Sequence record: MN927226.1 | Reading direction: 5' to 3' (one strand) | DNA from: Escherichia phage vB_EcoS_XY2 | DNA length: 44,138 nt | Shown here: piece by piece, positions 1 through 44,138 of the stretch | Layout: each line of letters opens with the position of its first letter | How positions within the stretch are numbered: position 1 is the first letter of the stretch | Program-made: the position numbers and the translations under genes | Notes under the pieces: model-generated | Database searches by the model: none | What the model saw: only the letters and a program-made list of their open reading frames with translations | What the model was told of the DNA's origin: nothing

Positions 1-40
1 TCTGGCAGGCCCCACGCTTTTACCTCATATCTCTGTACCA

Positions 41-223
41 TTACTCCACCCCTTCCACATGTGTAACTGACCCACAGTTCGCGCACTCGACGTAATCAGG
101 GTACTGGTCTTTGTATTTCTGTAGCTCAGCTTCAAGTTTCGCGTAATCTTCGTAAAGCACTAACACGCCCTCAACATCAGGAGTAAACCCGAATATCTGG
201 TCGTAGGTATATCTCTGCACCAT
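41..223 (-). CDS. small early protein (60 aa), tandem paralog of CDS 43783..44052
   Basis: ORF MVQRY...CANCGSVTHVEGVE; AGGAGA RBS before ATG at 223; last 87 nt identical to 3' end of 43783..44052; stop overlaps next ATG (TAATG). Confidence 0.6.
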   Translation of the reverse strand: MVQRYTYDQIFGFTPDVEGVLVLYEDYAKLEAELQKYKDQYPDYVECANCGSVTHVEGVE

Positions 224-225
224 AA

Positions 226-429
226 TCACTTCTCCTGTTTACCAAGTCGCTTAGGTGAGCAGATAGCGCGTACCTCTGAATCGTTTGGCTTGTCGCCCTG
301 AAACAGGAAGTGCGCGTTCTCTGCGGCGCGTGCAGCTGACTGGCACGCCTCCATCGAGTAAAACGTTTCTGATGCCGCGAGTTGCATCTGGCCCGCGGAC
401 AGTACCCAGATAAATAAGATGCTGGTCAT
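226..429 (-). CDS. hypothetical protein (67 aa) with hydrophobic N-terminus
   Basis: ORF track; ATGA overlap with stop of 426..974. Confidence 0.5.
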   Translation of the reverse strand: MTSILFIWVLSAGQMQLAASETFYSMEACQSAARAAENAHFLFQGDKPNDSEVRAICSPKRLGKQEK

Positions 430-974
430 TTCAGTTTAGCCCCGCAATCAAGACACTTTTTAGTAAAACCCGGCGCAAAGCCTTTGCGCAAACCGACGGT
501 ATTAGCGTGTTGGCAATCGCTCAATTCCGATTCTTGCTTACCGCATTTAGCGCAAATGAAGTAGTCCCCTTTTTCATCTAGCACCCAATCATGCTCGCAT
601 TCCTGGGTATCCTCTTTACAGCAACCGGATTGCTCCTGTTTGCGGATAAGTTTGTACGCTTCCGCGTCACCCGTAGCCCGAACCAGCGCCAGATGCAAAT
701 CCTTAATCTGCGACGAAGCATCACGTAACTGGTTTTTAAGTGACTGCACCTCATGCGCCAGGTCTTCGCACTGCTGCTTGTGCGGGTTGTGCTGGTTGTG
801 CTCCAGGCCGATGTAAGCGTCGATTACGGCGTTTTCTTCATCGGTATAGTTACCGCGACCCGCGATACTACGGTCAATACTCCACCGTTTGATTTCACCC
901 ATTACATCCGCGACTGGTAGCTGCTGCCGTAGTTGGTCAATCAGGTACTCGAATACTTCGTTTTTGTTACTCAT
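426..974 (-). CDS. hypothetical Cys-rich early protein (182 aa)
   Basis: ORF track; GAGAGGAGAG RBS before ATG; C-terminal CxxC pairs (CAKCG, CLDCG). Confidence 0.7.
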   Translation of the reverse strand: MSNKNEVFEYLIDQLRQQLPVADVMGEIKRWSIDRSIAGRGNYTDEENAVIDAYIGLEHNQHNPHKQQCEDLAHEVQSLKNQLRDASSQIKDLHLALVRATGDAEAYKLIRKQEQSGCCKEDTQECEHDWVLDEKGDYFICAKCGKQESELSDCQHANTVGLRKGFAPGFTKKCLDCGAKLK

Positions 975-1005
975 ACTACGTCTCTCCTCTCGTTTGTGTA
1001 AATGA

Positions 1006-1034
1006 ATAGTAGCCTATTCTATCTTAGTGTGCAA
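1006..1034 (-). promoter_or_regulatory. sigma70-like promoter TTGCAC-N17-TACTAT with GAATAG-N4-CTATTC dyad
   Basis: Reverse complement reads TTGCAC, 17-bp spacer, TACTAT upstream of CDS 426..974; perfect inverted repeat 1004-1019. Confidence 0.45.
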
Positions 1035-1346
1035 GTAAATTTTATTGGTGTTTTAAAGATAATCGTTCACCCCGAATCCAGTAGTACCTCGGGCGTCGTG
1101 CCCACTGACGCCATCGCATAACAAGGTACTTGTTGCCGTCTGACGCAACAATAAGCCCGAATCGCTTTTCTCCGTTTCTACTGGTCCAGGTTACGGTGTC
1201 ATTCAGTTTCATTGTTGCATCTCCTGCAATAGTCGCTTCGATTGTTGCGTTTGGTGAAAGTGTCGCTTTTTGACGACACTAAGTTAAAGTTGTACGCTGC
1301 TGTGTAGCAGCGTAAGTCACTCAGTAAAATCCCAAACTATTGAACA

Positions 1347-1547
1347 TCACACTTCCGGCGGCTCAGGTAACGGCATCCAGTGGGTCACGTACTTATTGTA
1401 GTGATTCCAGAACGGCTTTCTCTCGTCGTCAGGAACTATGTAATAATCGTGCTGAACTGCGTTATTCAACGTTTCATACACCAGGAACTCCGCATCTGTA
1501 CACCCATTACCCGGCAGCAGTTCACTACACTTAATCCACTTACTCAT
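1347..1547 (-). CDS. DUF551-like phage protein (66 aa)
   Basis: ORF track; C-terminal THWMPLPEPP motif recalled as typical of DUF551. Confidence 0.55.
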   Translation of the reverse strand: MSKWIKCSELLPGNGCTDAEFLVYETLNNAVQHDYYIVPDDERKPFWNHYNKYVTHWMPLPEPPEV

Positions 1548-1550
1548 ATC

Positions 1551-1694
1551 TCACCTCCGATTCGCGATAAACAACGCACCAGCTTTCCACGCCCGCCACG
1601 CGAGACGCGTCTTAACGTTCAGGTACTCTTTCTTTAAACCCTTGCTAACTGGCAGACCCTCGACAACAGCCCACCGTTCGAATGCTTCTCTCAT
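1551..1694 (-). CDS. small hypothetical protein (47 aa)
   Basis: Hand-translated MREAFERWAVVEGLPVSKGLKKEYLNVKTRLAWRAWKAGALFIANRR; AGGTGAGGA RBS; below ORF-track length cutoff. Confidence 0.4.
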   Translation of the reverse strand: MREAFERWAVVEGLPVSKGLKKEYLNVKTRLAWRAWKAGALFIANRR

Positions 1695-1697
1695 AAC

Positions 1698-1919
1698 TTA
1701 GTCCTCACCTAATGCCTGAGTCGCGACCAGGATGATAGCTGACAAGCACTGCGCGCAAGGCTCTTGCCTGAATCCGTTTTCTACGGCGATTAAAGCGTGT
1801 TGGGCATCCTGGAACAGCCATTCACCGTACGATGGATTAGCCCCGCACCACGTTTCTATTTTATTCGTCGGCAATTTAACCCCATCCAGATGGTCTACCT
1901 TAATTATGTGTTTTCTCAT
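1698..1919 (-). CDS. hypothetical protein (73 aa)
   Basis: ORF track; first ATG is at 1919 (track start 1931 is GTG). Confidence 0.5.
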   Translation of the reverse strand: MRKHIIKVDHLDGVKLPTNKIETWCGANPSYGEWLFQDAQHALIAVENGFRQEPCAQCLSAIILVATQALGED

Positions 1920-2019
1920 ACCAACCCCCACAACGCGTGCACCACATAAACGGCGCTGACAATTAAAATAAACGGGTAATTATTCACGGCAACCTCCCTC
2001 AGAGTCGTCGGCACGAGCA

Positions 2020-2238
2020 TCATGATTCGGCGCCGTTGTGAATGATGCGGAAACAACATTGAAGAAAACTAACGGTTAAAGTCTCGCCCACAGTGTCCTC
2101 TAAATCCCATTCATCACCGTCTTCATCTAAAACGTATCGACGGCCGTCGTAATATACTCCTGACGAATATTTGTTACCTTTCACAAACCAATCCTGCACA
2201 TCCTGGCGGGATTCAATACAAATTAATTCTTCCATCAC
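2020..2238 (-). CDS. hypothetical protein (72 aa)
   Basis: ORF track; ATGA overlap with upstream stop. Confidence 0.5.
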   Translation of the reverse strand: MMEELICIESRQDVQDWFVKGNKYSSGVYYDGRRYVLDEDGDEWDLEDTVGETLTVSFLQCCFRIIHNGAES

Positions 2239-2426
2239 TTCACCCCTTTGAATTTAAAATTGTTGCCAATTAGTTTCATTTCATACTCTTGGTAATACGC
2301 CGCGGAACTTAACCCGTGCTCCCTGAGTAAGCTAACGACATAAGAACTTCGGTACACTGCCGATTTCTTTTCAATAATACCTAAGCTACCGTACATCGTT
2401 TTAATCAACTGACCCTTCTTAAACAT
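2235..2426 (-). CDS. hypothetical protein (63 aa)
   Basis: ORF track; ATG at 2426 preceded by GAGGAG; first gene after promoter 2461-2489. Confidence 0.5.
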   Translation of the reverse strand: MFKKGQLIKTMYGSLGIIEKKSAVYRSSYVVSLLREHGLSSAAYYQEYEMKLIGNNFKFKGVK

Positions 2427-2460
2427 AACCACCACTCCTCTGTCTCGTTTCGATAAGTGA

Positions 2461-2489
2461 ATAGTATCCTATTATATTGGGGTGTGCAA
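2461..2489 (-). promoter_or_regulatory. early promoter TTGCAC-N17-TACTAT (leftward operon)
   Basis: Reverse complement cttgcacaccccaatataataggatactattcac; near-identical to modules at 25334 and 34320. Confidence 0.5.
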
Positions 2490-2561
2490 GAGAATAGTTA
2501 CGTTGCCGTTGTGATTCTTCGGGGAGGGTTGTGCCTTTATTCTTATTACTTGGTAACTAAA

Positions 2562-2581
2562 GGGCAGGCTTAAGCCTGCCC
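2562..2581. terminator. perfect hairpin GGGCAGGC-TTAA-GCCTGCCC in divergent control region
   Basis: 8-bp perfect stem with 4-nt loop read directly. Confidence 0.4.
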
Positions 2582-2718
2582 AATAATCGTTACATTTTTA
2601 CGGTTGCGAATCTACGGCACATTAAGAAACAGTAGATATTTCAGCGGGTTACTTCTTTAAATGAGATTTAGATACACTTATCCTTAAACCCCAAGGCAAG
2701 CATCTCAGCTGTCTGGGA

Positions 2719-2756
2719 GGGGTTGACGAATCCCTCGGGGAGGGTTCGTCAACTCC
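2719..2756. repeat. 38-bp nested near-perfect palindrome
   Basis: GTTGACGAA/TTCGTCAAC outer arms around CCCTC-GGG-GAGGG inner arms. Confidence 0.6.
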
Positions 2757-2847
2757 GTAATATATACAAGTCCCAAAACCATTATACAAACATGTGTCAA
2801 GAACTTTCAATAACATTTTTGTAAAGATTAAATATTACAGAGATTGG

Positions 2848-2876
2848 TTGCTTTTACATTCCCGCTATCCTATACT
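2848..2876 (+). promoter_or_regulatory. sigma70-like promoter TTGCTT-N17-TATACT for rightward operon
   Basis: Hexamers read directly, about 30 bp upstream of CDS 2908. Confidence 0.4.
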
Positions 2877-2907
2877 CAGTTTCACCAAACAAACAGGAGA
2901 TATAAAA

Positions 2908-3090
2908 ATGTCGCATTATATGACGCAGAATGAAGTAGCTGAACGTATCGGGGTGACACGTCAGACCATTAATAACTGGTTGCGCAGCGGCAAATTCCCT
3001 GACTGCTGTATTAAGGTTATGGGCCGCCGTTTACCGGGAACATTTGACCGTAATAAAGTCGAAGCATGGATTAAGGAGAACGTGAAATGA
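2908..3090 (+). CDS. small HTH DNA-binding protein (AlpA/excisionase-like, 60 aa)
   Basis: MSHYMTQNEVAERIGVTRQTINNWLRSGKFP; CAGGAGA RBS 7 nt upstream; track start 2794 lacks RBS. Confidence 0.6.
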   Translation: MSHYMTQNEVAERIGVTRQTINNWLRSGKFPDCCIKVMGRRLPGTFDRNKVEAWIKENVK

Positions 3091-3377
3091 AAGGCGTAAT
3101 TTTCCACAATAAAGCAGAAAACGAAGTGTATATGGTTCACTCCGTGGCCGGAGAGTTCGCTTTATGCTTCAATATCTCTTGCCATCTTGATACCTACCGG
3201 CCTTTCTGCGTAGAAACAGAAATGAAGCTAATTAGCTTACGCCAACTAAGCACCATGTCGGCATCGCTTAACGTAAGAGATAATCTCGAGTATATCGACT
3301 TCTATTTCGGCGATGATTTGGTCGAGGAATATTTTGAAGAGTATAAAAATTTGCTGGAAGGGTTGGCTAAACGGTAA
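3087..3377 (+). CDS. hypothetical protein (96 aa)
   Basis: ORF track; ATGA overlap with stop of 2908..3090. Confidence 0.6.
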   Translation: MKGVIFHNKAENEVYMVHSVAGEFALCFNISCHLDTYRPFCVETEMKLISLRQLSTMSASLNVRDNLEYIDFYFGDDLVEEYFEEYKNLLEGLAKR

Positions 3378-3446
3378 AAAGAAACCCCAACGCAAGAACG
3401 TCGGGGTCAAAGCACAAATCATCAAAGTAAGCACAAGGATTATACA

Positions 3447-3575
3447 ATGACGAAGTTAATAGTTCCACAGCTGCGCCGACAGAAACACGGCGCCGATTTC
3501 TTCGCGCCGGTAAAGATGAACCGCGCAATGCGCCGTATGCAGGAAGCCTTAGAACGTGCGGAGAAAAAGAAATGA
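3447..3575 (+). CDS. small basic protein (42 aa)
   Basis: Hand-translated MTKLIVPQLRRQKHGADFFAPVKMNRAMRRMQEALERAEKKK; stop overlaps primase ATG (ATGA). Confidence 0.4.
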   Translation: MTKLIVPQLRRQKHGADFFAPVKMNRAMRRMQEALERAEKKK

Positions 3576-5794
3576 ATATTGTTTTTGCAACGCTGCGTAA
3601 CACATTCGATAAAAACCCTGTAGCGCGTGAAATGCCGCTGGAGCAGTTTGTCGAGTATGTCTGCGATACATCGAAGCGTTTATCCGTGGACCCGTCATGG
3701 ACTAAGGAAGAGTACGACGCTGCCAAGATTAAACAGAAAGCTATTGCGCCTGTTGGTGGTCGCCGTAAAAACGCTATCCTGGAAGACAGTGTGGTTAAGT
3801 TCGATTTCGACCATCTCAACCGTACTCAGTACCGCGACCTGACACGCAAATTCAAGAACGCGCCGTTCTTCAATATTCTGCACACAACGGCATCGCATCA
3901 GCACGCATGTAAAAATGGAGATTACGCTTTCCGCGTTCTGGTTCCAGCTCGCACGCCGTTTAACTCTAACGACGCGTGGATGGTGCAACGTGCTATTTGT
4001 GCAGAGTTAGAAATAGACGAAGCGTTGCGCGACCACTGCACAGAAGACGGCAACCGCCTTATCTACCTGCCGCATAAAGAGTCGAAGATAACGGTTACAG
4101 AAGGGCGTGTTATCCGTGCTGAGCGGTACATCAAGAAAGCCGAAGAGATGGGGTTGCGTAAGCGTGAGGCTAAAACACTTGCCGCCGATGAGTATGGGCT
4201 TAACGCTGATATAGCGCATTTCTGCGAAGCCGAGCTTGGCCTTGACGCTTTATCTTCCGGGCGCGGGTACGAAGTGCCATGCCCTAACGAACATCTGCAT
4301 ACAGGCAAGGGCTCCACCAGCATAATGCTCGACGGTAAAGAAGTGCGCTTTGTCTGCCAGCATACAAACAACGGCGCTTGCACCGAGCTTAACCGTAGGC
4401 AGCATTTGGCCCTGCGTATGTGTGGCCTACCCGACGAGCTTAACATAGATAAGCAACCTATCAGCATTAACAGCATTCGTGCGGCTCTGCCTGATTTACC
4501 GGAAGAAGAGATTGAAGAACTACACCGCACAGAGAACGAGGACCCAGTAACTTGCAGCCTCGACGACCTGGAAGACGATGCGGAATCAGAGGAGGACGAG
4601 TTACCAGAACCGGTAAAGGCTGATTTCGTCGTTGAAGGGTACATGCCGTCGGATTGTATCTGGGATATCGTCGGGGAATCTGGCACGTACAAATCGTTCT
4701 ATACGCTGGGGATGATGTACCTCAGCGCCGCCGGGTACAGGTTTGCGGGGGCGGATACCCAGCGTTGCCACCATTTCTATATTGATGGTGAGGGTGGCGC
4801 AGCTACACGCACCCGTATTGATGCACTAGCGGCTAAATATGGCGGGGAAGGTAAAGATTATGTACACGTCATCGATATGGGCGAAGTCGGCAAACTTAAA
4901 AGCCTGATTAAGTTAATGCGCGAAACTGCTGGCGACGAGCCAATTGGCATGGTTGCGTTCGACACCCTTAACCAGACCCTGGCACTGACGATTGATAAGT
5001 TCGACGAGAACAGTTCATCAACAGCAATCGGCATGGGTAAAGTTATCGCCATTCTGAAAGAAGTACGCGATGCAACTAAAGCCGCAGTAGGCGTTGTCCA
5101 CCATACGCCGAAGGGTGGAAAGAAAGCACGCGGCAGTGGGGCGCTGTATGCGGGTGTTGACGTGGAACTGACAATCGAACGTGCAACCGACCGTCAAATA
5201 AACGTATACCACTCGAAATTTAAGCACGGTCCTCAACAGAAAACGGTTGGCATGGTGCTGGAGTCTGTGCAGTTCCGCGAAGCTCCGCCGCCGAAAGAGT
5301 ACCGTGCGGTTGAGTTCCTGGGGGGCACAGAAGAATACGGCACAATCGTAAACCTGGACCTTCCTGAACCACACAAGGCGCTTGTGTTGATGCCGTGGGG
5401 TTTCGAGCCGTTCAAAACTGACGAGGAGAAAGAGCGGGAAGAAGGGTTGACGAAAGAAGGTAAGCAAAAAGTAAAGGAAGAAGTTAAACGCGGCAGGGAT
5501 GAAGTAAGGAAGGAGTCAATACTTTCGGCACTGGAAGACCTGCAACAGTCAGATGACACAGGTCGCGGTTTTACTCAGCAGCAGATAGTGGCTCGTTCCG
5601 GTGACTTCTCTGTGACTAACACCCATCTTGATAAAATGTTGAAAGATGGAGAACTAATGCTTGGTTGCGATGCTAACGGCGAAGTAGTACCGAGAACATA
5701 TCGTATACCCGAAAGAATAGGGGATAGATTAAGGCCGAAGACACTATACGAACCAAATGAGATGCTGGTGGTGACAGAGGAGGATTTGGAATAG
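3572..5794 (+). CDS. DNA primase/helicase-like replication protein (740 aa)
   Basis: Cys/His cluster CPNEHLHTGKGS...CQHTNNGAC; Walker-A-like GESGTYKS; position at head of replication module. Confidence 0.75.
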   Translation: MNIVFATLRNTFDKNPVAREMPLEQFVEYVCDTSKRLSVDPSWTKEEYDAAKIKQKAIAPVGGRRKNAILEDSVVKFDFDHLNRTQYRDLTRKFKNAPFFNILHTTASHQHACKNGDYAFRVLVPARTPFNSNDAWMVQRAICAELEIDEALRDHCTEDGNRLIYLPHKESKITVTEGRVIRAERYIKKAEEMGLRKREAKTLAADEYGLNADIAHFCEAELGLDALSSGRGYEVPCPNEHLHTGKGSTSIMLDGKEVRFVCQHTNNGACTELNRRQHLALRMCGLPDELNIDKQPISINSIRAALPDLPEEEIEELHRTENEDPVTCSLDDLEDDAESEEDELPEPVKADFVVEGYMPSDCIWDIVGESGTYKSFYTLGMMYLSAAGYRFAGADTQRCHHFYIDGEGGAATRTRIDALAAKYGGEGKDYVHVIDMGEVGKLKSLIKLMRETAGDEPIGMVAFDTLNQTLALTIDKFDENSSSTAIGMGKVIAILKEVRDATKAAVGVVHHTPKGGKKARGSGALYAGVDVELTIERATDRQINVYHSKFKHGPQQKTVGMVLESVQFREAPPPKEYRAVEFLGGTEEYGTIVNLDLPEPHKALVLMPWGFEPFKTDEEKEREEGLTKEGKQKVKEEVKRGRDEVRKESILSALEDLQQSDDTGRGFTQQQIVARSGDFSVTNTHLDKMLKDGELMLGCDANGEVVPRTYRIPERIGDRLRPKTLYEPNEMLVVTEEDLE

Positions 5795-5803
5795 GTAAAA
5801 AGA

Positions 5804-5822
5804 AAGGGGCTTTAAGCCCCTT
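5804..5822. terminator. hairpin AAGGGGC-tttaa-GCCCCTT between converging genes
   Basis: Stem-loop read directly; T-run follows on minus strand. Confidence 0.5.
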
Positions 5823-6027
5823 CACCTAACGCCAGCCACTTGGCGTCTACTTCCAGAACTTCCGCCAGCTTGAACAGCGTCGCCGGCCGGACGTCCTGAG
5901 TTACCCCGAGCGCAAGCTGGTTAATCGCGCCCTGGGAAACGCCAGCCAGGACCGCCAGACGGCGCTGGGAGATGCCGAGTTCTTTACGGCGTTGTTCTAC
6001 GCGGATACCTAGTTCAGATGGTTGCAT
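5812..6027 (-). CDS. XRE/Cro-CI-type HTH transcriptional regulator (71 aa)
   Basis: LGISQRRLAVLAGVSQGAINQLALG HTH motif; solo minus-strand gene divergent from 6152 operon. Confidence 0.75.
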   Translation of the reverse strand: MQPSELGIRVEQRRKELGISQRRLAVLAGVSQGAINQLALGVTQDVRPATLFKLAEVLEVDAKWLALGEGA

Positions 6028-6091
6028 GTCAATTACTCCTTAGTCAGTTGATATGTGAATAGTACCATATTAATTATTTTAGAAAAGCCCA

Positions 6092-6120
6092 TTGACATGT
6101 GAATAGTTCGCTATTATAGT
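6092..6120 (+). promoter_or_regulatory. sigma70 promoter TTGACA-N17-TATAGT with GAATAG-N4-CTATTA dyad in spacer
   Basis: Consensus -35, 17-bp spacer; dyad 6101-6116; second degenerate box 6057-6072. Confidence 0.6.
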
Positions 6121-6151
6121 TAACCCATACCAAACGAGAGGAGAGAAACAA

Positions 6152-6652
6152 ATGTTAGAGAAATTCTTAGTATTGCTGGAACGTTTCGTAGTTGCACATG
6201 AACTGATTGCCGCGAACAGTGCGAAACAAGTTGTTCAGGTTGCCGCGCCGCTGGAAGTAGAGACTGTATCGTACACCAAAGAAGCGGTAGCTGAGTGCGC
6301 TGAAGAAGCAACAAAAGAAATCCCGGTAGAAGGTGAAGACATCGTTGACACTAAACCGGCAGAAGAAGAGAAGCCAAAACGCAAGCCGCGTAAAGCTAAA
6401 GTAGAGGAAACGACGCCAGAGCCGGAAGAAGAGAAAGAAGAAGTAGACTATAAGTCTCTGCGCGACCAGATTCAGGCTATCGACGATGCAATTAACGAAG
6501 GTCCGAGCGATGCCGCGTGCGATGATTCTGATGAACTGCTGGAAGAGTTCACAGGTAAGAAAATGAAGATTGCAGCGATTAAAGACGAAGACCTGGCTGA
6601 ATACCTGGAACGCTTGACAGCAATCAAGAACAAGTATTTCGAAGAAGAATAA
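6152..6652 (+). CDS. highly acidic early protein (166 aa)
   Basis: ORF track; strong RBS; E/D-rich composition. Confidence 0.7.
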   Translation: MLEKFLVLLERFVVAHELIAANSAKQVVQVAAPLEVETVSYTKEAVAECAEEATKEIPVEGEDIVDTKPAEEEKPKRKPRKAKVEETTPEPEEEKEEVDYKSLRDQIQAIDDAINEGPSDAACDDSDELLEEFTGKKMKIAAIKDEDLAEYLERLTAIKNKYFEEE

Positions 6653-6659
6653 CTATCAG

Positions 6660-6678
6660 GCGGCCTTCGGGCCGCTTT
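6660..6678 (+). terminator. hairpin GCGGCC-TTCG-GGCCGC then TTT
   Basis: Read directly after stop of 6152..6652. Confidence 0.5.
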
Positions 6679-6695
6679 AACGGAGGGGCGGAAAT

Positions 6696-6974
6696 ATGAT
6701 TTACCAACTCTACCGCGCCGTAGACAGGCGGGATAACACAGAGGCGTTGTGGCTGTTGCGTGCGCCGTCCGGTGCACACCAGATGGAAGAGATGGCGTAC
6801 TTAGGCAAAGTACCGCGTCCTAAAGATATAGGTCGTCACGTGTCGCGGATTAAACGCACGACATTCGCCAAGCCCGACTTTTATGTCTTCGAGTCGATGT
6901 ATGGATGGGCCTTACATTGCGACCACAAGACACGGCATTTAATTGACCAGTGGGAGAGCAGAGCATGGTTTTAA
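6696..6974 (+). CDS. hypothetical protein (92 aa)
   Basis: ORF track; GGAGGGG RBS. Confidence 0.6.
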   Translation: MIYQLYRAVDRRDNTEALWLLRAPSGAHQMEEMAYLGKVPRPKDIGRHVSRIKRTTFAKPDFYVFESMYGWALHCDHKTRHLIDQWESRAWF

Positions 6975-8206
6975 AGGAACGCGGCGGAAATAACGATGTA
7001 CACGCCTTACTGTCGCCGTCTGGGGCTAAAAAGTGGCTTAGCTGCGCGGCATCACTGGCCTGTGAAAAAGATATTCCTAACACGTCAGGTAAAGCTGCGG
7101 TATTAGGCACAGCAATGCACACCATAGCTGAGATGCACCTTAACCAGTACATCAAAGGTACTGCGCTGCCGTTAGAGCGCGAAGTAGGCGCTTACGTGCT
7201 GGATGAGGGTAAAGGCCAGATTAAGGCGCTAATCAGTCCGATGAAAGGTGCTGTACTGATTACGGCGGATATGATTGAGCAGGTGCGCAAGTACACCGAC
7301 TACTGCAAAGCGATTATAGATGTAGCGACTTACGCCAAGCTGGAAATGCGCGTCAATCTTACTGAGGTATTGCATCCGGGGTATGAAGGCGTTGAGACGT
7401 TCGGAACCGCTGACATTGTTGCCGTTCAGGAACTGGCTAACACCGATGAGCACATGCTAATCATCGGCGACCTTAAAACCGGGCGACATCGTGTCGAAGC
7501 GAAAGAAAACAAGCAGCTTATGCTTTACGCTCTCGGTGTTTATCGCCGACTCAAGAGACGTTATAACATAACAGTTGTTCGTCTGGTAATCTTCCAGCCG
7601 TACACTGGCGGCGCGTCGGAGTGGGACATCTCGGTTGAAGGCCTTGAACTGTTCACTAAGTTCGCACAGAAACGCGCGCTGTTAGCTATCGATGCGTATT
7701 TCCGTGGGAAGAAGAACCTGAAAGCGTCGGACTTCAAGCCGTCGGTCGATGGTTGTCAGTGGTGTCGGTTCTCAGAACAGTGCGCCGCGCGTACAAAAAC
7801 CGTCAACTCTGTGCTGGCGGAAGAACTGGAGGACGATTTTGCGCTTGAGCTTACGCCAGAGCAACTCGTAGCTGAGTATGAGAAGTTGCCGCTGTTGCGC
7901 CAGCACATCGACAAGGTTGAGAAAGCTATGGCCGTCGCATTGCATTCCGGTAAGAAGGTGCCGGGGTACAAGCTGGTTGAAGGACGCCAGGGTAATCGTG
8001 CGTGGAAAGACGCAGAGAAAGTAGCAGAACTCTACGGCGACAAGCTGACTAAAGAAGTGCTCATGTCACCTACCGAAGCTGTTAAAGTGATACCGGAAGA
8101 AGAACTGAAAGACTTCATCACACGTAAGCCGGGTGCACCATGTGTTGCAACGGCAGACGACAAGCGTCCTGAGTGGGATCAGGTAACAGAGGAGGATTTG
8201 GAATGA
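6965..8206 (+). CDS. PD-(D/E)XK nuclease, DUF2800/Cas4-like, with C-terminal Cys cluster
   Basis: GDLKTGRHRVEAKENKQLMLYALGVY nuclease core and CQWCRFSEQC; ATG at 6965 after GGGAGAG. Confidence 0.7.
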   Translation: MVLKERGGNNDVHALLSPSGAKKWLSCAASLACEKDIPNTSGKAAVLGTAMHTIAEMHLNQYIKGTALPLEREVGAYVLDEGKGQIKALISPMKGAVLITADMIEQVRKYTDYCKAIIDVATYAKLEMRVNLTEVLHPGYEGVETFGTADIVAVQELANTDEHMLIIGDLKTGRHRVEAKENKQLMLYALGVYRRLKRRYNITVVRLVIFQPYTGGASEWDISVEGLELFTKFAQKRALLAIDAYFRGKKNLKASDFKPSVDGCQWCRFSEQCAARTKTVNSVLAEELEDDFALELTPEQLVAEYEKLPLLRQHIDKVEKAMAVALHSGKKVPGYKLVEGRQGNRAWKDAEKVAELYGDKLTKEVLMSPTEAVKVIPEEELKDFITRKPGAPCVATADDKRPEWDQVTEEDLE

Positions 8207-8376
8207 TGGTTTATATTCTCACGCGGTATCACCGCCGATATTCTATTCAAGAACTTGATATTGTTTCTGTTCACGCTAAACGCACCGACGCCGACAAAAT
8301 TGCAGAAGAGAAGAACTCGAAGCATGAGGCGGTGCAGCCCTATATTTATAAGGTAGTTCCGAAGAAACTTAAATAA
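8203..8376 (+). CDS. hypothetical protein (57 aa)
   Basis: ATGA overlap with nuclease stop; GAGGAGGA RBS lies in nuclease 3' end. Confidence 0.5.
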   Translation: MMVYILTRYHRRYSIQELDIVSVHAKRTDADKIAEEKNSKHEAVQPYIYKVVPKKLK

Positions 8377-8380
8377 AGTG

Positions 8381-8409
8381 TTGACACCTGAATAGTTAGC
8401 TATTATAGT
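8381..8409 (+). promoter_or_regulatory. sigma70 promoter TTGACA-N17-TATAGT with GAATAG-N4-CTATTA dyad
   Basis: Same architecture as 6092-6120; upstream of CDS 8464. Confidence 0.6.
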
Positions 8410-8463
8410 TCTAATCACTGACCGGGCAGCTTCCCGGAGTAAACTGAAAAGCGAGAAATCACG

Positions 8464-9090
8464 ATGGGTATTAAACTGAATCTGCGTAAAGTAAACACTG
8501 CATGGGTTAACGTATTTGAACGTGAAAAAGACCGTGAAAACGATGATGGCTCAATCACTAAAGGCCAGTACAGCGCGACTATCATCCTGCCGTATGACCA
8601 TGCTCAAATCGATGCACTCTACGGCACCGTTTACGCTGTAGTTGAAGAAGCGTTAGGCGCAGCCGCTGCCGAGAAATGGATGAAGTCCAACTACGGTGAA
8701 GGTAAGCACATGGATAAATGCGCGATTAAAGACATTGCCGAGCGCGACAATCCGTTTGAAGACTTCCCGGAAGGCTTCTACTTCAAAGCGAAGGCACAGA
8801 AACAGCCGCTGATTGTAACCTCTAAAAAAGGTGAGACTCAGGTAGAGCAGGACTTCAACGTAGACGGCGAACAGATTGAAGGTGAACAGGTTTACAGCGG
8901 ATGCTTAGCTAACGTAAGCGTTGAAATCTGGTTCAGCCAGAAATACAAAGTCCTCGGCGTTAACCTGCTGGCGATTAAATACGTTGGCGAAGGCAAAGCG
9001 TTCGGCGGTTCTAAAGTCGCTGCGAGCGTCAATGACCTGGAAGACGACGAAGAAGATGAAGCACCGCGCCGCGAACGTCGCCGCCGCTAA
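8464..9090 (+). CDS. DUF2815-like putative ssDNA-binding protein
   Basis: ORF track; sits between DUF2800 nuclease and DNA polymerase; acidic tail DLEDDEEDE. Confidence 0.55.
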   Translation: MGIKLNLRKVNTAWVNVFEREKDRENDDGSITKGQYSATIILPYDHAQIDALYGTVYAVVEEALGAAAAEKWMKSNYGEGKHMDKCAIKDIAERDNPFEDFPEGFYFKAKAQKQPLIVTSKKGETQVEQDFNVDGEQIEGEQVYSGCLANVSVEIWFSQKYKVLGVNLLAIKYVGEGKAFGGSKVAASVNDLEDDEEDEAPRRERRRR

Positions 9091-9109
9091 TATCTGAATC
9101 AATTTAACT

Positions 9110-9132
9110 AAGGCCCTTCATTGGGCCTTTTT
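9110..9132 (+). terminator. Rho-independent terminator AAGGCCC-ttcatt-GGGCCTT then TTTTT
   Basis: Hairpin plus T-tract after stop of 8464..9090. Confidence 0.65.
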
Positions 9133-9149
9133 ACTAGGGGTCAAAAATA

Positions 9150-11351
9150 ATGAGTTACCTGTTCTTAGACTTTGAAACATTCTCAGAAGCCGATTTGAAG
9201 AAAGTCGGTTCTTACGCTTACGCCGAACACCCGTCAACCGAAGTGCTTATCTGTACATATGCTTTTGACGACGAACCTGTGCGGGTATGGGATTGCACCG
9301 ACGGCAGCGACATGCCGGGGGATTTACACCGCGCACTGCGCCGCCTTGTTAAGCCCAACAGCCGCATCAAGATGGTGTGGCACAACGGTGGACTTTTCGA
9401 TCGCCTAATCATGAAACACTGCTGGGACTTTGATATTCCGGTAAGTAACACCATTGATACTATGATTTGGGCGTTCCGCCACGCGCTGCCGGGTTCTCTT
9501 GATGCGCTGTGCGAAGTGCTGGGCGTGTCTGCAGACAACGCGAAAGATAAACGCGGCAAGGCTCTGATTAAGCGTTTCTCTAAACCGACGCCGAAGAACT
9601 ACAAAATCCGCCGCTACACCGCAGAAACTCACCCTGACGAGTGGGCGATGTTCATCAGGTACGCCGTGAGCGACATCACTGCGATGCGTGAAGTCTTCCA
9701 TAAGCTGCCGCGTTGGGGTAACTCCGAGTTCGAAGACCGTGTACTGGAACTTGACCAGTTAATCAACGACCGCGGATTTAAGGTTGACGTCGCACTGGCG
9801 GAAGCCGCGATTGAAGCCGTAGAGAAGCACAAGGCACAGTTACAGGAAGAAGCTCAACGTAAATACGGCGGCTCGCTTACCGGTAAAGACTTCCTTCCGA
9901 TTCTGCGTGAACTTTCGCCCGCGCACCGCATACACAATGCACAGAAGTCGACGCTTAACGACCTGTTGGCAGATGATGATTTACCGGACGACGCCCGGAT
10001 GATTATCGAAATGCGCCTCGGGGCCGCGTCAACAGCGTCAACGAAATATACCCCGCTGCTGTTGGGCCGCTCGTCGGACGACCGCCGTCGTGGTTGCTTG
10101 CAGTACGGCGGAGCGAAACGTACTCTGCGATGGGCGGGTAAAGGATTCCAGCCGCAGAACCTGGCGCGAGGTTACTATCACGATGATGAACTGGATAAAG
10201 GCATTTCAGCGTTACTTAAGGGTCGAGCGCATCGCCGTTTTGATGTAGCCAAGCTAACAGCATCTACGGTTCGTAGCTGCATTATCCCGGAAGCGGGGTA
10301 TAAGTTTGTCGTTGCCGATTACTCTAACGTTGAAGGCCGTGGTTTAGCGTGGCTGGCCGGAGAAGAAACCGCGCTCGATACGTTCCGCGCCGGACTGGAT
10401 ATTTACTGCGTAACCGCAGGTAAGATGTTCGGCATGGACCCCGATGACATTAAGAAAAACTTCAAGGAAATCAGACAGATAGGCAAGGCTTGCGAGCTTG
10501 GCCTCGGCTATGAAGGCGGCGTCGGAGCGTTCGTTACGTTCGCCAAAAACTTAGGTCTTGACCTTATTGAGATGGCAAAAACAATGGACGGTACATTCCC
10601 CGACCACATCTGGTCAGCCACCGCGAGAGGATATGAATGGGCGCGCATCCAGGAAGCCAAGCGCCCCCCGCATCCAGGTGAAAAGGACGACAGGCCATCA
10701 TATATTCTTGATAAAAAAGTATGGCGTACTTGTGACGCTATCAAGCGTATGTGGCGCGAGTCACACCCGGAAACAGTAGCGTTCTGGCGCGACCTTAAAG
10801 ATGGAATTTTAGCCGCTGTGCGTAATCCTGGTCGTGAATTTTGGGCGGGGGCACACTTGCGCAGAAATGGGGAAAGGGCTATCCGCATATGGCGTACTGT
10901 AGAATTTGATTCATCCGGTAGGAAGGTTCCGGGTTGGTGGTTGTGTATGGAGTTGCCGTCTGGCCGTATCCTCTCGTATCCGGGAATCGGGGTTAGTGTG
11001 ACAAAGGAAACAGATGAAGACGGACGGGTGAACACGAATGTGCGAATCAAGTATCAAGGTGAAAACCAGTTAACCCGCCAATGGACTACCCTGTACACAC
11101 ACGGCGGCAAAGCCTGCGAAAACATTGTTCAGGCGCTGTGCCGGGATTTACTCGCATATGCGATGATTAAGGTTGAGGATGGCGGGTATCCCATCGTGCT
11201 TTCGGTACACGATGAACTGGTGTGCGAAACTCCAGATACGCCGGAATACAGTGTGGCTGAACTGGAACGATTGATGTGCGCGTTGCCTGAGTGGGCAGAA
11301 GGCTTCCCTCTTGTAGCGGAAGGTAGCGAAATGTACAGATATGCTAAATGA
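9150..11351 (+). CDS. family-A DNA polymerase with N-terminal 3'-5' exonuclease domain
   Basis: N-terminal FLDFETFS exonuclease motif; 733-aa ORF. Confidence 0.8.
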   Translation: MSYLFLDFETFSEADLKKVGSYAYAEHPSTEVLICTYAFDDEPVRVWDCTDGSDMPGDLHRALRRLVKPNSRIKMVWHNGGLFDRLIMKHCWDFDIPVSNTIDTMIWAFRHALPGSLDALCEVLGVSADNAKDKRGKALIKRFSKPTPKNYKIRRYTAETHPDEWAMFIRYAVSDITAMREVFHKLPRWGNSEFEDRVLELDQLINDRGFKVDVALAEAAIEAVEKHKAQLQEEAQRKYGGSLTGKDFLPILRELSPAHRIHNAQKSTLNDLLADDDLPDDARMIIEMRLGAASTASTKYTPLLLGRSSDDRRRGCLQYGGAKRTLRWAGKGFQPQNLARGYYHDDELDKGISALLKGRAHRRFDVAKLTASTVRSCIIPEAGYKFVVADYSNVEGRGLAWLAGEETALDTFRAGLDIYCVTAGKMFGMDPDDIKKNFKEIRQIGKACELGLGYEGGVGAFVTFAKNLGLDLIEMAKTMDGTFPDHIWSATARGYEWARIQEAKRPPHPGEKDDRPSYILDKKVWRTCDAIKRMWRESHPETVAFWRDLKDGILAAVRNPGREFWAGAHLRRNGERAIRIWRTVEFDSSGRKVPGWWLCMELPSGRILSYPGIGVSVTKETDEDGRVNTNVRIKYQGENQLTRQWTTLYTHGGKACENIVQALCRDLLAYAMIKVEDGGYPIVLSVHDELVCETPDTPEYSVAELERLMCALPEWAEGFPLVAEGSEMYRYAK

Positions 11352-11364
11352 TGAGGGGCGATTT

Positions 11365-11862
11365 ATGAGAGATTTAATTAATTGGCATGACCATTTCTAC
11401 TACGAACCTGACACGGGGAAGATACGATGGAAGTATTCCCCGAGACACAGTATAAACGCCGGAGACGAAGCCGGTAGCCCAAGTAAGAGGGGCTACATCT
11501 GTATCGTCGTCAGAGGGGTTAGTTACAGGGCTAATCGCATCGCGTGGGAGATGTATAACAATGACCGTTTAGGGCCTGATGATGAGGTAGACCATATAAA
11601 TCACATCCTGGATGATAATCGTGCATGCAACCTTCGGAAAGTATCCCGTACTGATAATAACCGAAACGCATCTCGCAGAAAAGATAACAAGTCAGGCCTC
11701 ACTGGTGTGCACTGGAACGCACGGGCGGATAAATGGAAAGCAGGGATATTCGTTGACGGTAAACTTATATTCCTGGGCCACCATGACAATATATTTGACG
11801 CGGCTTGTGCCCGGAAATCTGCGATTGTTCGCTACGGCTTTCATGAGAATCACGGAGGTTAG
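11365..11862 (+). CDS. HNH homing endonuclease with AP2-like DNA-binding domain
   Basis: VDHINHILDDNRACNLR HNH motif; GVHWNARADKWKAGIFVDGK AP2-like; GAGGGG RBS before ATG 11365. Confidence 0.7.
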   Translation: MRDLINWHDHFYYEPDTGKIRWKYSPRHSINAGDEAGSPSKRGYICIVVRGVSYRANRIAWEMYNNDRLGPDDEVDHINHILDDNRACNLRKVSRTDNNRNASRRKDNKSGLTGVHWNARADKWKAGIFVDGKLIFLGHHDNIFDAACARKSAIVRYGFHENHGG

Positions 11863-11863
11863 A

Positions 11864-11995
11864 ATGCCAAGTAAACTGATTATCGCGGTACTGGCGGGAT
11901 TTGCCGCCGGTGTCTACTGTCACGAGGGACAATACGGCATGATGGTTGCCATATTGGGCATGTTCATCGCAATTTATATGTGGGTGCTGGAATGA
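11864..11995 (+). CDS. small membrane protein (43 aa)
   Basis: Hand-translated MPSKLIIAVLAGFAAGVYCHEGQYGMMVAILGMFIAIYMWVLE; GGAGG RBS. Confidence 0.45.
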   Translation: MPSKLIIAVLAGFAAGVYCHEGQYGMMVAILGMFIAIYMWVLE

Positions 11996-12081
11996 AAATT
12001 TACTGGTTTTATGAAGAAGACTGCCGAATCTGCCCGCGCTGCGGGATTGAGCATACGAAACGTGAGGGGTGCGTATTATGA
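11992..12081 (+). CDS. tiny Cys-rich peptide (29 aa)
   Basis: MKIYWFYEEDCRICPRCGIEHTKREGCVL; ATGA overlaps on both sides. Confidence 0.35.
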   Translation: MKIYWFYEEDCRICPRCGIEHTKREGCVL

Positions 12082-12230
12082 CAATGTTTGTATTTAGGAC
12101 CATAGTAACCATGCTCGCACTGTTACTCGGTGCGGGAATAGCTGCTATGTTCTGTTACGGCCTGTTCTTTCAGTTTGCCGGTGTTGCCATTCTAGGCTGG
12201 GTTTTCCTTACCTGGATGCTGCGGTCATGA
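12078..12230 (+). CDS. small membrane protein (50 aa)
   Basis: MTMFVFRTIVTMLALLLGAGIAAMFCYGLFFQFAGVAILGWVFLTWMLRS; ATGA overlaps. Confidence 0.45.
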   Translation: MTMFVFRTIVTMLALLLGAGIAAMFCYGLFFQFAGVAILGWVFLTWMLRS

Positions 12231-12559
12231 CTAAAGAGGGCCGCATCCAGAAATACGCAAAAGAGCGATTCGAGGCCATTGGTGGCCTCGTTCGTAAACT
12301 TTCCTACGAAGGACGTTCAGGCGCTCCTGACCTGCTGGCAATTCTACCCGGCGGCATCGTCTGGTTCGTCGAGGTGAAGAAAGACGAAAACACTAAGCCA
12401 GACCCGCACCAGCTACGGGAACACGAGCGTATACGTAAACGTGGCGCAAATGTTTTTGTCGTTGGTTCGATAAAACAGATTGACACCCTAATAGCAGACT
12501 ATTATAGTAAGCACATACCCCAACAATATAAGGAATTTAGAAATGAAACACGAATATGA
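12227..12559 (+). CDS. VRR-NUC domain nuclease
   Basis: GAPDLLAILPGGIVWFVEVKK core read as VRR-NUC. Confidence 0.7.
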   Translation: MTKEGRIQKYAKERFEAIGGLVRKLSYEGRSGAPDLLAILPGGIVWFVEVKKDENTKPDPHQLREHERIRKRGANVFVVGSIKQIDTLIADYYSKHIPQQYKEFRNETRI

Positions 12560-12734
12560 CCGCAAACCAGCACGTGACATCGTACCAGGCGACATGATTT
12601 TCAACGTTAAGACCCGTCGTCCTGTTGCCGTTGATACGGTGTTCGTCGAGTCGAACGGTAAACTGGTTATTGAAGACGTAACCGGTAACGTTACGGCGTT
12701 CGGGCGTAAAGAGTTAGTTCTGGTGGCGAAATGA
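12543..12734 (+). CDS. hypothetical protein (63 aa)
   Basis: ORF track. Confidence 0.5.
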   Translation: MKHEYDRKPARDIVPGDMIFNVKTRRPVAVDTVFVESNGKLVIEDVTGNVTAFGRKELVLVAK

Positions 12735-13528
12735 ACTATTACAACGAATGGGATAAAGGCGCAGCCGCGTGGCTGCGTGAATTAATTAACAATAAACTAA
12801 TTCCTTACGGATATGTCGATGAACGATCAATCACCGAAGTCACCCCTTCAGACCTGGAAGGATTTACACAGTGTCACTTCTTTGCCGGAATCGGAGGGTG
12901 GCCCCTTGCACTCCAGCTGGCAGGAATACCAGAAAGCACTCGACTCTGGACAGGATCACCACCTTGCCAGCCGTTTAGCGTTGCCGGTAAGTCTCTCGGA
13001 TTTGACGACGATCGACACCTTGCCCCAGCATTTCTCAGGCTCATCAGAGAGTGCAAGCCTGAATTGCTGTTTGGAGAGCAGGTTGCAGCAGCAATTGGGA
13101 AGCACTGGCTCGATTTTGTATTCCTTAACCTGGAAGACAAAGGCTACGCCTGCGGGGCGTCAGTATTGCCAGCTTGCAGCGTCGGCTCTCCACAGGAAAG
13201 GAAAAGAATCATCTTTGGCGCGAGGATGGGCGACACCAACGGCGCGAGGATGGAAGGATTACGGGGATCTCAGCAAGACATTTTACAGAAAGGACGGAAA
13301 ATTCAGGAACGATACTCTTTATCGCCAGATGTGGCTTCATGTTTATGGGATTCATGGAAACCCAACCATGGAGCAGATAAGGAAACTAGAGTCATACCAG
13401 GCGGATTTTGCGAGGCAACTCATGGGGTATCCGCAAGAGTGGGACGATTGCGCGGTTACGGCAATGCCATCGTCCCGCAAGTAGCCGCTGAATTTATAAA
13501 GGCGTTCATGGGGGCAGTAAATGAGTAA
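12731..13528 (+). CDS. DNA cytosine-5 methyltransferase (compact; possibly frameshifted)
   Basis: FAGIGGW, SPPCQPFSVAGK, PQERKRIIFGAR, GNAIVPQV motifs in this frame; a GYP-type motif lies in overlapping frame. Confidence 0.65.
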   Translation: MNYYNEWDKGAAAWLRELINNKLIPYGYVDERSITEVTPSDLEGFTQCHFFAGIGGWPLALQLAGIPESTRLWTGSPPCQPFSVAGKSLGFDDDRHLAPAFLRLIRECKPELLFGEQVAAAIGKHWLDFVFLNLEDKGYACGASVLPACSVGSPQERKRIIFGARMGDTNGARMEGLRGSQQDILQKGRKIQERYSLSPDVASCLWDSWKPNHGADKETRVIPGGFCEATHGVSARVGRLRGYGNAIVPQVAAEFIKAFMGAVNE

Positions 13529-14945
13529 GTTTCAAAGGCGTGAGTACCAAAAGCTCATGACTTCGTTCATGCTGCAGCATCCACGCTGTAATATCTGGTG
13601 CGGCATGGGAGGGGGTAAAACCTCCTCCACTATGTGGGTGCTAAACCGCTTGTTCCGCAACGGGAAGCTTACGGAAGAGGACCGTGTGTTAATCCTCGCC
13701 CCGTTGCGTGTTGCGTCCGGCACATGGCCTGCTGAACAAACTAAGTGGGGTTTCCCGTGTCTGCGTGTCGTCGATGCGACTGGTTTGGAGAAGCGCCGCA
13801 TCGCGGCGCTGGAGTCAGATGCTAACGTGGTGTGCACGAACTACGAAGTTATCGAGTGGCTTATTGACTACTACGGCAAAGACGACTGGCCTTTTACGGT
13901 TATCGTCGCCGATGAAAGCACGAAGCTCAAGTCATTCCGTAGCCGTTCTGGAGGCAGCAAGAGGGCAAAGGCGCTTAGTAAAGTGGCATTTGGCAAAGTT
14001 AAGCGTTTCATTAACCTGACTGGCACGCCGTCACCAAACGGCCTCAAGGACTTGTGGGGGCAGAACTGGTTTATCGACGCTGGCGAGCGCCTCGGTTCTT
14101 CGTACACGTCATTCACTGACCGCTGGTTTAACTCGGTACAGAAAGGTAAGTCCGCGATGGCGCGCGAGTATCATGCCCGCCCTGGTGCGGATAATGAGAT
14201 TCACCAGAAGATGAAAGACATCAGCCTGACTATCGACCCTGCTGAGTGGTTCGGTTGTGAAGCGCCTGTTATCGTGCCGGTTGAAATCGACCTGCCGAAG
14301 AAAGCGCGTCAGGCGTACATCGATATGGAGGAGAAGTTATTCGCGGAACTTGAGAGCGGGGAAGTTGAAGCGGCTAACGCTGCGGCGAAAACATCAAAAT
14401 GCTTGCAGATTGCATCCGGTGCCGTATATGTATCAGGGCCGGACGGAGAAGCAACCAAAGACTGGGAGAAAGTGCACGACACGAAGCTGGATGCGCTGGA
14501 GTCCATCGTGGAGGAGTTACAAGGTGCGCCGTTGCTGGTGGCCTATCAGTTTAAGCACGAACTGGAGCGCATCCTTAAGCGATTCCCACAAGCACAGGCC
14601 TTTGCCAAAGGTGCCGGGGGTAATAAGCAGATGGAAGCGTGGAACCGCGGTGAAGTAGAAATCTTATGCGTACATCCTGCGTCAGCGGGCCATGGTTTGA
14701 ATTTACAAGACGGCGGACATCATCTGGCATTCATCTCACAAGGCTGGAACCTTGAGCACTATTTGCAGGTTGTCGAGCGTATAGGCCCGGTCCGTCAGAA
14801 ACAGGCGGGCCACGAGCGCCCGGTGTTCCTCTATCACATCGTTGCTAAAGACACGCTGGATGAGGTTGTTGCGGCGCGTACGGACGAGAAGAAATCGGTC
14901 CAGGAAGAGTTGCTTAATTACATGAAGAGACGAGGTAAGAAATGA
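13521..14945 (+). CDS. SNF2-family helicase
   Basis: Walker A GMGGGKTS, DEST box VIVADEST, C-terminal helicase motifs. Confidence 0.8.
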   Translation: MSKFQRREYQKLMTSFMLQHPRCNIWCGMGGGKTSSTMWVLNRLFRNGKLTEEDRVLILAPLRVASGTWPAEQTKWGFPCLRVVDATGLEKRRIAALESDANVVCTNYEVIEWLIDYYGKDDWPFTVIVADESTKLKSFRSRSGGSKRAKALSKVAFGKVKRFINLTGTPSPNGLKDLWGQNWFIDAGERLGSSYTSFTDRWFNSVQKGKSAMAREYHARPGADNEIHQKMKDISLTIDPAEWFGCEAPVIVPVEIDLPKKARQAYIDMEEKLFAELESGEVEAANAAAKTSKCLQIASGAVYVSGPDGEATKDWEKVHDTKLDALESIVEELQGAPLLVAYQFKHELERILKRFPQAQAFAKGAGGNKQMEAWNRGEVEILCVHPASAGHGLNLQDGGHHLAFISQGWNLEHYLQVVERIGPVRQKQAGHERPVFLYHIVAKDTLDEVVAARTDEKKSVQEELLNYMKRRGKK

Positions 14946-15079
14946 ACATCATAGCTCCTATTCCAGCATTGCAAAAACGTATCAAGGAACTGGAAGAAGA
15001 GGTTCTACGCCTACGGCAACAGAGAGATGCCGCTAATGCGCAACTGGCGTTTGTGCTGGAGAAGTTATCGGAAGAGTAG
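14942..15079 (+). CDS. small coiled-coil protein (45 aa)
   Basis: Hand-translated MNIIAPIPALQKRIKELEEEVLRLRQQRDAANAQLAFVLEKLSEE; ATGA overlap. Confidence 0.45.
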   Translation: MNIIAPIPALQKRIKELEEEVLRLRQQRDAANAQLAFVLEKLSEE

Positions 15080-15083
15080 AGAA

Positions 15084-15103
15084 AAGGCCCCAAACGGGGC
15101 CTT
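15084..15103. terminator. bidirectional terminator AAGGCCCC-aaac-GGGGCCTT
   Basis: Perfect 8-bp stem between converging plus module and tailspike gene. Confidence 0.7.
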
Positions 15104-15107
15104 AGTT

Positions 15108-17291
15108 TTAATCGCAAAGTAATGCTTTGGTGAAGTTTGGAACCCACGGCATCCTGTCAGAAATTACTAAATCTCTAATCAGAATCCCACAATCAGCAGA
15201 TGCGCCGCTGTACGTAACTTGAATGTTAAAACTTGTAGCCTGACTTCTTGCAAGGCTAATGGCTGCAAAATAATCAGTCCCTGTCTGTGGTGAGATAGTT
15301 ACATATGACGTTCCAAGCCCTATTTTCACAACAGTATTAGTTCCGTAGCTAGTGAACTGGTGGCGGAACAAAACATAAACTCTGTCGTGGTTATTAAAAA
15401 CAGCATTTGACGTAGTTATAGGGATTGTGAACGTTTTAACAGTCGCGTCTCGCTGGAAATTAACCTGCAAGTTATCCACAGAAGTTGTCATTACAATGCC
15501 AGACTGTTGCGGGTAGGCTGCGCCATTATTGGCATTAAGCGCAGACCTTTTAAAAAGAACAAATGGTTTTGAAGACATCTGTTCACTCTCCCAGGTACTT
15601 GTCCCGCTGTCGTCCCAAAAAAGACCTTTAAAATAGTACATTACACTGGCGGCCACAGTCCAACCGGCTAAATCAAACATGCTGCCGGTGGCATCTGTTA
15701 AGTCGCAGTTGATGAATCTATTAAATCTGTTAGTAGAGTTTTGGTATACACACCGTGGTGTAGTCGTTCCAGATGTGATATTAGGGTCTGCAAACGATAC
15801 CGAGTTGAATGTCACATACTCGCACCCATCCATGACAATACCGCCGCGAGTCACTGCGCCAGAACGTTGGATGTTAGTAAATGTACTGTTACGCATCTTT
15901 GTAAGAAGGGCGAACGTACAATCTGATGTCAGAGAACCATCGGCGTTATGCGCTTCTCCGTGGAAATCTGTGAAATGGATATCTCGGAAACCTTTTACAT
16001 CTGTCGCGGTATTCCCCGCGAGACTTTCTGAGTAGATAGCGTATGTCGCACGGCTCGCCCAACCCACTCGGTCAAAGGTGCACGCAAAAATCTGTCGGTC
16101 TGTGTGGCAGGAGAACCTAATACTAGGGTTGCCGGATGTTGCCCATGAAGGGTTGTCGTCGATTGTGCTAAAGAACATGCAATCCCGGAATGACAGACCC
16201 GTTAAATTGCCGCGGGCGATGTCTGTATTAGAACGGAGTACAACCCCACCGCCTAATGTCCATACGTGGCTTAATTCCAGGTTCTCTACGTCTCCAGATG
16301 TTGCGTTTTTAGGGTGGATAACAACACCGGCATCGAATGTTCCAGATACAGATACTCGACGGACGACGGCATTACGGCTTCCACCAATGTGCAGTCCAAC
16401 CACATTCGGTTGTGAACCATCTGCGTTTATCTGGAAACCTTCAATATAGAAAGGGTCTTGCCCTGAGTTATCAATAGCGACGATAGCTGGTCCTGTAGCG
16501 CCAGCAATTACGTTGGTGCCCGTGAAGCTAGGGAGCGCCATGAAATATGTTTCTGGATAGACCCCAACAATACGCGTCCTACGCGGTAGGTTAAGAGTAG
16601 AATCAAGCCAAAAGAATCCAGCCGGGAAACGTAAAGTAACCCCGGTACCAATATTAGCGCTCGTTGCTGCCGTCAAAGCCTGCTCGATGTATGTCCGTAC
16701 GCTTCCTAGAGCTTTTGATGCGCTAACATCGTTTAGCGCTGCGATAACGTTAGCCGGGAGGTAGTCGAGTATGTTTATCTCTGTTTTTTCTGCTTGAGTG
16801 CTAAGGTAATCAAACTCTTCCTGTACGGTCCTACCAGATGTTGTGCCAACTAACCCTGCACCAGTGCTTAGGGCCAAATCGCGGCGCAATGCAGCTTCGC
16901 TAACAACAACAACCCATGCGGTCTGACCCACTCCGCCCGTCGAGGCTGGCGTCGAAGATGCAGGTATAGTTTTTGGCAGAGCACCTTTCCACGCATAATA
17001 GTTGCCGTCGCCAGATGGCCCTGGCCACAACACCGCCAAGTCGGCGTCATTCGCGCCCAACGTCCCACCTGTTTCGAATGTGAAAGACGCAGGTCTGAAA
17101 CCGGCGTCACGCAACACGGCGGGGAGTGTCTTCTGCGTCTGCCCTGTAACCTGATTTGTTGCGTAATCAATATCAGCACCAGTAGCAACACCACCGGATT
17201 TACCAGTAATAACCTCAGCTTCGAAAATCTGGTGTTTCTTGGCGGTCTGTAAATCCGCCAGGCTTAAAACGTCACCGCATCCGCTTGACAT
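15108..17291 (-). CDS. tailspike / depolymerase-type receptor-binding protein
   Basis: 727-aa ORF last in tail module; WKGALPKTIPASSTPASTGGVGQTAW linker motif; repetitive beta-helix-like body. Confidence 0.75.
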   Translation of the reverse strand: MSSGCGDVLSLADLQTAKKHQIFEAEVITGKSGGVATGADIDYATNQVTGQTQKTLPAVLRDAGFRPASFTFETGGTLGANDADLAVLWPGPSGDGNYYAWKGALPKTIPASSTPASTGGVGQTAWVVVVSEAALRRDLALSTGAGLVGTTSGRTVQEEFDYLSTQAEKTEINILDYLPANVIAALNDVSASKALGSVRTYIEQALTAATSANIGTGVTLRFPAGFFWLDSTLNLPRRTRIVGVYPETYFMALPSFTGTNVIAGATGPAIVAIDNSGQDPFYIEGFQINADGSQPNVVGLHIGGSRNAVVRRVSVSGTFDAGVVIHPKNATSGDVENLELSHVWTLGGGVVLRSNTDIARGNLTGLSFRDCMFFSTIDDNPSWATSGNPSIRFSCHTDRQIFACTFDRVGWASRATYAIYSESLAGNTATDVKGFRDIHFTDFHGEAHNADGSLTSDCTFALLTKMRNSTFTNIQRSGAVTRGGIVMDGCEYVTFNSVSFADPNITSGTTTPRCVYQNSTNRFNRFINCDLTDATGSMFDLAGWTVAASVMYYFKGLFWDDSGTSTWESEQMSSKPFVLFKRSALNANNGAAYPQQSGIVMTTSVDNLQVNFQRDATVKTFTIPITTSNAVFNNHDRVYVLFRHQFTSYGTNTVVKIGLGTSYVTISPQTGTDYFAAISLARSQATSFNIQVTYSGASADCGILIRDLVISDRMPWVPNFTKALLCD

Positions 17292-17303
17292 ATAGAGTCC
17301 TCT

Positions 17304-19871
17304 TTAATTAAAACCATTGCTGAATCCGTCGGAGAAACCGCTGCCGTATGGCGCGACGCCGTCGTATTTATAGAATCCGTCGTCATAGTTGTAGCCTGTA
17401 ATCTTGACCGTGCGGTCATCGCCCGGGTCGATTGAAGAAACAACTATCTTCTGAGCATTATGCCTTGCTTCGTTGCCGAATGAAAACTCAGTTTTTAGCG
17501 CACTATTCCCCGTGTAGATTGCCTCCTCCGGCGCAGAGAGCATAATCACTTCGCGGTCGTGGCTCCCTTTGATAACAGAGATACTCTGAACAGAGCCGTC
17601 GCGCTTCTTAAGAATGATGGAGTGGTCGTCGCCGGGTGTGAACGTAACGGGCTGTGACAACGTCAGCGTAAGCCCATTAACGGCAACAACATAACCATCC
17701 TGCGGCGCGATGCGTGAGCCTTTAACCACGCTGATTACGCCGCCCGGTGTAGCGAGTGCCCCCTCTTCGGTAGCTTCGAACTCTACGACAACTTTACTTA
17801 ACGCGTTGCGCTGGTAGCGACGCCACGCCAGCCAATATGCCTGCTGATAGTTACGTACGCCCTTCGATTCATATTCCTCGGTGTTTGCTCCGAGTTCTTC
17901 CGGGATATAAATCGTTTCCTGTACGTTAGTATCCGGGTCGATGTATGAGAACGACAGGCTATCATAGGTTGTCGAATCGTTGAACGTGCGCGTCCATTTC
18001 TCTGTACCAGTAGTTTTGCTGCGGTGGGTGAACACCATCTCAGGCCCAGCAACCGGACGGTCGAATCGCAGCATAATATCCGCACCTTTACGGTACGCAG
18101 TACAGAACACGGCTTCCGCTATAGTCTGAACGATGTCCTGCATCGTGGTGTCGTAGTCGTCGAACGTGTAGCAGAATTGTCCCGCTAATTCACTGCCGAA
18201 ATAGGACTCAATTTCTTCCTGCACAGCGAGTAACTTGTCCATGTTTGCGGTTGTCAGTTCTAAGTTACCTACCGCCGGGTCACGGGCCAGTCTGATTAGC
18301 GACTGCACCGCCTGAGTATTTGTGGTCATTACAGTATCGAATATGCCGTTACCTAAGTATTTGTAACACATCTCGGTTGCTATCATGCGTAGTTCCGGTT
18401 CTGACACCTCCGCGGCACGTGGCGTTTGTTTACGAGCGCAGTGTACGGTGGTTCTGTTGCCGTAGTGTGGGGTTGTGTCCAGAGACTGCCCGTACAGATT
18501 AGTGAAAGTAACCTCATCACTAACAGTACCTTCAAAATCTTTATCGGTGTCGGAAACACGACGCATACGGGCGCGGAATCTGGAAGCAGTTGGTAAACTT
18601 CCGTAAAGAGTAATACCTGTGTAATCCGTGTTCCGGCCTGTTACGGTTCCTTGTACAGTAAATATATCACCTACAGGCTGTTTCAGCTCATCAACCATCT
18701 GGTATTGCAGTTCCACTGTCACTGAAGCGCGGTTATAGTCGCCGTTGTATTTATACATGCCGTTGCTGGCGGCGACATTGGCTACAACACGGTCGACAGT
18801 ACCGCGGGTGATGTACGCCCATTCAGAGAGAGAAGCCGCGTAAGTGTCCGCCGGGCCTATAAGATGGTTACCCTCTTCACCTATAAACCACACAGACGCC
18901 CCTAGCTGGTTCCATACTGATTGATTTGTACTGACGTCCACAATAAGGGTGGTTTCACTAACCGAAAGAACCGTGTACCTCCCGTCCAGGTTAACCTCAT
19001 TACCCAAAGACCCTGGGGTTGTATCTGCATATACGTTATCGAAGTATGCCAGGTCCCCGACCGCCAAAAACTCATCGAAACCAGCGTCATCGCCTACTAC
19101 AACGCCGGTTGTTCCCTGCCGCTGGACAGTGTAGTCCTGCACGTCTATAGCGATATCATTAGGGGCGGGAAGAACAGCGCCATCGACATCGGCGTTTTTA
19201 AATGTAACGTACAATTTCTGGTCTATAGGGTCGCCGATATGCAATTGTGGTGTGCTGGTGTTATTCGGCGAAGTGTAAGGAGAATACACCGTCACCGACG
19301 AGCCAGTTATCTCGCTGATTCGGGTATCTGCCTCAGTTACACCGTCTTCCTCAATATGCAGATACCCTCGACCGGCGTCATAGTACGCATATTCAATAAG
19401 CGCACCCGCGGCATTAAACACCTTATATGTCTGCATCAGGTCATTGGGGATGGTCTGCACTGTCCCGCAGATATCATAGGAACGCTCATAAGGTCGTGGC
19501 TTGTTTGAGCGGTCGGTGAGACTGTTGTTAGGCGACGTAGCCTGATTGTTGGTAGCGGAATAATTAGCGTTAGCCGCTGTGTTTAGCCCGAACAATTTGG
19601 CGATTGGCTTAAGGATGAAACTGAATACACTCCCGATGGCGTCGCCAATGCCGCCACCAGCGCCCTCAATAATGTGGTACACGGCGTCCTCGTCTTTGAG
19701 CGCGTCGAAGTCGTCTGTAACATCAGTATCATCACCAATCTCGCCAAGATAGACGCGTACCGGAACGCCGTCCGGGATACGGTTAACGACAAACTCCATC
19801 GGCATCCCGACGTGTTTTGTACGGTTGAAAGCGCCATCAGCGTTTCGCGTGTAGTGCAGGATTATCGCCAA
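17304..19871 (-). CDS. tail tip / central fibre protein (lambda J-like)
   Basis: 855-aa ORF after NlpC/P60 gene; start codon uncertain (TTG at 19871 or ATG at 19805). Confidence 0.65.
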   Translation of the reverse strand: MAIILHYTRNADGAFNRTKHVGMPMEFVVNRIPDGVPVRVYLGEIGDDTDVTDDFDALKDEDAVYHIIEGAGGGIGDAIGSVFSFILKPIAKLFGLNTAANANYSATNNQATSPNNSLTDRSNKPRPYERSYDICGTVQTIPNDLMQTYKVFNAAGALIEYAYYDAGRGYLHIEEDGVTEADTRISEITGSSVTVYSPYTSPNNTSTPQLHIGDPIDQKLYVTFKNADVDGAVLPAPNDIAIDVQDYTVQRQGTTGVVVGDDAGFDEFLAVGDLAYFDNVYADTTPGSLGNEVNLDGRYTVLSVSETTLIVDVSTNQSVWNQLGASVWFIGEEGNHLIGPADTYAASLSEWAYITRGTVDRVVANVAASNGMYKYNGDYNRASVTVELQYQMVDELKQPVGDIFTVQGTVTGRNTDYTGITLYGSLPTASRFRARMRRVSDTDKDFEGTVSDEVTFTNLYGQSLDTTPHYGNRTTVHCARKQTPRAAEVSEPELRMIATEMCYKYLGNGIFDTVMTTNTQAVQSLIRLARDPAVGNLELTTANMDKLLAVQEEIESYFGSELAGQFCYTFDDYDTTMQDIVQTIAEAVFCTAYRKGADIMLRFDRPVAGPEMVFTHRSKTTGTEKWTRTFNDSTTYDSLSFSYIDPDTNVQETIYIPEELGANTEEYESKGVRNYQQAYWLAWRRYQRNALSKVVVEFEATEEGALATPGGVISVVKGSRIAPQDGYVVAVNGLTLTLSQPVTFTPGDDHSIILKKRDGSVQSISVIKGSHDREVIMLSAPEEAIYTGNSALKTEFSFGNEARHNAQKIVVSSIDPGDDRTVKITGYNYDDGFYKYDGVAPYGSGFSDGFSNGFN

Positions 19872-20227
19872 AATTCAATCTCCGTGTACGTGTCTCTGAG
19901 ATCCGCCAGCCTGTCAAGCCGTACCTGACGGGAAGCAAGCTCGCAATGGCTCACCATCCCGTCGAAGTAAACTCCTGCGTGCCACACGATACGACCGCCG
20001 CGGCGATACCCCATAAGCACCGCACAGAAGTTTTCAGGCTTATCAATTTTTGTAAGTCCCTTCGTGTCACGATGGCCTTCGTCGAACGCTTCGTTAATCG
20101 CCGTTGGGCTTGTAACGTCGAACGCCGGGGTTTCTAACCCGGCATCGGCCCGTACAATGCGAACGTGATGCCAGCAATTGCGCTTGCGAAAGTCGTAAGG
20201 TATGCCCGTGTAGTCGTTAATATTCAT
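19862..20227 (-). CDS. NlpC/P60-like tail assembly protein (lambda K-like)
   Basis: Conserved Cys/His (NCWHH); position in tail-tip cluster. Confidence 0.55.
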   Translation of the reverse strand: MNINDYTGIPYDFRKRNCWHHVRIVRADAGLETPAFDVTSPTAINEAFDEGHRDTKGLTKIDKPENFCAVLMGYRRGGRIVWHAGVYFDGMVSHCELASRQVRLDRLADLRDTYTEIEFWR

Positions 20228-20739
20228 GTGGTCAACAGGCCGCGTAATAACGGTATCTCTTTAGGTGTCATCAGTATACCAGTGCTTCGCTGGTTCAGCA
20301 TAGGTGTACCAACATCCGCGGAGAACTCGCCCTTCTCCTGGTTGATGGCCTGCAACTCATACATGACAGGACCGTCAGCCGGATAAGACAGGTCTGTGCT
20401 GACGTAACGACGGAAGACGAACTTCGGCAACTCGGTGTTACTCATAGGGATTTTATCCATCTCATCGTCAAGTTGATTGAGAATATCCGGTAAAGTAAAC
20501 GTGGTCATCTGGTCCATATCACTGTTGTTAGCAGCTCCCGACGCCTCCATCGGGGTGGGTTCGAATGTGATTGTTTCGCCCGTCTCCAGTGTTGCCGTAA
20601 GTTCCTGTAACCCGCGCACAAGATAGTACGTCTTCGATAGCAACGGGTGGCTGATTTGCAACGTGATGTAGTCCATCTCGCCGTCGGGATTTGAGGCCAG
20701 CTTACGGCGATAGGCGGCTTCTACAGATTCCTGGCTCAT
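20224..20739 (-). CDS. minor tail protein
   Basis: ORF track; position between distal tail and K-like genes. Confidence 0.55.
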   Translation of the reverse strand: MSQESVEAAYRRKLASNPDGEMDYITLQISHPLLSKTYYLVRGLQELTATLETGETITFEPTPMEASGAANNSDMDQMTTFTLPDILNQLDDEMDKIPMSNTELPKFVFRRYVSTDLSYPADGPVMYELQAINQEKGEFSADVGTPMLNQRSTGILMTPKEIPLLRGLLTT

Positions 20740-20742
20740 AAA

Positions 20743-22143
20743 TTAACCGTCCACATTAAAATCAATACGAGTGATGTACTTGCTACCCCATGCAGAATCC
20801 GCTTGTGGGATGGTGGCGTAATCGCCAACTGCCGGAACAGTTACCACAGAGCCGTCGGAATACATAATGTCGATGCTTGTTGCGCCATTCATTGCCACTT
20901 TTGCTGATGCCGTTGGACGAGTTACCGGTGACTCCTCGGTCACTATCGGGGAGGAGGCAAACTCTGAAGGCTCCATCTGGATTAGGGCTATAATGAACCC
21001 ACTGACATCATCCCCTGTGAAGGTGAGGGAGTTAGACGGAGACAACATGTTTATCTGCGAATAAATCAATCCGCCGGAGTCGTTAGTGTCCGCTGACATT
21101 GAAACGTGATACCACCCACCACCAAGATTGCTTACGAACGACCTTGAGGTGTCGCCTGATATCAAATAGCCGGAGGCTAAGTCAACATAGGCATACTGGA
21201 AATTATCTAAAGCGGCTCGGTTGCCGATGGCTACCGCTGCCGACTGGTACTCATCTGCTTTTATAATAGCACTAATAGAGTATCTTGTTTCTTGTTCTGG
21301 GGCCTCTGCCTTGTTTATATAATGGTTACCTGATACCGACGTTGCGGTTAATTTAGCAGCATAAGTTTCTTGGAATAACGCCAAAGAACTCGCCGTGGTT
21401 GTTGTTCTGGCACGTGAAAATGATGTAGATAGTAAGTTGTTAGAATGTTCTACCACATTGGTAGCAGCCTTTTCCGGCGGCACACGCCCAACTGCAGTTC
21501 CGTCAATAAACGTAAGAGGCCATTCATTAGTGGCGGACTGCACAAGATTGCCGTTGCGGTTGATGTAATAAACCTGCGGCCCTTCATACACAATGCGGCT
21601 ATCAAGAGTCGACGCCAGAAGGTTAATCGGCGGATATCCGGCAGGGCCTTCATTACTCCAGATTCGTGGAAACGTTGATTGCGCGGTTCCGTAGGCTTTA
21701 AGGAAACACCCCAGCCCGTCACCATAGCAACCATACAAATCCGGCAGATTATTGACAAGACACTGGTTCTCGAGGTCCTGGAACGGGGATTTCTCGGCGG
21801 TTGCCGTGAAAGTAATCGTCCAGTTAATGCCGTCTTCGGTGGACTCCGCGATGGTGGACGTGATGGTTACCTGATAATCTTCAATACCCATGCCGAAGTC
21901 ATGCGCCATCCAGAAACTTGACGCGCCGCCGTCCACTTTCTCAAGGAACGACAGGAACGCCTGTCGCCCTAGTGCAGATGTAATCAGGGTTACGCTTATC
22001 GGGAACACATCATAATACGTGTCACGGCCTTGACGCACTCCGCCACCGGCTAAATCTACACTCCAGACGTTGTTGCGTCTGGTCATTGAGTAGCCTTTCG
22101 ATACCACCGGCTTAAGGCTACGTGGGAAATATAAGTCGCTCAT
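20743..22143 (-). CDS. minor/distal tail protein with long C-terminal extension
   Basis: 466-aa ORF directly after tape measure; TAATG coupling. Confidence 0.6.
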   Translation of the reverse strand: MSDLYFPRSLKPVVSKGYSMTRRNNVWSVDLAGGGVRQGRDTYYDVFPISVTLITSALGRQAFLSFLEKVDGGASSFWMAHDFGMGIEDYQVTITSTIAESTEDGINWTITFTATAEKSPFQDLENQCLVNNLPDLYGCYGDGLGCFLKAYGTAQSTFPRIWSNEGPAGYPPINLLASTLDSRIVYEGPQVYYINRNGNLVQSATNEWPLTFIDGTAVGRVPPEKAATNVVEHSNNLLSTSFSRARTTTTASSLALFQETYAAKLTATSVSGNHYINKAEAPEQETRYSISAIIKADEYQSAAVAIGNRAALDNFQYAYVDLASGYLISGDTSRSFVSNLGGGWYHVSMSADTNDSGGLIYSQINMLSPSNSLTFTGDDVSGFIIALIQMEPSEFASSPIVTEESPVTRPTASAKVAMNGATSIDIMYSDGSVVTVPAVGDYATIPQADSAWGSKYITRIDFNVDG

Positions 22144-24455
22144 TATTTAAACCCCGGCGCGTTTCTTGTGGCCTTGCGGGCCTTGCTAATCTTACTGTTG
22201 CTGTTCTGCAAAGATGCAGCAACTTGCTCTTCTATGATGATACGCAGACGGCCTTCATCATCCTGCTCGGTGGATACGTTGCCAATCTGACTCGATGTAT
22301 TATTTACAATGGTAACATTAGATGGGCCGGAAGAAGACCCGTTTTGCCCCATAATTTCTTTCATCTGCTGTGCGGTGCGTACACGTGACGCACCAGCGGG
22401 CATGATAACTTCTGGTTTACCACGTTCAGCGATGGTTGAAGCCTGCCCGGCTGATAACTGTCCGCCCTGTTCACGTGCGGACCTGATAGCGGAAATCTGC
22501 GCCATACCCGCCCCAACGGCAGCGGCGGCAGCTACAGGAGCCAGGAACGGACCAACTACAGGGATAGCCGCTGTGGACTTGTACGCCTCGATAGCCGCGG
22601 TGTACGTGGCGATAGTGGCCTGTACGATAGCGAATGCCTTATACGCGCCAGAAGCCTCGCCCAAAGCCGAACCGATGTTTGAAGCCATGTTACCGAAGGC
22701 GGTTGCCGTTGCGTCGGCACGCTTCGTAGCATACTGCTCATTGATGGCGTTAAGCGCCGCCTGGTACTGCTTCTCACTAATAAGCCCCTGCTCACGGTAC
22801 TTATCCGCTACCTCCAGTTTCTGCTGTTCCTGGATGTCGAGAAGCTCAAGCTCAGTAGCGTTCTGACCCATAATCTGCGCCATGAAGTCCTCGCCTTTCT
22901 GCTGCTTTTCCTGCTGCTCTTTTCTTTTCTTATCCAGTTCTTCCTGTCTGGCCTGCTCGGCTGTGAGCATAATTTGAGTTTTGGCGTTTTCATACTGCTG
23001 CTGGCTTATCGTTCCGGCGCGGTTGAACTCCTCCAGTTTCGCCAGTTTCTGTTCTTCCGCAGCGGTAATGCGCGAAATCTCATCTCCGGTTGTGCGGTCG
23101 ACAGTAGCCAGGAAATCTTCCGCCGCTTTTTTCTGACGTTGTGCCGCTGTTTCTTCGCGTTTGGCTTGTGCCGCCAGACGTTCCTCGTTCGATTTAGCCT
23201 CGCGGTCGGCCTTCTCTTTCTCGGTCTTGTCAATGCGGGCGATGTCTTGCTGCGCTTCCGCGTCGCGGGCCGCATTATACGCGGCTATCTGTTCTTTGGT
23301 GACAGCTTCACGTTTAGCGAACGCCTGCTTATCCAGTTCAGCTTGCGCACGGATACGCTCGCGGTCACTTAAGATAGCGATTTGCTGGTTTTTGACGATA
23401 GCTTCGTTCTGTTCCTGGAATCTCTGCGTTGTTGAGTTGACGTTACGACCAAGATTCTTTTGGGCCTCTGCCGCCGCGTTTGCTGACTTCTCCGCGTTCT
23501 CCAGTGCCGTGGCGTTCTTGTTGGCGTTGTCCGTCAGGCGGATAAGTTCCGGGTTCAACTGTTTTGTGTTACCGAGCCAGTCGGTAAACACATCGGCGAT
23601 GCGACGGGCATTCTCGGCGGTTGGCTCTTTGTTAAACGCACTCTGCGCCGCTATCATCTCCAGCGCCTGGTCACGGTTAACTCCGAACTTACTGCTAAGC
23701 TCCGCGATATTCTGCGCCAGCATGTTGACGCCTACGATGTTGCCCTCGTAAGTGCCGCCGAGTTTTTCTAATGTGTCGCCTACATCTGCGCCCTTAGAGA
23801 CTAATGCATCATACTGGCTAATCGCCGATGCCGTGGAGGCTTTCCACGTTTCCCATGATTCGGCATCTTCACGAACAGCTTTAGCGGTTTGCTGCGCGAT
23901 AAGGTCCGCGTTAGCCTTAGCCAGAGCAAGCTGAGTCTCTGCTGCTTCTCTGCTGATTTGGGTAAGCTGAATAAGGCCGTCTGTCAGTTCAAGAGAACCG
24001 GATGCCGTTTGCTGGAAGGTGTCTTTTAACTGTTTCTGCGCGGCTTCGAGGTCTTTTGAACTGCCTTCTGCTTCGGTTAGCGATTTGTACAGGACACCAC
24101 CGATTGCTGACGCAAGAGCAATTACGGCCCCAAGCACCGCGCCACCAGGGCCGAAAGCACCCGCAAGCTGAGAGCCTTGTTGCCCGATTGCTACGAATGC
24201 AGACGTGCCGGACTGCAACTGGACGACCATGTCCTGCACCTGGAAGCCTACCTGCCCGGCGGCGTTACGGAATTTAGCGAAACCGTCAGAAGCCGCTTTA
24301 GACGTAGCGGAGTTTACTTTATTAACATCCGGCGTTAGTTTGTTTACGGATGTGTCCGCACGGTCTGCGGATGCCGCCATAGCGTCAAGCTGTTTAGCGG
24401 CTACATCAGCGCCTTCTGTTTTTACTCTGGCAATTAGGGAAGCCGTATCAGCCAT
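22143..24455 (-). CDS. tail tape measure protein
   Basis: 770-aa Ala/Gln/Glu-rich coiled-coil ORF after chaperone pair; ATG 24455 with GAGGG RBS. Confidence 0.85.
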   Translation of the reverse strand: MADTASLIARVKTEGADVAAKQLDAMAASADRADTSVNKLTPDVNKVNSATSKAASDGFAKFRNAAGQVGFQVQDMVVQLQSGTSAFVAIGQQGSQLAGAFGPGGAVLGAVIALASAIGGVLYKSLTEAEGSSKDLEAAQKQLKDTFQQTASGSLELTDGLIQLTQISREAAETQLALAKANADLIAQQTAKAVREDAESWETWKASTASAISQYDALVSKGADVGDTLEKLGGTYEGNIVGVNMLAQNIAELSSKFGVNRDQALEMIAAQSAFNKEPTAENARRIADVFTDWLGNTKQLNPELIRLTDNANKNATALENAEKSANAAAEAQKNLGRNVNSTTQRFQEQNEAIVKNQQIAILSDRERIRAQAELDKQAFAKREAVTKEQIAAYNAARDAEAQQDIARIDKTEKEKADREAKSNEERLAAQAKREETAAQRQKKAAEDFLATVDRTTGDEISRITAAEEQKLAKLEEFNRAGTISQQQYENAKTQIMLTAEQARQEELDKKRKEQQEKQQKGEDFMAQIMGQNATELELLDIQEQQKLEVADKYREQGLISEKQYQAALNAINEQYATKRADATATAFGNMASNIGSALGEASGAYKAFAIVQATIATYTAAIEAYKSTAAIPVVGPFLAPVAAAAAVGAGMAQISAIRSAREQGGQLSAGQASTIAERGKPEVIMPAGASRVRTAQQMKEIMGQNGSSSGPSNVTIVNNTSSQIGNVSTEQDDEGRLRIIIEEQVAASLQNSNSKISKARKATRNAPGFK

Positions 24456-25226
24456 CTTCTCTGCCCTCAAATATTCCGTCTAAGCCCATGATAACCTCGG
24501 CTTCGAACAAACTTATGCCGTAACCGGCGACATCACGAAACGCTACCAAATCTTGCCATTTGAGCGCATCGCGCGGGATTATAACGATAGTATCATCTGT
24601 TTCGCGCTGTAGGAATTTAATGGCACGGTATTTCTCGAACACGTCGATAAGAGAAACGGGGCATTCCGGCCCCGTCGCTTCTTTCATCTGCGGTTCTTTA
24701 ATCACGCCCATTGCAATCAAAGCCGCCTGGTGGCCCGCCGCGATGTCGTCGAATTGCTTACGTTTGTGGCGGTCGACAAAGCACCATTGCGCAAATTCAT
24801 ACAGCGCTTTTACTTTTCCGAGAGTTTCTCACGGCTATCGGTGTGATGCTTAACTACGGCCTCTGCCAACCCACTGTACTGGTCGAACAGGTTAGCAAGC
24901 GCCTCTTTGCTGAATGGTTCGTCGAATGACCAACCGGTGACGATTTCCACGGCAAGCTGCTTGTTCAGGTCCATCACCCGCCAGCCCTTCTCATCATTAT
25001 AGCGCGCCCAGTTATTCAGCGCCTCGCACTCTTTATCTAATGGCGCAAGTTCTTCCGTAAGGCGTCGAATTGCCGTTGTGTAGGCACGGCCCGCACGAAC
25101 ACCAGCGTCACAATCGGGGCCGATGACCTGCAACCATTCACCGGAGTCTTTACCACTCGGCAGAAGGATAGGCATTTTAGTACCGGCGGCGTGGCGGTCA
25201 GCAAAATAGAAATCAGAAAGTTTCAT
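24448..25226 (-). CDS. tail assembly chaperone G-T fusion via putative -1 frameshift
   Basis: -1 frame open from 24828 to 24448 with no initiator ATG until 24711; heptamer GGAAAAG at G 3' end. Confidence 0.45.
24810..25226 (-). CDS. tail assembly chaperone (lambda G-like)
   Basis: 138-aa ORF upstream of tape measure; AAAGGA RBS. Confidence 0.6.
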   Translation of the reverse strand: MKLSDFYFADRHAAGTKMPILLPSGKDSGEWLQVIGPDCDAGVRAGRAYTTAIRRLTEELAPLDKECEALNNWARYNDEKGWRVMDLNKQLAVEIVTGWSFDEPFSKEALANLFDQYSGLAEAVVKHHTDSREKLSEK

Positions 25227-25333
25227 TCTTTAATCCTTTGGTTAAGAGGTTACAGGTTAAGGTTAATGCGCCAGACGGGAACCACCCGCTTTTCGTGTGC
25301 GACACTAGGCGCAAACTTATTCTAACACACTAC

Positions 25334-25362
25334 TTGCGCGCCCCAATATAATAGGGTACTAT
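25334..25362 (+). promoter_or_regulatory. early-type promoter TTGCGC-N17-TACTAT for plus-strand island
   Basis: ttgcgcgccccaatataatagggtactattca; near-identical to 34320-34350. Confidence 0.55.
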
Positions 25363-25390
25363 TCACCAGTAACTTACTGAGGGTATAATT

Positions 25391-25717
25391 ATGCGTAAAT
25401 TAGTATTAGCTCTGGGGTTTATGTCTTTTGCTACTTTTGGAGCCCCGTGCGAACAGGTATTTAGTGAATCTGTTCTTATGACTTCTGGTGTGCTCGAGAA
25501 AGCCGACCCTACTATTGTAAAGGCGTTCAAGGACTCTACAGTTCGCGAGTGTGAGGCCGCCGTGGAGGTTGGTAAATCGGGCCTACCCCCGCAGGCCGTA
25601 ACCTACACAGTGATACGTTCGGTAGAGAAAAACGGAGATGCTTTCTATAGCCTACTGACAGCCACCCGTCTGCAAATGGTAATGACAGGGTGGGCGATAG
25701 GCGCAGAAAGTAAATAG
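25391..25717 (+). CDS. secreted/periplasmic protein (108 aa)
   Basis: N-terminal MRKLVLALGFMSFATFGAP signal-like segment, two Cys; GAGGG RBS. Confidence 0.65.
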   Translation: MRKLVLALGFMSFATFGAPCEQVFSESVLMTSGVLEKADPTIVKAFKDSTVRECEAAVEVGKSGLPPQAVTYTVIRSVEKNGDAFYSLLTATRLQMVMTGWAIGAESK

Positions 25718-25782
25718 TTGCCTTTATTTAAAGGAATCCACTGTGGTTAAATAGGACAAATCCTAAACACGAGGAAGTAAGC

Positions 25783-26913
25783 ATGGCCCAGAAGAAAATA
25801 ACCGACGAACAGTTACAGGAAGAATTGAACGCCGGGATGAAGAATGTAGACATCGCCCGTAAATACGGCATCTCAGACCGAGTTATTCGTATCCGTAAAG
25901 CGAAGCTGGCTAAGAAAGGTGTAGGCCACGGGCGTGACGTTAGCCACCTTGTCCCAGACGGCTACAAGATTAAAGGGACGTCGTCTCTGGTAGACGAGTT
26001 CGGCAATACTAAGTTGCAATGGGTTAAGACAGACACCGACGCTGAACGTCAGGTCGAGTTGATGAAAGCCGTGATTGAAGGCATGAAGTCAGAGATTACG
26101 CCAGTTGCGCCGGCTAAAGCGACTCGAGCCAAACGCGACGACAAGCTACTCAATCTTTACACGGTATCTGATTTCCATCTCGGTATGCTTGCCTGGGCCG
26201 ACGAGAGCGGCGACGACTGGGATATAAAGATTGCGGAAGACCTGTTCTCTCGTTGGTTCGACGCGGCGTTTCAGAAAGCACCGGATGCAGGAACAGGAGT
26301 TATTAACCTGCTGGGTGATTTCGCGCACTTCGATAGTCTGGATGCCGTTACACCTGAGTCGCGTCACGTGTTGGACGCAGACACTCGCTACCAGAAACTC
26401 GTCCGCTACATGATTCGTATGGTACGCCGTGTTGTAGATATGGCACTGGTTAAACATAAAAATGTTCGCTTGCTTATCGTACAGGGGAACCATGACCCTG
26501 TAGGCTCTGTATGGCTGGCTGAAATGTTCACAGTTTTATATTCGAACGACAGCCGAGTGATTGTCGATACGTCGCCGGATGTTTACAAGATGGTGCAACA
26601 CGGAAAAACGACGTTGTTCTTTCACCACGGGCATAAGGCGCGATTCGATGCTATCGAACCGGTTATGATTGCCAAGTTCCGCAAAGCGTTCGGTGAGAGT
26701 GTTTACAGCTACGCCCACGTAGGCCACCTGCACCACCAGAAGATTGTAGAAAGCCGTAACATGATTGTTGAGCAACACCGCACCTTAGCGGCGAAAGACG
26801 CCTACGCCTCGCGCGGCGGATGGATGTCAGGCCGTAGTGCAAATGTAATTACTTATAGCGCCGAATATGGCGAGGTCGCACGTTTAACTATTTCACCGGA
26901 GATGCTGGGATGA
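25783..26913 (+). CDS. HTH domain fused to calcineurin-like metallophosphoesterase
   Basis: Ordered motifs SDFHLG, LLGDFAHFD, VQGNHDP, FFHHGH, HVGHLHH after an HTH-like N-terminus. Confidence 0.75.
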   Translation: MAQKKITDEQLQEELNAGMKNVDIARKYGISDRVIRIRKAKLAKKGVGHGRDVSHLVPDGYKIKGTSSLVDEFGNTKLQWVKTDTDAERQVELMKAVIEGMKSEITPVAPAKATRAKRDDKLLNLYTVSDFHLGMLAWADESGDDWDIKIAEDLFSRWFDAAFQKAPDAGTGVINLLGDFAHFDSLDAVTPESRHVLDADTRYQKLVRYMIRMVRRVVDMALVKHKNVRLLIVQGNHDPVGSVWLAEMFTVLYSNDSRVIVDTSPDVYKMVQHGKTTLFFHHGHKARFDAIEPVMIAKFRKAFGESVYSYAHVGHLHHQKIVESRNMIVEQHRTLAAKDAYASRGGWMSGRSANVITYSAEYGEVARLTISPEMLG

Positions 26914-27140
26914 CTTCAAAATACAACCGAACAATGACAAACACTCACGGCAGCACTATGACCGTAGACGTTTACGATGTTCTCCGTGCCTTCGACATCC
27001 GTGACCCCGCACTACAGCACGCATTGAAGAAGTTATTGTGCATGGGTCTTCGCGGGCATAAGGACACCGGAACCGACTTAGCAGAAGCAATTGAAAGTCT
27101 GGAGAAGTTACGGGAGTATCGAAGTAATATTGATGAGTGA
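26910..27140 (+). CDS. hypothetical protein (76 aa)
   Basis: ORF track; ATGA overlap with upstream stop. Confidence 0.55.
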   Translation: MTSKYNRTMTNTHGSTMTVDVYDVLRAFDIRDPALQHALKKLLCMGLRGHKDTGTDLAEAIESLEKLREYRSNIDE

Positions 27141-27143
27141 GAA

Positions 27144-27165
27144 AAAGGCCCCTTTCGGGGCCTTT
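27144..27165. terminator. bidirectional terminator AAAGGCCCC-tttc-GGGGCCTTT
   Basis: Perfect 9-bp stem between island end and major tail gene stop. Confidence 0.7.
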
Positions 27166-27168
27166 TCC

Positions 27169-28335
27169 TTACGCGTAGCTAATACGCTGTATTACAATAG
27201 AAGATTGGTATTGATTGCCTGTGGACTGTCCTTCTATGCTCTGAGTGATTGACTCAGGTCCGCCGATCTCTGGCGTAACCGCCGTGAGTTCTGCGCGTTT
27301 CAGACTGAAAGACATAGCCCCGTTTACCCCCGCCAGAATAGAGTTAATCTCTACCTGCTGTTCGTTGATAAACTTCTGAATCATAGCCATGTCATACAGC
27401 TTACCGGAGATGGAGAAGGTGTTAGCTGCGCGGCTACGTTCCACAAACGCAACGTTAGAGTTGCCGAGTTCGAACTGTGCGGACGCGCTGTTGTCGTTGG
27501 TGATGGTAAGGCTATCACAACGCAACGGCGTAGAGCCATCGAACACGGAAACGTCAACCGAAGAGAATGGCTCATCACCAAAAGTAATAGATGAGAAGTT
27601 GGAACCGGTCGGCGGCGTAGTGAGAATCTCCTGACTGCGACCGATGAATGGGAAGCTGCCGGTTACCATAGCGTTAACTGCCTGCTCAATAGTGAAACCA
27701 GAAACTTCCACGCCTTTGGTTAACGTGTACGCGTCAGTGCCGCCGCACTGGCCTTTGTACCAGGTAAGGATAGAGAACGTCTTACACGTGTTACCGGTTT
27801 CCAGCGTGTCGCCAGTTTTAGCCTTACTAGTTTTTGTCTCGGTGGTCAGGGTGTGTTGGATACCAGCACCAGTAACGACCGTAGCTGTTACTGCAGTAAC
27901 GATAAATGGTTTTGCGTTATCGCCTGTTAAGTCGGTAAACGCAATCAGGTCGCCTACCACAACTCCGTCAGTGATAAAGCTGCCGGTGGCACGTGTGAAC
28001 GTCTTGCCAGCCGGTGCGACGGTAATCGATAACCCTGACAGAGATGCGCCAGCCTGCCACGTAGAGCCTAAAGCCCCGGCTAACCAGTCGTCCTGGCTTT
28101 TAGAGCTAAGCTCAATTGCGTATTCACCGCTAACCTGTTTGTTACCGGTGCGGATGGATGTAGTTTCACGGCTGCCGTCCAGTTCGTTGGAGGTCAGCGT
28201 GTCGCGGGTAATAGCAGGAACGCCGCCAGTGTTACGCAACGGCGACCATACCGGGTTAGTCGGTGTTACGCCCGGGGTAGTTTCCGCCACATAGAATTGC
28301 GCGGTATTCGCGCCCTTAAAAGGAGTTGTAGCCAT
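27169..28335 (-). CDS. major tail protein
   Basis: 388-aa ORF before chaperone/tape-measure genes, followed by strong terminator; ATG 28335 with AAGAGG RBS. Confidence 0.65.
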   Translation of the reverse strand: MATTPFKGANTAQFYVAETTPGVTPTNPVWSPLRNTGGVPAITRDTLTSNELDGSRETTSIRTGNKQVSGEYAIELSSKSQDDWLAGALGSTWQAGASLSGLSITVAPAGKTFTRATGSFITDGVVVGDLIAFTDLTGDNAKPFIVTAVTATVVTGAGIQHTLTTETKTSKAKTGDTLETGNTCKTFSILTWYKGQCGGTDAYTLTKGVEVSGFTIEQAVNAMVTGSFPFIGRSQEILTTPPTGSNFSSITFGDEPFSSVDVSVFDGSTPLRCDSLTITNDNSASAQFELGNSNVAFVERSRAANTFSISGKLYDMAMIQKFINEQQVEINSILAGVNGAMSFSLKRAELTAVTPEIGGPESITQSIEGQSTGNQYQSSIVIQRISYA

Positions 28336-28337
28336 AT

Positions 28338-28751
28338 TCACAGCCTCTTGGTGAATGCAATAAAGTTAATTGACAATGGTCGTTTGGCCCATCCGTTTTC
28401 TACAATCAGCGGCCCCAGGCTAACCGATTGAACCTCGGCGCAGATGTCGTTACGCGAAAATGACTTACCTGCTTTAAACGCCGTGTTAAGTAAGTCTGCC
28501 ATTTTATTGATTGGCGCGCTACCTTTCACCGATGCGTAGTTAATGTCTACCTGATAAATACCAGAGCGTTGCTCAGTGAAGAACAAATCCGCCTGCTCGG
28601 TATCTGCCAGTAGCATGTAACTCGCCAGATACGGCGTATCGGTTGACGTCGGCGCGTCGATGTTTTCAAGCGCAACCTTGATGCCGTTGGCGGTTCCGAA
28701 GGCTACCAGCGGAACATCGAACGCTTTTGTTAAGTCCTCAAAGTAGCCCAT
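28338..28751 (-). CDS. tail completion / neck protein
   Basis: ORF track; TAATG coupling. Confidence 0.5.
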   Translation of the reverse strand: MGYFEDLTKAFDVPLVAFGTANGIKVALENIDAPTSTDTPYLASYMLLADTEQADLFFTEQRSGIYQVDINYASVKGSAPINKMADLLNTAFKAGKSFSRNDICAEVQSVSLGPLIVENGWAKRPLSINFIAFTKRL

Positions 28752-29251
28752 TATTTATACTTCCTCGCTTCTTCTTCGAGCAGTTTATTGAATCGCTGAA
28801 CGTTAACCCGGACAACACCTTGCGGAGCCTGAAGGGAATATCCGTCTGTGGTTGTTCTGCTGGGCGCTTTCGGCCTCAATGGGCCAACAAATTTAGAGCC
28901 TAAGTTAGAAGGACGCTTAGGGCCATGGAAGCCGGTAGCGTAACCCCCGAACTCTATAACTTCCGCATACGGCAGATTATTTGTCAGGGTGAACTCGCTC
29001 CAGTCGGGTAAACCAGACACGGTAGAAACCATGGCACTTATTGCGTTCGCCCCGCTAGGGTCAGTACCGCGGCTTGTACCGGAAGCGGGGGTACTGCCAG
29101 AGGCCATCCAGTTCATTCGGAACCGGCCTGTATCTACCGGACTCGCCTTTATAATAGCGGAAAACAGCTTGATAGACACCTGACGCATCACCTTCTCGGG
29201 GTTCTTCTTCGCCTTTTCCACGAACTTAGAGACATCAAGCGCGAAACTCAT
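28751..29251 (-). CDS. head-tail joining protein
   Basis: ORF track; ATGA coupling. Confidence 0.5.
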   Translation of the reverse strand: MSFALDVSKFVEKAKKNPEKVMRQVSIKLFSAIIKASPVDTGRFRMNWMASGSTPASGTSRGTDPSGANAISAMVSTVSGLPDWSEFTLTNNLPYAEVIEFGGYATGFHGPKRPSNLGSKFVGPLRPKAPSRTTTDGYSLQAPQGVVRVNVQRFNKLLEEEARKYK

Positions 29252-29607
29252 TTTCTCACCTGAATAAAGTATGCCACGACATCATCGTTAACCATCTTCT
29301 TCTCGATAGCTACAACAGACCATTGCTCGCCGCCAAATTGTACCTTGTCTTCCATCTTCGGAACGACACTGCAATCCGCTTTAACAATCATGTCGCCAGC
29401 CTGAATCGTCGTACCGTTCACCAGTCCTGCGTTTACCGGAACCGGAACAGCCTTCAACGGCAACACTTCATCCGCAGACCAGACGTACTCACCGAGAACT
29501 TCATCCCACACTTTCGAACCAGCGCGAATCAGAGATACCGTGCTACCGAATTTGGTTAACAGGCGTGTACCAACACCTTGCATACGTTTACTGAAAGCTG
29601 TTCCCAT
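29248..29607 (-). CDS. head-tail joining protein (119 aa)
   Basis: ATG 29607 with GGAGG RBS; TAATG overlap. Confidence 0.5.
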   Translation of the reverse strand: MGTAFSKRMQGVGTRLLTKFGSTVSLIRAGSKVWDEVLGEYVWSADEVLPLKAVPVPVNAGLVNGTTIQAGDMIVKADCSVVPKMEDKVQFGGEQWSVVAIEKKMVNDDVVAYFIQVRK

Positions 29608-30221
29608 TACGCGGCCTCCAGTCTCGAAATGACCAGTAGCGCGGATGGTGCTGTGCCCCATGCAGTTACGGTAGCCGCTTGTGGGTACACGCCGCCGAAG
29701 TTGCTCCCGGCGCTATCCCGCATAATCTGAACAGCAAACGTCTGGCCTGCGGTCGGGTTAATAACGACGCGGGACTCAATCGGGATTGTTATGTCGGTGC
29801 TAACCAGTTTCGTGGCGGCGGGCGAACCATACTGAGCGCCGTTAAGAAGAATGCGCGATAAAAGGATTGAGGTACCGCTAGCACCCGTGCGCCCAGCCTG
29901 TGACTTGATGCGAACGGCGTAGTTACCCACGGTGTTGAATGTAACCAGCCCGGCGGCATTAATCATTACCGGGTCAGATGCGCTTCCCTGAGCTGCACCG
30001 AAAGTTAACTGCAATGCTGTATCTACCGCGGTAGGCGCTTGTATTACGGTAGACGCAGCGCGGAGAACTTCAACCTCTTTAACCCCCGGAGTGGTGTAAA
30101 TAGGCGAGTCAGCCATCTGCGTCATTACTTCGCGTAATTTCGCGGGGGTGATAAGCCCGGTAGTGTTATCGGGAAGATTCGCTCCGATAAGGGTAAACAT
30201 CTCTGACTTAGTCTTCGCCAT
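29607..30221 (-). CDS. structural protein (204 aa)
   Basis: ORF track; within morphogenetic operon. Confidence 0.5.
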   Translation of the reverse strand: MAKTKSEMFTLIGANLPDNTTGLITPAKLREVMTQMADSPIYTTPGVKEVEVLRAASTVIQAPTAVDTALQLTFGAAQGSASDPVMINAAGLVTFNTVGNYAVRIKSQAGRTGASGTSILLSRILLNGAQYGSPAATKLVSTDITIPIESRVVINPTAGQTFAVQIMRDSAGSNFGGVYPQAATVTAWGTAPSALLVISRLEAA

Positions 30222-30223
30222 TT

Positions 30224-30736
30224 TTAACCCCGGTACACGTTAAACGAGAATCCATTGTTAAGCCCACCACACAGTAACGGGCGTAAGGCGTCGTCAGCAG
30301 CGGTAATAGAAGTTGTAGTGCCACTGTTGCCGTTGTTGAAGTATGTTACTGTTACCGCACCCTCAACACGCTCAGTCTGCACGGAACGCCCATCTGAGTT
30401 AGCCCGAACATCAGTACCCGCCCCGTACGTGGTGGACGCGATTACCTGCGCAAGAATCACCTGTTTTGGGATGGCATTGTTCGATACAGGGAACCCATTC
30501 AACGTCACGCCAGTGCGAGGGTACGCAAGAGACTGTTCGGCGGATACACGGCGACCGCACATCTGCGGTTCTGCAAGCCCGACATAAGTAGCACCGTTGC
30601 GCAGGGCCACCTCTGCGGCGGTATCGTCTGCAGGTAGCTCCAGACCATAATTAGCCGCTAACGCGCGGGCGTCAGCCAGACTAATGTAACTGTCAGCATT
30701 AGGTACTATTGACCCATCTTCCACGATTAGCGGCAT
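30224..30736 (-). CDS. head-tail connector / head completion protein
   Basis: ORF track; GAGGAA RBS. Confidence 0.5.
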   Translation of the reverse strand: MPLIVEDGSIVPNADSYISLADARALAANYGLELPADDTAAEVALRNGATYVGLAEPQMCGRRVSAEQSLAYPRTGVTLNGFPVSNNAIPKQVILAQVIASTTYGAGTDVRANSDGRSVQTERVEGAVTVTYFNNGNSGTTTSITAADDALRPLLCGGLNNGFSFNVYRG

Positions 30737-30739
30737 AAA

Positions 30740-30919
30740 TTATTCCTCTGACTTACGGCGGCGATGCTTAGTACCACCGCCGTTGTTGTGCGCTTCTTCG
30801 TTGTCCGGTTGAGTCGCAACCAGTTCATCCGCTTCTACCACACCGCGAACAGGCATCACCTGACCGTATAAAATATCAACGTGGGTGTACTTTTCGCGGA
30901 TTACATAATTATCTGCCAT
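30740..30919 (-). CDS. small structural-module protein (59 aa)
   Basis: Hand-translated MADNYVIREKYTHVDILYGQVMPVRGVVEADELVATQPDNEEAHNNGGGTKHRRRKSEE; AAGGAAAGG RBS. Confidence 0.4.
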   Translation of the reverse strand: MADNYVIREKYTHVDILYGQVMPVRGVVEADELVATQPDNEEAHNNGGGTKHRRRKSEE

Positions 30920-30955
30920 GACCTTTCCTTATTACGGCCCCGAAGGGCCGCTGTA

Positions 30956-31297
30956 TTAAGACACAGTTGCTACAGTGCTGCTGGAGATAATATTACCATA
31001 CGCATCGTGAACAACCACTTTATACGTGCCTGAATCTGCGCTAGTAGTAGACGCCTTCACATAGGAAGCAGCGTTTGCCCCGGCGATAGCGTTGTTGTTC
31101 TTGTACCACTGGTAGGAGTATGGCTCCAGACCGCCAGTTACGGTTACGGTCAGTGTCATAGTTCCCCCTGTGCTTACTGAGGTAGTACTCGCCAGCGCAG
31201 ATGAGAAAGACGCGGGGGCGATATTTGCCATATCGATTTTAGCGCCTACGGTATCGGCTGAAACACCGGTAATGCGACGTTTGATTACATCAACCAT
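30956..31297 (-). CDS. Ig-like domain head protein (113 aa)
   Basis: YQWYKNNNAIAGA...SGTYKVVVHDAYGN Ig-like pattern; AAAGGAG RBS. Confidence 0.55.
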   Translation of the reverse strand: MVDVIKRRITGVSADTVGAKIDMANIAPASFSSALASTTSVSTGGTMTLTVTVTGGLEPYSYQWYKNNNAIAGANAASYVKASTTSADSGTYKVVVHDAYGNIISSSTVATVS

Positions 31298-31309
31298 TTT
31301 TAAGCTCCT

Positions 31310-31609
31310 TTAGCTTACAGTTCCTGCGTTTTTAAGCGCAGTCAACAGATTTGCTACGGTAGTGCGCAGCGCGGTAACATCGGTTCGGAGTTTGTTGTAC
31401 TCCGCTACAAGGGCGTCGAACTCTTCCTTAGTCGGTGCCGCGGCGGACTGCACCCCGGCGGCGGCGGTAATGGCCGCAGGTGCAGCCACAGTAGCTGACT
31501 TTTTAACCCCACCAACTACGCTGGTAGTAGCAGGCGTGACTGGGATATCAAAGTCACCGAAGTCGACATTCTGAAGGCTGCGCGGCAAGCCTTTTCCGGT
31601 CTTAGCCAT
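31310..31609 (-). CDS. Ala-rich head-associated protein (99 aa)
   Basis: ORF track; AAGAGG RBS. Confidence 0.55.
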   Translation of the reverse strand: MAKTGKGLPRSLQNVDFGDFDIPVTPATTSVVGGVKKSATVAAPAAITAAAGVQSAAAPTKEEFDALVAEYNKLRTDVTALRTTVANLLTALKNAGTVS

Positions 31610-31632
31610 AATTTACCTCTTAGTAAATGAAA

Positions 31633-31652
31633 AGAGGGACCGAAGTCCCTCT
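31633..31652 (-). terminator. hairpin after major capsid gene
   Basis: AGAGGGAC-cgaa-GTCCCTCT; T-rich tract follows on minus strand. Confidence 0.5.
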
Positions 31653-31668
31653 CGATTATAGCTTAACC

Positions 31669-32718
31669 TTAAGCACCGACACCAGTTACCAGGAAGGCAA
31701 TCGGTACGTGCTTGCGGTCAACCACACGGTTCCAGTTGGAGGCGTTCGCCAGGTCCTGCCAGGAAGCAGAGCGCGGGGTAGTCTCGGTGCCGTTGCCAGT
31801 GATTACTGCACTGGTGAAGCTGTAACCAAACGGATGTAGCAACCAGGTCTTACGGGTCCACAGGGTTTCAACGCCGCCGCCGTTGGCACGGGACGCTTCG
31901 CGCTCGTATTCCAGCGGGTTGGACGGAGAACCTTCACCGTAACCGATAGCGCCGTTGCCGAAGATGATGGAGATGAACTTACGGGTCGGGCCAGTGCCGA
32001 CTACGGTCATGCTGTCGTCAACAATCACGCGGTAGCCCTGGTATGTGGCGAACATGGTGTTGTTGTCCGCGTCACGGATGAAGTCGATAAGCTGCTGCTT
32101 ACGTGCCTGCGCATAAACGAAGCTATGCATCGCGATAGCCCCCAGCACTTCACCGCCGTTGCCCATCAGAGCATCGCCCATAGTCTGGGTAGCGTCGATG
32201 AACGCGCCCGCATCGAAGCCCAGAGTAGCAGACACGTCGATTACCATGTCATTCTGCTCGTGGTATGCGTCGGTAGCGGCTACGTTGTCATTGTACAGCC
32301 CGAGCGCGGTAGCAATCAGACGGCGTTGTGCCTGACGCTGCCAGAAGTTATCCAGACGTGACGCTACGGATTGCAGCGGGTTCTGGCTGGTCAGTTCAAC
32401 GGTCAAATCCGCCTGACCGAAACCTTCGTTCAGGTACGCAACGCGCGCCATCATCTCGCCGGTCTGCACGTTACGCGGGGTGGCGATGTCCTGGTATACG
32501 TCGTTCGAGTAGTTCGGCTCGATAGAGGTATCAATCGCTTTCCAGAAAGGAATATTAGCGACGTTGGACGGGCCGCGGGCAATCTCGGCGGCGTATGGGG
32601 TCGGGGTGAGAATACCAGACTGGAAGAACGCGGTTTTTTCTACCGGGTCCTCGGTCATATAAGACGCCAGGACCGGGATGTTGCCAGTTACGATATCGCC
32701 GATAGTGGTAATTGCCAT
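31669..32718 (-). CDS. major capsid protein
   Basis: 349-aa ORF after scaffold gene and before terminator hairpin; GAGGAA RBS. Confidence 0.8.
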   Translation of the reverse strand: MAITTIGDIVTGNIPVLASYMTEDPVEKTAFFQSGILTPTPYAAEIARGPSNVANIPFWKAIDTSIEPNYSNDVYQDIATPRNVQTGEMMARVAYLNEGFGQADLTVELTSQNPLQSVASRLDNFWQRQAQRRLIATALGLYNDNVAATDAYHEQNDMVIDVSATLGFDAGAFIDATQTMGDALMGNGGEVLGAIAMHSFVYAQARKQQLIDFIRDADNNTMFATYQGYRVIVDDSMTVVGTGPTRKFISIIFGNGAIGYGEGSPSNPLEYEREASRANGGGVETLWTRKTWLLHPFGYSFTSAVITGNGTETTPRSASWQDLANASNWNRVVDRKHVPIAFLVTGVGA

Positions 32719-32720
32719 TA

Positions 32721-33422
32721 TTATTTCCTCAGGGCTTTAAGTTGCCGTTCAAATTCGGCAGGGTTCGATTTATACAGGGCTAAACGCTCTGCTTCACTCA
32801 TGTCTTTAAACGCTGGTGCGGCCCCGCCGCCTTTGCCACCGGAAGCCCCGCCGCCGGAAGCTGCATTTGCTTTAATCAAATGCGAAAACGCTTTGTGTTC
32901 ACGCAGGTATTTGCGGAACTGTTCCGGGTCAGTCGTGATTACGTTACCGTCTGCGCCGACAAACTTAGTAACCACATCATCACCTTCGAACTCAGTCTTA
33001 ACGAACGGCGCAAGGATGTCCACTGCTTCCGGGGTAATAAAGTCACCCGCGAAAGAGCCTAGCACCGCTTTACGTTCGCTGCCGAGGATGCGCTCTGCCA
33101 TTTTGGAGATGCGGCCATCTTTCTCGGCTAACACCGGGTCATACTGGCTACGAATCGTCTTTTCAAACTCGTCCATCTTACCGGCGGCCTTTAACGCCTC
33201 CTGGTGCGCACGCTGCCGTTCTTCTTCGGCCTCTTTTGCTTTACGGGCGGCTTCTTTCTTCTCCGCCAGCAATGCTTCCTGATTGGCCTTAAGCCCGGCA
33301 ACTTCTTTCTCAATCAGCGCCTGAACTTCTTCAGCGGTGAACATTTTAGGAGCGTCACCGCCACCAGCTTTATCTTCTGCTCCAGCTTCTTCCTGGAACG
33401 GATAACGTAAAAAACGATTCAT
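32721..33422 (-). CDS. head scaffolding protein
   Basis: Charged coiled-coil-like ORF immediately upstream of capsid; ATG 33422. Confidence 0.6.
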   Translation of the reverse strand: MNRFLRYPFQEEAGAEDKAGGGDAPKMFTAEEVQALIEKEVAGLKANQEALLAEKKEAARKAKEAEEERQRAHQEALKAAGKMDEFEKTIRSQYDPVLAEKDGRISKMAERILGSERKAVLGSFAGDFITPEAVDILAPFVKTEFEGDDVVTKFVGADGNVITTDPEQFRKYLREHKAFSHLIKANAASGGGASGGKGGGAAPAFKDMSEAERLALYKSNPAEFERQLKALRK

Positions 33423-33504
33423 AGTCAGTATGTCCCCTGGACGTTGGAATCCGGGCCACCCGGATTTACATGTCAAGAATAAATTATTCCAACATGCAAG
33501 GCAA

Positions 33505-33768
33505 CTATTCCAGAATATTCCTCACGTAATCCTGCAACATGAACACTTTCAGTCTCAGTTGCCGTACGCATTCAGCATTCTGAACGTCGACGGCCAAATC
33601 CTCATCAGCGTCGCTACTTGGCTGCGCCAGTTTGCACGGCGGCTGCATCATCGTCGTATCCGGGGATGGAATTGGCGTTGGCGACGGCGTGGGACTTGAG
33701 CTGCACGCGCTCAGGGTCAAAAGTGCACACGCTGCGACCAGGCGTTTTAATGTACTTAACGACTTCAC
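33505..33768 (-). CDS. o-spanin (Rz1-like outer-membrane lipoprotein)
   Basis: Lipobox LSAC after hydrophobic signal; Pro-rich mature region; overlaps i-spanin in another frame. Confidence 0.55.
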   Translation of the reverse strand: MKSLSTLKRLVAACALLTLSACSSSPTPSPTPIPSPDTTMMQPPCKLAQPSSDADEDLAVDVQNAECVRQLRLKVFMLQDYVRNILE

Positions 33769-34000
33769 GGGTAATCACCTCTGATTTCGTCTTGCCTTCG
33801 TTGTCAGCGGCGGCGGCCTTCGATTCATCCTGCTGCTGCCGTTGTGTTTTCTCCGCTAACTCAGCCTGTGCTTTCTGCTGTTGCTGCGAAACGAGATTAG
33901 CCCGGCCTTCGTTCCATCCGCTGCGATACTGGTAGATGCCGTGTGCGTAAACCAGGATGATGAAACATGCTCCTGCTACGACAGTTGCTTTAAGATTCAT
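33614..34000 (-). CDS. i-spanin (Rz-like)
   Basis: N-terminal TM ATVVAGACFIILVYA then Gln/Glu-rich coiled coil. Confidence 0.6.
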   Translation of the reverse strand: MNLKATVVAGACFIILVYAHGIYQYRSGWNEGRANLVSQQQQKAQAELAEKTQRQQQDESKAAAADNEGKTKSEVITREVVKYIKTPGRSVCTFDPERVQLKSHAVANANSIPGYDDDAAAVQTGAAK

Positions 34001-34011
34001 GTTTCCCCTTT

Positions 34012-34044
34012 CTCGATAAGTAAAGCCCCGCCATAAAGCGGGGC
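34012..34044 (-). terminator. hairpin GCCCCGC-N6-GCGGGGC then T-rich tract
   Basis: Read directly; 12 nt upstream of i-spanin start. Confidence 0.35.
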
Positions 34045-34251
34045 GCTAGTCCTTATCATTTAAACATAGAAACGGCGTAATCTCAGTAAACCAGTTACTT
34101 TTTACACAAGCAATAGAGTATGGCCCTTCCGAACGCGTCAGCGTAACTACACTCAGGACTTACGTCCAGCTCCGTTACCTGCCCGCGCCGCGGTCGCTTG
34201 TTCATACTTCACAAGCTCAGGTGGAGCTTAGCACATTTTTAGTGAAAAGTC

Positions 34252-34267
34252 AACTATTCGAATAGTT
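34252..34267. repeat. perfect 16-bp palindrome AACTATTCGAATAGTT
   Basis: Read directly, about 55 bp upstream of promoter 34320. Confidence 0.6.
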
Positions 34268-34319
34268 TATTCCAGAATTTACAATTGAGTGGAATAACTT
34301 GAATAAGTAAATAAATAGT

Positions 34320-34348
34320 TTGCGCACCCCAATATAATAGGGTACTAT
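34320..34348 (+). promoter_or_regulatory. early-type promoter TTGCGC-N17-TACTAT for DnaN-like gene
   Basis: ttgcgcaccccaatataatagggtactatcca; near-identical to 25334-25364. Confidence 0.55.
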
Positions 34349-34375
34349 CCAGTTAACTTAAACAGGAGATGAGAA

Positions 34376-34897
34376 ATGGTTACTACAGTAATTACTTTCC
34401 CTGCGTATGTAGGGGCGAAAATATGCAGGGCTAAAAATGATGTTCGCTACTATTTGAACGCTTTTTACATAGACCCTGAAGGATTGATAGTGTCTACGGA
34501 CGGTCATAGATTGTTCTGCGACAACGTGAAGACAAACGTCGAAACTGGAGTTCTAATAGACATCAAAGGGAGGGAGCCTTCTAAATTTAATTACGCGGAG
34601 GTAGACCACGACAACGGCAGTGTTTCTTTCTATGACGATAGTCGTGCGCTTATATGTACACTTCCGGTGTATGTTGTAGACGGAAAATTTCCTGACTGGC
34701 GACGCGTAGCGCGCATTACACCTGGTTCAGTTGATAGCATAGGGTTTACTCTGTGTTATTTGGCAGACGCGCACAAGATTTCTAAGGCATATAAAAATGA
34801 AATTGCTCGTTTCGATTTCCAGGACAAAACCAGAGGATGCAAAATATCATTTTCAAACACAGCATTTATGGTGTTAATGCCTGCGCGAGTTAAATAA
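34376..34897 (+). CDS. truncated beta sliding clamp (DnaN) homolog, domain II plus C-terminal part of domain III
   Basis: DVRYYLN, TDGHRLF, VDGKFPDWRRV, IGFTLCY and C-terminal FMVLMPARV match recalled E. coli DnaN segments; 173 aa vs 366. Confidence 0.75.
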   Translation: MVTTVITFPAYVGAKICRAKNDVRYYLNAFYIDPEGLIVSTDGHRLFCDNVKTNVETGVLIDIKGREPSKFNYAEVDHDNGSVSFYDDSRALICTLPVYVVDGKFPDWRRVARITPGSVDSIGFTLCYLADAHKISKAYKNEIARFDFQDKTRGCKISFSNTAFMVLMPARVK

Positions 34898-34901
34898 AAC
34901 T

Positions 34902-34921
34902 AAGGCCCCTTACGGGGCCTT
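34902..34921. terminator. bidirectional terminator AAGGCCCC-ttac-GGGGCCTT
   Basis: Perfect 8-bp stem right after stop of 34376..34897. Confidence 0.7.
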
Positions 34922-34924
34922 TTA

Positions 34925-35386
34925 TCATTCTGGCTTAGTGACCTTCGCCGCTTTACTTACCGCCTCTACCCCATCGGCATCGGTAACTTTAACGAAGTAT
35001 TCACCGACTGCGTTAACCGTCAGAGACAAAGCCTCTTCAGGTGCGTTTACAACTTCCTTACCGTCTTTGTACCATGTCAGCGCATATGGTGCTTTGCCCG
35101 CCTTAACTTCAACAGCGATAGTTGCACTGCCGTCTGTCAGTTCAGTGTCCTGCGGTTGCACAGAGAAATACACGTCGCCAGCGTCCGCCAGATACGGAAT
35201 CTCATAAAGCATACCCGCCGCTGGCAGCGCAATACCGGTCTTGTCTGCAAACGGCATATCATCCACTGGTGTACCGAGTACACTTTCATCCTCAATAAAT
35301 ACCACGTTCTCGCCAGAGCCAGACACGCGGGCGTACTGGACAACACGGCGCGACGGTACATCAGTTACTTTGAAAAAGCCCATCAT
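34925..35386 (-). CDS. Ig-like domain protein (153 aa)
   Basis: ALTWYKDGKEV...GEYFVKVTDADG Ig-like pattern; TAATG coupling. Confidence 0.55.
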   Translation of the reverse strand: MMGFFKVTDVPSRRVVQYARVSGSGENVVFIEDESVLGTPVDDMPFADKTGIALPAAGMLYEIPYLADAGDVYFSVQPQDTELTDGSATIAVEVKAGKAPYALTWYKDGKEVVNAPEEALSLTVNAVGEYFVKVTDADGVEAVSKAAKVTKPE

Positions 35387-36462
35387 TAATCCCCTTTCAG
35401 ATAATCAGCAACACGTTTATCGAGTTCCGCCATCTGCTTAAGCGTGAGCGGATTCCCGAAACCATCTACAGATATTACGCGAAACTCTTCCGGCGATATA
35501 CCGCTGTTACGGAAAATCTTACCGCGAACAGGACCGAGCGCCTGGTCCTGAAACCATGCTGGTTGTTGTTTCAGGAACTCGTAATAGGTGGTGTCCGCGC
35601 TTACCTGAGTACCGCCGTCCGCACCCTTAGCCGCACGTTTTGCGCCTTTATCAAGGAAGTCGAACTCTGAACTGATTACCGGTGCAGTGGTACTTCGGCA
35701 ATTAGGATGGGCTGGTGGCATCGGACCTTTACCGATTTCCCACGTCATTCCGTCTCTGGCCCTGCAAATCGTGCTGGTACGGCTGTCCAAAGTTGACACC
35801 CACTCATATTTCTCGATGATGTCGTCGTTCTGGCGGTACGTCTCGTTACGGGCCTCGTTGGATACGTGGGACAGCGCGGTGCGGATTACCGTAGTCGCGT
35901 TACGTTCTGAGATGTCGGCTAGCCCACCAGCGCCAACAACATTCTTAACAATCTGCCGTGTGGTTTGACCTTGCACAAAGCCCATCTTAACTCCAGTTAC
36001 AAGACGTGCTACTTCCGTTTCACCCCAGCCGTCCATCAGCTTAGTGAAATCAACGGGCTTGTCGCTCAATGATAATGGTTGAAACTCGGCAGCGGCCCAT
36101 ACCTGCTCAGCGGTAGGCGTAACAAATTCCGCGTCTACGTTGGCGGTCAGTGTCTTTACGTTCCACTCAGCCTCGTACGCCGCCAGTTCCTTAAGGTCGT
36201 CTGTTAGCTTTGTTTGCCAGTCACCCGTAATACCGGTTAGTGCTTCTTCCAGGTCGCGTAACAGTTTATTCAGTCGCGCAGTGCTGCGACCGTCGTCACC
36301 GAATAACAGCACCTGCCGTTTGATTTCATCCCTTATCTCCTGAATGAACGGCGTGAGGTCTTTCACTTCACCGGATGCGGTGCGTTGCAGCCATATCTGA
36401 TGGCTGATTAGGGATGTAAGTAAGCTCATAGATAAACCCTGTGGCGCTAAAGTTAATAGCAT
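35386..36462 (-). CDS. head morphogenesis / minor head protein
   Basis: 358-aa ORF immediately after portal gene. Confidence 0.6.
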   Translation of the reverse strand: MLLTLAPQGLSMSLLTSLISHQIWLQRTASGEVKDLTPFIQEIRDEIKRQVLLFGDDGRSTARLNKLLRDLEEALTGITGDWQTKLTDDLKELAAYEAEWNVKTLTANVDAEFVTPTAEQVWAAAEFQPLSLSDKPVDFTKLMDGWGETEVARLVTGVKMGFVQGQTTRQIVKNVVGAGGLADISERNATTVIRTALSHVSNEARNETYRQNDDIIEKYEWVSTLDSRTSTICRARDGMTWEIGKGPMPPAHPNCRSTTAPVISSEFDFLDKGAKRAAKGADGGTQVSADTTYYEFLKQQPAWFQDQALGPVRGKIFRNSGISPEEFRVISVDGFGNPLTLKQMAELDKRVADYLKGD

Positions 36463-36498
36463 ACTATAAGAAAGCCCCTTTCGGGGCTATAGGTGAAC

Positions 36499-37980
36499 TT
36501 ACTGCTGAGTGGTGTCCTGTTGCTGCGCCGACTGCGGAATCTCTCCCGCTACCTGAGCAACAGAACCCAACGGCAGAGGTGCGTCTTCAATAGCGTTCTG
36601 AATGTCCTCATCTGTCCAGTCAGTCACACCTGCCTTGCGCAACGCAGCATAGTAAGCGGTGGCGGGTAGCAGGCCAGCGTTAATATCCGCCATCCACTGA
36701 GCGCGGTCCTGAGCTGTCATAGGTTGCAGGAAGAATTCCATATTCAGCTTGAACTCAATCTCAGTATCTTCACTAAGCCCAAGCATACCCGCAACCCAGC
36801 GCAACGCATCGGTATACGCCATGCTTACATTACGTGCTATTGTTGCCATGACTGACGTGTCGGCGCCGCGTTGCAGGCGGGCCGATTCCGCGGTGATTTG
36901 CTGCGTCGGGGTGATAAGCTGCGCGCCAATCTGGATGGCCTGATTCTCTTTATCCAGCATATTCTGTTTGGCGAGGTTAGTTTCCGCCGCCTGAACCAGA
37001 AACGCATTTCCGCCGGAGCCGATGTTGTGGCCTGAACGCGACCCCATGCGTATGCCGTGTGGGTTGGCTTCTTTCCACTGCTCCATGCTCATGTTCTCGC
37101 CGGGGGCAATGAACAGTGTCGGTTGACCTACTATAAAGCTGGCCTCTTCCACATCGGCCGAATTTCTGAAGTGTCCTATATTTAGCTCAGCTAACGGCAG
37201 TAAAGGCGCATCGTCTATAGTGGCGTCGTTGTTGCTTGCGCCAATGAACGTGAACGGGATTTTACCGCGCAACTGTTCGCCGAGTTCCGGGAAGATTTCG
37301 ATTACTTCATCCTGTGCGCCACCTTCGGCATCGAAGCGGTAGATGCGCTGGCGGTAGCGACCGTCAATCAGGTCAAGGACGCGGTATTGCTCGCCGAATT
37401 TTGTTTCAAACTCAGCGCCTGGTTCCGAGTATTCCCATGCCTCACGCAATACAACCATCGTCACGCGGTTCACTGAACCGATGCGGGTGAGTCTCCAGTT
37501 GATAATGTTCTCCGCGGTATAGAATGCGATTACCGGGTTTAATAATCCCGCGTTCTGCTCTGCCGCCGTTGCTGCGGCTGTTTCCGGGGCGTCCACCAGC
37601 AACCCGCCACGGCCTATCGAGTTAATCTCCATCAGCGTATCCTGCGCGTGCTGCCACAGCCCGACACCTGAACCGTCAGCGTTGTGCAACAGGTACTCAA
37701 GTTCAGGCGGGATAATCTGCTCAGGGTCTTTGCGCATCACTGACCCAGTCATCCCCGCCAGCGTGCGTTTGGTGAAATTGTAGCAGATAGCGCCGTTCTC
37801 GTATTCTTCCTGTCGCTGTGCTGCGTAGGTCTGGTCAGGCTCGTTCTTCCCGACGTTGCGCAGATAGCGGATAAGGTCGCCTTCAAGAGCGTGGCGTACC
37901 TTCTGCCATTTATCGAAGTGATGCAGCCATTCCCGGTGTTTTGTCTTAACACCCTGATTCTGACCGTTCATAGTTAACAT
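36499..37980 (-). CDS. portal protein
   Basis: 493-aa ORF immediately after terminase large subunit; AAGAGGA RBS. Confidence 0.8.
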   Translation of the reverse strand: MLTMNGQNQGVKTKHREWLHHFDKWQKVRHALEGDLIRYLRNVGKNEPDQTYAAQRQEEYENGAICYNFTKRTLAGMTGSVMRKDPEQIIPPELEYLLHNADGSGVGLWQHAQDTLMEINSIGRGGLLVDAPETAAATAAEQNAGLLNPVIAFYTAENIINWRLTRIGSVNRVTMVVLREAWEYSEPGAEFETKFGEQYRVLDLIDGRYRQRIYRFDAEGGAQDEVIEIFPELGEQLRGKIPFTFIGASNNDATIDDAPLLPLAELNIGHFRNSADVEEASFIVGQPTLFIAPGENMSMEQWKEANPHGIRMGSRSGHNIGSGGNAFLVQAAETNLAKQNMLDKENQAIQIGAQLITPTQQITAESARLQRGADTSVMATIARNVSMAYTDALRWVAGMLGLSEDTEIEFKLNMEFFLQPMTAQDRAQWMADINAGLLPATAYYAALRKAGVTDWTDEDIQNAIEDAPLPLGSVAQVAGEIPQSAQQQDTTQQ

Positions 37981-37992
37981 TGAATAATCCTC

Positions 37993-39264
37993 TTAAAGTG
38001 CGAAAGTCACCGGGACGTTAATAACTGGTTTGCGAATCGGCATTTCATACGCGATAGGGTATGTGGTTCCATCATTCTGGTGGTCCACACCGCCTGATTT
38101 ATCCGGTTCGCCGTTCTTGTCGTAAGCCTGTTGCTCCAGACATCGTGCGGTAACCGGGCAAGCCTGCTCATTAATCATGACCATACCAGATTCAAGCGCC
38201 TTATTCATCGCCGCTACGCGGTCTTTAACCGGTGGGTTTGTCGATTTAGCGCGCACTTCGAAGCCGGCCTGCTGTAACTGGGCAATATCAGATGTGCTGG
38301 CGTTGTTACTTTTACGGTTTTTACCGCTTGCGTCGGGGTACATAACGATATAGTGGCCCTTACTTTTCCAGCGCTCTGTTACGGCTCTCACCACATCGGG
38401 CGTATCGAACATATCCACCAACTCGGCGACTGCATGCCAGACTTTGCCACGTTGCACGTAAACTGTACTAGCCATGTGGCCTACGTTAAAGTCCTGCCCG
38501 ATATACAGAGTCTCGCCTGGTTTTATTGTTTCGCGGCTGCTGTTTTTCCTGCGGTCATAGGCGTAATAGACAGTCCCCGCCGTCAGGTTGACGAACTCGC
38601 CGTTGATGTAGGCGTCAATCAACTGACCCGGGTATGTGTCGCGTAACGACTGCACATAATCTTCTGGCAGGAACGGGTTAGACAGGGTGGACGCCTGAAT
38701 CATCTCGTAGCCTGGATTCTTTTTGACTACCCAGCGGTCATGTACGAAACGGAATCCTTCCGGGGTAGTGAACACGGAAACGGTATTAGCAGGTTTCGGT
38801 GTAATAGGTTTATATGTCCGCGGCAACTGGCGGTTACGGGCGATGACTTTGTTCCACGCGTGCTCGGCGTGCTCCATGTTAAGGGTGTCCAACTCGTCGA
38901 TTTTCGCACGAAACGATTCGTAGCCAACGATTCGTGCTGGATTATCAAGTGTACGCAGAACAAAATCCCCAAATTGTCCGGAAGACGTATAGATTATGTT
39001 GTCAGACTTGTTGTATTTGTACCGGATACCCCAGTCGGTGAGCTTTTCTTCCATACGCGGTGCAAGGATGAGGCGCACCAGGTCATAAGTCGGCTCATAC
39101 ATGGCGATGATAGAATCGCTACCACCTTCCATGCTGTCGAGTAGTGCAGAGTTGCACATAACTTCGGATTTACCCGTACCGAAGCCAGCTACGAATGCCG
39201 GAAACTTGCAATGCATACCGAGAAACGCGCCTTGCGGCTCCGTTGCCGTGATATTAACGTTCAC
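37993..39264 (-). CDS. terL: terminase large subunit
   Basis: Walker A GFGTGKSE near N-terminus; between small terminase and portal; start codon uncertain. Confidence 0.85.
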   Translation of the reverse strand: MNVNITATEPQGAFLGMHCKFPAFVAGFGTGKSEVMCNSALLDSMEGGSDSIIAMYEPTYDLVRLILAPRMEEKLTDWGIRYKYNKSDNIIYTSSGQFGDFVLRTLDNPARIVGYESFRAKIDELDTLNMEHAEHAWNKVIARNRQLPRTYKPITPKPANTVSVFTTPEGFRFVHDRWVVKKNPGYEMIQASTLSNPFLPEDYVQSLRDTYPGQLIDAYINGEFVNLTAGTVYYAYDRRKNSSRETIKPGETLYIGQDFNVGHMASTVYVQRGKVWHAVAELVDMFDTPDVVRAVTERWKSKGHYIVMYPDASGKNRKSNNASTSDIAQLQQAGFEVRAKSTNPPVKDRVAAMNKALESGMVMINEQACPVTARCLEQQAYDKNGEPDKSGGVDHQNDGTTYPIAYEMPIRKPVINVPVTFAL

Positions 39265-39763
39265 CGGACACCACCTTAATTGTTACTTCGCTGATTGGCT
39301 CGTCGCGTACTTCTTCGGCGACAACTGTTTTATTCAACCCCAGTTTCGCAGCAGCAAACGTAGCAGAGATACCTGCGGCCCCTGTCTCGGTGAAGTACGC
39401 CTCTTCCAGCGCCTGCGCCGTTTCATAGGCTTCTGCAAATGCGGGAATCTCACGCAGCCAAAGCTTAATAATCGGGATAGTGACTCCGATGTGTAAGGCG
39501 AAGCGGGCCAGTGACGGTGGTTTATCCTGAATCAGCGGGCGTTCGTCACCCTTAGACGTTGGCACAAGCTCCCACGACGTGCGGTCGAAGAACTCGATTA
39601 ACGCGTCACAGTAGTCCGGGTCCCACAATGCCGCAGAATTACGGGATGATTGATAAAGGCTCTGTTTACCGCGCGGTCGTTTACGGCGACGGTTTGCGCT
39701 AACAGCTTCTTCATGTGCAGCTTGCACCACCTCTGGTGATGGCTGCTTAAGTTTCAGCTTCAT
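39254..39763 (-). CDS. terS: terminase small subunit (putative)
   Basis: Basic N-terminus; position immediately upstream of terL; ATG 39763 with AAGGGG RBS. Confidence 0.55.
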   Translation of the reverse strand: MKLKLKQPSPEVVQAAHEEAVSANRRRKRPRGKQSLYQSSRNSAALWDPDYCDALIEFFDRTSWELVPTSKGDERPLIQDKPPSLARFALHIGVTIPIIKLWLREIPAFAEAYETAQALEEAYFTETGAAGISATFAAAKLGLNKTVVAEEVRDEPISEVTIKVVSGER

Positions 39764-39828
39764 AGAATCCCCTTGCATATGCGTCTGACCATCAGAGCGC
39801 ACCAGACGCGCCCTACGCGTCTAAATGG

Positions 39829-39858
39829 ATTATATAAGGGGATTGGGCGGGATGTACA
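39829..39858 (-). promoter_or_regulatory. candidate late promoter TGTACA-N18-TATAAT upstream of terminase
   Basis: Hexamers read on minus strand between terminator 39863-39880 and terS. Confidence 0.3.
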
Positions 39859-39862
39859 GAAA

Positions 39863-39880
39863 AGCCCTCCGTAGAGGGCT
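39863..39880 (-). terminator. hairpin AGCCCTC-cgta-GAGGGCT then TTT on minus strand
   Basis: Follows stop of small gene 39891..40046. Confidence 0.5.
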
Positions 39881-39890
39881 TGTGGGTTGG

Positions 39891-40046
39891 TTATTCTGTT
39901 ATATCGCCGCCGTCTACCAGTGCGATTGGTATTCTCACTTCACCGTTGAATGTTTCGGCATACCAGAACTTTTCACACTGCGTTACGCTGAAAACATCGA
40001 GTTCTGACGTAGCCCCTGTTTTCCAGTAGATAGTTAACTTTTTCAT
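39891..40046 (-). CDS. small hypothetical protein (51 aa)
   Basis: Hand-translated MKKLTIYWKTGATSELDVFSVTQCEKFWYAETFNGEVRIPIALVDGGDITE; strong RBS AAGAGGAGAGTGGAGA. Confidence 0.45.
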   Translation of the reverse strand: MKKLTIYWKTGATSELDVFSVTQCEKFWYAETFNGEVRIPIALVDGGDITE

Positions 40047-40279
40047 TCTCCACTCTCCTCTTTAGCAATACGTTGCTCAGTTTTAGTGATACCACGGCGC
40101 GTGAATAACACCGGGCTAGTCTTAACGTGCGTCATCAGACGATTGTTATAAATTACGTGGCGCTCACAATCAACGTCTTTACTGTACTTAGCAATCGTCA
40201 TTTCGTTGATACCGGTTTGTCGGCATGTCTCCGCCATCGTACCAAATTCTTTAATCAGGTTAGGAATGCTGGTAATCAT
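40043..40279 (-). CDS. small protein with HTH-like segment (78 aa)
   Basis: ORF track frame; ATG 40279 forms ATGA with upstream stop. Confidence 0.5.
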   Translation of the reverse strand: MITSIPNLIKEFGTMAETCRQTGINEMTIAKYSKDVDCERHVIYNNRLMTHVKTSPVLFTRRGITKTEQRIAKEESGE

Positions 40280-40446
40280 CCTAAGAAATTCCTCGTTGTC
40301 CACATCGCATTCGGATATTTGTTATCGCGGTCCTGCACCACGGCGACCATGTTACCACGTTGCACCAGGCAGAAGTGACGCTGTTGCTCGCCGTTGTAAC
40401 GGCGCCAGATTGCTTCTTCGATTGCTGCGTTGATGTCGCTGAACAT
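40276..40446 (-). CDS. small hypothetical protein (56 aa)
   Basis: Hand-translated MFSDINAAIEEAIWRRYNGEQQRHFCLVQRGNMVAVVQDRDNKYPNAMWTTRNFLG. Confidence 0.45.
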   Translation of the reverse strand: MFSDINAAIEEAIWRRYNGEQQRHFCLVQRGNMVAVVQDRDNKYPNAMWTTRNFLG

Positions 40447-40529
40447 TAGTATCTACCCCACAGAAAACCGACCAATAGCCCAATGAAGTAACTAAGACCA
40501 ACCAGACTTATAACAACCTCAAGACTCAT
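40446..40529 (-). CDS. tiny hydrophobic peptide (27 aa)
   Basis: MSLEVVISLVGLSYFIGLLVGFLWGRY; fills gap between coupled genes. Confidence 0.25.
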   Translation of the reverse strand: MSLEVVISLVGLSYFIGLLVGFLWGRY

Positions 40530-40533
40530 GCTC

Positions 40534-40731
40534 TCACCCCACTATCTCATCGCCAAGCCACGCCGTTTCTCGTATATCGTCTACTACACACGCAGCGTGC
40601 TCACGGCTAATCGCAAAAATGTAGAAACTGAACTTCTTCCCATCGGCGTCGATGTGGTTAACCGAGTAAGGTTTCCACAGGACGCCATCGATAACTACCG
40701 GCTCAGGCGTGCTCATCTGGCGCCTCAACAA
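40534..40731 (-). CDS. hypothetical protein (65 aa)
   Basis: ORF track. Confidence 0.5.
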   Translation of the reverse strand: MLRRQMSTPEPVVIDGVLWKPYSVNHIDADGKKFSFYIFAISREHAACVVDDIRETAWLGDEIVG

Positions 40732-41011
40732 GACAACTCAGCATGTCAGTAATCTCCGTCTCAAGCCGTTTTCCTAACGCCGATTTAGTGCAGTGTTCGG
40801 CCCACTCCCCGGATTGCAACAATCCAATCATATTTTCTATGTCAGACGCGATGGCTTGTAGCTCTTTAAACGCCTCTAGAAGTTCTTTATACGCCTCCAG
40901 TTGAAACTCACCGTTAATTGACAGTTGCCCGCCTAACGTCTGTTTCTCCGACTCAAGCACCATAATACGGCGCTCGAGCGATGCAATTGTGATTTTATGC
41001 ATTGGTGTCAC
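40703..41011 (-). CDS. coiled-coil hypothetical protein (102 aa)
   Basis: ORF track. Confidence 0.55.
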   Translation of the reverse strand: MTPMHKITIASLERRIMVLESEKQTLGGQLSINGEFQLEAYKELLEAFKELQAIASDIENMIGLLQSGEWAEHCTKSALGKRLETEITDMLSCLVEAPDEHA

Positions 41012-41180
41012 CTTTGTTCAGGTTGAAGCGGTTAATCAGTTCGCGGCGCGCCTCATAAAGCGACTCCACCATTTGCTCGGCTACCGCGATTTTATTATTC
41101 AGGACGCACATCACGTGGCTAATGTCTACGCCGCCGTTAACGGCCTCTACCATCATCTTTTCATATTCACGGTCAGTCAT
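40995..41180 (-). CDS. hypothetical protein (61 aa)
   Basis: ORF track; overlapping coupling with upstream gene. Confidence 0.5.
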   Translation of the reverse strand: MTDREYEKMMVEAVNGGVDISHVMCVLNNKIAVAEQMVESLYEARRELINRFNLNKGDTNA

Positions 41181-41334
41181 TTTTACGCTCTCCCCACATG
41201 CGGTTGAGATACTTGTTCTTGTCCGGCCCAGGGAAACTGTTACGTTTCATCAGTTCCTCGCGTGTCGGGAACGGGGTGTGACTCACCTTACGGCCTACTC
41301 GTAATGGTTGGCTTACTTGACCTTGTTCGCTCAT
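41173..41334 (-). CDS. small hypothetical protein (53 aa)
   Basis: Hand-translated MSEQGQVSQPLRVGRKVSHTPFPTREELMKRNSFPGPDKNKYLNRMWGERKND; ATGA overlap. Confidence 0.45.
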   Translation of the reverse strand: MSEQGQVSQPLRVGRKVSHTPFPTREELMKRNSFPGPDKNKYLNRMWGERKND

Positions 41335-41528
41335 TCTACAACCTCCCATTTAACGCCGTGGAAACCATCACCGTCATCGTTACCAAAGTCTATGAAAATA
41401 TGGCAGTCGTCGTCGGAGTCTATATAACCGAAACCAGTAGCTGTCGGGTTGTATACATCATACACTTTACCCTCTGTGACATAGTCAAGGGCGGCTAACC
41501 AGAGAATTTTAGCGGCTTTAACTTTCAT
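41331..41528 (-). CDS. acidic hypothetical protein (65 aa)
   Basis: ORF track. Confidence 0.5.
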   Translation of the reverse strand: MKVKAAKILWLAALDYVTEGKVYDVYNPTATGFGYIDSDDDCHIFIDFGNDDGDGFHGVKWEVVE

Positions 41529-41773
41529 TTCTTCTCTCCTGCATAAGCTGCTTTCAGTGTCTGCATAGCAGCGAACCAGAACGCATCCGCAGGGATATTG
41601 CGGCTCAGGTTACTAACGGCGATATGCGCCATCAGTTGTGCGTCTTTGAATGCTTCGGTATCTGTGATTTTCATTGGAAATTTACGCATAGCAACCGGGT
41701 CATTACCCATAGTCCATGCGATACATTTGGCTTCAAGTTCCTCGGTTATTGCGATTGTCTGTACGTTACTCAT
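41525..41773 (-). CDS. hypothetical protein (82 aa)
   Basis: ORF track; first gene after promoter 41807-41835. Confidence 0.55.
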   Translation of the reverse strand: MSNVQTIAITEELEAKCIAWTMGNDPVAMRKFPMKITDTEAFKDAQLMAHIAVSNLSRNIPADAFWFAAMQTLKAAYAGEKK

Positions 41774-41806
41774 CTTCTCTACTCCGTTCTCGTTGTCGAT
41801 GGAGTA

Positions 41807-41835
41807 AATATAATAGGGTCATAGATAATAGTCAA
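41807..41835 (-). promoter_or_regulatory. sigma70-like promoter TTGACT-N17-TATATT
   Basis: Read on minus strand; spacer contains CCCTATTA element. Confidence 0.45.
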
Positions 41836-41856
41836 CTAGTCATCGCAGAAAATAGA

Positions 41857-41889
41857 TAAAAAAAATCCCGGCTGGGTCAGGGCCGGGAT
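41857..41889 (-). terminator. Rho-independent terminator after lysis cassette
   Basis: ATCCCGGC/GCCGGGAT stem followed on minus strand by 8 T. Confidence 0.7.
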
Positions 41890-41953
41890 AAAACTGGAGA
41901 GCAGAGGGATGGAACAGGAGGTGACTTAAGTATCGTCTGATTAGTCCTAAGTG

Positions 41954-42442
41954 TCAACCTTTCACCGCGCGCCCGATAGCCTCTGCCTCCTGCCACGGTT
42001 TACCGTCGAACAGCGCCAGACGACCAGCTGTACGGCGGCGCAGGCCGAGTAATGGTTTGCCGTTCTGGTTGATGAACAACGCCAGCTTAGCCCGCAGCGT
42101 CGCAACATCACCGGAACGCAGTGCCTTACCCGTACCGGTGGCAGCGGCAATCACACCAGCACCAGCGTTATAGACCAGGTCGCACACTGCATCGAACTGT
42201 GCCTGTGTCAGGGAGTGGTGTGCCGCTGCGTCAACCGCAGCTACGGCCTTAGCCATATCACGATTCAGTAACAGGAGTCCCTGACCCTTCGTAATCTTCT
42301 GCCCTTCATACACATGAGGGCCGTAGCTTCCGTAGCCAATAGTAAGGTACTTCTCGTTCGGCGTAGCACGATACGCAGTTCCACGGAACCCCTCGAATGC
42401 AGCGGTAAAATGCAATCCATTATCTGAAATGTTTCGAGACAC
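41954..42442 (-). CDS. endolysin (T4-lysozyme-like, GH24)
   Basis: FEGFRGTAYR...YLTIGYG and TQAQFDAVCDLVYNAGAG motifs; GTG start 42442 with GGAGG RBS. Confidence 0.8.
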   Translation of the reverse strand: MSRNISDNGLHFTAAFEGFRGTAYRATPNEKYLTIGYGSYGPHVYEGQKITKGQGLLLLNRDMAKAVAAVDAAAHHSLTQAQFDAVCDLVYNAGAGVIAAATGTGKALRSGDVATLRAKLALFINQNGKPLLGLRRRTAGRLALFDGKPWQEAEAIGRAVKG

Positions 42443-42692
42443 GCTTATGTCCTCCGTATGACAGCCACGCCTGACGAATCTGGCGCAGCGCAACTAATGT
42501 GATTAATGTCTCAGGCAGCGTCGGAGACATGCTGCCCTGTAACAGGTGGATACATCCTGCGGCGCAGACAATAGCAGTCAGGATATAGAGCACCCGGCCA
42601 AATAGCCCGTCGTCAACGCTGGGATGATACACATTAAACAGCGATGTGCCTCCGATTGCCAGCATTACGGCAAACCAGAATAGCTCAGTCAT
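42420..42692 (-). CDS. two-TM holin/antiholin-like protein (90 aa)
   Basis: Two hydrophobic helices then basic C-terminus; internal ATG 42692. Confidence 0.5.
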   Translation of the reverse strand: MTELFWFAVMLAIGGTSLFNVYHPSVDDGLFGRVLYILTAIVCAAGCIHLLQGSMSPTLPETLITLVALRQIRQAWLSYGGHKRVSKHFR

Positions 42693-42993
42693 GTGGTCCT
42701 CCTGGGCGGGCAATATCGCCGCCCGATACGATACCGGACAGACGGGAATAGATAGGCATCCAGAGAATAGCGATAATGAAGCCCAGGCCTGCGATTTCAC
42801 GGTCGCCCGTGATTCCAAACCATTGAGCTGCGAGAGGTGCGCCAAATACGGCGCAAGTGAAGCCAGTTGCAATAAAGCAGAAGCCGTCGATAGGGCCGGA
42901 AATAGCGGACTTATGTTGCCTTAGTCCGATTACCCCTCCGGCTAGTGCGGCAGCGAGAAGCCACCCCGTCACAGTTTCAGTAAATTTATCCAA
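42685..42993 (-). CDS. holin (three predicted TM helices)
   Basis: Three hydrophobic segments in 102 aa upstream of endolysin; TTG start after GGAGGA. Confidence 0.6.
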   Translation of the reverse strand: MDKFTETVTGWLLAAALAGGVIGLRQHKSAISGPIDGFCFIATGFTCAVFGAPLAAQWFGITGDREIAGLGFIIAILWMPIYSRLSGIVSGGDIARPGGPHD

Positions 42994-43052
42994 GATGAAT
43001 CCTCCAGGTGCGTATTAAGTATGCAGTAACTGGAGGATACCACGGGTAGGAA

Positions 43053-43493
43053 TTATCCTAATAGTTGTTTGGTAATAATCTTGCCGCCGGTGTCAGGGTC
43101 GAACTTCGATGCAACTGCTACACCACCTTGCGCCGAATACCCACATTCCATAGCCGCTAGGGCATAAGGGGCGCCTGAACCAACGGCGGAAAAGCTGTCC
43201 GCAATCTGAATAACCAAACTAAGAGCACAATCCCAAGATTTATAGAACTCCACCCTACACAACGTTTCGATGTCTTTAACCCACACCAAGGCAGAGAAAT
43301 CAAAATCGTAGTGCTTAGGCACTAAAATACTATCGTCCTCCACTAAAAGGATACCAACCCCTGCATCGCCAGCCGCCCCAATAACAACAAATTCGTTCTC
43401 GTATATCTTTGTGTCTGTGTTGTAACTGTTACTCCCGCACACAACACGGGTATCACAGGCCATTGTCTTTCCGTCAAACGCGATAGTAGTCAT
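43053..43493 (-). CDS. HslV/proteasome-beta-like Ntn-hydrolase peptidase homolog (146 aa)
   Basis: N-terminal Met-Thr-Thr; AVGSGAPYALAA matches recalled HslV AIGSGGPYAQAA; ATGA coupling. Confidence 0.65.
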   Translation of the reverse strand: MTTIAFDGKTMACDTRVVCGSNSYNTDTKIYENEFVVIGAAGDAGVGILLVEDDSILVPKHYDFDFSALVWVKDIETLCRVEFYKSWDCALSLVIQIADSFSAVGSGAPYALAAMECGYSAQGGVAVASKFDPDTGGKIITKQLLG

Positions 43494-43783
43494 TTATGTC
43501 TCCAGATGTATTGTCGTCTCTGTGGTTTCGTCGGAATATCATCGTACCCCAGCGATTTCCAGTAATTAAATAGCCGGTTCGCGATAGCTGCGCGTTCCTT
43601 TGTTTTAAACTCACCGAGATTCACTGCCTTTCCGTTCTGGAATCCACAGGCGCGGATAGCTTTACGCCGTTCTTGTATCTCTGGGTACAGCACGTTACGG
43701 CGACGCTTGTGTATACGTGTCTTCGCTCTCGGTGACAGCGGCGCAAGGCCGCTTCGTTTCAGGATGTCAGTTGCTAACGACAT
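43490..43783 (-). CDS. basic hypothetical protein (97 aa)
   Basis: ATG 43783 overlaps stop of upstream paralog (TAATG). Confidence 0.55.
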   Translation of the reverse strand: MSLATDILKRSGLAPLSPRAKTRIHKRRRNVLYPEIQERRKAIRACGFQNGKAVNLGEFKTKERAAIANRLFNYWKSLGYDDIPTKPQRRQYIWRHK

Positions 43784-43869
43784 TACTCCACCCCTTCCAC
43801 ATGTGTAACTGACCCACAGTTCGCGCACTCGACGTAATCAGGGTACTGGTCTTTGTATTTCTGTAGCTC
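43781..43869. repeat. 89-bp direct repeat, copy 2 (copy 1 at 39..127)
   Basis: Exact 89-nt identity read directly; covers 3' end of a paralog plus start codon of next gene. Confidence 0.9.
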
Positions 43870-44052
43870 GGCGTTTACTTCTGCCAGTCTCGACACAAGC
43901 CCTTCTATTTCCTTGTCGGCGTCGGCTAGACGTTCCTGGTAATAGTCGTCCAGTTCCTTATAGCTGTCGTACTCTACATAATCGCCGTATGCGTACTCAG
44001 CCATCTCAGGCTCTGGCAGGCCCCACGCTTTTACCTCATATCTCTGTACCAT
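43783..44052 (-). CDS. small early protein (89 aa), tandem paralog of CDS 41..223
   Basis: MVQRYEVKAWGL...CANCGSVTHVEGVE; shares N-terminal MVQRY and identical C-terminal 29 aa with the 41..223 product. Confidence 0.6.
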   Translation of the reverse strand: MVQRYEVKAWGLPEPEMAEYAYGDYVEYDSYKELDDYYQERLADADKEIEGLVSRLAEVNAELQKYKDQYPDYVECANCGSVTHVEGVE

Positions 44053-44138
44053 TACTCCACCCCTTCCACATGTGTAACTGACCCACAGTTCGCGCACTCG
44101 ACGTAATCAGGGTACTGGTCTTTGTATTTCTGTAGCTC
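44012..44138. repeat. 127-bp terminal redundancy identical to positions 1..127
   Basis: Exact identity of window ends; runs through coding sequence. Confidence 0.95.

What the first reader, a model, noticed from the sequence alone, without database searches (positions are those of the whole stretch)
33505..34000. Overlapping spanin pair embedded in the head-gene region, 8 kb from holin and endolysin
The i-spanin-like gene (33614..34000; N-terminal TM plus coiled coil) and the o-spanin-like gene (33505..33768; lipobox LSAC, Pro-rich) overlap in different frames. They sit between the DnaN-like island and the scaffold/capsid genes, whereas holin, a second TM protein and endolysin form a cassette at 41954..42993 in the early leftward operon. 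A hairpin with T-tract (34012-34044) lies just upstream of the i-spanin start, so the spanins and downstream capsid genes may depend on read-through or processing.
Basis: partly seen in the sequence, partly recalled or inferred. Interest (0 to 1): 0.4.

Follow-up and report, generated by a model that had tools for sequence, protein, structure and literature searches.

The report
Known spanin pair in Kagunavirus head module
These two overlapping genes are the phage's spanin pair, which breaks the host outer membrane at the last step of lysis; their position among the head genes, 8 kb from holin and endolysin, is real but already published and annotated for this phage group, so the finding is ordinary.

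Summary
ORF 33614..34000(-) encodes a 128-aa protein with an N-terminal membrane helix and a helical stalk. ORF 33505..33768(-) lies in the +1 frame and overlaps it by 155 bp. It encodes an 87-aa protein with a signal peptide, the lipobox LSA|C, Ser at +2 and a Pro-rich linker. The window is a near-complete Kagunavirus genome (Guernseyvirinae), 99% identical to a deposited phage. Both genes match PHROG 'Rz-like spanin' families and are annotated as spanins in relatives. They belong to the published 'Jersey' family of overlapped two-component spanins, which has the same 155-bp overlap. The split layout is also published: holin-holin-endolysin upstream of the terminase, spanins between the head genes. 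It recurs in Jerseyvirus and Dhillonvirus. So this is already known and of low interest. Two side claims are weaker. Nothing shows the lysis cassette is 'early'. The hairpin at 34025-34044 is conserved with compensatory changes, but its U tract exists only in Kagunavirus. It is the tip of a three-helix element that includes part of the ribosome-binding site. Side observations: many records truncate the o-spanin to 47 aa, which removes the lipobox. A conserved promoter plus a roughly 200-nt structured leader with no Rfam match precedes the spanins.

The parts
33614..34000 (-). i-spanin gene (128 aa): N-terminal transmembrane helix, helical periplasmic stalk, one invariant periplasmic Cys (C92)
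   Evidence: ORF. phrog_2536 'Rz-like spanin' E 8e-56 over full length, plus three further Rz-like PHROGs. KD window 1.85 at residues 5-23. AF2 helix 3-63. pN/pS 0.31. Annotated as spanin in relatives.
33505..33768 (-). o-spanin gene (87 aa, GTG start): SPase II signal with lipobox LSA|C, Ser at +2, Pro-rich linker, conserved C-terminal domain with two Cys
   Evidence: ORF. phrog_1267 'Rz-like spanin' E 2e-21 over residues 9-86; phrog_5672 matches only residues 41-87. Lipobox Cys conserved in about 40 loci; start is GTG in 40 and ATG in 2 of 42 distinct sequences. pN/pS 0.11 in the o-only part.
33614..33768 (-). 155-bp dual-coding overlap (i-spanin C-terminus in frame 0; o-spanin signal peptide and linker in frame +1)
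   Evidence: Coordinates. Same 155-bp overlap as reported for phage Jersey (PMC6139136). In the overlap the i frame is constrained (pN/pS 0.41) and the o frame looks neutral (1.02) apart from the lipobox.
33776..33782 (-). Shine-Dalgarno AGAGGTG for the o-spanin, inside the i-spanin coding sequence, 7 nt before the GTG
   Evidence: Read from sequence. A GAGG core is kept in all variants.
34025..34044 (-). G+C-rich hairpin tip (GCCCCGC/GCGGGGC) just upstream of the i-spanin RBS. It is part of a three-helix element spanning about 34003-34073 whose basal helix pairs GUUUCU with GGAAAC next to the SD.
   Evidence: z -4.9. Compensatory changes in L014/15, L088 and Jerseyvirus. Same nested fold in both genera. 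U tract only in Kagunavirus.
34225..34253 (-). Promoter-like site: TTGACT, 17 nt, TGcTAAGCT (extended -10), 253 nt upstream of the i-spanin ATG
   Evidence: Read from sequence. Present at -241 to -254 in nearly all Kagunavirus loci even though the island upstream varies in size; the equivalent in Jerseyvirus is TAGACT..TGtTACGCT. Function not tested.
34100..34219 (-). Structured 5' domain of the leader RNA (long-range closing helix, 8-bp helix, GNRA-capped hairpin)
   Evidence: RNAalifold on 42 leaders: 30 pairs, 11 with double-sided changes. 98% of cells paired against 50% or less when partners are slid. No Rfam match. The overlapping 36-aa ORF 34095..34205 loses its ATG in L028 and Jerseyvirus.
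33448..33466 (-). Second conserved hairpin, between the o-spanin stop and the scaffold RBS/ATG (33422)
   Evidence: AATCCGG/CCGGATT in Kagunavirus against ACACCGG/CCGGTGT in Jerseyvirus, i.e. two compensatory pair changes. No U tract follows.
41954..42993 (-). The unlinked remainder of the lysis system: holin (42685..42993), second holin (42420..42692), soluble T4-lysozyme-type endolysin (41954..42439)
   Evidence: phrog_2359, phrog_2508 and PF00959. ORFs. Same gene sizes as in Bas74.

Best explanation
The two ORFs are the phage's two-component spanin. They belong to the 'Jersey' family with overlapped gene architecture.

Inferred mechanism, taken from the established lambda Rz/Rz1 model:
- The i-spanin is anchored in the inner membrane by its N-terminal helix and projects a helical stalk into the periplasm.
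- The o-spanin is exported, lipidated at Cys22, cleaved by signal peptidase II and sorted to the outer membrane, because it has Ser and not Asp at +2.
- The two bind through their C-terminal domains and form a bridge threaded through the peptidoglycan.
- The bridge stays inert until the holins trigger and the endolysin removes the wall. The complexes then collapse and fuse the inner and outer membranes.

This control acts on the proteins, after they are made, so the spanin genes only need to be expressed late. They do not need to sit beside holin and endolysin. Here they are the first genes after a conserved promoter-like site and a structured leader, directly upstream of scaffold and major capsid, with no conserved promoter in between. 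They are therefore probably co-transcribed with the head genes.

Shown here: the ORFs, the topology signals, homology, conservation and purifying selection.
Inferred: localisation, complex formation, membrane fusion and the transcription unit.
For: - ORFs and frames.
- TM helix, lipobox, Ser at +2, Pro-rich linker, conserved Cys.
- Helix 3-63 in the AF2 model.
- phrog_2536 E 8e-56 and phrog_1267 E 2e-21, both 'Rz-like spanin'.
- 255 phage records share the DNA, 178 of them over at least 80% of the 1-kb query; those listed are annotated as spanin / Rz-like spanin.
- tblastn finds the i-spanin in 660 phage records, including K1ind2 (95%) and SETP3 (62%). Both phages are listed in the Jersey overlapped family, which has a 155-bp overlap (PMC6139136).
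- Golestan paper: spanin ORF7/8, holins ORF66/67, endolysin ORF68 (PMC7203180). Jerseyvirus SeF1: Gp_009/010 spanins, Gp_063-065 holins and endolysin (PMC9409062).
- Same split layout in Dhillonvirus KarlBarth.
- pN/pS 0.11 for the o-spanin C-terminal domain.
- No other lipoprotein candidate in the window, and none next to the endolysin.
Against: - I found no functional test of any Jersey-family spanin in the papers searched.
- There is no Pfam hit above threshold: PF03245 is absent and DUF2514 reaches only E 0.0045.
- The C-terminal half of the i-spanin is not confidently modelled, so 'coiled coil' is supported only for residues up to about 63.
- LipoP and SignalP were not available; the lipobox call rests on a pattern and on conservation.
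- The transcription unit is inferred from sequence only.
Confidence: 0.93

Rival explanations
1. The pair is an envelope system unrelated to lysis, for example a Cor/Llp-like superinfection-exclusion lipoprotein with a membrane partner, placed as a moron in the head module.
For: It lies next to a variable, opposite-strand moron island whose size differs between relatives and is unlinked from holin and endolysin. No functional data were found for this family.
Against: - Homology to several independent 'Rz-like spanin' PHROG families for both proteins.
- Obligatory pairing and overlap conserved across Guernseyvirinae and Dhillonvirus.
- In Yersinia phage P400 the homologous i-spanin sits directly after the endolysin.
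- The genome would otherwise lack any spanin.
Confidence: 0.03
2. Only the 47-aa product that many records annotate (ATG at 33648, MMQPPCK...) is made. The upstream lipobox-bearing part of the +1 frame would then be a by-product of the i-spanin sequence, and there is no lipoprotein.
For: Bas74 and the Golestan RefSeq record annotate a 144-nt gene. PHROG 5672 is a 47-residue profile. The o frame shows pN/pS of about 1 within the overlap.
Against: - The +1 frame stays open from the GTG/ATG in every locus.
- The start position, an upstream GAGG Shine-Dalgarno, a basic n-region, a hydrophobic core and the lipobox Cys are all kept while the residues around them change.
- phrog_1267 aligns residues 9-86.
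- AH01, TS6 and KarlBarth encode full-length lipoproteins.
- Kongari et al. state that mis-called starts and uncalled o-spanins are common (PMC6139136).
Confidence: 0.02
3. This concerns the hairpin only. The 34025-34044 stem-loop would be an efficient intrinsic terminator ending a short transcript of about 200 nt from the 34253 promoter. Spanin, scaffold and capsid expression would then need regulated read-through (antitermination), as at lambda PR'-tR'.
For: - A promoter-like site, a leader of about 200 nt and a G+C-rich hairpin with tail TTTACTTA in Kagunavirus.
- No room for a promoter between the hairpin and the ATG.
- The arrangement is conserved.
Against: - The U tract is not conserved: UUAGCGUA in Jerseyvirus, UUAUACGC in AH01, UGUUACGA in TS6.
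- The tail is base-paired in a covarying outer helix, GAUAAG/CUUAUC against UAUACG/CGUAUA.
- A similar U-less hairpin precedes the scaffold RBS.
- No antiterminator is annotated in the close relative Bas74.
- The alternative reading, a 5'-UTR element that tunes i-spanin translation or mRNA stability, fits these facts better. Neither reading has been tested.
Confidence: 0.15

Closest known systems
'Jersey' family of overlapped two-component spanins (Kongari et al. 2018, BMC Bioinformatics 19:326; members Jersey, SETP3, SE2, K1G, K1H, K1ind1-3, HK578 and others)
   Same: - Same proteins: 95% identity to the K1ind2 i-spanin and 62% to SETP3.
- Same overlapped architecture and the same 155-bp overlap.
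- Same genomic position in the relatives examined.
   Different: Nothing of substance; this is another allele. Some relatives (L038/L079, TS6, AH01) carry the 'separated' variant with a 118-aa i-spanin and an 8-bp overlap.
Lambda Rz/Rz1 (prototype two-component spanin)
   Same: Type II inner-membrane protein with a helical periplasmic domain, plus a small Pro-rich outer-membrane lipoprotein encoded in the +1 frame. Periplasmic Cys are present in both subunits. The mechanism is presumed to be the same.
   Different: - Rz1 is fully embedded in Rz; here the o-spanin runs 109 nt past the i-spanin stop.
- No detectable sequence similarity (no PF03245 hit).
- In lambda the spanin genes follow S and R in one cassette (textbook knowledge); here they are 8 kb away.
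P2 LysB/LysC (prototype overlapped spanin)
   Same: Overlapped gene architecture (PMC6139136).
   Different: Different sequence family. In P2 the genes are part of the lysis cassette.
T4 PseT.3/PseT.2 (separated spanin)
   Same: A two-component spanin. From my own knowledge, not tested here, the T4 spanin genes are also not adjacent to holin t or endolysin e, so T4 is a precedent for unlinked spanin genes.
   Different: Non-overlapping genes, unrelated sequences, and a myovirus context.
Dhillonvirus (HK578-like) lysis layout, e.g. phage KarlBarth Bas17
   Same: Holin-holin-endolysin 1-2 kb upstream of the terminase, and i-/o-spanin in the head module after the minor capsid (Mu-F-like) gene. 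Weak i-spanin homology. HK578 is listed in the Jersey family.
   Different: The spanins directly abut the minor capsid gene. There is no decoration gene, no moron island and no promoter/leader in between, and the leader model R1 finds nothing there.

Membership tests
Two-component spanin (i-spanin/o-spanin) | i-spanin has a single N-terminal transmembrane domain, with the rest of the protein periplasmic (type II) | tested here: met
   KD 19-aa window of 1.85 at residues 5-23, Lys4 on the N side, no other hydrophobic segment. AF2 helix from residue 3.
Two-component spanin (i-spanin/o-spanin) | i-spanin periplasmic domain is predicted alpha-helical or coiled coil | tested here: inconclusive
   A continuous helix to residue 63 with pLDDT 76-93; residues 64-128 have low confidence and are mostly non-helical in a single-sequence model. 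No dedicated coiled-coil predictor was available.
Two-component spanin (i-spanin/o-spanin) | o-spanin has a signal peptidase II signal with a lipobox Cys and no inner-membrane retention signal (no Asp at +2) | tested here: met
   MKSLSTLKRLVAACALLTLSA|CSSS. The Cys is conserved under varying lipoboxes and +2 is S, N, R, Q or A in relatives. This is a pattern-based call; LipoP and SignalP were not run.
Two-component spanin (i-spanin/o-spanin) | The two genes are adjacent in embedded, overlapped or separated architecture | tested here: met
   The o-spanin starts in the +1 frame 232 nt into the i-spanin and ends 109 nt beyond it, which is the overlapped architecture.
Two-component spanin (i-spanin/o-spanin) | Required for outer-membrane disruption; complements the lambda Rz/Rz1 defect | not testable with these tools
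   Needs genetics. No published test for this family was found.
Jersey spanin family (Kongari 2018) | Sequence homology of both subunits to family members | tested here: met
   tblastn gives 95% to K1ind2, 62% to SETP3 and 64-66% to other Jerseyvirus records such as vB_SenS_SB15 and SS4. phrog_2536 and phrog_1267. o-spanin C-terminal domain nearly invariant across loci.
Jersey spanin family (Kongari 2018) | 155-bp overlap of the two genes | tested here: met
Contiguous lysis cassette (holin-endolysin-spanin) | Spanin genes adjacent to holin and endolysin | tested here: not met
   7,954 bp separate the endolysin end (41954) from the i-spanin start (34000), with terminase, portal and head genes between them. 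This is not a defining feature of spanins.
Intrinsic (Rho-independent) terminator, for the 34025-34044 hairpin | G+C-rich stem followed by a conserved U tract | tested here: inconclusive
   It meets the scan criterion in this window. However, the U tract is lost in Jerseyvirus, AH01 and TS6 while the stem is kept, and the tail pairs in a covarying outer helix.

The most novel reading that the evidence does not exclude
The most novel reading concerns the sequence in front of the spanin pair, not the pair itself. Across Kagunavirus and Jerseyvirus a promoter-like site is followed by a structured RNA domain of about 120 nt and then by a three-helix element that holds part of the i-spanin ribosome-binding site. 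Both parts carry compensatory base changes and neither matches any Rfam family. This could be an undescribed cis-regulatory leader that sets the timing, the read-through or the low translation rate of the spanins relative to the co-transcribed scaffold and capsid genes.
Probability: 0.4. Interest if true: 0.4.

Novelty: already known. Interest (0 to 1): 0.1.

Why it matters
As a spanin finding it adds nothing new. It confirms that this window carries the standard Guernseyvirinae lysis layout.

The practical value is in annotation. Many deposited records, and one PHROG family built from them, start the o-spanin 40 codons too late. That removes the signal peptide and lipobox, so automated lipoprotein or spanin checks on those entries will fail.

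The conserved promoter, structured leader and RBS-embedding stem-loop upstream of the spanins would matter more. If functional, they would show how a virulent siphovirus doses a potentially toxic membrane-fusion protein from the same transcript as its most abundant structural proteins.

Tried and rejected
- **Rfam.** The whole window at gathering thresholds and 33900-34400 at E up to 10 gave no credible family for the leader or hairpin.
- **tRNA/tmRNA scan.** Nothing found.
- **Covariance model R1 of the leader domain.** Searched against the window, Pantoea AH01, Salmonella TS6, Yersinia P400, Dhillonvirus KarlBarth and the rest of Bas74. Only the window's own copy was found, so the domain is confined to the Kagunavirus/Jerseyvirus clade.
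- **Second copy of the leader in the window, for example before the lysis cassette.** None by blastn-short.
- **The 36-aa ORF 34095..34205, annotated 'hypothetical protein' in Bas74.** Rejected as a gene because its ATG is absent in L028 and in all Jerseyvirus leaders, while the RNA pairs are kept.
- **Motif GGAATAAnnTATTC as a repeated regulator site.** Three matches against 0.21 expected. One (30733-30746) is simply an SD plus ATG. This leaves two sites, which is too few to argue from.
- **TTGACA between the o-spanin and scaffold as an internal promoter.** It has no acceptable -10 and is not conserved in Jerseyvirus (TTGTTA).
- **PDB sequence search with the i-spanin.** No meaningful hit.
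- **Pfam.** Nothing above threshold for either spanin.
- **Temporal class of the lysis cassette.** The only RNA-seq paper found does not resolve spanin or holin genes.

Full report
**What the window is.** A 1-kb query around the finding matches 255 phage records. The best is Escherichia phage vB-Eco-KMB35 at 99.0%, followed by the BASEL phages Bas70-76, VB_EcoS-Golestan, NTEC3 and others. These are Kagunavirus, subfamily Guernseyvirinae. At 44,138 bp, with terminase, portal, head, tail, replication and lysis genes all present, the window is essentially a whole genome.

**Check of the observation.**
- Both ORFs are present exactly as described.
- The i-spanin (33614..34000, minus strand, 128 aa) has an ATG preceded by AAGGGG.
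  - Its only strongly hydrophobic segment is residues 5-23 (mean Kyte-Doolittle 1.85).
  - A single-sequence AlphaFold model has one helix from residue 3 to 63 at pLDDT 76-93. The C-terminal half is poorly defined.
- The o-spanin (33505..33768, 87 aa) starts at the first possible start codon of its ORF, a GTG. The sequence AGAGGTG lies 7 nt upstream.
  - It reads MKSLSTLKRLVAACALLTLSA|CSSSPTPSPTPIPSPD..., that is a basic n-region, a hydrophobic core, the lipobox LSAC and Ser at +2.
  - The first 25 mature residues contain 8 prolines, and there are two more Cys.
- The genes overlap by 155 bp in different frames.

**Is it more than chance?**
- I extracted the same region from about 40 related loci in IMG/VR and GenBank. 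In every one the +1 frame is open from the same position. The start is GTG in 40 and ATG in 2 of 42 distinct sequences.
- Every locus encodes a signal peptide ending in a lipobox Cys, even though the residues differ (LSAC, LASC, LTSC, LSGC, LNGC, ITGC, and VGC in Pantoea phage AH01).
- Downstream of the i-spanin stop, pN/pS is 0.11 in the o frame against 1.0 and 2.6 in the other frames.
- In the i-only part the i frame has pN/pS 0.31. In the overlap the i frame is constrained (0.41) while the o frame looks neutral (1.02). This fits a signal peptide and linker that need only their general character plus the Cys.
- A whole-window scan for lipoprotein-type N-termini finds three hits:
  - this ORF;
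  - an internal start inside the second holin;
  - an ORF antisense to a gene.

  So this is the only credible candidate, and nothing spanin-like lies beside the endolysin.

**What it is.**
- The i-spanin matches phrog_2536 'Rz-like spanin' end to end (E 8e-56) and three other Rz-like PHROGs.
- The o-spanin matches phrog_1267 'Rz-like spanin' over residues 9-86 (E 2e-21).
- Pfam gives nothing above threshold, and no solved structure is related by sequence.
- tblastn finds the i-spanin in 660 phage records: Kagunavirus at 90-98%, Jerseyvirus at about 62-77%, TS6 and AH01 at about 50-56%, and a weak C-terminal match in Dhillonvirus.
- Kongari et al. 2018 already define a 'Jersey' family of overlapped two-component spanins. 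It includes Jersey, SETP3, SE2, K1G, K1H, K1ind1-3 and HK578, and the paper states that the Jersey genes overlap by 155 bp (PMC6139136).
- This window is therefore another member of that family.

**The unusual position is also on record.**
- The Golestan paper lists spanin as ORF7/8, holins as ORF66/67 and endolysin as ORF68 (PMC7203180).
- A Jerseyvirus paper lists Gp_009/010 against Gp_063-065 (PMC9409062).
- The BASEL annotations show the same layout.
- In this window the cassette is holin 42685..42993, holin 42420..42692 and a soluble PF00959 endolysin 41954..42439. It lies 7,954 bp from the i-spanin.
- Dhillonvirus KarlBarth has the same split: holin-holin-endolysin at 41.0-42.0 kb and spanins at 4.5-5.0 kb, right after the minor capsid gene.
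- In Yersinia phage P400 an endolysin and the homologous spanin sit together at this head-module site.
- The head-module position is thus old and widespread in this group of siphoviruses. P400 hints that a fuller lysis cassette once lived there, but that is an inference.

**How it most likely works.**
- By homology and topology the pair should act as lambda Rz/Rz1 does. An inner-membrane subunit and an outer-membrane lipoprotein link through their C-termini across the periplasm. The intact wall holds them in check. Once holin and endolysin have removed the wall, the complex fuses the two membranes.
- The invariant Cys92 of the i-spanin and the two conserved periplasmic Cys of the o-spanin fit the disulfide-linked dimers known for lambda. 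This step is inferred.
- Because control acts on the proteins, after they are made, the genes need only late expression. This is why a position among head genes is workable.
- None of this was tested here, and I found no functional study of this family.

**The hairpin and what lies upstream.**
- The stem-loop at 34025-34044 is real: 8 bp, 7 of them G-C, and a fold z-score of -4.9.
- It is conserved with compensatory changes:
  - C-G to U-A in L014/15;
  - G-C to A-U in L088;
  - a C-G to G-C swap in Jerseyvirus.
- Its U tract meets the terminator criterion only in Kagunavirus. Jerseyvirus has UUAGCGUA, AH01 has UUAUACGC and TS6 has UGUUACGA.
- In both genera the hairpin is the tip of three nested helices that all covary:
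  - GUUUC/GAAAC against GUAU/AUAC;
  - GAUAAG/CUUAUC against UAUACG/CGUAUA;
  - GCCCCGC/GCGGGGC against GCCCGGC/GCCGGGC.
- The 'T tract' forms one strand of the middle helix. The basal helix pairs the bases between the Shine-Dalgarno sequence and the AUG.
- A second hairpin without a U tract, again with compensatory changes, precedes the scaffold RBS (33448-33466).
- I therefore favour a 5'-UTR structural element that tunes translation or stability over a plain terminator.

**Further upstream.**
- A promoter-like site, TTGACT-17-TGcTAAGCT (34253-34225), sits at a fixed distance (-241 to -254) in nearly all Kagunavirus loci, although the island beyond it varies in size. Jerseyvirus has an equivalent site.
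- The first 120 nt or so after it fold into a domain supported by covariation:
  - 30 pairs in the whole leader, 11 with double-sided changes;
  - 98% of cells paired against 50% or less in slid controls.
- Most of these changes separate just two clades. They therefore represent few independent events, although several arose within a clade (L016, L028, L014, L088 and the Jerseyvirus variants).
- The 36-aa ORF annotated there in Bas74 is not conserved.
- There is no Rfam match and no second copy in the window or in more distant relatives.
- Upstream of this unit a bidirectional terminator (34902-34921) closes the terminase-to-decoration genes. The opposite-strand DnaN-like gene lies between that terminator and the promoter-like site.

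- 'DnaN-like island' is correct. ORF 34376..34897 matches domain II of the E. coli beta clamp (E 6e-6; phrog_947).
- 'Early leftward operon' for the lysis cassette is a positional inference. The cassette lies within a run of small unknown genes that, in Bas74, starts at the divergent region next to the replication genes. A Kagunavirus time course, however, places lysozyme, Mu-F-like and capsid genes in the same 'middle' class (PMC12645636). I cannot settle it.

**Annotation problem noticed.**
- Bas74 and RefSeq Golestan annotate the o-spanin as a 144-nt gene starting at the ATG at 33648 (MMQPPCK...). ABTNLsp11241 has a 126-nt gene with the i/o labels swapped. phrog_5672 is a 47-residue profile of this truncated form.
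- These truncated entries lack the signal peptide and lipobox. Kongari et al. warn of exactly this type of error.

**Verdict.** Novelty: already known. Interest is low (0.1). The only part that might repay follow-up is the conserved structured leader and the stem-loop that embeds the RBS in front of the spanin-scaffold-capsid genes.

Noticed in passing
window 34001-34253 (- strand): A conserved promoter-like site (TTGACT-17-TGcTAAGCT) is followed by a leader of about 200 nt. Its first 120 nt or so form a covariation-supported multi-helix domain. Its last 75 nt or so form a three-helix stem-loop that contains part of the i-spanin RBS. It is conserved in Kagunavirus and Jerseyvirus, has no Rfam match, and is absent from AH01, TS6 and Dhillonvirus.
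   Followed up: yes
window 33505-33768 (- strand); L001 10706-10849; L002 3206-3349; L042 3371-3496: The o-spanin is annotated in several GenBank/RefSeq records as a truncated 41-47-aa product that starts downstream of the lipobox. In one record the i/o labels are swapped. PHROG 5672 is built from the truncated form.
   Followed up: partly
window 34376-34897 (+ strand), flanked by the bidirectional terminator at 34902-34921: A 173-aa protein resembling domain II of the beta sliding clamp (E 6e-6 to E. coli DnaN) is encoded on the opposite strand. It sits in an island whose size and content vary between relatives (terminator at -504 to -1114 from the spanin ATG; no island in Jerseyvirus). Its best PHROG is oddly named 'RusA-like resolvase'.
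   Followed up: partly
window 33448-33466 (- strand): A second conserved hairpin lies between the o-spanin stop and the scaffold RBS. It shows two compensatory pair changes between Kagunavirus (AATCCGG/CCGGATT) and Jerseyvirus (ACACCGG/CCGGTGT), and no U tract follows it.
   Followed up: partly
window 34254-34306 (- strand): Just upstream of the -35 there is a perfect palindrome, CTATTCGAATAG, together with repeated TTATTCC / GGAATAA half-sites. These are partly conserved in Jerseyvirus and could be operator sites for a regulator of the spanin/capsid promoter and of the divergent promoter.
   Followed up: partly
L038 / L079 (IMGVR_UViG_3300045988_013393), spanin region: This is a mosaic phage. 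It has the Kagunavirus leader and i-spanin 5' half, but a TS6/AH01-type 3' half (118-aa i-spanin ending GYDHE) and a 'separated' o-spanin (MNKLFLSAVIIGITGC...). This indicates recombination inside the spanin genes.
   Followed up: partly
L043 (Yersinia phage vB_YenS_P400) 2840-4409: At the equivalent head-module site this phage carries an endolysin followed by the homologous spanin. This suggests that the site once held, or can hold, a fuller lysis cassette.
   Followed up: partly
window 43053-43493 (- strand): A 146-aa ORF immediately upstream of the holin matches a PHROG annotated as an HslV-family peptidase (E 8e-34). It has only a faint Pfam proteasome hit.
   Followed up: no

Follow-up and report, generated by a model that had tools for sequence, protein, structure and literature searches.

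The pocket of the bacterial beta clamp, also an antibiotic target, serves as the hub that coordinates all bacterial polymerases, the clamp loader, Hda and mismatch repair. The locus studied here raises the question of what this pocket can do when little else of the clamp is left: it encodes a protein of 173 aa, henceforth the mini-clamp, whose homolog in E. coli, DnaN, has 366 aa. The family to which it belongs is widespread in phages and has been pared to little beyond the clamp pocket, and in this sense represents a natural experiment. The window, i.e. the whole stretch of DNA that was analyzed, comprises 44,138 nucleotides of Escherichia phage vB_EcoS_XY2 (MN927226.1) and is a nearly complete genome of a Kagunavirus-type (Guernseyvirinae) E. 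coli phage; many phages on deposit share ~92 % identity with it. The gene and its immediate surroundings are made up of the following features:

33614-34000, minus strand: Rz-like spanin gene, flanking the mini-clamp cassette
34150..34925, no strand assigned: low-GC cassette with reversed GC skew (GC 0.39-0.45, against 0.50-0.55 in the flanks)
34319..34348, plus strand: conserved promoter-like element of 30 bp, TTTGCGCACCCCAATATAATAGGGTACTAT, with TATAAT at 34333-34338; precedes the mini-clamp gene
34364..34368, plus strand: ribosome-binding site AGGAG with the ATG 7 nt downstream, read directly from the sequence; an RBS is annotated in the ortholog of phage Snoke
34376..34897, plus strand: coding sequence of the truncated beta-clamp homolog, 173 aa, with homology to DnaN ~131-255 and 313-366
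34902..34921, no strand assigned: bidirectional intrinsic terminator hairpin, with an 8-bp GC-rich stem and a T run on both strands, from a terminator scan of both strands
34925-35386, minus strand: Hoc-like head-decoration gene, on the other flank of the cassette

Homology to DnaN and the extent of the truncation

The 173-aa protein is a DnaN homolog with the DNA-clamp fold. A phmmer search against PDB sequences recovered E. coli beta (E 6e-6), with residues 16-119 corresponding to DnaN 144-255, and comparison of a 62-member family alignment with E. coli DnaN using hhalign gave a probability of 99.6 % (E 6e-24). A profile of the final 62 residues alone aligned with DnaN 313-366 (95.4 %, E 2e-8). 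On these alignments the mini-clamp is DnaN ~131-255 joined to 313-366, with domain I and the N-terminal half of domain III missing. This is the architecture claimed in a preliminary description of the locus, and the motif positions and E. coli numbering given there proved to be exact. In structural comparisons with Foldseek the 173 residues superpose on E. coli beta over 251-264 columns with a TM score of 0.62-0.69, again the clamp fold that had been anticipated. This superposition spans the gap left by the deletion, so that the model places the remaining half of domain III at the position that it has in a real clamp. Both the model of the window protein and that of a second family member, P0047 (pLDDT 91.3), are confident, compact folds. 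Most family members retain three inner helices; the second helix of domain II is kept in P0047 and lost in the Kagunavirus subgroup, which lacks one channel helix. There was no solved structure of any family member among the PDB matches.

When the protein is searched as a single sequence, PF02767 is the only Pfam model matched, at 16.8 bits (under the cut-off of 27), and TIGR00663 scores 17.2 bits against a cut-off of 137.65. The three-domain combination by which DnaN is defined (PF00712 + PF02767 + PF02768; TIGR00663) is not present in the mini-clamp. These scores below the cut-offs account for the inconsistent labels in databases. GenBank records of Kagunavirus, Dhillonvirus and T1-like phages carry labels such as "DNA polymerase III sliding clamp" or "beta clamp domain protein", and orthologs at 90-94 % identity are already annotated as sliding clamps, e.g. 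Snoke gp006, for which HHpred gives 99.88 to DnaN. The PHROG label "RusA-like Holliday junction resolvase" was rejected, as RusA models match 0 of the 62 members and PF02767 matches 54, and the fold is that of a clamp. This mislabel of PHROG_3007 is spreading via Pharokka into new phage records (e.g. L003, L007 and L009).

PHROG_3007 itself matches from end to end, at residues 13-172 of the protein (E 3.8e-36). Among 1.84 billion representatives, a profile search yielded 353 clusters at E <= 1e-30, so that the family, with clusters defined at 50 % identity, contains at least 353 of them; the best 150 of the 353 cluster representatives are all 169-302 aa long and match profile positions ~1-180. 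At least 365 family loci are present in IMG/VR, and many short clamp-like phage proteins in BFVD. Longer members (221-292 aa) that were checked for fusions possess tails only, with no additional Pfam domain. E. coli chromosomes gave no match to the mini-clamp, and plasmid matches were rejected as mini-clamps, being full-length dnaN paralogs of 422 aa. One of these lies at 44290-45558 of NZ_CP056246.1 (L016) and others are found on ~100 large plasmids of Citrobacter, Klebsiella and Enterobacter; the plasmid paralog adjoins a Dam methylase and is near ssb and rdgC.

The existence of such proteins is not new. Kazlauskas and Venclovas reported five short phage polIII-beta homologs in 2011 (PMC3201878), and the mini-clamp belongs to the same family (PHROG_3007 / phrog_947). 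Genome papers take a normal clamp role for granted (PMC9825357), and the literature that we searched yielded no functional study of the short phage clamps. With annotations in place and a first report from 2011, the object itself is no discovery, and what the present analysis adds is a sharper anatomy and hypotheses: where the 2011 paper speaks of "the second and third domains" (PMC3201878), we find domain II and only the C-terminal half of domain III.

The protein-binding pocket and the ring interface

In E. coli beta, subsite I of the pocket comprises R152, L155, T172, G174, H175, R176, L177, P242, R246, V247, V360 and M362, and subsite II comprises H175, N320, Y323, V344, M362, P363, M364 and R365; the dimer interface is built from I78, F106, I272 and L273, plus R103, E298 and E304 (PMC11139829, a 2024 review). 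Against an overall identity of ~26 %, the window protein matches E. coli at 15 of 18 pocket positions and at every one of the 12 in subsite I, so the protein-binding cleft is indeed kept, as the preliminary description had maintained. The three changes are N320T, V344T and M364A, and the majority of the family retains the N and the M. Across 62 family members, with 24-30 % overall identity, T41, G43 and P106 are invariant, and R24, H44, R45, R110, Y128, M168, P169 and R171 are at least 92 % conserved. The family can be recognized by a signature, DVRYYLN / TDGHR / PDWRR / Y / MPxR, which is carried on domain II and the C-terminal half of domain III. All canonical head-to-tail interface residues, on the other hand, fall in segments without counterpart, namely domain I (I78, R103, F106) and 256-312 (I272, L273, E298, E304), and the deletion of the N-terminal half of domain III was seen in every member inspected, including forms of 190-290 aa and the model P0047. 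This pattern, with the pocket selectively kept and both ring-closing surfaces cleanly lost, speaks for the binding of clamp-binding-motif (CBM) peptides outside the canonical ring as the activity that would be under conservation. Pocket residues are the most conserved of clamps generally, so their retention could be partly structural.

The same anatomy bears on two other explanations. One of them, raised in the preliminary description, is that the protein acts as a poison subunit, pairing with host beta in mixed dimers and so breaking its ring. It is a clamp homolog, presumed to be in the host cytoplasm, and the edges exposed by its deletions could in principle pair with something; however, the loss of every canonical interface residue weakens the idea of pairing through the normal interface, and we consider it very improbable. 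The other is that the gene is a decaying, functionless remnant of a captured dnaN, as might be suspected from the truncation of the protein and from the dispensability of the gene in most relatives. This explanation is scarcely credible, given that the family persists as at least 353 clusters (50 % identity) with an end-to-end architecture in the best 150, that the pocket residues stay invariant despite the low overall identity, that both models are confident and compact, and that the promoter-like element, the RBS and the terminator are intact. Indeed, the conservation pattern effectively refutes it.

Known sliding clamps are dimers of three domains or trimers of two, and the clamp domain is itself a pseudo-two-fold pair of beta-alpha-beta-beta-beta motifs. 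Two mini-clamp protomers might conceivably pair their orphan domain III halves around a dyad, and two such arcs might close via their domain-II edges to give a D2 tetramer, although we regard this as quite improbable. The tetramer could amount to 4 x 1.5 = 6 domain equivalents, with pockets on both faces and 12 inner helices in typical members, and, if true, would constitute a fourth sliding-clamp architecture. The face of helix 126-139 is rich in Ala, Gly and Ser where E. coli has L325, V327, L328 and L331, a composition that would allow tight helix packing without proving it.

Self-assembly into a new ring (e.g. 4 x 1.5 domains) is also one variant of a further alternative, in which the mini-clamp serves as a replication tether or processivity adaptor that keeps a polymerase with a CBM, be it host Pol III, host Pol I or the PolA replisome of the phage, attached to phage DNA. 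The second variant is a non-ring DNA-binding factor like UL42/UL44. The herpesvirus proteins UL42, UL44 and BMRF1 have two complete domains with a strongly basic DNA-binding face and bind the C-terminus of the polymerase, whereas the mini-clamp has 1.5 bacterial-type domains with a bacterial CBM pocket. Consistent with a tether, the pI of the family is neutral to basic (median 7.7, range 5.3-9.1; 8.55 for the window protein), unlike that of the acidic ring clamps, and pI has been used as a criterion for non-ring clamps (PMC3201878). Lysines of channel-type helices are conserved as well, K134 in 55 of the 62 members and K142 in 47, and three inner helices persist in most of the family, although the channel helix missing from the Kagunavirus subgroup speaks against the idea. 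A polymerase tether or a ring of its own would be an addition to the known clamp architectures; on balance we hold a tethering role to be possible but rather unlikely, in part for reasons that come from the gene contexts.

Cassette anatomy, promoter-like element and gene contexts

The mini-clamp gene lies on the strand opposite to both of its flanking genes, for the spanin and the head-decoration protein, and is followed by a hairpin (34902-34921) of -15.4 kcal/mol with a z-score of -4.8. The clamp region is fully covered in 22 of 181 related Kagunavirus-type records, and a protein at least 60-80 % identical is encoded in 22-26 of them (~12-14 %). In related phages the terminator of the slot is kept downstream of alternative cargo genes, and in Bas70 and SHAK7693 the identical promoter-like element, 5' leader and terminator frame other small cargo ORFs at the clamp slot; the clamp cassette of SHAK7693 occupies a second slot, between its head-morphogenesis and portal genes. 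The terminator, the opposite strand, the atypical composition and the presence or absence in close relatives are those of an accessory ("moron"-type) cassette, with a putative promoter. Judging from these genome comparisons, the gene is optional, mobile cargo within Kagunavirus. As an aside, the SHAK7693 record (L005, OR594180.1) is filed under Autographiviridae/Kayfunavirus and named vB_EcoM, yet is collinear with Kagunavirus siphophages. Further, the capsid-morphogenesis gene of Snoke (L001 5491-7350) holds an intein of 273 residues, and its ortholog in the window (35386-36462, 358 aa) is intein-free.

The element upstream of the mini-clamp gene occurs 3 times in the window, where 0 occurrences would be expected by chance, and all 3 copies precede a transcription unit. 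Around the copies the conserved block extends over ~33 bp, CTTGCgCaCCCCAATATAATAGGgTACTATtCA, with unrelated flanks. Besides the copy at the mini-clamp gene, the relevant features are:

2461..2490, minus strand: third copy of the promoter-like element, preceding a leftward run of small early-type ORFs
25333..25362, plus strand: second copy, preceding a plus-strand island inside the tail genes
25391-26913, plus strand: the second opposite-strand island inside the tail genes, preceded by the promoter-like element

Although its -10 hexamer is perfect, the element was not flagged by a sigma-70 consensus scan, since it lacks a -35 hexamer at 17 bp. Its recurrence and its location lead us to infer that it is a promoter, and the combination of a perfect -10 with no -35 at the usual distance suggests that it may join a promoter to a binding site for a phage regulator. 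Early expression of the mini-clamp would follow from the element that its gene has in common with the early region, and this commonality is the sole basis for the timing. Thus, of the expression signals in the preliminary description, the opposite-strand position and own terminator stand, and the early-type promoter becomes a putative assignment drawn from the 3-copy element. The island at 25391-26913 encodes a 108-aa ORF (phrog_14165, function unassigned) and a 376-aa "DNA repair exonuclease" (phrog_704) with a weak calcineurin-like phosphoesterase match.

Beyond Kagunavirus the gene is found in a range of contexts. In Dhillonvirus it occupies the same slot after the spanins, in genomes that also encode PolA, and in one of these phages, EP23, it occurs together with an Nmad5 gene. 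T1-like phages, Skate, Rouf and KpV2811 have it as the final gene of an opposite-strand island inside the structural genes, an island that also holds a ParB-like gene, a C5-methyltransferase and a 57-aa ORF. It is flanked by Dam and Dcm methylases in Skarpretter, forms a lone island in the tail genes of Gorganvirus, and heads a long early operon of small genes in a metagenomic phage. In the lambdoid yong1 it lies between cII and O/P-like replication genes, and in PEi21 directly after a gp2.5-like SSB and PolA. Temperate groups have it downstream of the repressor/Cro switch, with phrog_6784, a DUF2800 exonuclease and a gp2.5-like SSB coming next. Bas79 has a mini-clamp and no DNA polymerase gene. 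The common denominator of these contexts is an early DNA-replication or DNA-modification neighborhood, in phages with or without their own polymerase. At a finer scale, a conserved neighbor sought in 80 IMG/VR loci was not found, none being common to more than 4 of the 12 locus groups; the commonest neighbors there are CI-like repressors and HNH endonucleases. In L034 (3684-8546) and temperate groups 3, 5 and 6, the clamp gene is situated just downstream of a CI-like repressor with an S24 peptidase domain, on the same strand.

The replication-module contexts in PEi21, yong1 and the temperate groups with the DUF2800 exonuclease and gp2.5-like SSB are what one would expect of a tether. Against it, the PolA replisome is universal in Kagunavirus while the mini-clamp gene is optional, the gene has no widely common neighbor, and the window products that were examined include no clamp loader. 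When the 69 predicted window proteins and neighbors from other phages were scanned by regex for clamp-binding motifs, the only matches were internal and unconserved, and PolA had none. The small ORFs translationally coupled to the clamp gene in T1-like phages, Skarpretter and Vibrio phages had no motif either. The conserved string QMHLSL in ParB-like neighbors was rejected as a hexameric CBM, since it forms the recognition helix of the helix-turn-helix in ParB; a ParB-like gene is absent from the window. The optional nature of the gene in Kagunavirus and its presence in polymerase-less phages make a dedicated PolA processivity factor unlikely and, along with a PolA devoid of a CBM, weaken the suggestion of the preliminary description that the protein adapts the phage polymerase. 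Its occurrence in the polymerase-less Bas79 argues for a partner from the host rather than a phage polymerase.

A host-directed role could also take the form of counter-defense. SocB-type toxins acting on the beta clamp exist, and a free pocket could act as a decoy or anti-toxin, soaking up a host, prophage or plasmid protein that targets or senses beta via a CBM, such as a SocB-like toxin, a clamp-dependent nuclease or an exclusion factor, so that replication is protected in hosts carrying them. Patchy presence, a swappable promoter-terminator slot, low GC and apparent early-type expression are all typical of anti-defense cargo, and methyltransferase, ParB-like and Nmad5 genes adjoin the clamp gene in several genera. 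However, PADLOC gave no match, and the literature searched contained no clamp-linked defense system. We therefore see counter-defense as an unlikely role.

A free pocket as a possible competitor of the host clamp

Among the explanations considered, we tentatively lean, with less than even confidence, to an accessory protein that acts early, binds CBM peptides off the ring and competes with host beta for its clients. Of the roles suggested in the preliminary description, the decoy is the one closest to this reading and stays the favored, if hypothetical, option. Domain II and the half of domain III packed against it would form a minimal "pocket module" whose cleft accommodates peptides of the QLxLF-type CBM. 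Early in infection the mini-clamp would bind CBM-bearing proteins away from the DNA-loaded ring, and through this competition clamp-dependent DNA transactions of the host might be redirected or dampened to the benefit of the phage. Candidate clients are the clamp-loader subunit delta, Hda, MutL/MutS and polymerases. A monomeric form of beta, I272A/L273A, binds delta ~50-fold more tightly than the dimer does (PMC11139829), which makes delta an attractive candidate. This mutant, as a protomer that keeps the pocket and is unable to close a ring, is possibly a laboratory analogue of the mini-clamp, with the difference that it is an engineered full-length protein and the phage protein a natural deletion form.

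An indiscriminate sponge would hurt the lambdoid and T1-like carriers, which rely on the Pol III and the clamp of the host. Since these phages need host Pol III, the proposed titration would have to be selective, or else the protein would recruit its partners instead of inhibiting them. Other phage strategies address this host hub too, with Twort Gp168, Mu MuC and T4 gp45-dependent late transcription targeting or using the clamp (PMC8565349, PMC12867686, PMC2988020). Those systems consist of clamp ligands or plugs, or of a full phage clamp, whereas the mini-clamp is a copy of the binding site of the clamp itself. If it is a free competitor, it would represent a new phage route to rewire host replication and repair, and would offer inhibitor screens a ready, soluble scaffold of the pocket. 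Members of the family are abundant, and these predictions are simple to check.

Two further observations concern the replication genes of the window. The helicase-primase (3572-5794, plus strand) and the DUF2800/PD-(D/E)XK exonuclease (6950-8206, plus strand) have a common C-terminal heptapeptide, VTEEDLE, which by analogy with the T7 replisome suggests a common acidic docking tail. The family-A DNA polymerase (9150-11862, plus strand) contains an internal PHROG match to "endonuclease" at residues 445-538, and the 3' end of its gene overlaps an HNH endonuclease gene at 11341-11862; homing-endonuclease activity around the polymerase gene may lie behind both the match and the overlap.

What the first reader, a model, noticed from the sequence alone, without database searches (positions are those of the whole stretch)
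43053..43493. Phage-encoded HslV/proteasome-beta-like Ntn hydrolase next to the lysis genes
The 146-aa product begins Met-Thr-Thr (Thr left N-terminal after Met removal, as in Ntn threonine proteases) and carries AVGSGAPYALAA matching HslV AIGSGGPYAQAA (from memory), plus a GAAGDAGVG glycine-rich segment. It is shorter than host HslV (about 176 aa) and no HslU-like ATPase is encoded. With the DnaN-like gene this suggests a theme of shortened host-machinery homologs. It could be an active peptidase using host HslU or an interfering subunit.
Basis: partly seen in the sequence, partly recalled or inferred. Interest (0 to 1): 0.6.

Follow-up and report, generated by a model that had tools for sequence, protein, structure and literature searches.

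The report
Known phage mini-proteasome homolog (PPH)
This phage gene encodes a stripped-down relative of the proteasome/HslV protease; it belongs to a phage family (PPH) that is already described but biochemically untested, and many sister phages have simply deleted it.

Summary
Window 43053..43493 (minus strand) encodes a 146-aa protein starting Met-Thr-Thr. It carries the HslV-like AVGSGAPYALAA motif and sits directly upstream of two holins and the endolysin. No HslU/Clp-type ATPase is encoded.

Profile, fold and residue tests all place it in the proteasome-beta/HslV/BPH threonine-peptidase superfamily:
- hhalign against E. coli HslV gives 97.6% probability.
- The AlphaFold model has pLDDT 94.
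- Thr2 and Lys29 are invariant, and Asp14 and Ser106 nearly so, in 131 diverse relatives.

It is not an HslV orthologue. The HslV equivalog model scores 11 bits against a cut-off of 158. Helix H2, which forms part of the HslU tail pocket, is absent.

[quoted passage not shown] A 99.3%-identical protein is already annotated "peptidase HslV family" in phage Bas73.

The gene is under purifying selection but is optional. K1G, Bas70 and many other Kagunaviruses carry a clean ~421-nt deletion of it with an unchanged lysis cassette.

Most likely it is an active peptidase that needs no partner ATPase. Its substrate is unknown. This is a known kind and of modest interest.

The parts
43053..43493 (-). 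CDS of the 146-aa PPH-type proteasome homolog (stop codon included)
43500..43503 (-). Shine-Dalgarno GGAG, 6 nt upstream of the ATG
   Evidence: Read directly from the sequence.
43490..43493 (-). ATGA overlap of the PPH start with the stop of the upstream 97-aa gene (probable translational coupling)
   Evidence: Sequence and ORF coordinates.
43488..43490 (-). Codon of Thr2, the predicted N-terminal nucleophile (Thr1 of the mature protein after Met removal)
   Evidence: Thr in 131/131 family members. Aligns with Thr1 of E. coli HslV, whose crystallised chains start at this Thr.
43452..43454 (-). Codon of Asp14 (equivalent of Asp17 of HslV/proteasome)
   Evidence: Asp in 129/131, Glu in 2/131; hhalign column.
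43407..43409 (-). Codon of Lys29 (equivalent of Lys33)
   Evidence: Lys in 131/131; hhalign column.
43368..43379 (-). Gly39-Ala-Ala-Gly42: oxyanion-hole loop (HslV G45...G48; proteasome Gly47 region)
   Evidence: Gly42 in 130/131, Gly39 in 109/131; hhalign.
43299..43358 (-). Residues 46-65: a 6-residue remnant of helix H1 plus a loop, in place of the long H1-H2 'apical' helix pair of HslV
   Evidence: DSSP of the AF2 model shows a helix only at 46-51 and none before strand 66. There is a gap of ~30 residues against HslV.
43173..43181 (-). Gly105-Ser106-Gly107 (GSG motif; Ser = Ser129 of the proteasome / Ser124 of HslV)
   Evidence: G 131/131, S 122/131 (+6 Thr), G 131/131; alignments to HslV, BPH and beta subunits.
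43089..43100 (-). Asp132-Pro-Asp-Thr135 (equivalents of proteasome Asp166 and Ser169 in the RD..SGG motif)
   Evidence: Asp132 in 127/131; Thr/Ser/Cys135 in 131/131; alignment to beta5/beta8 'RDaySGG'.
43071..43491 (-). Segment (~421 nt, boundaries +/-2 nt) absent from K1G, Bas70 and many other Kagunaviruses. The last 18 nt of the gene survive there as a remnant.
   Evidence: Alignment A3 and annotations of GU196277 and PQ850619; coverage pattern.
43490..43783 (-). Context: upstream 97-aa gene of unknown function (phrog_9632), conserved at this position in Guernseyvirinae
41954..42993 (-). Context: lysis cassette downstream (holin 42685-42993, holin 42420-42692, endolysin 41954-42439)
   Evidence: PHROG hits: 2359 and 2508 (holins), 33703 and 7 (endolysin).

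Best explanation
[quoted passage not shown] PPH is a minimal ~140-aa branch of the proteasome-beta/HslV/BPH superfamily of N-terminal-threonine peptidases.

Proposed mechanism:
1. The gene is transcribed with the rightward block of small genes that runs into the lysis cassette. It is translated from its own GGAG site, coupled to the upstream gene (inferred).
2. Host methionine aminopeptidase removes Met1, as it does for E. coli HslV, which also starts MTTI. This exposes Thr2 as the nucleophile; there is no propeptide (inferred from sequence and established HslV biology).
3. Thr2, Asp14 and Lys29 form the catalytic triad. The Gly39/Gly42 loop forms the oxyanion hole. Ser106, Asp132 and Thr135 support the site (shown by alignment and conservation; activity itself is not shown).
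4. The protein probably forms homo-oligomeric rings through the retained core and the H3/H4 helices, burying its active sites (inferred only).
5. It works without a dedicated unfoldase. None is encoded or consistently linked, and the H1-H2 surface that HslV offers to HslU is largely gone. It would therefore cleave peptides, unfolded proteins or a specific target in the infected cell.

It is a conditionally useful accessory gene. It is not part of lysis, replication or morphogenesis, because many Kagunaviruses have deleted it.
For: Identity and fold:
- PHROG 1040, E=8e-34.
- Family profile vs PDB: HslV 2e-12, beta5 2e-11, BPH 4e-10.
- hhalign vs E. coli HslV: 97.6%.
- AF2 pLDDT 94.4, pTM 0.89.
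- Foldseek top hits are HslV, BPH and beta5, TMq 0.72-0.76.

Catalytic residues in 131 diverse relatives (30-43% identity to the query apart from five close homologues): T2 131/131, K29 131/131, D14 129/131, G42 130/131, G105 and G107 131/131, S106 122/131, D132 127/131. Of the 150 best cluster representatives, 139 start Met-Thr.

Selection: dN/dS is 0.10-0.19 against four relatives.

PPH features: 146 aa, phage-borne, H2 absent, no C-terminal helix.

No ATPase partner:
- None in the window or in the Bas73 annotation.
- None among the recurrent neighbours in 70 non-Guernseyvirinae viral loci, where neighbours vary: terminase, lysozyme, portal, and a small family I only guess from its sequence to be VRR-NUC-like.

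Dispensable: clean deletion in K1G and Bas70 with the lysis genes retained. The BASEL study reports that its Kagunavirus isolates behave very similarly in phenotype (PMC11990801); in that set Bas73 carries the gene, while Bas70 and, by its 65% coverage, Bas74 lack it.

Precedent for a proteasome homolog without an unfoldase: BPH (PMC5777263).
Against: - No biochemical data exist for any PPH. Activity, oligomeric state and substrate are all inferred.
- Isolated proteasome subunits are inactive outside the assembled ring (PMC8665760), and I could not model an oligomer.
- Loss of H2 and most of H1 could change or abolish ring assembly.
- This protein alone does not reach the Pfam PF00227 gathering score.
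- Part of the HslU-tail pocket (positions aligned to F54 and F57) is retained as Ile48 and Val51, so HslU binding is not strictly excluded.
Confidence: 0.7

Rival explanations
1. It is a functional HslV substitute. It assembles into HslV-like dodecamers that dock host HslU, which unfolds and feeds substrates. The phage thereby redirects the host ATP-dependent protease.
For: - Same MTTI N-terminus and GSG motif as E. coli HslV.
- HslV is among the best structural matches.
- The hosts (E. coli, Salmonella) have HslUV (general knowledge).
- The positions aligned with HslV pocket residues F54 and F57 remain hydrophobic (Ile48, Val51).
Against: - The HslV equivalog models TIGR03692 and NF003964 score 11 bits against cut-offs of 158 and 137.
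- Helix H2, carrying pocket residues Ala79 and Lys80, is absent and H1 is cut to 6 residues.
- BPH, which has no known unfoldase, is an equally good or better structural match.
- At the Asp166/Ser169 motif the family looks like proteasome beta subunits rather than HslV.
Confidence: 0.1
2. It is an interfering (dominant-negative) subunit or decoy. It poisons host HslV rings or titrates HslU, and so stabilises phage or host proteins that HslUV would otherwise degrade.
For: It is a shortened homolog of a host enzyme, carried by a virus without the partner ATPase.
Against: - A decoy does not need catalysis, yet Thr2, Lys29, Asp14 and the GSG glycines are invariant or nearly so across a family with 3628 cluster representatives.
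- Identity to HslV is only ~25% over the aligned columns.
- The loss of the apical helices makes co-assembly or HslU capture unlikely (inference).
- Homologs occur in chromosomal contexts in Acetobacteraceae, where a decoy role makes little sense.
Confidence: 0.05
3. It is a non-degradative Ntn enzyme. It would be a monomeric or small-oligomer, sequence-specific processing enzyme or transpeptidase/ligase (as connectase is among proteasome homologs), acting on one phage or host protein.
For: - Like connectase, it has lost helices from the H1/H2 face (PMC8665760).
- Fuchs et al. expect unprecedented quaternary structures among the new homologs.
- A specific, conditionally useful target would fit the patchy presence of the gene.
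Against: - The model's secondary-structure string shows no helix before residue 46, so a connectase-type helical insertion between strands S3 and S4 is not predicted.
- H3 and H4, which make the ring-ring contacts in proteasomes, are intact and uninterrupted.
Confidence: 0.1
4. It is part of the lysis programme, for example by processing or degrading a holin, antiholin or endolysin to time lysis.
For: - It sits immediately upstream of the two holins and the endolysin, with no promoter or terminator signal above chance between them.
- A lysozyme gene lies within a few hundred bp to 2.6 kb of the homolog in 7 non-Guernseyvirinae viral loci.
Against: - K1G, Bas70 and many other Kagunaviruses lack the gene but keep the holins (~87-94% DNA identity over matched segments) and an endolysin gene.
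- In other phages the neighbours are terminase, portal or a small nuclease-like gene instead.
- Lysis genes commonly sit at module borders (general knowledge).
Confidence: 0.03

Closest known systems
[quoted passage not shown]
   Same: About 140 residues; carried by tailed phages and prophages; Met-Thr start with no propeptide; Thr1/Asp17/Lys33/Gly47 equivalents retained; helix H2 missing; no C-terminal S12/H5 elements; nearest relatives are BPH and HslV.
   Different: I found no difference. Direct comparison with their representative (WP_042125023.1) was not possible. H1 in this model is very short (6 residues), and the paper does not comment on that.
BPH (Betaproteobacteria proteasome homolog; PDB 5ovs, 5ovt, 5ovu)
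   Different: BPH is ~185-200 aa, with full H1 and H2 helices and a long acidic pore loop. It forms tetradecamers and is a chromosomal gene in stress-regulated operons. The phage protein lacks H2 and that loop, and its quaternary state is unknown.
HslV (ClpQ), peptidase subunit of the HslUV ATP-dependent protease (E. coli; PDB 1e94, 1g3i, 1m4y)
   Different: It is thirty residues shorter. The apical helix H2 is absent and H1 is truncated, so half of the HslU C-tail pocket is missing. There is no hslU neighbour. It scores far below the HslV equivalog cut-offs. Its C-terminal 'FD..TGG' motif is of the proteasome-beta type rather than the HslV type.
20S proteasome beta subunits (Pfam PF00227, MEROPS T1)
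   Different: No propeptide, no alpha-ring partner, no H2 and no H5. It is ~60 residues shorter, and this protein alone falls below the Pfam gathering score.
Connectase (archaeal monomeric proteasome homolog, protein ligase; PDB 6zw0, 8jtu)
   Same: It is a proteasome homolog that has lost helices on the H1/H2 face.

Membership tests
Proteasome-beta/HslV superfamily (Ntn threonine peptidases, MEROPS T1, Pfam PF00227) | Thr (or Ser) as the first residue of the mature chain | tested here: met
   The sequence starts Met-Thr-Thr and no start codon lies further upstream. Thr2 is present in 131/131 relatives. It aligns with Thr1 of HslV, whose crystallised chains begin at that Thr. Met removal itself is inferred.
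Proteasome-beta/HslV superfamily (Ntn threonine peptidases, MEROPS T1, Pfam PF00227) | Asp17 and Lys33 equivalents completing the catalytic triad | tested here: met
   Asp14 in 129/131 and Lys29 in 131/131. Both fall in the columns aligned to HslV D17 and K33.
Proteasome-beta/HslV superfamily (Ntn threonine peptidases, MEROPS T1, Pfam PF00227) | Oxyanion-hole Gly loop and the GSG (Ser129) motif | tested here: met
   G39/G42 and G105-S106-G107 are conserved and aligned to HslV, BPH and beta subunits.
Proteasome-beta/HslV superfamily (Ntn threonine peptidases, MEROPS T1, Pfam PF00227) | Alpha-beta-beta-alpha Ntn sandwich fold | tested here: met
Proteasome-beta/HslV superfamily (Ntn threonine peptidases, MEROPS T1, Pfam PF00227) | Score above the Pfam PF00227 gathering threshold | tested here: not met
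   14.2 bits against a cut-off of 22.4 for this protein. However, 78 of 131 relatives hit PF00227 at E<=0.01, and the family profile hits HslV and beta subunits at E~1e-11 to 1e-12. This is a sensitivity limit of a single-sequence search, not evidence against homology.
Proteasome-beta/HslV superfamily (Ntn threonine peptidases, MEROPS T1, Pfam PF00227) | Peptide-bond hydrolysis by the N-terminal Thr | not testable with these tools
   I found no biochemical report on any PPH.
HslV proper (ClpQ; NCBIfam TIGR03692 / NF003964) | Score above the equivalog cut-off | tested here: not met
   11.4 bits against 157.75, and 11.1 bits against 137.
HslV proper (ClpQ; NCBIfam TIGR03692 / NF003964) | Apical helices H1-H2 forming the docking surface and C-tail pocket for HslU (F54, F57, A79, K80, Q114) | tested here: not met
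   H1 is reduced to residues 46-51 and H2 is absent in the model. There is a ~30-residue gap against HslV. Pocket residues are taken from PMC6429459.
HslV proper (ClpQ; NCBIfam TIGR03692 / NF003964) | An hslU partner gene, adjacent or in the same genome | tested here: not met
   No Clp/HslU-type AAA+ in the window or in Bas73. None among the conserved neighbours in 70 other viral loci.
HslV proper (ClpQ; NCBIfam TIGR03692 / NF003964) | Dodecamer of two hexameric rings | not testable with these tools
PPH (Fuchs, Alva & Lupas 2021) | About 140 residues, compact, no propeptide, no C-terminal S12/H5 | tested here: met
   146 aa (family median 146, range 135-165 in the alignment, which was preselected to 130-165 aa). 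Met-Thr start. The model ends with strand 139-143 after H4. Definition taken.
PPH (Fuchs, Alva & Lupas 2021) | Lacks helix H2 while keeping H1, H3 and H4 | tested here: met
   Helices at 46-51 (H1, short), 108-116 (H3) and 121-131 (H4) only.
PPH (Fuchs, Alva & Lupas 2021) | Encoded by tailed phages and their prophages | tested here: met
   The window is a Kagunavirus-like genome. Homologs are in 298 phage records and at least 374 viral contigs.
PPH (Fuchs, Alva & Lupas 2021) | Clusters by sequence with the PPH representative (WP_042125023.1) and next to BPH/HslV (group I) | tested here: inconclusive
   BPH and HslV are the nearest solved structures, as expected for group I. The representative's sequence is not in the held supplement, so no direct comparison was made.
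BPH | Chain of ~185-200 aa with full H1/H2 and an elongated acidic pore loop | tested here: not met
   146 aa, with no H2 and no long loop after H1. It is the best structural neighbour but not a member.
Connectase | Two-helix insertion between S3 and S4 covering the active site; close structural similarity | tested here: not met

The most novel reading that the evidence does not exclude
PPH is a free-standing viral 'mini-proteasome'. It would assemble into a ring of a new type, without the H1/H2 face and without any ATPase. It would destroy a specific host protein, such as an immunity or stress-response factor, or generate peptides. That would make it a conditionally beneficial counter-defence gene, and would explain why it is under purifying selection where present yet cleanly deleted in about two-thirds of Kagunaviruses.
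Probability: 0.15. Interest if true: 0.7.

Novelty: already known. Interest (0 to 1): 0.3.

Why it matters
Taken alone, this instance adds little. The family was described in 2021 and the gene is already labelled in GenBank.

Two points could still be useful:
- The common database label ("HslV family" or "ATP-dependent protease") overstates what is known. The protein fails the HslV-specific tests and has no ATPase, so "PPH-type proteasome homolog" would be more accurate.
- Natural isogenic-like pairs exist in a tractable E. coli K-12 system: Bas73 carries the gene, while Bas70 and Bas74 carry a clean deletion. No viral proteasome homolog has been tested experimentally in the literature I could search, so these pairs offer a cheap way to find out what one does.

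Tried and rejected
1. Single-sequence searches (Pfam, NCBIfam, PDB phmmer) gave only sub-threshold hits. A 131-sequence family profile was needed.
Ring formation therefore remains untested.
A narrower alignment worked but only samples relatives starting MTTIA[WFY]DG.
4. I looked for the PPH representative sequence in the paper's supplement and did not find it.
5. Lysis-module hypothesis: rejected because of the PPH-less Kagunaviruses.
6. Defence-system link: no PADLOC hit.
7. Expression timing: the K1B4 Kagunavirus transcriptome paper does not mention this gene. The promoter/terminator scan found nothing above chance.
8. Prohead-protease idea: in a few other viral contigs the homolog lies 2.6-3.4 kb downstream of the portal. 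In this phage it is far from the head genes, and it is dispensable in the genus, so I did not pursue this.
9. Literature searches for any experimental work on phage PPH or 'HslV family' proteins found none.

Full report
**What is there**

Window 43053..43493 holds, on the minus strand, a 146-codon ORF: MTTIAFDGKTMACDTRVVCGS...AVGSGAPYALAAMECGYS...FDPDTGGKIITKQLLG. The ATG is the first possible start after the upstream in-frame stop. A GGAG lies six nt upstream at 43500-43503. The ATG overlaps the TGA of the preceding 97-aa gene (ATGA, 43490-43493), so the two are probably translationally coupled.

Downstream on the same strand, after a 59-nt gap, come two holins (42685-42993 and 42420-42692) and the endolysin (41954-42439). 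A consensus scan found no promoter or terminator signal above chance between the ORF and the holins.

**Where the window comes from**

The window is a complete Kagunavirus-like siphophage genome (Guernseyvirinae). The region is 86-95% identical to many E. coli Kagunaviruses. The protein is 99.3% identical to Bas73_0068 of Escherichia phage GertrudWoker_Bas73, annotated "peptidase HslV family protein".

**Is it a proteasome/HslV-like Ntn hydrolase?**

Single-sequence searches are only suggestive:
- Pfam PF00227: E=0.034, 14.2 bits against a gathering score of 22.4.
- PDB phmmer: E=0.1 to BPH and 0.65 to HslV, over the GSG motif only.
- NCBIfam HslV equivalog models: 11 bits against cut-offs of 137-158.
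- PHROG 1040 ("peptidase HslV family") does match, at E=8e-34.

An exhaustive profile search found a very large family. It has 3628 representatives of 50%-identity clusters at E<=1e-3. Nearly all are 135-165 aa, and 139 of the best 150 start Met-Thr.

A 131-sequence alignment of these gave significant profile-level results (most members are 30-43% identical to the query):
- Against PDB sequences: T. maritima HslV 2e-12, proteasome beta5/beta8 2e-11, BPH 4e-10.
- hhalign against E. coli HslV: 97.6% probability, E=4.7e-12. I checked the HslV sequence against PDB 5ji3/1e94.

In that alignment the catalytic positions line up as follows:
- Thr2 = Thr1
- Asp14 = Asp17
- Lys29 = Lys33
- Gly39/Gly42 = Gly45/Gly48
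- Gly105-Ser106-Gly107 = the HslV GSG motif
- Against beta subunits, Asp132 and Thr135 match Asp166 and Ser169

Conservation across the 131 relatives is very high: T2 131/131, K29 131/131, D14 129/131, G42 130/131, G105 and G107 131/131, S106 122/131, D132 127/131.

AlphaFold2 with this alignment gives a confident model (pLDDT 94.4, pTM 0.89).
- Foldseek's best PDB hits are S. aureus HslV, T. denitrificans BPH, T. maritima HslV and beta5 (probability 1.00, TMq 0.72-0.76).

**What kind of proteasome homolog?**

The model has a helix of only six residues (46-51) where HslV has the long H1. It has no H2 at all. It then has H3 (108-116), H4 (121-131) and a final strand. The ~30 residues missing relative to HslV are exactly this H1-H2 segment.

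[quoted passage not shown] They describe it as follows:
- about 140 residues;
- found in tailed phages and prophages;
- adjacent to BPH and HslV in cluster maps;
- retaining the Thr1/Asp17/Lys33 triad and Gly47;
- lacking H2;
- without the C-terminal S12/H5 elements;

Every feature I could test is met. The one thing I could not do is compare directly with their representative WP_042125023.1, whose sequence is not in the held supplement.

The protein fails each HslV-specific test:
- It falls far below the equivalog score.
- There is no hslU-type gene in the window or in Bas73.
- The apical helices are largely missing. According to PMC6429459, the HslU C-termini insert into pockets between HslV subunits lined by Phe54 and Phe57 (H1), Ala79 and Lys80 (H2) and Gln114. 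The H2 half of that pocket does not exist here.

"HslV family" and "ATP-dependent protease" in GenBank are therefore loose labels.

**Context and evolution**

Homologs occur in 298 phage records: 258 Salmonella phages at ~63% identity, taken here to be Jerseyvirus-type, and about 36 Kagunavirus-type phages of Escherichia, Raoultella, Klebsiella and Shigella.

The flanking DNA, however, matches about 115 Kagunavirus-type records, and most of them cover only 50-70% of the query. In K1G (GU196277) and Bas70 (PQ850619), the 97-aa upstream gene is followed directly by the holin.

The alignment shows a clean ~421-nt gap corresponding to window 43071..43491. The last 18 nt of the gene survive there as a remnant (AAACCGTTATTAAGATAA against AAACAACTATTAGGATAA, 14/18 identical). 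The sister genus Jerseyvirus has the gene at the same locus. The simplest reading is an ancestral gene that was lost by deletion in many Kagunaviruses.

Where present, the gene is under purifying selection (dN/dS 0.10-0.19). The BASEL study describes its Kagunavirus isolates, which include Bas73 (PPH+) and Bas70 and Bas74 (PPH-), as behaving very similarly in phenotype (PMC11990801).

In 70 non-Guernseyvirinae viral loci the neighbours vary: large terminase in 8, lysozyme in 7, portal in 12, and a small family that I only guess from its sequence to be VRR-NUC-like in 8. No ATPase recurs. There is no PADLOC defence-family hit.

**Mechanism proposed**

Shown:
- homology, predicted fold and the conserved catalytic constellation;
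- absence of a propeptide;
- absence of H2;
- absence of an encoded unfoldase;
- dispensability within the genus;
- purifying selection.

Inferred:
- Met1 is removed by host methionine aminopeptidase, as for E. coli HslV. HslV has the same MTTI start, and its crystallised chains begin at Thr.
- Thr2 acts as the nucleophile, with Asp14 and Lys29.
- The protein forms rings through the retained core and the intact H3/H4 pair. These helices make the ring-ring contacts in proteasomes.
- It acts without an ATPase, like BPH, on peptides, unfolded proteins or a specific target.

The lysis-gene adjacency is most likely positional only. I found no experimental work on any PPH.

**Rivals**

I rate four alternatives as unlikely, for the reasons given in the rival section:
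- use of host HslU (0.1);
- dominant-negative or decoy subunit (0.05);
- connectase-like specific processing enzyme or ligase (0.1);
- a role in lysis (0.03).

**Verdict**

The feature belongs to a published, database-annotated family, so it is already known and its interest is modest. Its remaining value is practical: natural PPH+ and PPH- Kagunavirus pairs on E. coli K-12 give a ready system for discovering what a viral proteasome homolog does.

Noticed in passing
window 1-127 and 44012-44138: The first 127 nt of the window repeat its last 127 nt, as read. This looks like the terminal overlap of a circular (k=127) assembly, so the unique genome is about 44,011 bp and the window is a whole phage genome.
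   Followed up: partly
window 43781-43869 and 44050-44138 (the latter = 39-127): There is an exact 89-nt direct repeat with 269-nt spacing. It covers the 3' end (...ELQKYKDQYPDYVECANCGSVTHVEGVE*) plus the stop and RBS region of two adjacent small genes on the minus strand. The two genes have different N-terminal halves (MVQRYEVKAWGL... and MVQRYTYDQIFGF...). This suggests a recent partial duplication or gene conversion between neighbouring paralogs. The C-x-x-C motif hints at a zinc ribbon.
   Followed up: partly
window 43490-43783 (minus strand): The 97-aa gene translationally coupled to PPH (phrog_9632, unknown function; no Pfam or PADLOC hit) is conserved at this position in all 10 Guernseyvirinae loci, and it stays in place when PPH is deleted. 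Its basic sequence (KRRRN...; GKAVNLGEFKTKERAAIA) looks to me like an AP2-type DNA-binding motif, but no tool confirmed this.
   Followed up: partly
L097 (Falsiroseomonas algicola NZ_JAAIKB010000001.1) 286-2169 and 5001-5402; similar in L098, L103, L105, L106: PPH homologs (33-40% identity) are common in Acetobacteraceae genomes. In five loci they share the ruvX and aspartate carbamoyltransferase (pyrB) neighbours, which in L097 end ~3 kb upstream of PPH. This is a chromosomal rather than an obviously prophage context. It adds to the Pseudoalteromonas and Mesorhizobium exceptions noted by Fuchs et al.
   Followed up: partly
BFVD hits A0A1W6DWU9 (263 aa, 58% identity), A0A5B9NBU4, A0A6G5YGZ5, A0A2I7R6C7 (275-279 aa): Some phage relatives are nearly twice as long. 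They may be PPH domains with a C-terminal extension, like the 'RPC' group of Fuchs et al., or they may be mis-called starts. I did not examine them.
   Followed up: no
L019, L026, L028, L065, L070, L077 (viral contigs): In a subset of unrelated viral contigs the PPH homolog lies 2.6-3.4 kb downstream of the portal gene on the same strand, within or just after the head module. This raises the question of whether some PPHs act in capsid maturation.
   Followed up: no
window 6950-8206 (+), 8464-9090 (+), 25783-26913 (+): Among the large ORFs scanned to exclude an unfoldase are a DUF2800/PD-(D/E)XK nuclease, an Enc34-type ssDNA-binding protein and a weak calcineurin-like phosphoesterase.
   Followed up: no

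What the first reader, a model, noticed from the sequence alone, without database searches (positions are those of the whole stretch)
43781..44138. Tandem small-gene paralogs sharing an identical 89-bp junction module
CDS 41..223 and CDS 43783..44052 are adjacent on the circular map. They share the N-terminal MVQRY and an identical C-terminal 29 aa encoded by identical nucleotides, while their middles are unrelated. The 89-bp identity (39-127 and 43781-43869) spans the C-terminal coding part, the stop and the overlapping start of the next gene. Perfect nucleotide identity beside diverged middles suggests recent gene conversion or cassette exchange.
Basis: seen in the sequence. Interest (0 to 1): 0.5.

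Follow-up and report, generated by a model that had tools for sequence, protein, structure and literature searches.

The report
Recombining small-gene array in a coliphage
Two neighbouring small phage genes of unknown function share a perfectly identical 89-base tail because recombination has recently made the two copies alike, at a spot where related phages constantly reshuffle such gene pieces; this is an ordinary, well-known way for phage genomes to evolve, shown here very clearly.

Summary
Window 39-127 and 43781-43869 are identical over exactly 89 nt. The third copy, 44050-44138, is only the 127-nt overlap of a circular assembly (unique circle 44,011 bp). The window is a Kagunavirus, an E. 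coli siphovirus. On the minus strand the repeat encodes the last 28 codons, the stop and the overlapping ATG of tandem genes A (60 aa) and B (89 aa).

In 40 related loci anchored on a flanking gene, the same site holds 0-3 genes of this "MVQRY" family. At least 19 N-terminal and 6 C-terminal modules occur in many combinations.

Seven other arrays with two copies of this module differ at 7-10 of 89 sites; the window differs at 0. Against L083, the only other A-B array found, 8 of 10 differences over 1,182 nt fall in the repeats. At each of those 8 sites the window carries the state of L083's other copy.

This is the signature of gene conversion or homologous exchange at a shared gene-boundary module. 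Protein function remains unknown. This is a new example of a known kind, of modest interest.

The parts
39..127 (-). Repeat copy 1. C-terminal module C1 of gene A (28 codons), TAA stop, and overlapping ATG of gene B.
   Evidence: Exact 89-nt identity with 43781-43869; translation.
43781..43869 (-). Repeat copy 2. C-terminal module C1 of gene B, TAA stop, and overlapping ATG of the conserved 97-aa gene C.
   Evidence: A TAA stop is atypical for a copy that precedes gene C (1 of 26 elsewhere).
1..127 (.). Terminal overlap of the circular assembly, identical to 44012-44138. It contains repeat copy 1 plus the first 38 nt of gene B.
   Evidence: Exact 127-nt identity of the window ends. Relatives are contiguous across this point.
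44012..44138 (.). The same terminal overlap at the other end of the window. It is not a third genomic copy.
41..223 (-). Gene A, 60 aa, made of modules N1 + C1. Its exact protein occurs in many independent assemblies, mostly as the only family gene.
   Evidence: Full-length match to phrog_29624, unknown function.
128..223 (-). N1 cassette, the specific 5' part of gene A (96 nt).
   Evidence: 100% nt identity to 11 independent loci whose C1 differs at 2-5 sites.
43783..44052 (-). Gene B, 89 aa, made of modules N2 + coiled-coil middle + C1. On the unique circle it spans 43783-44011 plus 1-41.
   Evidence: Structure model with pLDDT 84: beta sheet, 42-residue helix, CxxC hairpin.
43870..44049 (-). 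N2 + middle cassette, the specific 5' part of gene B (180 nt).
   Evidence: 99.4-100% nt identity to 13 loci. Its first 87 nt are 96.5-100% identical to the 5' part of the 64-aa N2-C2 genes of relatives.
39..61 (-). Junction motif CATGTGGAAGGGGTGGAGTAATG: codons H-V-E-G-V-E, a G-rich Shine-Dalgarno-like run, and the stop/start overlap. A second copy lies at 43781-43803.
   Evidence: Only these two sites in the window. 57 such junctions occur in 49 related loci, joining C1 to gene C, to family genes or to other genes.
226..429 (-). Conserved 67-aa gene (MTSILFIW...), the upstream anchor of the array.
   Evidence: phrog_3766.
43490..43783 (-). Conserved 97-aa gene C (MSLATDILK...), the downstream anchor of the array.
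   Evidence: phrog_9632.
8464..9090 (+). Homologue of the gene annotated in Bas73 as a Gp2.5-like ssDNA-binding and annealing protein. Candidate phage recombination function.
   Evidence: 91.5% nt identity to Bas73_0044. Role inferred from annotation only.
6965..8206 (+). Homologue of the Bas73 exonuclease gene. Candidate partner of the annealing protein.
   Evidence: 85.8% nt identity to Bas73_0046. Role inferred from annotation only.

Best explanation
The window is a Kagunavirus genome assembled as a circle. Between a conserved 67-aa gene and a conserved 97-aa gene lies a recombination hot spot. It holds a variable array of small paralogous 'MVQRY' genes built from interchangeable N-terminal, middle and C-terminal modules.

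The 89-bp repeat is the commonest C-terminal module (C1) together with the gene junction. That junction contains the last codons (HVEGVE), a G-rich ribosome-binding-like run, and the stop/start overlap TAATG. Because this stretch is shared by neighbouring genes and by most relatives, it serves as a patch of homology. At that patch, homologous recombination swaps cassettes between co-infecting genomes and copies sequence between the two tandem copies.

In this genome the two copies, about 9% diverged in comparable arrays, have recently been made identical by such conversion or exchange. The result is a hybrid allele: the 5' part is of the type linked to B or to lone A genes, and the 3' part, including the TAA stop, is of the type that precedes an N2 gene.

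Shown: the repeat, the array diversity, the clustering of differences in the repeats, and the reuse of pre-existing states.

Inferred: the recombination mechanism itself; the involvement of the phage's own annealing protein and exonuclease; whether the exchange was within one genome or between co-infecting genomes; and what the proteins do. My guess is that they are dispensable accessory proteins with a variable target-binding N-terminal domain and a dimerising helix.
For: - Exact 89-nt repeat and 127-nt assembly overlap.
- Kagunavirus identity.
- Array of 0, 1, 2 or 3 family genes in 9, 17, 12 and 2 of 40 loci anchored on gene C. At least 19 N-module clusters and at least 6 C-module types, with the same N-module on different C-modules.
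- Each cassette exists separately in independent assemblies.
- N1 and N2+middle are 99.4-100% identical to loci whose C1 differs at 1-5 sites, so C1 changes by exchange and not by clock-like divergence.
- Seven other two-copy arrays differ at 7-10 of 89 sites between copies, always at 269-bp spacing; the window differs at 0. None of 804 between-locus pairs in different contexts is identical.
- Against L083, 10 differences in 1,182 nt: 8 in the two repeats (binomial P = 9e-6). All 8 are states of L083's other copy.
- The TAA stop is associated with copies preceding N2 genes (9 of 15, against 1 of 26 before gene C; P = 1e-4), yet it is present in the window's copy before gene C.
- The junction motif joins different partners in 57 junctions and is grafted onto foreign modules in L021 and L008.
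- The window carries homologues of the annealing protein, exonuclease and Holliday-junction resolvase annotated in Bas73.
- Phage recombinases are documented to recombine short and diverged sequences (PMC3945230). Boundary-sequence exchange is documented with an analogous shared C-terminal tail in mycobacteriophage Island3 gp67/gp68 (PMC3029335).
Against: - No reads are available, so the copy number and the identity of the copies rest on one assembly.
- The end of the assembly overlap coincides exactly with the end of the repeat. This hints that the assembly graph branched there.
- The exact 89-nt allele and both exact junctions are absent from IMG/VR and the JGI metagenome contigs. No GenBank phage has the A-B array. 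The homogenised state is therefore seen only once.
- Nearly identical alleles exist on single-copy genomes (L088 differs at 1 site, L075 at 2). The array could therefore have been assembled from parents that already had near-identical modules.
- The direction and number of conversion events cannot be resolved from 8-9 informative sites.
- Protein function is entirely unknown.
Confidence: 0.75

Rival explanations
1. Cassette assembly without intragenomic conversion. The A-B array arose by one crossover in the shared N2 sequence between an A + N2-C2 genome (like L075 or L018) and a B-bearing genome (like L088). The parents' C1 modules happened to be already identical, so the identity is inherited and was not produced in this genome.
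For: Such parents exist. L075 has A followed by an N2-type gene, with a C1 that differs from the window's at 2 sites. L088 has B followed by gene C, with a C1 that differs at 1 site and has the TAA stop. N2 is 96.5-100% identical between B and the 64-aa genes, giving 87 nt of homology for the crossover.
Against: No sampled pair of copies in different contexts is identical (0 of 804). L088's own TAA stop before gene C is itself best explained by an earlier transfer from an upstream-type copy. This rival therefore moves the conversion into an ancestor and does not remove it.
Confidence: 0.15
2. Assembly artefact. The genome really has one family gene or two diverged copies, and the assembler or a consensus step created the duplicated identical module, possibly from a mixture of strains.
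For: The window is a short-read-style circular contig with a 127-nt overlap whose end falls exactly on the repeat boundary. That is what a branch in the assembly graph at the repeat would leave behind. The exact allele is found nowhere else.
Against: The repeat (89 nt) is shorter than the overlap (127 nt), so every copy is read together with unique flanks. The contig itself contains N1-R-N2 and middle-R-geneC contiguously. L083 independently shows the same A-B-C architecture. NTEC3, 590B and L080-L086 show tandem C1-bearing genes at the same 269-bp spacing. Copies diverged as in L083 share no exact stretch longer than about 25 nt, so they could not be collapsed into a hybrid.
Confidence: 0.06
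3. The identity reflects selection on the nucleotide sequence itself, for example an RNA structure, a regulatory site, or an overlapping reading frame, and not recombination.
For: The junction does carry translation signals (Shine-Dalgarno-like run, stop/start overlap). An alternative-frame ORF across C1 is open in several relatives.
Against: Variation among 36 alleles is mainly at third codon positions (16 of 28 variable sites) and synonymous (107 against 53), as for ordinary coding sequence. The transcript folds no better than shuffled controls (z = +1.2 and +1.3). Other two-copy arrays tolerate 7-10 differences.
Confidence: 0.03

Closest known systems
Boundary (linker) sequence-mediated modular exchange in phages. 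This is the modular-evolution idea as summarised in Pope et al. 2011, PMC3029335. That paper also gives the specific example of mycobacteriophage Island3 gp67/gp68, which share only their C-terminal 18 residues and the underlying nucleotides.
   Same: A short conserved stretch at a gene boundary is flanked by non-homologous cassettes. Tandem small genes share only their 3' ends. Insertion or deletion of a whole gene is explained by general recombination at that stretch.
   Different: Here the boundary module is longer (89 nt), is a complete protein module plus translation signals, and is used by dozens of combinations across more than 80 loci. The copies in this genome have been fully homogenised.
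Gene conversion (concerted evolution) of tandem paralogues.
   Same: The identical tract is bounded by diverged paralogous sequence. Comparable arrays in relatives keep diverged copies. Converted sites use states already present in the other copy.
   Different: The tract is very short and includes the intergenic junction. In a lytic phage, exchange between co-infecting genomes cannot be told apart from intragenomic conversion.
Relaxed homologous recombination by phage-encoded single-strand-annealing recombinases (De Paepe et al. 2014, PMC3945230).
   Same: Exchanges occur at short or diverged homology during lytic growth, and the phage encodes an annealing protein plus an exonuclease.
   Different: That work tested Rad52-like recombinases of temperate phages. 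Here the candidate is a Gp2.5-like protein known only from annotation, and nothing was tested.
Lar restriction-alleviation protein family (Pfam PF14354).
   Same: Small phage or prophage protein with a CxxC knuckle; weak profile match over the C1 module.
   Different: The score is far below the family threshold (13-14 bits against 28.6). There is only one CxxC, and no functional evidence. Not a member.

Membership tests
Gene conversion between tandem paralogues | Two paralogous copies in one genome, with an identical tract bounded by diverged sequence | tested here: met
   89 of 89 identical. The flanks drop to chance level on one side and to 34% aa identity on the other.
Gene conversion between tandem paralogues | Comparable arrays in relatives retain diverged copies | tested here: met
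   Seven arrays differ at 7-10 of 89 sites between copies. L083 has the same A-B-C order with 8 differences.
Gene conversion between tandem paralogues | Differences from a close relative cluster in the tract and reuse states of the other copy | tested here: met
   8 of 10 differences over 1,182 nt lie in the repeats (P = 9e-6). All 8 equal L083's other copy.
Gene conversion between tandem paralogues | The event occurred within this genome, not between genomes | not testable with these tools
   Needs population or time-series reads. L088 and L075 show that near-identical alleles circulate.
Boundary-sequence modular exchange in phages | The same short conserved sequence at a gene boundary is joined to different neighbours in different genomes | tested here: met
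   57 junctions in 49 loci: 28 to gene C, about 25 to family genes, and a few to other genes. The motif is grafted onto a C4 module (L021) and onto the upstream large gene (L008).
Boundary-sequence modular exchange in phages | Mosaic breakpoints coincide with the conserved sequence | tested here: met
   Cassettes are 99.4-100% identical while the adjoining C1 differs. State switches occur inside C1.
Boundary-sequence modular exchange in phages | Dependence on general or phage-encoded recombination enzymes | not testable with these tools
   Only the presence of homologues of the annotated annealing protein, exonuclease and resolvase was shown.
Assembly overlap of a circular contig (applies to 1-127 / 44012-44138 only) | Exact identity of the two contig ends, with relatives contiguous across the join | tested here: met
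   127 of 127 identical. NTEC3, 590B and L083 are contiguous across the equivalent point. The Bas73 record is circular.
Programmed DNA rearrangement (shufflon, invertible cassette, diversity-generating retroelement) | Inverted repeats or template/variable repeat pairs, with an adjacent site-specific recombinase or reverse transcriptase | tested here: not met
   The repeats are direct. The neighbouring ORFs are small genes, an HslV-like peptidase and lysis genes. No such enzyme is annotated in the closest relative.
Lar restriction-alleviation family (PF14354) | Score at or above the Pfam gathering threshold | tested here: not met
   14.2 and 13.3 bits against a cut-off of 28.6.

The most novel reading that the evidence does not exclude
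The MVQRY array may be a natural combinatorial cassette system. Its hypervariable N-terminal domains (residues about 6-22) would recognise different host or defence targets. Its gene junction (C-terminal codons, ribosome-binding site, stop/start overlap, MVQRY codons) would have been retained because it lets co-infecting Kagunaviruses swap, add and delete such cassettes in frame. On this reading the 269-bp unit varies in copy number within populations, and the graph branch implied by the contig end would be its trace.
Probability: 0.15. Interest if true: 0.55.

Novelty: new member of a known kind. Interest (0 to 1): 0.3.

Why it matters
This is a clean, quantifiable natural example of how phages shuffle small accessory genes at a shared gene-boundary sequence, and of concerted evolution over a tract of only 89 nt. 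It marks a hypervariable site in Kagunavirus. That genus is used as a compact chassis for phage engineering (PMC11990801) and for therapy candidates.

The site tolerates 0-3 genes, so it is probably dispensable and a natural insertion point. The family itself has 419 clusters and no known function. With its hypervariable N-terminus it is a reasonable candidate for host-interaction or counter-defence screening.

It also carries a practical warning: circular contigs can be cut exactly at such repeats, and terminal overlaps can be mistaken for extra copies.

Tried and rejected
- Pfam and PHROGs scans of A, B and their neighbours gave no function. The only hits were phrog_29624, 3766 and 9632 (all 'unknown') and sub-threshold matches to Lar, scaffold protein and prefoldin.
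- Structure prediction of B followed by Foldseek gave nothing against PDB. Against BFVD it returned only uncharacterised family members.
- Exact-match searches for the 89-nt allele and for both junctions in IMG/VR and the JGI metagenome contigs found nothing.
- No GenBank phage has the A-B array.
- The RNA-structure explanation was rejected: z = +1.2 and +1.3.
- Nucleotide-level selection or dual coding was rejected on the codon-position pattern.
- De novo tandem duplication in this genome was rejected. The two cassettes are only 34% identical, and each exists separately at 100% nt identity in other genomes.
- A programmed rearrangement system was rejected: the repeats are direct and no recombinase or reverse transcriptase is present.
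- I first thought the 'QYPDY' variant was specific to B. This was wrong: A with QYPDY is common as a lone gene.
- Literature searches found no description of this locus in Kagunavirus.

Full report
WHAT IS IN THE SEQUENCE

The window's first 127 nt are identical to its last 127 nt. This is the overlap left by circular assembly, so the unique genome is a 44,011-bp circle. Within it, window 39-127 (seen again at 44050-44138) and 43781-43869 are identical over exactly 89 nt, with no extension on either side.

All genes here are on the minus strand. The transcription order is:
- a 182-aa gene (426..974);
- a conserved 67-aa gene (226..429);
- gene A (41..223, 60 aa);
- gene B (43783..44052, 89 aa, crossing the join);
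- a conserved 97-aa gene C (43490..43783);
- an HslV-like peptidase (43053..43493);
- holins and endolysin.

The 89 nt read GAG...GAG TAA TG. That is 28 codons (ELQKYKDQYPDYVECANCGSVTHVEGVE), the stop, and the rest of the next gene's ATG. The last codons, GAA GGG GTG GAG, also form a G-rich Shine-Dalgarno-like run just upstream of that ATG (read directly from the sequence). The copy at the window's end is the assembly overlap, not a third copy.

WHAT THE GENOME IS

The window is a Kagunavirus (Guernseyvirinae), a small E. coli siphovirus. Its best match is phage Bas73, at about 95% identity over the tail genes. In Bas73 the locus lies in an operon of small hypothetical genes that leads into the lysis cassette.

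THE LOCUS IN RELATIVES

I collected 63 IMG/VR loci through gene C, 5 GenBank loci, and 20 loci from ENA, Logan, NCBI and JGI assemblies that encode exactly protein A or exactly protein B.

Between the 67-aa gene and gene C, relatives carry 0, 1, 2 or 3 genes of one family. The counts are 9, 17, 12 and 2 of 40 loci anchored on gene C. All family genes start MVQRY or a close variant.

The family alignment shows, in order:
- an invariant start;
- a hypervariable stretch at about residues 6-22;
- a conserved G-D-[YW]-V-x-Y-x-D-Y-K-E-L-D motif;
- an optional coiled-coil middle;
- one of at least six alternative C-terminal modules.

C1, the module in the repeat, is the commonest C-terminal module (27 of 47 genes). 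The same N-module occurs with different C-modules:
- MVQRYLLQGG... occurs with middle+C1, with C4 and with C5.
- N2, which is B's N-terminus, occurs with C2 in Snoke, Bas71, L018 and L075, and with middle+C1 in B.
- B's first 87 nt are 96.5-100% identical to those 64-aa N2-C2 genes.

Every piece of the window's array exists separately:
- A alone followed by gene C: L015, L069-L074, L076-L078, and the phages DUEC01 and SHAK7858.
- B alone followed by gene C: L006, L079, L081, L087, L088.
- A followed by an N2-C2 gene: L018, L075.
- N3-C1 followed by B: L080, L082, L084, L086, NTEC3, 590B.
- A-type followed by B and then gene C, as in the window: only L083.

A and B are also homologous throughout. 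Their non-shared N-terminal parts are 34% identical, and P0110 combines A's N-module with B's middle. 'Unrelated middles' is therefore too strong.

WHY THE TWO COPIES ARE IDENTICAL

C1 is conserved everywhere, with 1-13 differences per 89 nt from the window's allele. The question is whether 0 differences is special. It is, for five reasons.

1. The seven other arrays with two C1 copies, always 269 bp apart, have 7-10 differences between copies. None of 804 between-locus pairs in different contexts is identical.

2. The cassette-specific parts are 99.4-100% identical to many loci: N1 (96 nt) to 11 loci and N2+middle (180 nt) to 13 loci. Yet the C1 of those same loci differs from the window's at 1-5 sites, mostly synonymous or in the stop codon. 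The shared module thus changes faster than its unique neighbours. Exchange explains this; clock-like divergence does not.

3. Against L083, the stretch from the start of A to the end of the HslV-like gene (1,182 nt) has 10 differences. Four are in copy 1, four in copy 2, and two elsewhere. The chance that 8 or more of 10 fall in 178 nt is 9e-6.

4. At all eight sites the window's base is the one found in L083's other copy. These are module positions 18, 26, 30 and 74 in copy 1 and positions 54, 60, 75 and 86 in copy 2. No new mutation is needed.

5. Position 86 makes the stop TAA. Excluding the window, TAA occurs in 9 of 15 copies that precede an N2-type gene but in only 1 of 26 that precede gene C (P = 1e-4). 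The window's copy before gene C has TAA, so its 3' end looks copied from the upstream copy.

Together these are the standard marks of gene conversion or repeated homologous exchange between the copies.

The direction for the 5' half is ambiguous. The states A18, A26 and T30 are also the usual ones in lone A genes, so L083's upstream copy, and not the window's, may be the one that changed there. Near-identical alleles on single-copy genomes (L088 at 1 difference, L075 at 2) mean that part of the homogenisation may predate the assembly of this array. This is the second-ranked explanation. It shifts the exchange to an ancestor and does not remove it.

THE JUNCTION AS A SHARED LINKER

The 23-nt junction motif occurs only at the two repeat copies in the window. 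It occurs at 57 gene boundaries in 49 related loci. It joins C1 to gene C 28 times, to family genes about 25 times, and to other genes a few times.

It is also found grafted onto a foreign C-terminal module (L021...LKLAEIVEHVEGVE) and onto the end of the large upstream gene (L008...CDNCGSVTHVEGVE).

[quoted passage not shown] It closely parallels mycobacteriophage Island3 gp67/gp68, which share only their C-terminal 18 residues and the underlying nucleotides (PMC3029335).

Phage annealing recombinases are known to recombine short and diverged sequences efficiently during lytic growth (PMC3945230). The window carries homologues of the genes annotated in Bas73 as a Gp2.5-like annealing protein, an exonuclease and a Holliday-junction resolvase. 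Their involvement here is inference only.

RIVALS CONSIDERED

Assembly artefact:
- The repeat (89 nt) is shorter than the overlap (127 nt).
- The contig contains both junction contexts contiguously.
- L083 independently shows the same gene order.
- Copies diverged as in L083 share no long exact stretch that could be collapsed.
- However, the end of the overlap falls exactly on the end of the repeat. That is unlikely by chance. It is what a branch in the assembly graph would leave, for example from reads joining middle-R-N2 out of a duplication variant, a co-occurring strain or a library chimera. This is inference and needs the reads.

Nucleotide-level selection:
- Variation is mostly third-position and synonymous.
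- The RNA folds no better than shuffled sequence.

De novo duplication: the cassettes are old and separately distributed.

Programmed rearrangement: the repeats are direct, and no recombinase or reverse transcriptase is present.

WHAT THE PROTEINS ARE

The function is unknown.
- Pfam gives nothing above threshold. The Lar match is 13-14 bits against a cut-off of 28.6.
- PHROGs places A in phrog_29624, 'unknown function'.
- The family has 419 clusters at 90% identity, almost all on ~44-kb contigs.
- The AlphaFold model of B (pLDDT 84) has a small N-terminal beta sheet, one 42-residue helix, and a C-terminal beta hairpin carrying C76, C79 and H84.
- Fold searches return only uncharacterised family members.

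My working guess, at low confidence, is a dispensable accessory protein with a variable target-binding head and a dimerising helix. It rests on the hypervariable N-terminus, the presence/absence pattern, and the position among small genes of unknown function upstream of the lysis genes.

VERDICT

This is a new, unusually clear example of a known process: modular exchange and concerted evolution at a conserved gene boundary in a lytic phage. No new kind of system is involved. Interest is modest.

Noticed in passing
window 1-127 and 44012-44138: The inner end of the 127-nt assembly overlap coincides exactly with the end of the 89-bp repeat (position 127/128). This suggests the assembly graph branched at the repeat, through copy-number variants, a co-occurring strain or chimeric reads.
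   Followed up: partly
window 2450-2479, 6048-6077, 6092-6121, 8381-8410, 12480-12509 (+); 25333-25366 and 34320-34355 (-): A family of about 30-nt promoter-like elements (TTGACA..GAATAGT....CTATTATAGT) is repeated seven times, at the heads of gene blocks.
   Followed up: no
window 15081-15100, 27142-27161, 34899-34918, 36468-36487: Repeated GGCCCC-loop-GGGGCC hairpins that look like intrinsic terminators.
   Followed up: no
window 426-974 (-); L002, L004, L005, L008, L013, L028: The upstream 182-aa gene is itself mosaic among relatives. It ranges from 115 to 259 aa and carries interchangeable Cys/His zinc-ribbon-like C-terminal modules. In L008 it ends with the tail of C1. In 590B it is fused to the 67-aa gene. 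An HNH homing endonuclease sits next to it in NTEC3, L083 and L086.
   Followed up: partly
window 43053-43493 (-): The HslV-like peptidase gene between gene C and the holins is present in some close relatives and absent in others, for example L069-L074 and L088.
   Followed up: no
L036 2202-2504; L042 1048-1380: In two relatives the C1 stop is replaced (GAG GAC ...). The gene then reads on into a zinc-ribbon-like extension that resembles the C-terminus of the upstream 182-aa family.
   Followed up: no
window 25-135 (-): An alternative-frame ORF of 36 aa (..SSARTVGQLHMWKGWSNGTEI) runs across C1 and the junction. It is also open in L005, L020, L022 and L032. It is probably spurious, given the codon-position pattern.
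   Followed up: partly
L088 1684-1772: A genome with only B carries a C1 allele 1 nt from the window's, including the TAA stop otherwise typical of upstream copies. This suggests it descends from, or exchanged with, a two-copy array.
   Followed up: partly
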